Shown here in pieces: positions 1 through 20,000 of a stretch of DNA of 20,000 bases. This stretch comes from Reclinomonas americana ATCC 50394 (Eukaryota). The number at the start of each line of letters is the position of its first letter. Position 1 is the first letter of the stretch. Below the pieces are notes generated by a model. That model ran no database searches and was not told where the DNA came from. It was given only the letters and a program-made list of their open reading frames with translations. The stretch covers positions 508,173 through 528,172 of the forward strand of contig PS015020.1 of NCBI GenBank assembly GCA_048213135.1. Reading direction: 5' to 3'. Made by a program: the position numbers and the translations under genes.

Positions 1-100
1 CAATGAGCAAACAAACACAAAAAACACGCGCGCCATCTCCAACGGTGATGATGGCCGACGACGCGACACACACACTCTTCGTTGTTTGTTGCTCGCTCAC

Positions 101-742
101 CTGCGCAGCGGCCTGTGCGGCGGCGGCGGCGGCCTGTTGCTGCTGCTGCTGAACCTGCGCGGCGACAGCGGCGGCGGCGGCCGAGGCGCTCAACGGCTGC
201 TGCTGCTGCACCTGCTGCGCAATCTGCTGCTGCACAATGCTCTGAATGTACTGGTGCAACAGCGCCGGGTCGCTGGCCAACCCCGCAAGCGACACCTACG
301 TGGCGAGGGAAAGTGATGAGTGGAAACAATCACAGTCAACAAACGGCACACATTGGCAAACGGCAACGACACACACACATGCTCTCTCAATAGCACATAC
401 ACACACGTAGACACACACAGACGCGCGTGTCACTATGCGCAAGCGAGTGGACGACAACAACGCACACAAACGACTGTGACACACCACACAAAAAGCGTCT
501 ACTTTTTGTCGTTTTTTCTCTCTCTTGCCACGCTCTTCCCCGTCGCTCACCTCTGGCTTGATGGGTGCTTGTGGTGCGGCAAAGGCGAGTGGCGCGGGGG
601 CGACGGCTGTGGAGGGGCCTGCTTGTGCGCGGTGATGATGGCCGCCAGTGACGAGTTGTGCTTGGCGCGCCAGAGCAGCGGCCGCGCGGCGCTGCTGGAT
701 GGCATCAAAGGCCTTTTGTTGAGCTTCACTGATGAAGCACAT
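101..742 (-). CDS. 5' part of a Gln/Ala-rich low-complexity protein (possibly a transcriptional regulator); continues off the left end of the window
   Basis: Exon 1 is 742-551 (ATG, MCFISEAQQKAFDAIQQRRAAAALARQ...APQAPIKPE), followed by a GTGAGC donor. After a TAG acceptor, exon 2 is 295-101 (VSLAGLASDPALLHQYIQSIVQQQIAQQVQQQQ...AAAQ), followed by another GTGAGC donor. Both junctions are phase 0, and the exons are GC-rich against CA/GT-rich introns. No recognisable domain lies inside the window. Confidence 0.7.
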
Positions 743-2447
743 GGTGTGATGTGACTGTGGTGTGTTTAGATGTCTGTGTGTGTGGGAAAAGAGTGAGTGA
801 GAGAGAATCGCATAAATCAATCATCGCCGCTCGCAAGCAAGTTCGACTCTGTGTTCTCTCTCTCGCGCTGTGCGTGTGCGCGTGTGTGTGTCTCTCACAT
901 GCGCGCGTGTGTGTACGTGTGTGGAGCGACGAGTCGCCGAGTGTGTCAAGTGTGAATGGGCAATCACCTTTGCGCTGCAGCGCGATGAAAAAAATTGAGG
1001 CCAATTGAAAATCGATATATGCTTGCCACTTTCAGCAGTCGCGCCCTTTGGTGCGCTGCTCTTTCACCACCTGCCACTCCTCAAAAACGTTTAATGTCAA
1101 TCGTGGACTGCGTGTGGGAAAGGTGGGAAAGAGTGACGAGTGAGAAGAAGAGCAAAAGGGAAAAGGGAAAGTCCGCCACTGTGGCGAATATGCCGCAAGA
1201 ACATTCGCGAGTGAGCGGAAATGGCGATACGGGAGTGAGACATGGCAATGGTGGTGATGGTGGTGGCCACATGAGAGCGCGAGTGTGATAGGTGGGAGAG
1301 AAGCAGGAGAAGGAGGAGGCTGGGCGAAAGGGCAAAACGCGCACAGGACGTTCAATACAGGCATGATCGCAATTGGCGAGTGAGTGAGTCGCGACGGGAA
1401 ACCGCCTTGGGCCCGCTGTTGCTTTTATGTGTCTGTGTGTGTGTGGTGACAAAAACTGATAGAACTGGGAAGAAGGAGGAGGAGGGTGGAAGGAGAGTGA
1501 GAGGCGACGATCGCGAGAGAGCGCGATATCGATCGATCATTTCATGGCCGTGCCCGACATGCGCAGCGCGTGTGTGAGGGCAGAGAAGTGGCGAGTGACA
1601 GTGTGATACGAGGGACGATAGTCTTAAACGGTGCAACGGGTACTGGATGTGCCGGAGAGTGACAACTGCCGATGGCCATTTTTAGGGAATGTTGGTGTGT
1701 GCAGCGTGTCACGATCGCGTTGTGGAGCGAACGGTGGCGATACAGTGCGTGCAGGAGAGAGAAGCGAGAAGGAGGCGGAGAAAGTGGTCTGCTTGTGGAT
1801 GTCAGCGATCGGGCGCGATGAAGGAGAGCGACGGAGCGAGATGGCATGCCAAGTTGGCAAGCAGGAGCAATTAGGAGGGGCGCAACCGGTTGGGCCGCTT
1901 CGATACAGATGCGGGGGAGTCAGCAGGTGCGCACGCAGCGTGACGCACCGGATCGAAAGAAGCGCCGAGATCAAAACAAGTGAGTGGTCTGCATTCCACG
2001 CCGTCACAATCGCGCCGGCATGCGCAAGCTGCATGATGCCGCGGCTCAACACCTGTGAGGATGAGCCGTGGCTCTCTGTAAGCAGCAAGACGCGCGGAAA
2101 TCGAAGAATCTCGGTGCGCAGCACATCGAAACTCGAGCGGTCTTTCAAGTGCCGCCGACGGAGGGAGCAATCAGGACGCTTCCTTGGCCGCAGATGTCTG
2201 CTGGCGACGCGTAGGAAACACGCTGCGTGCAGCAGCAGAAACGGACTCCTTTCGACAACAGAACAGCAAAAAACTGACGCTGGTCGGCATTCACGAGTAA
2301 AACTGTCTCTTCTGGGCTTCGCAATCATGTCCACGCTCGGGAGGCAGCAACGTGGTCACGGGTGGCATCGAAGAAGAGAAAGAAAGGCTCGCCGTCGCCA
2401 GGAAGCAGCAGCTCACAACAGAGGTGCAGCGAGGGCAGAAGTCCATT

Positions 2448-2899
2448 GACAGTTCAGCTGCAGTTCTTCACGAAGCAACTCCAAAGGTGCAGGAGACAGG
2501 TCAAAAGTACTACACACAGCGAGTGCATCTTGAACACAGGTCGAGACACGTCGGAAAGCAGAAGTCACTCTGAAGGTGCATCAAGGGCAGGAGACAGATC
2601 ACGAACCCGCTGATGTCAAAAAAAGGAGACAGGCACACAAGTACTCAGAGATGCATGAAGAGTTACACGCAGATCAGGCAGCCTTCTGCAATGATGAGGT
2701 CTGGTCAAGACAGTTCAGCTGTTCATGAAGCAGCAACCCACTCTGCAGGTTCATGAAGCGCAAAACACAGATCAGCAACCGTCTGCAAAGGTGTTTCCGA
2801 AAAGGTCTGTCTCCGTCACCGATCGGCCACCTCACAATGACAGTTCAGCTGTTCACGACAGCAAGCCACTAGTGGATCAGCGATCCTCTGCAAAGGTGT
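2448..2899. repeat. Degenerate clustered repeats in intergenic DNA
   Basis: GACAGTTCAGCTG occurs at 2448, 2709 and 2839. (A)GATCAG-N-TCTGCAA(AGGTGT) occurs at about 2671, 2769 and 2875. Confidence 0.6.
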
Positions 2900-4036
2900 A
2901 CCGATGGCAAAACACACACAGGTGCACGGAGAACAGGAGACCCTCTCTTGACGATCTTCAGCAGCACACCACGGGTCAACACAGCAGAAACCCGCTCTCC
3001 AATGGCCCAGACTCTTTCAGAGATCAGTAGCCCACGAGAACGGTGCATCAAGAGGAGTTCAGATTGTTTCAGCGATTTTCTCAGGGTGTCTCCGATCAGC
3101 AAGAAAACTGGCTCCATACCGCAGAACAACAGCACATGAGTCTTGAAAGCTCTTCTCCTTCGCTGAATAAATAGAGAATGACAACACCTTGGTCTCGAGC
3201 TTCTCTCCACCACAGAACCACAGCGAGTGGCTCTCAAAGCATCTCTCTCTCTCTCTCTCGATGAATCAACAGAAAGACTATACCTTGTTCTCATCCAAAT
3301 CACATCTCTCTTGAGCTCATCTCCGCTGAATCAACAGAGAAAGACAGTAGAGTTTCTCCCCACTCTTACATGCTCTTCTCCATCAACAGACTCGGTCTCT
3401 CACAAGGAAACTGACTCCATCCTCTCGCCCACCACATATCTCTGCACTCCCACCAACAGAGACAGTTTCCGTTTTCGACTTTCTTTTTATTGCCATCCAC
3501 GGCACACAACACGACACGACACGACACACATACCACTCAACCTACATTCTCATGCCACAAAAAAAGAGACAAAGACGGGAAAGAATGCCAACAGTAGCGT
3601 CGCCCAGCGTGTGAAGAAGACAATCAATATCCATGCCCGTTCACACAACAACAACGACGCACTACACCGCACATTCTCTCCACCTCCCTACCCCTCTTCC
3701 CGCTGCCACAAGAGAGCAGCAGCAGCAGCACACTCAACCAAACAGACACACACAATGCCACACATATTCGACCACAAATCACACACATCCACACCTACAC
3801 AAGCCTCCCCTCCTTTTAACCGCAAATGCAGCCAAACTCTCGCCCAGCACATGTCACAAACGCACACCAACCCCACAAGACTACCCACGGAGAGACAGTC
3901 GAGGGAGGAGGCGGTGAGACGCAACAGCACCAGTCAAGCAGAGGCCACACCCGCGGAAAAAACATTAAGAAACAGAAACAAGCAAGCAAGCGCACGAGAG
4001 AGAGAAACGAGAGAGATAGAGAGCGAGGTGACTTGC

Positions 4037-5122
4037 TTATTTCTCAGTCTTGCTGTCGACCACGGCCTCGTCACCGAGGGCGGCCAGGGTGCAGACAATC
4101 ACCGTCTCGCCAGCATCGTACGAGGCGCGGATCTTGTCGCCAACCTCACCCTCCGGGAGCTTGAGGTCAGACTGCGCACACCTCCAATCAGTCATCTCCT
4201 TCTCCGCATCTCTTCGCCAGCCAATACATGCAGCAAACCTTCTCCGAGCCGTCCTCAGTCAGGAGCGACAGGAAGCCGTCGGCGGTGATGTCGAGCAGGG
4301 TGTACTCGAACTTGTTGACGACCTGCATCGACGAGATGATGAGGACAAAGAAGCAATTCGTCATGTGTGTGAACAGATGAGCGACAAACCGGCTGCTCCA
4401 TGTTGTGCGACGTCGGGCACGAATCCTCGTACTTCTTGCCCGTGAAGATGTCGACGCCCATCATGTTGGCCTGTGTCACCAAAAAAAGTGTGTGAGATGG
4501 CGACATTAAACACACGACAGACCACGAGACAAGGCGAGAAGAAGGAGAGGAGCGCGTGCGTGTATATGCGGATGAGTGTGTATGTGTGTGTGTTTGAAAG
4601 GGAAGGTGTCATGTGCGGGGGCGAGTGAGAGGGGAGAGGGAGGGGGAAACATGGCGAACCTTGGCGTGACCGTGCTTGCCAGTCTTGGAGGTGGTGACCT
4701 CGATAATCTTGCACGGCTTGCCCTTGATCATCACCAGCGTGCCCTATGCACAAAAGCAGAGAGAGAGAAATATGAGACACACACAAAGATGACGCTGAGA
4801 GAGCGCAGCGCATGAGCATTGCCCGCCATGGCACTACCCCCACTCTCTCTCCGCCTCTCGTTCACTTCCTCGCTGTCACACACACATACACATACGCACA
4901 CGCGCGCGCACGCTTGACGAAGAAAACACACAGTCGATGTTGACATTGGGTATGACGCGTGCGTGGATCCGACAACAACACTACACACACTCTCTGCTCT
5001 CTGCTGCCTCTCTCTCTCTCTATCACGCTCTGACTGACCTTGCGGACGGCGCCGGCCTGAATGGGCACGGTCTTGGACGCGCCAGAATCAGAAACCTCAA
5101 CCTCAGTGTCGACTCCAGACAT
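4037..5122 (-). CDS. eIF5A: Eukaryotic translation factor eIF5A (hypusine-containing), 155 aa, 5 exons
   Basis: Exons are 5122-5039, 4743-4660, 4470-4390, 4322-4239 and 4171-4037, all GT-AG and phase 0. Spliced protein: [155 protein letters not shown]. It contains the diagnostic hypusination motif [10 protein letters not shown]. Confidence 0.98.
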
Positions 5123-6061
5123 GGTGGCGGTGGTGGAAGAAGTAGTTGGAAGAAGAAGAGCTGCGCGGTGGTGGGTGAGGGGTGGAATGGGGAGAGGGAG
5201 GGAGAGAAAGAGAGAATGGGAAGACAAGCAGTGAGCGTGTGATATAAATGGGTCACGCGTTTTTGACACACAGCTCTCACTATCTCTCTCTCTGACACGG
5301 AGGCTGTCTGGGCGGGTGTGTGTGTGTGTCGTCTGCGTGTGTGCGTGTGTGTGTAGTGGGCGCGGGGGGTGTTTCCGTCACACACACCTCAACCAAAAAT
5401 ATCGTAATCAGTCGAGTGGAGCGGAGTGTGGAATCGCAGAAGTCCATTGCGGTGCAGCTGACTCGCGTTCGAGTCCAGAAGCATCGTCTTCACTGCCTCC
5501 TACCCTTCTACGTGGCTGCTAGCCTCCGGAATTCGTATCCGGAAAATATCGAACAAAGCAAAGTCGACTGCGAATTCGAAGTTGCTTCCTCGTATAAGCC
5601 GTGTGCCAACAGGACTCAGAATTCCTAGTTTACTAAGCACCGCTCCTGCCTTCGGGAACTGGGTTGCGTCGAATGCAACGCTGGTGCCGATCCAAATTCG
5701 AATTCCCGAAATTGTTTTCGATCTCGGAACCGTAGCCGCGAGGAAAGCGTACATCGTCGCTGCCATCAGCACTGAGAGTCGTGCAGATGTTTGGCACCTG
5801 GACGCCCATTAACAGCCGCCGCGCGCTGCGTTGCCTCTTTGTTGGCCAATCATGATCAATTCGCTTGCATCCTTCGACGTCTCGAAACTTTGCACCAGCA
5901 TTCCCTCATGAGCACCGTAACACAGGAACGGATCAACCACACCCATCGACTCGACTTTCTTGGAGTTCTCCCTCTCTGCTGCAAAGTTGTCCACCAATTC
6001 CCGCAAAACCAATTTGCCGACACTTTCGTTGTGCATACGCATGCGTGCCTTCACCACGCAG

Positions 6062-7130
6062 CACCAACCACCACCACCACCACCTCCTCCTCTTCCTCTT
6101 CGCCACCATCGTCACCGTCTCTTGCGCCCTCGCACACACGGCGACAGCGAATTCGAATGAGTGCGCGGTGCTCAACTCCAAGGAGTCTCCTGTGAGCACA
6201 CACAATGTGCATCCGACGCTCGGCGACAACCTTACCATGATTGTGCGCCAGCGTCGCGTGACGCACTCCCTCTCTGGCATCACCGACACGCACGAAGCAG
6301 GCACGTACCAACGCAATGTCCGCTGTGCCAAATACCAATGCCATACAATCTCACTCTCACTCTCTCTCTCTCCCTCTCTCCCTCTCCCTCACCCAGTGCT
6401 GGCGTACGGGCGCCAGCACGGCCTGCAGCACGACTGCGCAGCGCTGGAGGAGATGCACGACGCGGCCGTGCGTGCGCTGCGAAAGCACACGCGCAATGCG
6501 GTGATGGCGCAGTATCCGAGGCTGGCGAGGCCACCAAAGGAGGCCTTCCGCACGCCGGACTACTCGGCATTCTCCAATTTTTACGACCGATTCCTGGAGG
6601 TGGTGCCGGTGGAGACCACGTGGCGCATGCTGGAGATTGGCACGCTGGAGGGACGCACGGCGTTCTACTTGCTGAACAACTCGCCGCCGACAACCACTCT
6701 CGACTGCATCGACGACGGCAACAGTCTCGACACCTTCAACCGCGTGCTCGCTCCCTTCCTGGAGCAGGGCCGAGTGAGCTTTCTGCGCGGCGCCAGCGTT
6801 CCGATCATGGCGCGCATGGTGGGTGCCCAGCCGCCTGTCGAGCCGTACGACTTCATCTATGTCGACGGCTGCCACACGGCGATTCGCACGCTGGAGGACC
6901 TGACGTTGGCCTTTCGGCTGCTGCGCGTCGGTGGCATCATGGCCATCGACGACTACCTGCTGAAATCCGACGAGCCGTGGGTGCCGGCCTTCCACAAGCC
7001 GACGCCGGCCGTCGACGCCTTCCTGCAGGTGTACACCGCCGAGGTGGTCGTGCTGCACAAGGCGTATCAGGTGTGGGTACGCAAGCTGGCGCCACCCGAC
7101 GGCCTGTGTGGCTGCCACGCGATTCAGTGA
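6062..7130 (+). CDS. Class I SAM-dependent methyltransferase (Methyltransf_24-like) with a hydrophobic signal/anchor segment; start codon unresolved
   Basis: Motif I is MLEIGTLEGRTAFYLL, followed by YDFIYVDGCH...EDLTLAFRLLRVGGIMAIDDY, typical of Methyltransf_24. The main exon is 6397-7130 (TGA). Likely in-frame introns are 6192-6251 (GTGAGC..CAG, 60 nt) and 6301-6396 (GCACGT..CAG, 96 nt). The upstream exon encodes LLLFLFATIVTVSCALAHTATA. No in-frame ATG precedes it, so a further 5' exon is probable (possible acceptor CAG at 6059-6061). Confidence 0.85.
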
Positions 7131-8378
7131 GTGTGGGCAGAAGGGAGAGTGGAGGGGAGAGAGAGTGAGAGGCCAGAGAGAGAGAGAGAGAGAGGGACAC
7201 CTTGTGACGCCTCGACTCTTTGCTGTATTTGTACTGTGAGTGTGATTGTGAAGACACTTTTATCTGAACCTACCTGCAACCTCCACTTGCGTCTGCAACG
7301 TGGTACGCAGCGTCGTAGTCGCTGGACAAGGCGCGTGTTGACATTGATCAATTGATATCCGGAATTGGAATTAATACTTTTCACCTTGCAGACTTCATCA
7401 CTGTACGGGGCGCCACACAGTGTCGGTTGCTTCTTCTCGCCCCGCTCCCGGAACTTGATTTATTGCAATCTATTGGCAATTGTGCGCAGTGCAACCGGCT
7501 GTGCAGTGTGTGGCCGGGCACCGGTGTCGTCGGCAGCCTGAGCACGCGGCGGACCGGTTAGCGACTACGGGTTTTCGAGCAGCTTTTCTTTTTCCACTGT
7601 GACTTCTGCTGCAGTATTCTGTCACCGCAAGCGAACCTTGCCTTCTTGCTTTTCTCTGTGCGTGTGCGTTCGGTTTTTGTATTGAACGTTGTTGCGGGAT
7701 TCTGGTCCGTTGCCGCGCAGACACCTCAAATTCATCACGGAAGCGACGCAGGGAGAGACCCACGGGGGATAGCGACTGTCTTAAGAAGTCGGACTACGTA
7801 CACAGGCAAACTGTCGAGTTTCTCGTTTATCGCAAATTGATTTGCTGGCACGCGCGCACTTTTTGCATCACTCGCTCCACATGCTTGCGGACCTCGTCAA
7901 TGGCCTGCACGCCAAAATGTTATCCAAAACCGAGTGCATTTGCATCACTCTCTGCACGTGGTGATGGCGACTCGCGCGCCATGATCGATTTCCGATGGCG
8001 ATCGCGATGAAAACAGGCACGTTTTATTTAATTCCTCGTATCGACAGTTGTCCCGAAGTGCAGTTTCACGTTTCTCTTTCTCCCTCTCCCCCTCACGCAC
8101 TCGCTCCCAGCGCCCCCCGCTTCTTATTCACCGCCATATTGTGGCGTTCGAAACTCGCGCCCGGCCGACCTCAAATTTACGCAACTCGCCCAAATAGGGA
8201 GCGAGCGCCAATTCGTGTCGACAATCGTGAGAGCGAAAGACACACACACAGAAATACCCCGTGTAGCACGGGCGAAATCACAACGCCCGTTCTCTCAACC
8301 GTCCCAATTCACGGGAGCGCGCGCGCGCGTGTGTGTGTGTGTGAGAGAGTGCGCCACGCACAGAGTGTATATTAGCGG

Positions 8379-11300
8379 ATGACTCTCGCCAGTGACGATG
8401 GCGGTGTGGCGCTCCTCTTCATCGCCTCCACGGTGAGTCTCTCTCTCTTCTCTCTCTGTCTTCCCCTCCTCCTCCACCACACACACGCATTGTCAGAGAG
8501 AGAGAGAGGGAGTGGCTGTGTGTGCGTCAAGCAATACCATTTTCTTTCATCTTCCCCTGTTCCGTTGTGCCACCTGTGATGTGACACCTGCCACATCACG
8601 CGATACAGGCGCTGCTGGGCCCGCTCGGCTACCTGCTCATCGAGGCGTCGACTACCCGCGCCGGCATCCAAAACTCAGTCTTTCGCTGTTTCCTCGCCCT
8701 CGCCGTTGCCGGCCTCTGCTGGTGGCTCCTCGGTGCCGCCGTCGCCACTCCGTCCGCCGGCAATGGTGTACTGAGCGTGCGCACGGAGGCACTGGCCAGT
8801 GTGCCCACACAGAGCGCCATTGAGTGGATGTTTGGCTTGTCGCTTCTAACAGCCTGTGGTGCGTTTTTTTTTAAGCGTCCATGTCGCGCGGAGTTCAATA
8901 TCCGGTATTGACACCTTGTTCTCAGTCGCGACCATCAGTGGTGCGGTGGCCGAGCGCGCCAAGCTGAGCGCGTACGTGGCGCTGTGTGTGTTCGTGTCGG
9001 TGGTGGTGTTTCCGTTGGTGTCGTCGTGGACGTGGGCGGTTTCGGGCTTTCTTAGCGGGTACGTTGTTGAAAAACTCGCATTACCTTTTCGGGAAACGGT
9101 ATCTCCAGCTCTCCCTTCCTTTCTTTGTTGTCGTCGATGTCGAGGGCTGCGTGTGCAGAGGAGAGACACTCCCACACGCTCGTTTGTGTGAGTGTGCCTC
9201 CTGGCTCTTAATATCGCTTTTACAGTTCGTCGCGCACTCTTTTTGTCGTCTGTGTGCGTGTTCGTGTGCTCTCTTTGTATGTTCGCGCGTGGTGTGTGTC
9301 TGCGTGTCTGTGTGTCTTTGTGTCTTTGCGTGTGTCTGGTGAGTGCGCGTGGCTGCGTGTCTGGTCTCAAAAATGTGCTGTTTTCTGTTGTCTCACCACT
9401 GGTTTTTGACTTGCGTTTTCAGACTCTTTTCTCTCTCTCTCCTGCTCGCTCGCTCTCCGTCTTTCTCTCGTGCCCTGTGTCAACGCACTGTATGTGTTTG
9501 CGTCGCGATCGTCTGTTTTTTCTCAGCGGAGACATCGTGCGCATGCGCACGTTTCTTTTTTGGTTTTGTGTCGTCTCTCTTCTCTTTTCTTTCTCTTTCT
9601 CTTTCTCTCGCACATCCCCCTGCCTTGTCATCATGGGTGGATGTTTGCGCGTGCTGATCACCCGCATGGCATCTGCTATGCGCCTGACAACCAGATTCTT
9701 TTGTTTTCTCTTTCCTCTCGCTCGCCCCTATCGCACCCCACTCTCCTCCTCCACCTCCTCCTCCTCCTCCACCCTCCCTGCCTCGCCTTCTCTCCTCAAT
9801 CGTGTTCGGGAATCGCAAACCCTTCCATATATAGTGATGCATCTCCTTTTTCTTTTTGTGCAGTCGTGCCCCGGCCTCGTCTCGCCTGGTCGGCGGCATA
9901 TTCCTCGTGGACGCCGCCGGTGCCGGTGCAGTGCACCTCGTCAGCGGCATGGTCGCGCTGGTCGCCGCCAAACTCGTCGGTCAAAAGGCAGAAACCGCCT
10001 CCTCAGCAGCATCCAGCACCAGCCGGAACAGCGCTGTGCACAAAACCGCAACTGCCACCACCACCACCAAGACCGTATCGCCGTCCACCACCATTGCATC
10101 TCCGTCACCGGTTTCTGCCACGGTGACACCGGATCCGCATGCACCCGTACGCACCACGGCGGATTTCTGTGCCGCGCCCTCGGCCGCAGGCACCACACTC
10201 GGCCACGAGCTGGGCATGTCGCGACGCAATGTGCTGCGCAGTGGCGGGGAGATGCCGACCGCCGAGGATGTGGAGAGTGGCGGCTTCGGCGGCAGCAGTG
10301 GCGGCGATGAGCCGGATGTGGAGGATGACGACGAGGAGACGCTGGATCCGCATGTGGAGCTGCTGCGCGCGGCGTGGGTGAAGAACCAGTTTATTTTGCA
10401 GGCGTTTGGCACGTTGTTGGTGGTGCTGTCGTGTGTTGGACTGGCGGGTGCGTCGCCGTGGCTTCTCGTTGGTCACGGAGACATTTCCATGTCCATTAGT
10501 GGTGAGCTGGAAGAGGGGGGAGGAGGAGGAGCAGGGGGAAAGGAGAAGGGAGAGAAGGAGGAGAAGAGGGGAAGAAGGGGGATGAAGAGGAAGAGAGGAG
10601 GGGAAAGAGTAGCAGCAGCAGCAGCAGCAGCAGCGGCAGAAGAATAAGAAGAAGAGAAAAACAACAAGAAGATAACGGAGGAGAAGAATAACGATGAAGA
10701 GAAACAAGAACAAGAAGACAAGAAGAAAAGAGGAACAAGAAAAAGAAGAAGAGAGTAAGAAGAAGCAAAGATGACAGGGGGAGGAGAGAAGAGAGTCTTT
10801 GCTTTTTTCTTTTCTTTGTTGTTGCTGACCTCCGTCTTTCCCTCGTCCGCAGCCACCGCCGTTGTCAACACATTGCTGTGCTCGTTCGCGTCGGCGGCCG
10901 CCACGGTGACGCTCAGCCGCCTGATGCAGGGCCGCTACGACCTGCAGAGTCTACTAAACTCGGCAATCGCTGGCGCTGTGGCGGCGTCGTCTGGGTGTGC
11001 GGTGGTGGCCTCGTGGGGTGCCGTTCTTACGGGAATCGCCGCCGCCTTTTTGTACCGCATGGCCACGGCACTGTTGAGACGGTGGCGACCAGTGGACTCG
11101 ATCGAGGTGTGGCCTGTGCATGCTGCGTGCGGTGCTTGGGGTCTTCTCGCCACCGGCATCCTCGCCGACTCGGATCGCGTCACTCTTGGTGCGTTGTGGG
11201 TTTTCCAGTCGCTTTCTGTTATTATCATTGTCTTCTCACCCCCACCTCCTCACCAGTGTACGGCCCCGGCTCGTCGGCATCGGTGTTTGCGCGCATTGGC

Positions 11301-11450
11301 GTGCAGCTGCTGGGTCTGTCTGTCATCTCGCTGTGGACGCTCATCACCACCGCCGTGTTCCTGTGGGCCCTCCCGCTCATGTACACCGACAAGCGACTGC
11401 ACGAGCGGTCCGCGTCGGTGCATCTGTTTGGCGACGACACGGAGTTGGTG
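8379..11450 (+). other. Amt/Mep/Rh ammonium transporter domain (exons 1-6 of the fusion gene)
   Basis: Hydrophobic helices in the Amt order. Twin His codons are at 9934-9936 (GAVHLVSG) and 11119-11121 (PVHAACG), and the GAxAER motif is at about 8941-8958. Confidence 0.92.
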
Positions 11451-14400
11451 CGGGTGCTGGCCACCCCGCCGCAGATGCCCAACGAGCAGGCGCCGCGGGG
11501 ATTTGTTTGTGTGGCGTTTACGGATATTGTTGCGCAACGGGAAAGGGGTAAAAGGGGAGAAGGGGAGAAGGGGAGAAAGGGGAGAAAGGAGAGTCAAAGT
11601 TCAGAATGTGATGAGAAAGAACGGTGTCAGAGGAGAAGAGTAAGACAGAAGACGAGAGGGAGGATAGAGGGGCATGGGAACGGAGAGAAGGAGAAGGGAA
11701 AGAGGAGGAGGAAAAAGAGGAGACAGGGGAGGAAGGAGATCCAGAGCGCAGAACCTGGTGATTTGGAGACGGGAAGTCAGAGGAGAAGAAAGACAGAAGG
11801 CGAAAGGGAGGATAGAGGGGCATGGGGGAGGAGTGAAGGAGGAGAGAAAATGTGAAAGGAATTGGAGAGAAAGAGAGAGGGAAGGAAGGAGAGTCAGAGT
11901 GACAGCGGAGAAAGATATGGCGCGAAAGGAGAGAGACAGAAGATGAGAGGGAGGGAAAGGTGGAATAGACGGGAATGGGAGAAATATAGAGAAGGAGAAA
12001 GGAAAGAGGAGGAAGAAGAGGCAGAGTGGAGAGCGGAGAAGAAATGGCGGGGTTTTGAGAGCCCTCTGCGCTCTATTTTTATGTTGCTTTGAGTAGTAAT
12101 GGAAAGAAGGAGAAAGCAACGAGGAGAAGGAGGAAGAGCCAGAGTGCAACATGTCTCTCCAACCATCACTGATCATGTTCTTCACACTGCCTTCTTCTTC
12201 CTCCTCTTTCCCTTCTCCTTCTCCGTTTCTCCCGGGCACAGTCCTTTCTCGTCTTCTGTCTTTTGTCTTTCTCCTCTTTTTTCGCTCAATCCACTGCACT
12301 TCTTGTCGCGTAGAAGCCACGACTTCTTTGTCGTTCTCTTGTCTGTCTACGTTACCACCATCAAGAACTGATGTTTGTGCGATCCTCCTTGCCTTCCATT
12401 CTGTAGCAACTGTCATCATCGTCCTCTTAGTTTATCAGCCCTTCTGTTCTCCCACTCTCTTCTTTCTCTCACCTCATTTTCCCCCCACTCGCAGGAGGCA
12501 TCCACCGCACTGTGGGAGACCGATCCGAAAGTAATGGCGGCCTGCATCAAGGTGCACCACACGCTCCTCCGCCGCACCATTCGCGAGTTCAACGGCTTCG
12601 AGGTCAAGACCGAGGGCGATGCATTCATGGTGACGTTCAGCAGTCCGGTCGATGCACTGCGGTGGGCGCTGCACACGCAGGTGGACTTGCTGGAGGCCGC
12701 GTGGCCGCGTGCCGTCTTCAAGCTGCAGTATGCGCAGATTCAAGGTTTGGTTTTCTTTCCTCAACAGCGCCTGTGTATTGCCCGCCTGCTTACGCTGTTC
12801 CTCCGCCACAGAGTCTCCGCTCACTGGCATCCTGTATCGCGGTCCGCGAGTGCGCATGGGCATACACTACGGCATGGCGATGGACCACATTGACGAGACA
12901 GGTTCGTTGCATCTCATCGGTATTGCTTCCAAGCCCAGCTGCTCATCCGCGCGCGCCACAGTCAACCGGCTGGACTACTACGGACCGACCATCAATCGTG
13001 CCGCGCGAGTGGCCGGCACTGCCGACGGCGGCTTCATCAACGTGTCGGACGACTTGCTGCGACAGATCCCGCGCTTCTCCAACGGCCAGCTCGACCTCTC
13101 CCCAGATTTCGAGGAGGGAACCGTGGTCGTGAATCATCTGGGCGCTCTGCCGTTGAAGGGCGTCACGGAGCAGATTCACGTGTATCAGGTGCTGCCGTTT
13201 GCGCTGCAGGAGCGTCTGGGACCGGATGCGCACTGGAACATGATCACCTCGCCGCCCATTCAACCGCAGCAGTCGATGAACGATTTGAGTGGCGACGAGC
13301 TGCTCCTCAACGATTCACCGCGACCCAATCTGTTCTTGGACGACCTGCCGTCGCCCAAGGATCACCTCACGGTGAACAAGCTGCGCGCGGCTTCGGAGGT
13401 GAGCTATTCATCATACATCTCTCTCCGGATTGTTCAAGTCGTCTCACCTCGTATTCCCCCCACGCAGCACATCATGTCGCCCGCCACCATGCACACCGTC
13501 GTCAGCCTGACACACCACGAGCACGGGGCAGGCGTGGACTCGCAAGCCAGTGTCTCGCTGGATCCGCGCACCGTCTCCGCCTCGGTGCTGCTGTCGCGAC
13601 TGCCGTCACACCCGGCCACGCCGACCAACAGTCTCACCAATCGCTCCGTGCACTCGTCGCTGCACCGTTTCGTCGGACGACCGGGCATGGCGCAGAGTAT
13701 GATTGCCTCGCCGAGCTGCGCATCGCCGCGGGTGCAAACGTCTCTGCGCCGCCGCTGGCACAAGGCGCAGGAGCGACTGGCGCTGTACCGCGGTCTCGAC
13801 GCCAGTGCCAATCTGCCGTTTGCGGTCATGGCCAACGATCCCGAGGTCATGCACTCGCTGCAGCAGCAGGAGCGACTGGTGTCGGGCATGGCGAACGGGG
13901 GTGACACGATTGTGGTGGTGGACGGCGCGGGTGCGGGATCGGGTGGAGCTCACGGGGCGCCTCCGGCCATGGGTGGTGCTGGCGGCGGTGGTGGTGCCGG
14001 AATGGCAGCTGCCACTGGCAATGGTGGTGGTCAAGGCGGTGGCGCGGCTGGCGGTGGTGACGCGGCGCAAATGGCACGTGCGGCATTCCAGCGGCGCAGC
14101 GCCTCACGCGGCAGTCGCATGTCTTTAGGCAGCGGCCTGCTGCGCAGTCGGCTGCTGGCGGCGCACAATCGATCGCAGGCGTACGCTCTCAACGAGCTGC
14201 ACCATCATCACCACCAACAGCAGCAGCCGCAACACCATCATCACACCTCAAATCGCCACCTCCAGTCCTACTACCCCGTGCAACACGATCGCGACGCGGA
14301 GGCGTCCATGGACGACGACCAGGAGAATTCGGGCATCACCTCGCCAGTGCAACTGCCTGGCGTGGTGCGGCAGCGGAGGCGTGGATCGCAGTCGCACTTA

Positions 14401-14577
14401 AATAACGAGCGACTGCAACCACGATCGACCAACATGCCACTGGTTCCAGCCTCACCATCGATGCTGAGAAGCGGCGGTGGCATGGCTTCACCACCCCCAC
14501 CACAATCACAGCCACCACCCTCGCCGGGTTCGCACGAGCGGGAGGATGTGGAGAGCGGTCCCATGGAACGATGGTGA
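8379..14577 (+). CDS. Amt/Mep-family ammonium transporter domain fused to a class III adenylyl cyclase, with a long low-complexity C-terminal tail (about 1189 aa, 10 exons)
   Basis: Exons are 8379-8432, 8609-8858, 8926-9058, 9864-10501, 10853-11188, 11257-11528, 12495-12744, 12812-12901, 12962-13398 and 13468-14577. All introns are GT-AG with matching phases; the total is 3570 nt with no internal stop. Amt motifs: GYLLIEAS, ISGAVAERAKLSAY, FPLVSSWTW..GFL, VDAAGAGAVHLVSG, VVNTLL, LNSAIAGAVAASSGCAVV, WPVHAACGAWGLLATGI. Cyclase motifs: APRGFVCVAFTDI/EASTALWE, FEVKTEGDAFMVTF, GPRVRMGIHYG, LDYYGPTINRAARV, LPLKGV. The last Amt helix and the cyclase start lie in the same exon (exon 6). Confidence 0.93.
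11490..13200 (+). other. Class III nucleotidyl cyclase catalytic domain, adenylyl-specific signature (exons 6-9 of the fusion gene)
   Basis: Metal-binding Asp residues are in FTDI and EGDAF. The ATP-specifying Lys (VKT) and Asp (LDYYG) are present, as are the transition-state Asn/Arg (NRAAR). STALWE/KTEGDAFM matches the single-domain homodimeric cyclase type seen in fungi and various protists. Confidence 0.93.
11592..11970 (+). repeat. Degenerate purine-rich tandem duplication (about 148 nt period) within intron 6 of the Amt-cyclase gene
   Basis: The 21-mer GGGAGGATAGAGGGGCATGGG is exact at 11658 and 11806, each preceded by GTCAGAGGAGAAGA..AAGACAGAAG. A weaker third copy lies around 11890-11970. 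Confidence 0.65.
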
Positions 14578-14834
14578 CGAGAGAGCGAGGGAGGGAGAAA
14601 AAGATAGTGAGAAGGGAAATCAATATTTTTTGTACGTTAGTAGTATGTTGTTAGAAAATATCTCCAAGTGTACCATACCAATCGTGTGTTCTTTTTTTTA
14701 AACAACAGCAGCGACAAGGTGATGACAACAACAACAACAACAACTAAGCCAAACGAATAAGGTCAGGAACAGAAAGAGAAAAGAGGGCGTCTAGAGTGCA
14801 AAGAAGAAGAGAAGAAAGGAATAAACAAATTACG

Positions 14835-16363
14835 TCAATGATGATCGTGGTGGTGGAACGAATCGTCCTTGATGCCTAGGAGGAATTTAGCGTACCTGGT
14901 GGCACGACAACAGTCCGTCAGTCAGTCAAGCGTGCCACCATGCCGATGGATGAAAGCGATTGCACGCGCGCGACGCAACTCGTACGTCATCCATGAAATG
15001 GCGGCGGACGGGGCAACATACAGAGCTCGTGCCGATGCACCCTGGAAGAAGCCGGAGACGCCGGCATTCCGGTACACGTACTTGGCGGCGTCCATGAAGC
15101 CTCGAAAGGTGACACCCAGCGAGCCTTGCGTCTGCAGGTAGGTCTTGATGACGTCCAGCGGGTTGGAGATCAGGGCGGCTGCGGCTCCAGCCGTGCCGCC
15201 GCTGACAAAGTGCTTCCAAAGCGCGGAGCCGTCACTGCGGGGAAGGAAAAAGGGGGAGAAGGGAAAGGGGGTGAGAGGGGGAAAAGGGGGGAGAAAGGGG
15301 AAGGGGGAAGGGGGAAAAGGGGAAGGGGGAAGTGAGGATGGAGAAGCGGAAGAAAATGATGATGAATGTGTAAATGATGAAGAGGAAGAGAGGCAGGAGA
15401 CTGACGGGCGAGGTTGGGCAAGAGAGGTAGAGAAGGAGAGAGAGAGAGAGAGTGAGAAACGTGCAGAAGGTAGAGCTGAAAGGAAAAGGATGCTGAGATT
15501 TGGTGTGGGACAAGGAACGGAGGCGAAAGAGAAACATGCGAAGGTGTGCAGGCGAGAAAGAGATACGATACAGAGAGTGAGACAGAGAGAAGTGACAACG
15601 ACAGACACGCAGAGGCTGAAAGTGAGGACAGAAGTTGTTGAATTTGGAAGTGAGGAGCAAGAAGAGAGACACAGGTGAAGTCGTGCAGGAGAGAGAAAGA
15701 GACGCCAACACAGAGAGACAGAATGCGAAAGCGAGAGACATGACAAGGTTGAGATTGGGGAAGAGAGAGAGAGAGAGGAGGGAGGACAGAGAGAGAAGAG
15801 AGAGAGAGAGAAGCAAGAAAGAAAGCGTGAGAGGAAGAGAGAAAGGAGACGGGGGAGAGTTTCTCTTTCCCAACAAAACGCAACGCCATATCGTCGGGTT
15901 GTCGGAGTACTCGTTTCGCGCTCTCGTACACGGCAAAGTGCACGGCGCTGTACGGAATGTTCATGGCGAGGGTGGTGGGGTACGAGACAAAGAAGGCACG
16001 CATGCCTTCTGCGGCATACACGTGTCGCACACAGGAGAGCACACTTCTGTGCTGACTCTGGAACAGTTGCATGCGTTGCTTGATTACGTCGGTCGGGGTG
16101 ACGACGGCGTCGTGGGCGGCCACCGCCACGGCACCGGCCAGGCCGGCGGCGATCGGATGGTGGCCGGGCTGATCGGCACCGAACCATTTCTTGGCTTGCT
16201 CGTAGGCGGCAAAGGAGAGGGCGTGGGAGGGGATGGCGCCGCCGGCGGCCACACTCACGCCGCGCCACAGGCGCATGATGCCCTCGGTGCGGAGGACGGT
16301 CTGCGAGAGGATAAGGGGAATGAGGAGAAGGGATTGAGGAGAAGGGTTAGGAGAAAGGGGAGA

Positions 16364-16398
<35 letters not shown>

Positions 16399-16509
16399 GA
16401 GGAAGGAAGGAGAGAGAAGAAGAGAGAGAGGGACGACGAGAGAGAGAGAGAGAGAGAGAAAGAAGAGAGAGAANNNNNNNNNNNNNNNNNNNNNNNNNNN
16501 NNNNNNNNN

Positions 16510-16606
<97 letters not shown>

Positions 16607-16611
16607 GAGAG

Positions 16612-16649
<38 letters not shown>

Positions 16650-18057
16650 GAGGAAAGGGAATGGAATGAAAAGAGAGGAGAAATGCGAGGCCAGAGAAGG
16701 ACAAGAAGAGAACAGGTGAAGAAAAAAGGGCAGTGAATGCTGAGAATTCAAGCTGGAAATGAGAGGGTAGGAGTAGAGAAAGAAGAGCGAGGGGAAGGAG
16801 CGAGTTGATAGTGTGAACGCAACTCCAACAGCATTGACCACGCCCGTGTAGTGAGGGCTGGTGGCGATAGTGGCGACCTGTGAGGAGGTAAGCGATTCAG
16901 TGTTGGTTTGCACAGGCATCGAGCATCAGAACTGCCTTCGGAAAGGACGAGAAGAAGAGACAGCGAAAACTCGTTGATGTTGAGTGTGACTACTCGAGAC
17001 TGGTCACTTCTCTGTAGTCTCATCCGAAATAGAGAAGGCAGGTCTGAGAGGGAGAGGAAGTGACGAAGACGAAGCCTGAGACAATAGAAGTGTACGTTGT
17101 GTGATTGGGTGTCGCTTTTGCTGACTCGTCGCACACACCCGCACATCAAGCCTCAGTATTGCACAGTTCCCTCTCAGGAGGAAGACAAGGGGGAGAGAGA
17201 AGACAAGTCTGAGACAATAAGAGAGGTGCACGGGTGATTGATGTGTGACCACTCGAGACTCGTCACTTACTGCAGTCTCTCTCACAAACACGCATCCAGC
17301 GGGCAAGGGAAAGACAGTCGAGGGCATGCGAATAGGCGCACGGGTGATTGAGTGTGACCACTCGAGACTCGTTACAAACCGCAGTCTCTCTTTCAAACAG
17401 GCATCGTCGAGGGCAAGGAAGAGACAGTCGAGGGCATGAGAAAGGAGCACGGGTGATTGATGTGTGACCACTCACAACTCGTCACTTTCTGCAGTCTTTC
17501 TATCAAACACGGATTCAACGGGCAAGGAAGAGACAGTCGGGGTGATTGATGTGTGACCACTCGAGACTCGTCACTTTCTGCAGTCCCTCTCAAGGAAGAG
17601 ACAGTCGAGGGCATGAGAAAGGAGCACACGGGTGACCACTCGAGACTCGTCACATACTGCTGCCCCTCTCAAACACACAAAGAAGCCTCAGTGCAGACCT
17701 GTTCTTTCTCTGTCTCTGCTTCTCTCGCACTCTGACTCAATGCAATCACTGATGCACCACATCAAAAAATCTCCGACATACCCCCTTTTCCTCCCCATAT
17801 CCCCTCCCTTTCCCTCCACCCTCTCCATCTCACCTGTAACCGCGTCTTAATCGTATCCACTGGATACATGACCACGTGCTCCAAGCAACCCGCCAGTGCC
17901 CCCGCCGCCATGTGCTGCACAAAGGCCGCTTCTCCTCCCCCGTGCTCCTCGCCCGCATGGTGATCATGATGATCATGGGCTAAGGGTAAGAGAGGAGAGA
18001 GAGCAAAGAGAGAGTGAGAGGGTCAACATTTCCAACAACTTTGCAAACACACACGCG

Positions 18058-18112
<55 letters not shown>

Positions 18113-18335
18113 GAGGAGGAGGAGGAGAGAGGTGTGTGTGTGTGNNNNNNNNNNNNNNNNNNNNGAGAGAGAGAGAGAGAGAGGGAGGAAGAGGGCGAGA
18201 GAGCTGTGTGTGTGTGCGTGTGCAAAGTGAGAGGCCACACAGCTTGTCTCTCTCTGTCTCTCTTGTACACACACTCTCTCACAAACACACTCACGTACAC
18301 ACAGTGAGAGTGCAGACAAGTGGTTGTGCTTGTGC

Positions 18336-18383
<48 letters not shown>

Positions 18384-18398
18384 CTCACCGTCTGCCAT
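14835..18398 (-). CDS. mfrn: Mitochondrial carrier (SLC25), mitoferrin/Mrs3-Mrs4 iron-transporter type, 313 aa, 6 exons
   Basis: Exons are 18398-18389, 17979-17834, 16877-16824, 16300-15885, 15234-14980 and 14895-14835; phases match and the total is 942 nt. There are three carrier repeats with Px[DE]xx[KR]: [22 protein letters not shown] and [11 protein letters not shown]. Mitoferrin-typical segments include [65 protein letters not shown] and [12 protein letters not shown]. Confidence 0.93.
16367..16646. repeat. (GA)n microsatellite with an assembly gap (N at 16474-16509) in mitoferrin intron 3
   Basis: Long GA dinucleotide run flanking 36 Ns. Confidence 0.95.
16975..17680. repeat. Minisatellite with a unit of about 90-110 bp in mitoferrin intron 2
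   Basis: The unit core GGGTGATTGA(T)GTGTGACCACTCGAGACTCGTCAC...GCAGTC...GGAAGAGACAGTCGAGGGCATG starts at about 17231, 17341, 17450, 17540 and 17630. Degenerate copies lie at about 16981 and 17076-17135. Confidence 0.9.
18058..18380. repeat. Compound (GA)n/(GGA)n/(GT)n microsatellites with an assembly gap (N at 18145-18164) in mitoferrin intron 1
   Basis: Directly visible dinucleotide and trinucleotide runs plus 20 Ns. Confidence 0.9.
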
Positions 18399-18657
18399 TG
18401 TGCAGCAGTCTCTCTTTGTTGTTGTGCACACACACGCAGAGAGAGTGAGATCGCGGTTTTGCGTGGGGTTTCCTTAGGCAAACAGCGATTGTGTGCTCTC
18501 ACTGCGCGATGCGATGCTGTGCGATGATTGCAATTTTCGAAGTTTGGTTGGTGGGTGGTGTTTCGCAGTCGCGATGCAAAGTCAGTTGTTTTGCTCTCTT
18601 GTCTTCTCTTTCTCTCTTGGCGCTTGCTTGTTCGTTCACTGGGCGTGCATGGTGAGC

Positions 18658-18905
18658 GATCGCTTGCTTGCTGCTGTGTGCATGCCTCTGTGTGTTCGCT
18701 TTCCCGGCAGAAACGATCGCGATCGGAGTTTTTTGTTGGGTGCACCTATGCGTCGATATCGCTGTGATCGCGTGGATCGTGAGGGTGTGCGTGTGTGTGG
18801 AGGAGTGCGTGTGTGTGGGCCTTTGCGCTGCGATCGTTGCTGGAGATCGGTGATCGCGATCATCGACGTCGCGTCAGCACAGTGATCACGGTGATCGCGA
18901 TCGCG
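18658..18905. promoter_or_regulatory. GATC/CGATCG-dense cluster in the divergent intergenic region between mitoferrin and the secreted-protein gene
   Basis: Twelve GATC sites in about 245 nt (18658, 18715, 18721, 18766, 18775, 18832, 18845, 18852, 18858, 18884, 18893, 18899). A regulatory role is inferred from position only. Confidence 0.4.
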
Positions 18906-19334
18906 CGCACAGGCTGGTGTAGTCCACCACTCCTCTTTCAGTGCGCAGTGCACGCTGCGGCGTTAATTCAGCGTGCAGCGCGACAAGCCTCCTCACTGCA
19001 TTCGACGTCGACGTCGCAATCGCTGCGGATCGTCTTCTCGCGATCTGCGCTGGCCTAGCAGCTAGGGTGCATTAGAACATCCTGTCAGGCACTCAGTCAC
19101 GCAGCCGCGGCCATCGTAGCGCACGTGGTTGACTCGCAAACGCCGACGTCGACGATCTTTCGCGTTTTTCGCTTGCTTTTTTTCTGTATTCTCTGCATCG
19201 ATGCCTTTACGCTCGTATACACCACACCACGAGCACGTCGCAGACTTACGTGCAGCGCTTTGCACGCTTGTTCATCACCTCCTCACCACGTCCGGCAGGA
19301 CATAATCAATTCTCCGTCGCACTCGTCGCACGCA

Positions 19335-19659
19335 ATGAAGGTCGCCATCGTCCTCGCCCTCGCGTTCGCCCTCGTGGCCGTGACCGTCACCGCCTCACTG
19401 AGCCAGGTCCACCTCTCACGAAATCACATATTGTCCGAAAATATGCATGCACACTCACACTCTCTCACACAGAACACCCCGACTTTCCAGTCGACATGGG
19501 TGTTCGACAACTCCGAGGCCCCCTCCGCCCGCGAGCTGGAGTTCCAAGTTCCGTGTGAGAAGGCAGAAGCAACAATATGCGCACGCGTCATCTCACTCAC
19601 ACTTGCGCTCTCTCTCTCTCTCTCAACAACACACACTGCAGGACAAGTTCATTGGCTTC
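19335..19659 (+). CDS. 5' part of a secreted protein, possibly a papain-family (C1A) cysteine protease with an I29 propeptide; continues off the right end
   Basis: The ATG at 19335 begins a clear signal peptide, MKVAIVLALAFALVAVTVTA. Tentative exons are 19335-19406, 19473-19547 (NTPTFQSTWVFDNSEAPSARELEFQ) and 19642-19659 (DKFIGF). ELEFQDKFIGF resembles the start of the I29 prodomain helix. No catalytic domain is in the window, so the family call is weak. Confidence 0.55.
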
Positions 19660-19775
19660 GTTGCGTAAAACTGCTTCCAAGAAGGGGAGGAGCAAGAAGA
19701 AGGGAACTTTAGTGTGCTTGGGGGTCATTGCAAGTCGAGGCCATCTTCTCGCGCACTCTCTCTTGCTCTCTCACA

Positions 19776-20000
<225 letters not shown>

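Follow-up and report, generated by a model that had tools for sequence, protein, structure and literature searches.

Ammonium sensing in eukaryotes and its link to cAMP/PKA signalling have been argued mainly from the fungal 'transceptor' Mep2, where the cyclase is a separate protein and the coupling is indirect. All Amt proteins are trimeric, and the C-terminal region acts as an allosteric switch in other members of the family. The receptor cyclases of trypanosomatids, in turn, are single-pass proteins with an extracellular sensor resembling binding proteins and no transporter fold. Amt sensors fused directly to a signalling output have been characterised in bacteria. According to PMC11152129, a two-ammonium site (N1/N2) with the signature Q..E..N..D..T..S/T is proposed for the receptors Sd-Amt1 and Ks-Amt5, the twin-His pair of Sd-Amt1 consists of His169 and His323, and a dimeric transducer is proposed to pair beneath the trimeric Amt core of Sd-Amt1. 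The paper describes the characterised fused sensors as displacing charge, not transporting, and notes that N1/N2-bearing proteins such as plant AMT1 may still transport (PMC11152129).

The gene described here lies on the forward strand of the window, meaning the whole stretch of 20,000 nucleotides that was analysed. Splicing ten exons by coordinate yields a single open frame of 3570 nt, that is, 1189 residues plus stop, in agreement with the original description of ten phase-compatible exons and a product of about 1189 residues; every one of the nine introns runs from GT to CAG. Exon 1 (8379-8432) opens with the start codon (ATG at 8379; the frame is closed by a TAG three codons further 5') and covers a short N-terminus together with the beginning of TM1. 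The Amt module continues through exon 2 (8609-8858; TM1-TM3), exon 3 (8926-9058; the ISGAVAER motif, TM4 and the outer-vestibule Trp), exon 4 (9864-10501; TM5 with the conserved Asp and the first His, the loop-5 insert and TM6) and exon 5 (10853-11188; TM7-TM10 with the second His). The fusion exon, exon 6 (11257-11528), holds TM11, the Amt C-terminal region with the linker, and the first cyclase strand. The remainder of the cyclase is spread over exon 7 (12495-12744; the N-terminal half, whose motif EVKTEGDAF contains the substrate Lys and the second metal Asp), exon 8 (12812-12901; the central strand RVRMGIHYG) and exon 9 (12962-13398; the C-terminal half, whose stretch LDYYGPTINRAAR contains the specificity Asp, Asn and Arg). 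Within exon 9, at about 13218, the domain gives way to a disordered tail, and exon 10 (13468-14577) encodes low-complexity tail up to the stop at 14575-14577.

Intron 8 (12902-12961) is easily overlooked, being 60 nt long, in frame and stop-free. Its length falls within the 60-69 nt intron class of the gene, and its retention would add 20 residues that are absent from trypanosomatid GRESAG4.3 and from P0015 (UniRef100_A0A6T1ZNL6), a transcript-derived Eutreptiella gymnastica protein with both Pfam domains; after its removal the motif spacing equals that of GRESAG4.3. The GC content is 0.60-0.66 in exons and 0.46-0.60 in introns, and GC3 is 0.75. The upstream neighbour ends at 7130 and the downstream neighbour, on the opposite strand, at 14925. 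The Atlas matches of a neighbouring methyltransferase gene are viral clusters.

The junction between the two domains is contained in exon 6, a single uninterrupted ORF in which the last Amt helix (TM11) spans about 11307-11363 and the Amt C-terminal region plus 46-residue linker span 11364-11501, followed by the first cyclase strand with FTDI at its end. The earlier statement that this helix and this strand share one exon with no stop between them is thus confirmed. In a BLASTP comparison the spliced protein matches P0015 with E 3e-58 and 30% identity over 496 columns; window residues 285-759 align without a break to P0015 residues 193-666, gap-free across the junction, and the N-terminal part forms a separate match (E 2e-23). 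The exon-6 ORF and this continuous alignment also uphold the claim that the fusion is not a product of two genes wrongly joined. HAMP is absent from the roughly 46 residues between the Amt module and the cyclase. The exon-6 donor, GTTGCG, is weak, and a stronger in-phase donor, GTAAGA, lies at 11640-11645. Use of the latter would lengthen the catalytic core by 37 charged residues, placed after FTDI and before the following cyclase motif, and an insert at this place is absent from all 13 aligned relatives; the weak donor is therefore preferred on grounds of homology. A shared 'LF-DD' stretch was considered as a signature of the junction and dropped, because fungal Cyr1-type alignments begin at the same point, which assigns it to the cyclase domain. 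It is very likely that the locus constitutes a single fused gene.

The design is not confined to the window. PF00909 and PF00211 occur together in 12 of the 120 proteins listed, and all 12 derive from euglenid transcriptomes or other assemblies, with Eutreptiella, the EG_transcripts of Euglena gracilis and GGOE transcripts as their sources. The same architecture was found in 6 of 16 long relatives scanned, these 6 coming from diplonemid transcriptomes and other assemblies. Consequently, the notion of the window fusion as a lone case does not hold, and the proposed survey of the architecture places it in both euglenids and diplonemids. In euglenids (Eutreptiella and Euglena gracilis) the proteins form transcript-derived gene families collinear with the window protein; one is already present in UniRef with both domains. 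The Euglena gracilis members include EG_transcript_673, 1187, 1810, 2799 and 7721, among which EG_transcript_2799, of those compared, keeps five of the six N1/N2 residues. The Artemidia Trinity transcripts P0122, P0134 and P0124 encode Amt-Amt-cyclase proteins, with PF00211 scores of about 100 bits for P0122 and P0134. Sister architectures in diplonemids join a tandem Amt to a protein kinase or to cNMP-binding domains, one of them also with an ion-channel domain. An AlphaFold2 model of P0015 recovers both folds (mean pLDDT 69, pTM 0.52); its linker falls below pLDDT 50 at residues 419-433, so the model is uninformative on docking or coupling. The literature searched yielded no description of the euglenid or diplonemid Amt-cyclases and no characterised eukaryotic Amt-cyclase, in line with the original statement that no characterised example was known. 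One Euglena member is cited there merely as "an ammonium transporter". Sequence searches returned no protein near-identical to that of the window. Judged by these comparisons, the window copy is an unusually divergent member of an undescribed Amt-cyclase design.

Pfam was run on seven unspliced ORF pieces. PF00211 (cut-off 21.9 bits) appeared in two of them, at 1.8e-06 and 28.1 bits in exon 7, above the cut-off, and at 0.0037 and 17.3 bits, below it, in the exon 8-10 ORF alone. Among solved structures, the best match to exon 7 is 1fx4, T. brucei GRESAG4.3 (1.4e-11), and 1fx2 follows at 8.6e-11. The alignment places D, K, D, D, N and R in one window chain; in class III enzymes these positions are the two metal Asp, the substrate Lys, the specificity Asp, and the catalytic Asn and Arg. 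The earlier claim that both metal Asp, the Lys/Asp pair and the Asn/Arg pair are retained is therefore sound, and the six residues are likewise intact in 11 of the 13 fusion proteins compared. By this full catalytic set the domain is classed as a homodimeric-type, ATP-specific class III enzyme. The window protein is a real receptor-type adenylyl cyclase built on an Amt scaffold; it is probably active, and cAMP is its likely product.

For the Amt module, PF00909 (cut-off 23.2 bits) was found in three of the seven pieces, namely exon 5 (2e-23, 83.3 bits), exon 3 (1.4e-07, 31.1 bits) and, slightly below the cut-off, exon 4 (9.5e-05); the exon 2 piece and the exon-6 ORF had no Pfam match at all, nor did exon 2 alone find a match among solved Amt structures. 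Exon 5 gave 2393 matches at E<=1e-3 in the sequence library, a single match, to a plain Amt, in a word-based search, and only generic Amt fragment clusters in the Atlas. Exon 3 aligns to residues 106-140 of Sd-Amt1 chain 8qj3 (E 4.7e-4). It ranks the solved Amts in the same order as the Amt part of P0015, whose matches are 8qj3/8qpf at 1e-51, 6eu6 at 1e-48 and AmtB at about 1e-24. The alignment to 13 relatives covers TM1-TM11 and is collinear with the Amt/Mep/Rh family. Ten hydrophobic segments exceed a Kyte-Doolittle value of 1.4, and the equivalent of TM10, which bears the second His, stays below that threshold.

The residues of the pore and of the sensor site give a mixed picture. The twin-His pair, the conserved TM5 Asp and the outer Trp and Ser are all present (5/5), at positions corresponding to AmtB 168 and 318, 160, 148 and 219, respectively; the first-His column was checked against the His169 numbering of Sd-Amt1. 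The Phe gate (AmtB F107 and F215) reads Leu at both positions in the window. Among the 13 relatives, nine have both Phe, the first position is Tyr in three, and the pair is Leu/Cys in P0246. The N1/N2 positions read P, E, C, A, A, S, so that two of six are kept: Sd-Amt1 Gln22, Asn45, Asp48 and Thr104 are replaced by Pro, Cys, Ala and Ala, while Glu29 and Ser107 are conserved; exon 2 holds the Gln22, Glu29, Asn45 and Asp48 positions. The full N1/N2 set occurs in 7 of the 13 relatives (P0015, P0275, P0276 and the second Amt domains of P0122, P0134, P0168 and P0250). In TM6 the Trp, Phe and Asn of relatives are replaced by Cys, Leu and Ala in the window copy, and one residue of the Asp pair preceding the second His is Val. 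None of the 13 proteins compared combines all these changes. The switch position Lys44 of Sd-Amt1, Arg in Ks-Amt5, is Arg in the window, and a window Tyr aligns with Sd-Amt1 Tyr119. The original description of a complete Amt fold thus stands as regards length, but several pore and sensor residues have been replaced.

Two further regions distinguish the protein. A loop-5 insert of 133 residues within exon 4 (9982-10380), rich in Thr, Ala, Ser and acidic residues, is cytoplasmic. The C-terminal tail of about 420 residues is of low complexity, with many Ser, Gly, Ala, Pro and His/Gln residues, and its exon 10 part matched no Pfam family. A disordered tail after the cyclase was part of the original description.

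Library rank was not taken as kinship, and trees were therefore built; the top ranks of diplonemid proteins partly reflect the summed score of two Amt domains. The window sits on a long branch in both domain trees (1.96 and 2.83 changes per column), the longest but one in the Amt tree, and belongs to no starred clade. In the cyclase tree it groups weakly (81/71) with bacterial and fungal Cyr1-type cyclases, apart from the other fusions and outside both starred fusion clades; forcing it into the euglenid clade is not rejected (p-AU 0.214). In the Amt tree it is sister to the euglenid clade with a support of only 35.8. An Amt tree constrained to unite the window with the euglenid and diplonemid-type proteins, a group chosen after the first tree, scored 16.3 lnL units above the free quick search (p-AU 0.77). 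The separate phylogenies suggested for the two domains thus place the window weakly, on a long branch, and the window copy may share ancestry with the euglenid fusions. A ready-made fusion from a bacterial donor was also considered. In an Amt-motif-seeded scan that yielded at least 545 prokaryotic loci, none of the best 80 had a cyclase in or within 2 kb of the Amt match, and the P0015 match never extended past residue 452 in these 80; this lends the donor no support, although the evidence is weak.

The mechanism proposed on these data starts from an 11-helix Amt/Mep/Rh-fold module, which is followed by its own cytoplasmic C-terminal region, the HAMP-less linker of about 46 residues, the class III cyclase and the tail. 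The Amt module would form a trimer, and its state would be relayed through its C-terminal region. The state most likely to be relayed is ammonium at the retained outer Trp/Ser site and in the twin-His pore. Movement of the C-terminal region would then control pairing of the cyclase domains and, with it, cAMP synthesis. The scaffold is trimeric and the enzyme dimeric, which leaves a mismatch in number. Overall, an intact receptor-type adenylyl cyclase gene in which the Amt state is passed via the C-terminal region to the cyclase is given a probability of roughly 0.5. That extracellular ammonium is converted into cAMP, as initially proposed, is weakened by the loss of four of six N1/N2 residues and by the Leu/Leu gate; the outer Trp/Ser site, the Asp and the twin-His pair speak in its favour. 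Control of cAMP output by ammonium is thus rather doubtful for the window copy, and somewhat likely for those relatives in euglenids and diplonemids whose sensor site is intact.

The same residues bear on two other explanations of the Amt module. It may have degenerated into a membrane anchor or oligomerisation scaffold, or may have been retuned to a non-ammonium ligand, with the cyclase responding to other inputs such as phosphorylation of the 133-residue loop-5 insert or of the 420-residue tail. This would fit a copy that alone lacks four of six N1/N2 residues, both gate Phe, and the TM6 Trp and Asn, that forms the second-longest branch of the Amt tree, and that carries large Ser/Thr-rich low-complexity inserts. 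However, retention of the twin-His pair, the Asp, the outer Trp and Ser, Glu29, Ser107 and Tyr119 would be unexpected in a mere anchor, and the frame is open across ten exons; degeneration or retuning is regarded as unlikely. Alternatively, the Amt module could still conduct ammonium, and the cyclase could report flux or the resulting pH change and not binding alone. The conserved twin-His pair and outer recruitment site agree with such a transceptor. The inner gate Phe, which AmtB mutagenesis is said to have found necessary for conduction, is nevertheless Leu in the window. Precedents point both ways, since plant AMT1 bears N1/N2 and is a transporter, whereas the characterised fused sensors displaced charge and did not transport (PMC11152129). 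Altogether, continued conduction as the reported signal is improbable here.

The third explanation concerns the gene and not its ligand: the locus could be an annotation artefact made of two transcripts, or a decaying pseudogene whose frame is open by chance. The single weak donor of exon 6 and the very divergent sequence are what such an account can draw on. It is at odds with a single-exon ORF that carries both TM11 and the first cyclase strand, with nine phase-compatible GT..CAG introns, with a GC3 well above the intron GC, with collinearity to transcript-derived fusions at 3e-58, and with neighbouring genes that end outside the locus on both sides. An artefact or decay is accordingly considered highly improbable.

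If the Amt-receptor reading is extended to the relatives, a widespread undescribed class of Amt-fold receptors wired to cyclic-nucleotide signalling (cyclases, kinases and cNMP receivers) may exist in Euglenozoa and in the eukaryote of the window. The window copy would then be a retooled pore, with a Leu/Leu gate, no N1/N2 site and the twin-His pair kept, that couples a different event to cAMP, possibly the flux of NH3/NH4+, of another small cation or of an amine. This broader picture is speculative and, taken as a whole, not probable. If true, it would provide the first one-component system in eukaryotes that links a nutrient to cAMP. An Amt fold and an adenylyl cyclase in one polypeptide would offer a direct read-out of ammonium as cAMP, and the bacterial idea of Amt receptors (Ks-Amt5, Sd-Amt1) would gain a eukaryotic case and a third output type. 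The better first objects for experiments are the relatives with the bacterial two-ammonium site, that is, Eutreptiella P0015 and the Artemidia proteins, and the window copy, as a natural variant devoid of that site, is a useful contrast. The family also poses a structural puzzle, namely how a sensor made of three subunits operates an enzyme that acts as a pair.

Among characterised systems, Sd-Amt1 of Shewanella denitrificans (8qj3, 8qj4, 8qpf) is likewise a C-terminal fusion of an Amt sensor to a nucleotide cyclase, and the closest solved relative of both window exon 3 and P0015. The Sd-Amt1 cyclase must dimerise under a trimeric core (PMC11152129), as that of the window protein would have to. 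Sd-Amt1 is bacterial and drives a GGDEF diguanylate cyclase through HAMP, whereas the window protein has a class III adenylyl cyclase without HAMP; the N1/N2 site, reported as essential in Sd-Amt1 (PMC11152129), is missing from the window. Ks-Amt5 of 'Candidatus Kuenenia stuttgartiensis' (6eu6; PMC5764959) shares the HAMP-less direct join to the transducer and the switch Arg, and differs in its histidine kinase output, its N1/N2 site and its bacterial origin. Trypanosomatid GRESAG4.1/4.3 (1fx2, 1fx4) supply the solved catalytic domain closest to the window exons (1.4e-11). The channel-cyclases of ciliates and Plasmodium and Chlamydomonas CYA18 likewise combine a protist membrane module with a class III adenylyl cyclase; according to PMC9561859 this module is of the K+-channel type and not Amt, and the likeness noted here is one of architecture. 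Fungal Mep2 also uses an Amt fold in eukaryotic signalling, with sensor and cyclase as separate proteins, and Mep2 chains are weaker matches than the sensor Amts, both to the Amt part of P0015 and to window exon 3.

The nearest counterparts are the Amt-cyclases of Euglenozoa. Those of euglenids share with the window protein a single Amt module, a short HAMP-less linker and the full D, K, D, D, N, R set at 30-33% identity; they lack the loop-5 insert and the long tail, and they keep the Phe gate and, in most cases, the N1/N2 site, both of which are lost in the window. The hemistasiid diplonemids Artemidia motanka and Namystynia karyoxenos show the same order of Amt followed by class III cyclase, with catalytic residues intact in P0122 and P0134, but carry a tandem Amt pair and a linker about 70 residues longer.

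Between positions 8379 and 14577, the + strand has stop-to-stop open reading frames (ORFs) in which parts of an ammonium transporter and a class III cyclase can be recognised. In a Pfam run on the seven unspliced ORF pieces of the gene, the Amt/Mep/Rh family (PF00909) matched exon 5 (2e-23) and exon 3 (1.4e-07), with exon 4 slightly below the cut-off (9.5e-05). The class III cyclase family (PF00211) passed the cut-off in exon 7 (1.8e-06) and stayed under it in the ORF of exons 8–10 (0.0037); the exon 2 and exon 6 pieces gave no Pfam match. Joining the ten exons by coordinate yields a single frame of 1189 amino acids, in agreement with the original prediction of a ten-exon frame of about this length. 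All nine introns have GT..CAG ends, and five of them belong to a tight size class of 60–69 nt. The GC content is 0.60–0.66 in exons versus 0.46–0.60 in introns, and GC3 is 0.75. Intron 4 (10502–10852) and intron 6 (11529–12494) have a strong purine bias on the + strand (0.78 and 0.62, respectively) and contain GA-rich runs; intron 6 also carries a stretch of about 35 nt in two near-identical copies, one near 11644 and one near 11792.

The fusion itself is located in exon 6 (11257–11528, + strand). Because this exon, as a single ORF, holds the final helix of the Amt module, 46 linker residues, and the first strand of the cyclase up to FTDI, the two modules are physically joined in one exon, as had been claimed. 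The protein was aligned with P0015, a transcript-derived Amt-cyclase of Eutreptiella gymnastica (UniRef100_A0A6T1ZNL6). One unbroken match spans TM6–TM11, the linker, and the whole cyclase (E 3e-58, 30% identity, 496 columns), and a second segment covers TM1–TM5 (E 2e-23). This alignment supports the predicted course of three doubtful junctions. At the exon 6/7 junction, FTDI is followed by EASTALWE, and P0015 is continuous through the same point; the exon 7/8 junction is crossed without a gap; and removal of intron 8, which is 60 nt long and in frame, restores the spacing of P0015 and of T. brucei GRESAG4.3. The exon 6 donor, GTTGCG, is weak; GTT also begins two other donors of the gene. The use of an alternative in-phase donor, GTAAGA at 11640, would put 37 charged residues into the catalytic core, and an insert at this point is absent from all 13 aligned relatives. 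The ten-exon model is a prediction from sequence and homology.

No extra domains of the Amt-cyclase would fit between the gene and its neighbours. Upstream lies an intronless Methyltransf_24 gene (6381–7127, ending at 7130, + strand; Pfam 4e-11), whose nearest Atlas clusters are 91–100% viral (Nucleocytoviricota, Uroviricota). The region around it is otherwise intron-rich, and this gene may have been acquired by transfer. A mitochondrial-carrier gene with several introns (14925–16750, − strand) converges on the 3' end of the cyclase gene, and an assembly gap (N run, 16474–16509) falls inside one of its introns, which is CT-rich. An eIF5A fragment, an exon with the eIF5A N-terminal domain, is found at 4258–4608 on the − strand (domain match 1.2e-07). 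Runs of (CT)n/(GA)n and (CA)n are frequent throughout the window.

A single chain of the cyclase contains the intact catalytic set, made up of two metal Asp, the Lys–Asp pair for the substrate, Asn, and Arg, and the residue table thereby bears out their predicted retention. If these positions have the metal, substrate, and Asn/Arg roles that we take from the class III literature, the enzyme would on that basis be of the homodimeric, ATP-specific type. Of the 13 fusion proteins compared, 11 have the full catalytic set in one chain; the exceptions are P0287 and P0246, and in P0246 the first half of the cyclase is degenerate. P0246 (1206 aa, from a Logan assembly) has a single Amt module and, after it, two cyclase-homology halves: the metal Asp is kept in the first, which lacks the Lys, Asp, Asn, and Arg, and the second carries the Asn/Arg motif.

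Related fusions occur in other eukaryotes. In a word-based search with exon 7, fungal Cyr1-type adenylyl cyclases form the majority among the 120 of 194 matches listed, and P0015 (746 aa) is the one that carries both PF00211 and PF00909. An exhaustive search with exon 5 returned 2393 library proteins at E ≤ 1e-3; when the window's cyclase was compared by BLASTP with the best 150 of these, five were hit. Sixteen long proteins from this match list were scanned with Pfam. PF00211 is present in six of them; P0122, P0134, P0168, and P0250 have the order Amt-Amt-cyclase, P0124 carries a distant cyclase of a different type, and the sixth is P0246. Tandem Amt modules are fused to a protein kinase in two (P0128 and P0129, Artemidia) and to a cNMP-binding domain in four (P0126, P0140, P0189, and P0164, from Namystynia and Hpha transcripts), P0164 also having an ion-channel domain (Ion_trans); four further proteins contain tandem Amt modules alone. 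The named long proteins are Trinity transcripts of Artemidia motanka or Namystynia karyoxenos, both hemistasiid diplonemids, or Hpha-labelled rows. In diplonemids, Amt modules appear at both ends of cyclic-nucleotide signalling, production as well as reception. Of ten mid-size proteins scanned (nine from the exon 5 list plus P0287 from the P0015 search described below), nine are plain Amt and one, P0239 (757 aa), is an Amt-HAMP-MCP signalling protein of bacterial type, a chemoreceptor-type fusion that is presumably bacterial. A search with P0015 found both domains in 12 of the 120 matches listed, the sources being Eutreptiella (MMETSP), a euglenid, five Euglena gracilis EG_transcripts, three GGOE transcripts, and further assemblies.

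Two origins can be considered: a single old eukaryotic fusion family, probably of euglenozoan type, with a fast-evolving member here, or an independent fusion. In a careful search on 36 cyclase rows, starred clades unite the euglenid fusions (99/98) and, separately, the tandem-type fusions (99/95). The window's copy is long-branched and groups weakly (81/71) with the fungal Cyr1 type and two cyclases from bacteria. Constraining it to join the euglenid clade lowers the likelihood by 2.4 lnL, which the AU test does not reject (p-AU 0.214). In a quick search on 50 Amt rows, the window's copy, again on a long branch, is the sister of the euglenid clade with a support of just 35.8. A tree constrained to unite it with the euglenid and tandem-type domains scores 16.3 lnL above the free quick search (p-AU 0.77); this group was chosen once the first tree had been seen, and non-rejection alone is no proof of a clade. 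A scan with Amt-motif seeds gave at least 545 prokaryotic Amt loci; in the best 80 of these, no locus extends into a cyclase, and the 2-kb flanks contain no cyclase. The searches run returned no protein near-identical to that of the window. Overall, the single old family is somewhat more likely than an independent fusion.

The Amt module is full-length, and its alignment spans TM1–TM11; ten segments pass the hydropathy threshold, with the equivalent of TM10 under it. AmtB residue numbers serve as labels. The Sd-Amt1 numbering (chains 8qj3, 8qj4, and 8qpf) agrees with PMC11152129 for Gln22, Glu29, Lys44, Asn45, Asp48, Tyr119, and His169. The same paper proposes a six-residue signature of the two-ammonium site N1/N2, of which the window's copy keeps two, at the Glu29 and Ser107 positions; Gln22, Asn45, Asp48, and Thr104 are replaced by Pro, Cys, Ala, and Ala. 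Tyr119, the outer Trp and Ser, the TM5 Asp, and both His are present. Both positions of the Phe gate are Leu, the TM6 Trp and Asn are Cys and Ala, and one Asp ahead of the second His is Val. The predicted complete Amt fold stands as regards length and TM1–TM11, with replaced residues in the gate, TM6, and the N1/N2 site. Cytoplasmic loop 5 is extended by an insert of 133 residues, among which Thr, Ala, Ser, and acidic residues are abundant; in Ks-Amt5, according to PMC5764959, this loop adjoins the C-terminal linker of the neighbouring subunit. All six N1/N2 residues are found in P0015, P0275, and P0276, and likewise in the second of the two Amt domains in P0122, P0134, P0168, and P0250; Euglena gracilis EG_transcript_2799 has five of them. 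The Amt part of P0015 matches the sensor Amts (1e-51 and 1e-48) far more strongly than AmtB (about 1e-24).

Amt proteins are obligate trimers whose cytoplasmic C-terminal region acts as an allosteric switch. From this general knowledge and two characterised bacterial receptors, we infer that a ligand in the Amt module would shift the C-terminal region, and that this shift would allow or block pairing of the cyclase domains. P0246 has a C1/C2-like pair on one chain, which would sidestep the trimer–dimer mismatch. According to the authors of PMC11152129, the Sd-Amt1 sensor remains a trimer and the transducer is dimerised upon activation; Ks-Amt5 (PMC5764959) shows that such a receptor can do without a HAMP domain. 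An AlphaFold2 model of P0015 recovers both folds, with a linker (419–433) at pLDDT <50 that is uninformative on coupling. The window's protein has the fused architecture, an intact catalytic set, and a retained pore core. Ammonium control of its cAMP output is tentative, with a probability of roughly 0.35–0.4; the odds are lowered because the N1/N2 site and the Phe gate are missing. In the relatives that keep this site, such control is reasonably probable.

The original prediction knew of no characterised eukaryotic Amt-cyclase, and full-text literature searches found no description of one. EG_transcript_1810 (P0280) has both domains and corresponds by label to EG_1810, which appears in PMC6776534 simply as 'an ammonium transporter' reported to be up-regulated. 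According to PMC11152129, every domain of life has Amt proteins to which other modules are fused, but the paper names no cyclase of this class. The Amt-cyclase described here is a new form of Amt-fold receptor and no new category, because the sequences are public and partly auto-annotated. In its Amt module, the switch position 44 is Arg, as it also is in Ks-Amt5. Among the seven solved chains matching exon 7 at E ≤ 1e-3, the nearest are the T. brucei receptor-type adenylyl cyclases 1fx4 (1.4e-11) and 1fx2 (8.6e-11).

Follow-up and report, generated by a model that had tools for sequence, protein, structure and literature searches.

A strongly diverged Amt domain fused to a trypanosome-type adenylate cyclase in Reclinomonas americana: a candidate receptor with an altered pore

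Amt modules are described as acting as receptors that drive fused dimeric transducers (PMC11152129). Two such receptors have been characterised experimentally, namely Ks-Amt5 of 'Candidatus Kuenenia stuttgartiensis' (PDB 6eu6) and Sd-Amt1 of Shewanella denitrificans (PDB 8qj3, 8qj4, 8qpf); in both, sensing is attributed to a lateral site termed N1/N2, and the Trp/Ser pair, the Phe gate and the His pair are all retained (PMC11152129, PMC5764959). Some N1/N2-bearing Amts are reported to be transporters and are also proposed as receptors, and the authors anticipate that other Amt receptors will prove to be activated at other sites (PMC11152129).

Mutational studies of transporters describe what becomes of conduction when the gate is altered. 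Transport by Escherichia coli AmtB is lost when F215 is exchanged for A, H, E, S or W, while the F107A mutant still transports (PMC10433425). Single Phe-gate mutants of AtAMT1;2 from Arabidopsis show wild-type uptake, the inner-Phe mutant hinting at ion slippage; the double mutant is inactive for ammonium, and a triple mutant loses ammonium transport and gains methylammonium transport (PMC6856177).

Here, we describe a gene of Reclinomonas americana ATCC 50394 lying in a stretch of 20,000 nucleotides (the window), the predicted product of which joins an Amt domain to a cyclase. Like Sd-Amt1, this protein has a C-terminal cyclase-type transducer that needs dimerisation, and it retains the Trp/Ser pair and the His pair; unlike bacterial Sd-Amt1, which uses a GGDEF diguanylate cyclase connected via HAMP, it carries a class III adenylate cyclase, and the Phe gate (F98/F221 in Sd-Amt1) and the N1/N2 sensing that Sd-Amt1 retains (PMC11152129) are both lost. 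Ks-Amt5 is likewise a receptor-type Amt with a fused C-terminal transducer, but it keeps all canonical motifs, has bulkier TM1 residues that close its pore, binds ammonium at N1/N2 and signals through a histidine kinase instead of a cyclase (PMC5764959).

Gene model and domain order

Splice enumeration and translation yielded a gene of eight exons on the + strand (8379-14577) encoding 1232 aa (Table 1). Its immediate upstream neighbour on the + strand is a methyltransferase gene. All seven introns are GT-AG, and the 1232 codons are free of stops, with the frame preserved throughout. The product consists of a single Amt domain, extending from exon 1 (8379) to exon 6 (about 11400), followed by a trypanosome-type class III adenylate cyclase and a low-complexity tail. 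Only one Amt region was found in the window by tblastn with four related proteins (P0002, P0004, P0008 and P0126). The original prediction had assigned the altered pore to 8825-11121, a range that is interrupted by three introns and takes in the Amt domain only in part.

Table 1. Exons of the predicted Amt-cyclase gene and the motifs they carry (window coordinates)
Feature	Coordinates	Strand	Residues (aa)	Content
exon 1	8379..8432	+	1-18	ATG at 8379; beginning of TM1; GT donor after 8432, frame open into exon 2
exon 2	8609..8858	+	19-101	TM1-TM3; AG/GT borders; LIEAS 8636-8650 with E30 (codon 8642-8644), the retained Glu of the N1/N2 signature; FGLSL 8831-8845, the F103/Q104/F107 region; footprint in tblastn with relatives 8627-8860
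exon 3	8926..9058	+	102-145	TM3-TM4; AER motif, W138 (W148 equivalent) within 9021-9041
exon 4	9864..10501	+	146-358	TM5, loop-5 insert, TM6; VDAAGAGAVH (TM5) 9907-9936, carrying D162 and H170; about 125 aa of low-complexity sequence inserted into cytoplasmic loop 5 (10012-10383), predicted coding (open frame); altered TM6 motif GTLLVVLSCVGLAGAS 10408-10455, carrying C336, L339, A340 and S343
exon 5	10853..11188	+	359-470	TM7-TM10; RPVDS 11086-11100 (V439/D440); H448 within 11110-11142
exon 6	11257..11528	+	471-561	TM11, linker of about 40 aa, cyclase start with first metal-binding Asp (FTDI); from splice enumeration
exon 7	12495..12744	+	562-644	Cyclase core; KTEGDAF 12606-12626 (substrate Lys, second metal Asp)
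exon 8	12812..14577	+	645-1232 + stop	Rest of cyclase; RVRMGIHYG 12847-12873; LDYYGPTINRAAR 12970-13008; low-complexity tail of about 450 aa, Gly/Ala/His/Gln-rich; from splice enumeration

The Amt assignment relies on Pfam PF00909 (cut-off 23.2 bits), which is matched by exon 5 (85.4 bits) and exon 3 (30.2 bits), exon 4 staying just under the cut-off at 22.2 bits with a match confined to aa 13-51 of the exon. The fold can be aligned from TM1 to TM11 (positions 29-200 and 208-401 of the seed HMM, corresponding to aa 24-195 and 320-511), and hydropathy is consistent with this assignment. Among solved structures, exon 5 best matches 8qj3 (E=1.9e-06) and 8qpf, then AmtB chains. Exon 4 alone gives a weak match to 6eu6 only, in the TM5 region, and exon 2 alone matches no Amt chain, its top matches being to presenilin at chance level.

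The cyclase is joined to the Amt domain in one reading frame, after TM11. Pfam PF00211 (cut-off 21.9 bits) is matched by the frame of exon 7 (28.1 bits), with a partial match of 17.3 bits in exon 8, and the closest solved cyclases to exon 7 are GRESAG 4.3 (PDB 1fx4, E=1.4e-11) and GRESAG 4.1 (PDB 1fx2, E=8.6e-11) of Trypanosoma brucei. The motifs EVKT.GD.FM, RVR.GIH and DYYG.T.N.AAR are common to the GRESAG proteins and the Reclinomonas cyclase, and ESST (ESSTALW in GRESAG 4.3) stands opposite EAST (EASTALW). KTEGDAF and LDYYGPTINRAAR align with the same GRESAG 4.x motifs, and FTDI, encoded by exon 6, directly precedes the aligned stretch. With catalytic positions assigned as is usual for class III cyclases, this trypanosome-type domain has an intact residue set, comprising two Asp for metal binding, a Lys/Asp pair and an Asn/Arg pair (FTDI, KTEGDAF, LDYYGPTINRAAR). 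The membrane parts differ: the trypanosome enzymes cross the membrane with a single helix and carry a large extracellular domain, in contrast to the 11-helix Amt domain found here. The linker of about 40 aa that separates TM11 from the cyclase contains several Pro; it holds no recognisable HAMP-like element, and no Pfam family besides the cyclase was found there.

A decaying or mis-modelled gene, in which the Amt part would be a pseudogene remnant or the exons would belong to separate transcripts, might account for a highly divergent domain and for the failure to find an ortholog (see below). Such a history sits poorly with eight exons bounded by canonical GT-AG sites and 1232 stop-free codons, and with alignments of relatives that cross the exon junctions unbroken, both in tblastn and in the profile alignment. 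The FTDI/EAST junction between exons 6 and 7 moreover restores the opening motif of the cyclase, the exon 7 half matching the GRESAG chains from residue 1, and the catalytic residues are intact. We consider this explanation very improbable.

Pore residues and the N1/N2 site

The spliced protein was aligned as query to a profile HMM built from 32 sequences, namely AmtB of E. coli K-12 (L001:1967-3253) and 31 matches of 380-530 aa, and its residues are given against mature AmtB numbering. The correspondences (AmtB first) are F103=F93, Q104=G94, F107=L97 and W148=W138 in TM3 and TM4; D160=D162, F161=A163, A162=A164, G163=G165 and H168=H170 in TM5; W212=C336, F213=V337, G214=G338, F215=L339, N216=A340, A217=G341, G218=A342 and S219=S343 in TM6; and, further on, T273=S, D309=V439, D310=D440 and H318=H448. 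At each of these columns, HMMER marks the posterior probability with 8, 9 or *. The Reclinomonas domain has the same fold as AmtB and has F103, W148, D160, A162, G163, H168, S219, D310 and H318 in common with it; it differs by F107L, F161A, W212C, F215L, N216A, T273S and D309V, by the loop-5 insert and the fused cyclase, and by C-terminal motif columns that do not align.

In functional terms, the twin-His pair is retained (H170/H448) and the Phe gate is lost (L97/L339). At the outer recruitment site, W138 and S343 are kept together with D162 and A164, the third S1 residue (F107) being replaced by Leu; the Trp of the S2 site has become Cys and the adjacent Asn has become Ala. The residue-level claims of the original prediction, made by manual comparison with AmtB motifs, hold up against this alignment. 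FQGSF does read FGLSL, the translation being exact, the GTxxLxxGWFGFNAGS region translates to GTLLVVLSCVGLAGAS, DFAG has become DAAG and xDDP has become VDS, with the second Asp kept as D440. The predicted change of both gate Phe to Leu, of W212 to Cys and of N216 to Ala is recovered with high posteriors, no Phe or Trp being placed at the F107, W212 or F215 columns, and W148, D160, S219 and both pore His are preserved as claimed. An alternative register of TM6, which brings the Trp found two residues past S343 to the W212 column, still lacks F215 and N216, and the HMMER posteriors prefer the register reported here.

Once seven degenerate rows are set aside, the other aligned rows have W at W212 in 94%, F at F215 in 96%, N at N216 in 97% and D at D309 in 100% of cases. 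The pore substitutions are real departures from the norm of the Amt family. Since single gate mutants transport, and since Leu is not Ala, the protein may still transport. One could imagine a transceptor whose altered pore still conducts ammonium, in a channel-like manner or with changed selectivity (e.g., for methylammonium), flux or occupancy being coupled to the cyclase. The equivalents of the twin His, W148, S219, D160 and A162 are all there, Leu is hydrophobic and could still gate, and the activity of AmtB F107A (PMC10433425), the uptake and slippage of the single AtAMT1;2 mutants (PMC6856177) and the double role proposed for some N1/N2-bearing Amts (PMC11152129) all speak for such a protein. 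Here, however, both gate positions are altered, the situation in which AtAMT1;2 is inactive (PMC6856177), and all five substitutions of F215 inactivated AmtB (PMC10433425); W212, N216, T273 and D309 are altered too, and 29/63 conserved columns differ. We regard a transceptor as rather unlikely.

The site used by the bacterial receptors was examined through the published N1/N2 signature, QX6EX15NX2D[F/T]X54-60TX2[S/T] (PMC11152129). The Reclinomonas protein reads P, E, C, A, L, A, S at these positions, so that two of seven are kept, namely the Glu and the Ser at the end; the residue at the Q position, which falls directly outside the local HMM alignment, was read by eye from an ungapped stretch. 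Judged by this signature, the N1/N2 receptor site is lost. Any sensing must take place elsewhere than in the N1/N2 pocket on which the bacterial receptors rely.

Relatives and divergence of the Amt domain

An exhaustive HMMER search with exon 5 returned 2393 matches at E<=0.001, the identity reaching at most 38% for long matches and 44% for fragments. A word-indexed search with the same exon, restricted to longer proteins, gave one match at 36% identity, and 12 metagenome loci matched at 29-39%. No ortholog showing conserved new pore residues was found in these HMMER, word-indexed and metagenome searches. Those of the nearest relatives of exon 5 that bear names come from diplonemids and join two Amt domains to a cyclase or a kinase; identity to these fusion proteins does not exceed 38% over exon 5 or 32% over the Amt domain. 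A Pfam scan of 11 long relatives detected Guanylate_cyc in six and Pkinase in two, the remaining three having Amt only. No Amt-cyclase fusion of a diplonemid or another eukaryote came to light in literature searches, although the per-kingdom domain lists of PMC11152129 (Fig. 7B and supplements) may include such proteins.

The diplonemid proteins P0002, P0004, P0008, P0009 and P0014 resemble the Reclinomonas protein in combining Amt with a signalling domain, and several of their Amt domains also lack the Phe gate. Most diplonemid fusions nevertheless have two Amt domains, the cyclase-adjacent one being canonical, whereas the single domain described here is degenerate. P0126 (1206 aa) shares the layout described here, a single degenerate Amt domain ahead of a cyclase, and is collinear with our protein over the second Amt half and the cyclase (E=8e-41). 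Gate loss is recurrent: non-aromatic residues occupy both gate columns in seven of the 77 rows in which both are filled, and five of these seven belong to proteins of at least 1058 aa. The joint loss of F107, W212, F215 and N216 occurs in no long fusion relative, and otherwise only in the 383-aa P0082 in this set. The first Amt domains of P0017, P0048 and P0130 have decayed further, with the His pair gone as well. A quick unconstrained tree left the placement of the Reclinomonas domain unresolved on a long branch; a tree constraining it to the diplonemid tandem-Amt clade had a log-likelihood 28.2 higher, and the AU test does not reject this placement (p-AU 0.918), which long-branch effects may influence.

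Divergence extends well beyond the pore. At 63 columns conserved at >=85%, the consensus is kept in 34, the other 29 comprising 24 changes and five gaps, while typical relatives match the consensus at 59-62 of 62-63 columns. The branch leading to the domain measures 2.75, about 3.3 times the median of 0.83, the amino-acid composition is odd, and at the C terminus the conserved R..E..G.D columns have either been lost or do not align. At a retention rate of 54%, all five of W148, D160, H168, S219 and H318 would be kept with p about 0.046, and W212, F215 and N216 would be jointly lost with p about 0.10. Given these two values, the pattern of a lost gate with a kept His pair is not statistically strong; as a feature of the sequence it is suggestive. 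The pore changes are part of a general acceleration of the whole Amt domain, which fits a mere membrane anchor equally well.

In such an inert scaffold, the Amt fold would serve the cyclase as a membrane anchor and oligomerisation platform, free of ligand, and the kept residues would be leftovers. The very long branch, the odd composition, the retention of only 34/63 conserved columns and the state of the N1/N2 site and of the C-terminal R..E..G.D columns are all what one would expect of it, and the first Amt domains of P0017, P0048 and P0130 show that degeneration is possible among such proteins. Yet all five residues of the recruitment site and His pair are retained, as are many conserved non-glycine positions in TM3-5 and TM8-11, and the losses are not evenly spread but cluster in TM1/2 and TM6 (Fisher p=0.007, for blocks picked after viewing the data). 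An inert scaffold strikes us as fairly improbable.

Possible roles of the Amt module

Judged from the sequence, a role as membrane receptor or anchor is more probable for the protein than one in nutrient transport. The proposal of the original prediction that the domain is a sensor and not a transporter is upheld in part: it is favoured by the fusion to a cyclase and by the published Phe-gate mutants, but the known receptors keep their gate, only 2/7 N1/N2 positions are preserved and the divergence is global. Since both characterised Amt receptors retain the gate, its loss is no known mark of a sensor. By analogy with the AtAMT1;2 triple mutant, which exchanged ammonium for methylammonium transport (PMC6856177), the ligand may, as suggested, be a different small amine or cation.

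The reading that we prefer, and to which we give an even chance of being right, is that of an adenylate cyclase of the receptor type: its membrane portion, one strongly diverged Amt fold of 11 helices, would act as a ligand-binding or regulatory module, with no part in bulk nitrogen uptake. Several lines of evidence were counted in its favour: the gene model, the Pfam domains, the type of cyclase, the high-posterior residues, the signalling relatives, P0126 and the recurrence of gate loss, along with the gate-mutant literature and the precedent of Amt receptors. Counted against it were the gate and N1/N2 site of the known receptors, the global divergence, the p of about 0.05 for five-residue retention, the active single gate mutants, the lack of an ortholog in our searches and a Pro-containing linker devoid of a HAMP-like element.

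Such a receptor could function as follows. The Amt module would no longer serve bulk nitrogen uptake and would have taken on a ligand-binding or regulatory role. The ligand, ammonium or an amine slightly larger than it, would sit in the retained vestibule and the region of the His pair, and this occupancy would shift TM11 and the linker of about 40 residues. The shift would in turn alter the pairing of the cytoplasmic cyclases into active dimers and thereby set the output of cAMP. As in the proposal for Sd-Amt1, the Amt scaffold would form trimers and the cyclase dimers.

A bolder version, which we put forward as doubtful, is that of a second, mechanistically distinct eukaryotic Amt receptor. 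In this case, a Leu/Leu gate and a wider S2 cavity (Trp replaced by Cys and Asn by Ala) combined with an intact vestibule and His pair would allow the protein to bind or pass a non-ammonium amine (e.g., methylamine) or ionic ammonium, and to produce cAMP without N1/N2, and it might belong to a wider euglenozoan family of Amt-cyclase and Amt-kinase receptors.

Amt receptors have so far been described in mechanistic detail for two bacterial proteins, both with a canonical pore and an N1/N2 pocket. The gene reported here is a candidate for a eukaryotic Amt receptor with a direct cAMP output, without Phe gate and without N1/N2, and it points to a set of protist proteins in which one or two Amt domains are fused to a cyclase or a kinase, a set that our literature searches did not bring up. 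If a ligand is sensed, an assay with ligand in and cAMP out could separate the residues required for binding from those required for conduction in the Amt fold. If the domain is only an anchor, it would provide an example of a transporter fold decaying after its takeover by a signalling domain.

Gene model and domain architecture

Long open reading frames in the window are split into pieces with frame changes, and the sequence is eukaryotic. Reading of the DNA, with borders checked by coordinate, yields a single gene of eight predicted exons which, when joined, give 1232 open codons (the window protein), and all seven introns have GT-AG borders. The junctions are supported by homology, since exon borders are exactly or nearly the end points of tblastn matches from relatives, the profile alignment of the window protein crosses the junctions unbroken, and the exon 6/7 junction falls between FTDI and EAST, with the exon 7 half aligning from residue 1 to T. 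brucei cyclases, which read ESST opposite EAST. The exon 4 insert may be either an unrecognised intron or a loop with a regulatory role; in principle part of it might be removed by splicing, which would leave every pore residue untouched. Set beside these junctions, a decaying or mis-modelled gene appears very improbable.

Features of the Amt-adenylate cyclase gene and its neighbours
Feature	Position in window	Strand	Observation
Upstream neighbour	5856-7129	+	Methyltransf_24 domain, E=4e-11
Exon 1	8379-8432	+	
Exon 2	8609-8858	+	
Exon 3	8926-9058	+	Ammonium_transp (Pfam), 30.2 bits (cut-off 23.2)
Long intron	9059-9863		Low-complexity, strong strand asymmetry; pyrimidine-rich on + strand (AT skew -0.53 over 9001-10000)
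Exon 4	9864-10501	+	Ammonium_transp, 22.2 bits, slightly below cut-off 23.2
Exon 4 insert	10012-10383	+	~125 aa, low-complexity, Ser/Thr/Ala-rich then acidic; cytoplasmic TM5-TM6 loop
Long intron	10502-10852		Low-complexity, strong strand asymmetry; purine-rich GA/GGA-type repeats
Exon 5	10853-11188	+	Ammonium_transp, 85.4 bits (cut-off 23.2)
Exon 6	11257-11528	+	
Long intron	11529-12494		Low-complexity, strong strand asymmetry; purine-rich GA/GGA-type repeats
Exon 7	12495-12744	+	Guanylate_cyc (Pfam) in exon 7 frame, 28.1 bits (cut-off 21.9)
Exon 8	12812-14577	+	Guanylate_cyc, partial match
C-terminal tail	13200-14577	+	~450 aa, low-complexity, Gly/Ala runs and His/Gln run; no Pfam family match
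Downstream neighbour	14922-15260	-	Terminal mitochondrial carrier repeat (Mito_carr, E=1.2e-22); convergent, ~350 bases between stop codons

No second Amt domain is present upstream, where the Methyltransf_24 gene stops ~1250 bases short of the start codon of the Amt-cyclase gene. Among solved structures, the cyclase comes closest to two receptor-type adenylate cyclases of T. brucei, GRESAG 4.3 (E=1.4e-11) and GRESAG 4.1 (E=8.6e-11), to which the second half of the cyclase domain likewise aligns. The motifs FTDI, KTEGDAF, RVRMGIHYG and LDYYGPTINRAAR are all found; we take these to hold both metal-binding Asp of class III cyclases, the Lys and Asp that specify adenine, and the transition-state Asn/Arg pair. 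Because this set is complete, the domain has the appearance of an adenylate cyclase that forms homodimers and is competent for catalysis.

Pore residues and divergence of the Amt domain

The original prediction held that the Amt pore has lost its Phe gate and WFGFN motif and kept its twin His, and that this suggests a sensor rather than a transporter. Both stretches quoted for it translate exactly as given, and the residue changes are upheld in full by an alignment of all domains, E. coli AmtB included, to an HMM seeded with the E. coli K-12 amtB product and 31 full-length matches, with high posterior-probability symbols (8, 9 or an asterisk) at the pore columns of the window protein. In mature AmtB numbering, F103, W148, D160, A162, G163, H168, G214, S219, D310 and H318 are retained, and the substitutions are Q104G, F107L, F161A, W212C, F213V, F215L, N216A, A217G, G218A, T273S and D309V. 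A shifted TM6 register was also considered, and F215 and N216 are still missing in it. At positions 103/107 the window protein reads F/L, against L/I/V then Y in the nearest clade, its aromatic standing one helical turn higher (103 versus 107).

Conservation was scored over the 63 columns in which at least 85% of rows agree, calculated without the window protein and without seven visibly degenerate rows (P0017 d1, P0048 d1, P0130 d1, P0126, P0005 d1, P0005 d2 and P0014 d1, where P numbers denote database proteins matching exon 5 and d1 and d2 their first and second Amt domains). The window protein matches the consensus at 34/63 columns (24 differ, 5 are gaps); the figures are 59-62 of 62-63 for typical relatives, 42/61 for E. 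coli AmtB, 48/62 for P0126 and 24-28 of 59-62 for the decayed first domains of P0017, P0048 and P0130. In a 69-row tree, limited to domains that span 380 or more profile positions and with the loop insert omitted, the end branch of the window domain measures 2.75 (median 0.83); the domain is also atypical in its amino-acid composition. Five of six conserved columns are lost in the TM1/TM2 block, which contains most N1/N2 signature positions, and six of eight in the TM6 block; this clustering is not significant singly (p=0.09 and p=0.13), the combined p=0.007 being for blocks picked post hoc. At the overall rate of retention, the five residues W148, D160, H168, S219 and H318 would all be kept with p ~0.046. 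The pore remodelling is real, yet it is one part of a general acceleration of the Amt domain, and for this reason the pattern of a lost gate and a kept His pair, confirmed in its residues, is suggestive only. An inert anchor, which this acceleration would fit and the retained residues speak against, seems an unlikely reading of the domain.

Tandem and fused relatives

An exhaustive search with exon 5 returned 2393 proteins at E<=0.001 and 191 at E<=1e-10, the top matches being long proteins of 31-38% identity; our own HMM placed two Amt domains in 15 long matches. A Pfam scan covering 11 long proteins (P0006, P0016, P0020, P0044 and P0069 were left out) found Amt followed by Guanylate_cyc in six (P0002, P0004, P0014, P0048, P0130, P0126), Amt followed by Pkinase in two (P0008, P0009) and Amt only in three (P0003, P0005, P0017). 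An exact-sequence look-up of 10 scanned proteins traced five to transcripts from two diplonemids, Artemidia motanka and Namystynia karyoxenos; another is labelled 'Hpha', presumably Hemistasia. Protein searches with exon 5 and a metagenome scan gave no orthologue closer than ~40% identity.

In diplonemid transcriptomes and other eukaryotic assemblies, 15 proteins of 1058-2804 aa carry two complete Amt domains in tandem (P0002, P0004, P0008, P0009, P0014 and 10 more). Their two 11-helix domains need one additional membrane crossing between them, and literature searches found no published account of such proteins. In P0017, P0048 and P0130 the N-terminal Amt scores 130-163 bits versus 415-436 bits for the cyclase-adjoining one; the first is far more decayed and has lost one or both His (F/Q, F/H and N/R, respectively). 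The window protein differs from these three in that its diverged Amt is the sole one and adjoins the cyclase. P0126 shares its order, with one degenerate Amt and then the cyclase directly, and is collinear with it (27% identity, E=8e-41).

A free tree leaves the window domain unplaced. Tying it to 30 tandem-protein domains gives +28.2 log-likelihood units (p-AU 0.918), to which a long-branch effect may contribute; membership of the tandem-protein clade, unrejected by the AU test, is mildly favoured. An aromatic is missing at both gate positions in 7 of the 77 rows with both columns filled, a biased sample of top matches to exon 5, and five of the seven come from proteins of at least 1058 aa. 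Gate loss is not limited to fusion proteins, since P0082 (383 aa) and P0127 (482 aa), of stand-alone size, share it; P0082 also reads V and D at 212 and 216, respectively.

Comparison with known Amt receptors and mutants

The bacterial receptors Ks-Amt5 and Sd-Amt1 retain the Trp/Ser pair, Phe gate and His pair, and lead a pair of ammonium ions into the N1/N2 pocket, which lies laterally under the His pair (PMC11152129 and PMC5764959). The window protein has the same architecture, a fused transducer needing dimerisation. Of the proposed N1/N2 signature, QX6EX15NX2D[F/T]X54-60TX2[S/T] (PMC11152129), its positions read P, E, C, A, L, A and S; with only 2/7 retained and the Phe gate lost, it lacks two defining features of the receptor class. 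Its TM5-TM6 loop also differs, being ~21 residues in Sd-Amt1 (PMC11152129) against the ~125-aa insert. According to the authors, the N1/N2 cluster does not include all fused Amts, and those outside it may have other activation sites (PMC11152129).

Published gate mutants cut both ways on loss of transport. Changing F215 of E. coli AmtB to A, H, E, S or W abolished transport and F107A had no effect (PMC10433425); single gate mutants of AtAMT1;2 transported normally, the double mutant was inactive, and changing the vestibule Trp as well gave a triple mutant that transported methylammonium and not ammonium (PMC6856177). A conducting transceptor seems as unlikely as an inert anchor.

The best-supported interpretation, with about an even chance of being right, is a receptor-type adenylate cyclase whose diverged Amt is a predicted regulatory or ligand-binding module, not a nutrient transporter, and would work via a site other than N1/N2. 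Literature searches, whose scope did not extend to the domain-architecture figure and supplements of PMC11152129, found no description of eukaryotic Amt-cyclase fusions. Proteins that join an Amt to a signalling output are already known; this gene stands apart in its eukaryotic setting, in its trypanosome-type cyclase and in having lost both Phe gate and N1/N2 site.
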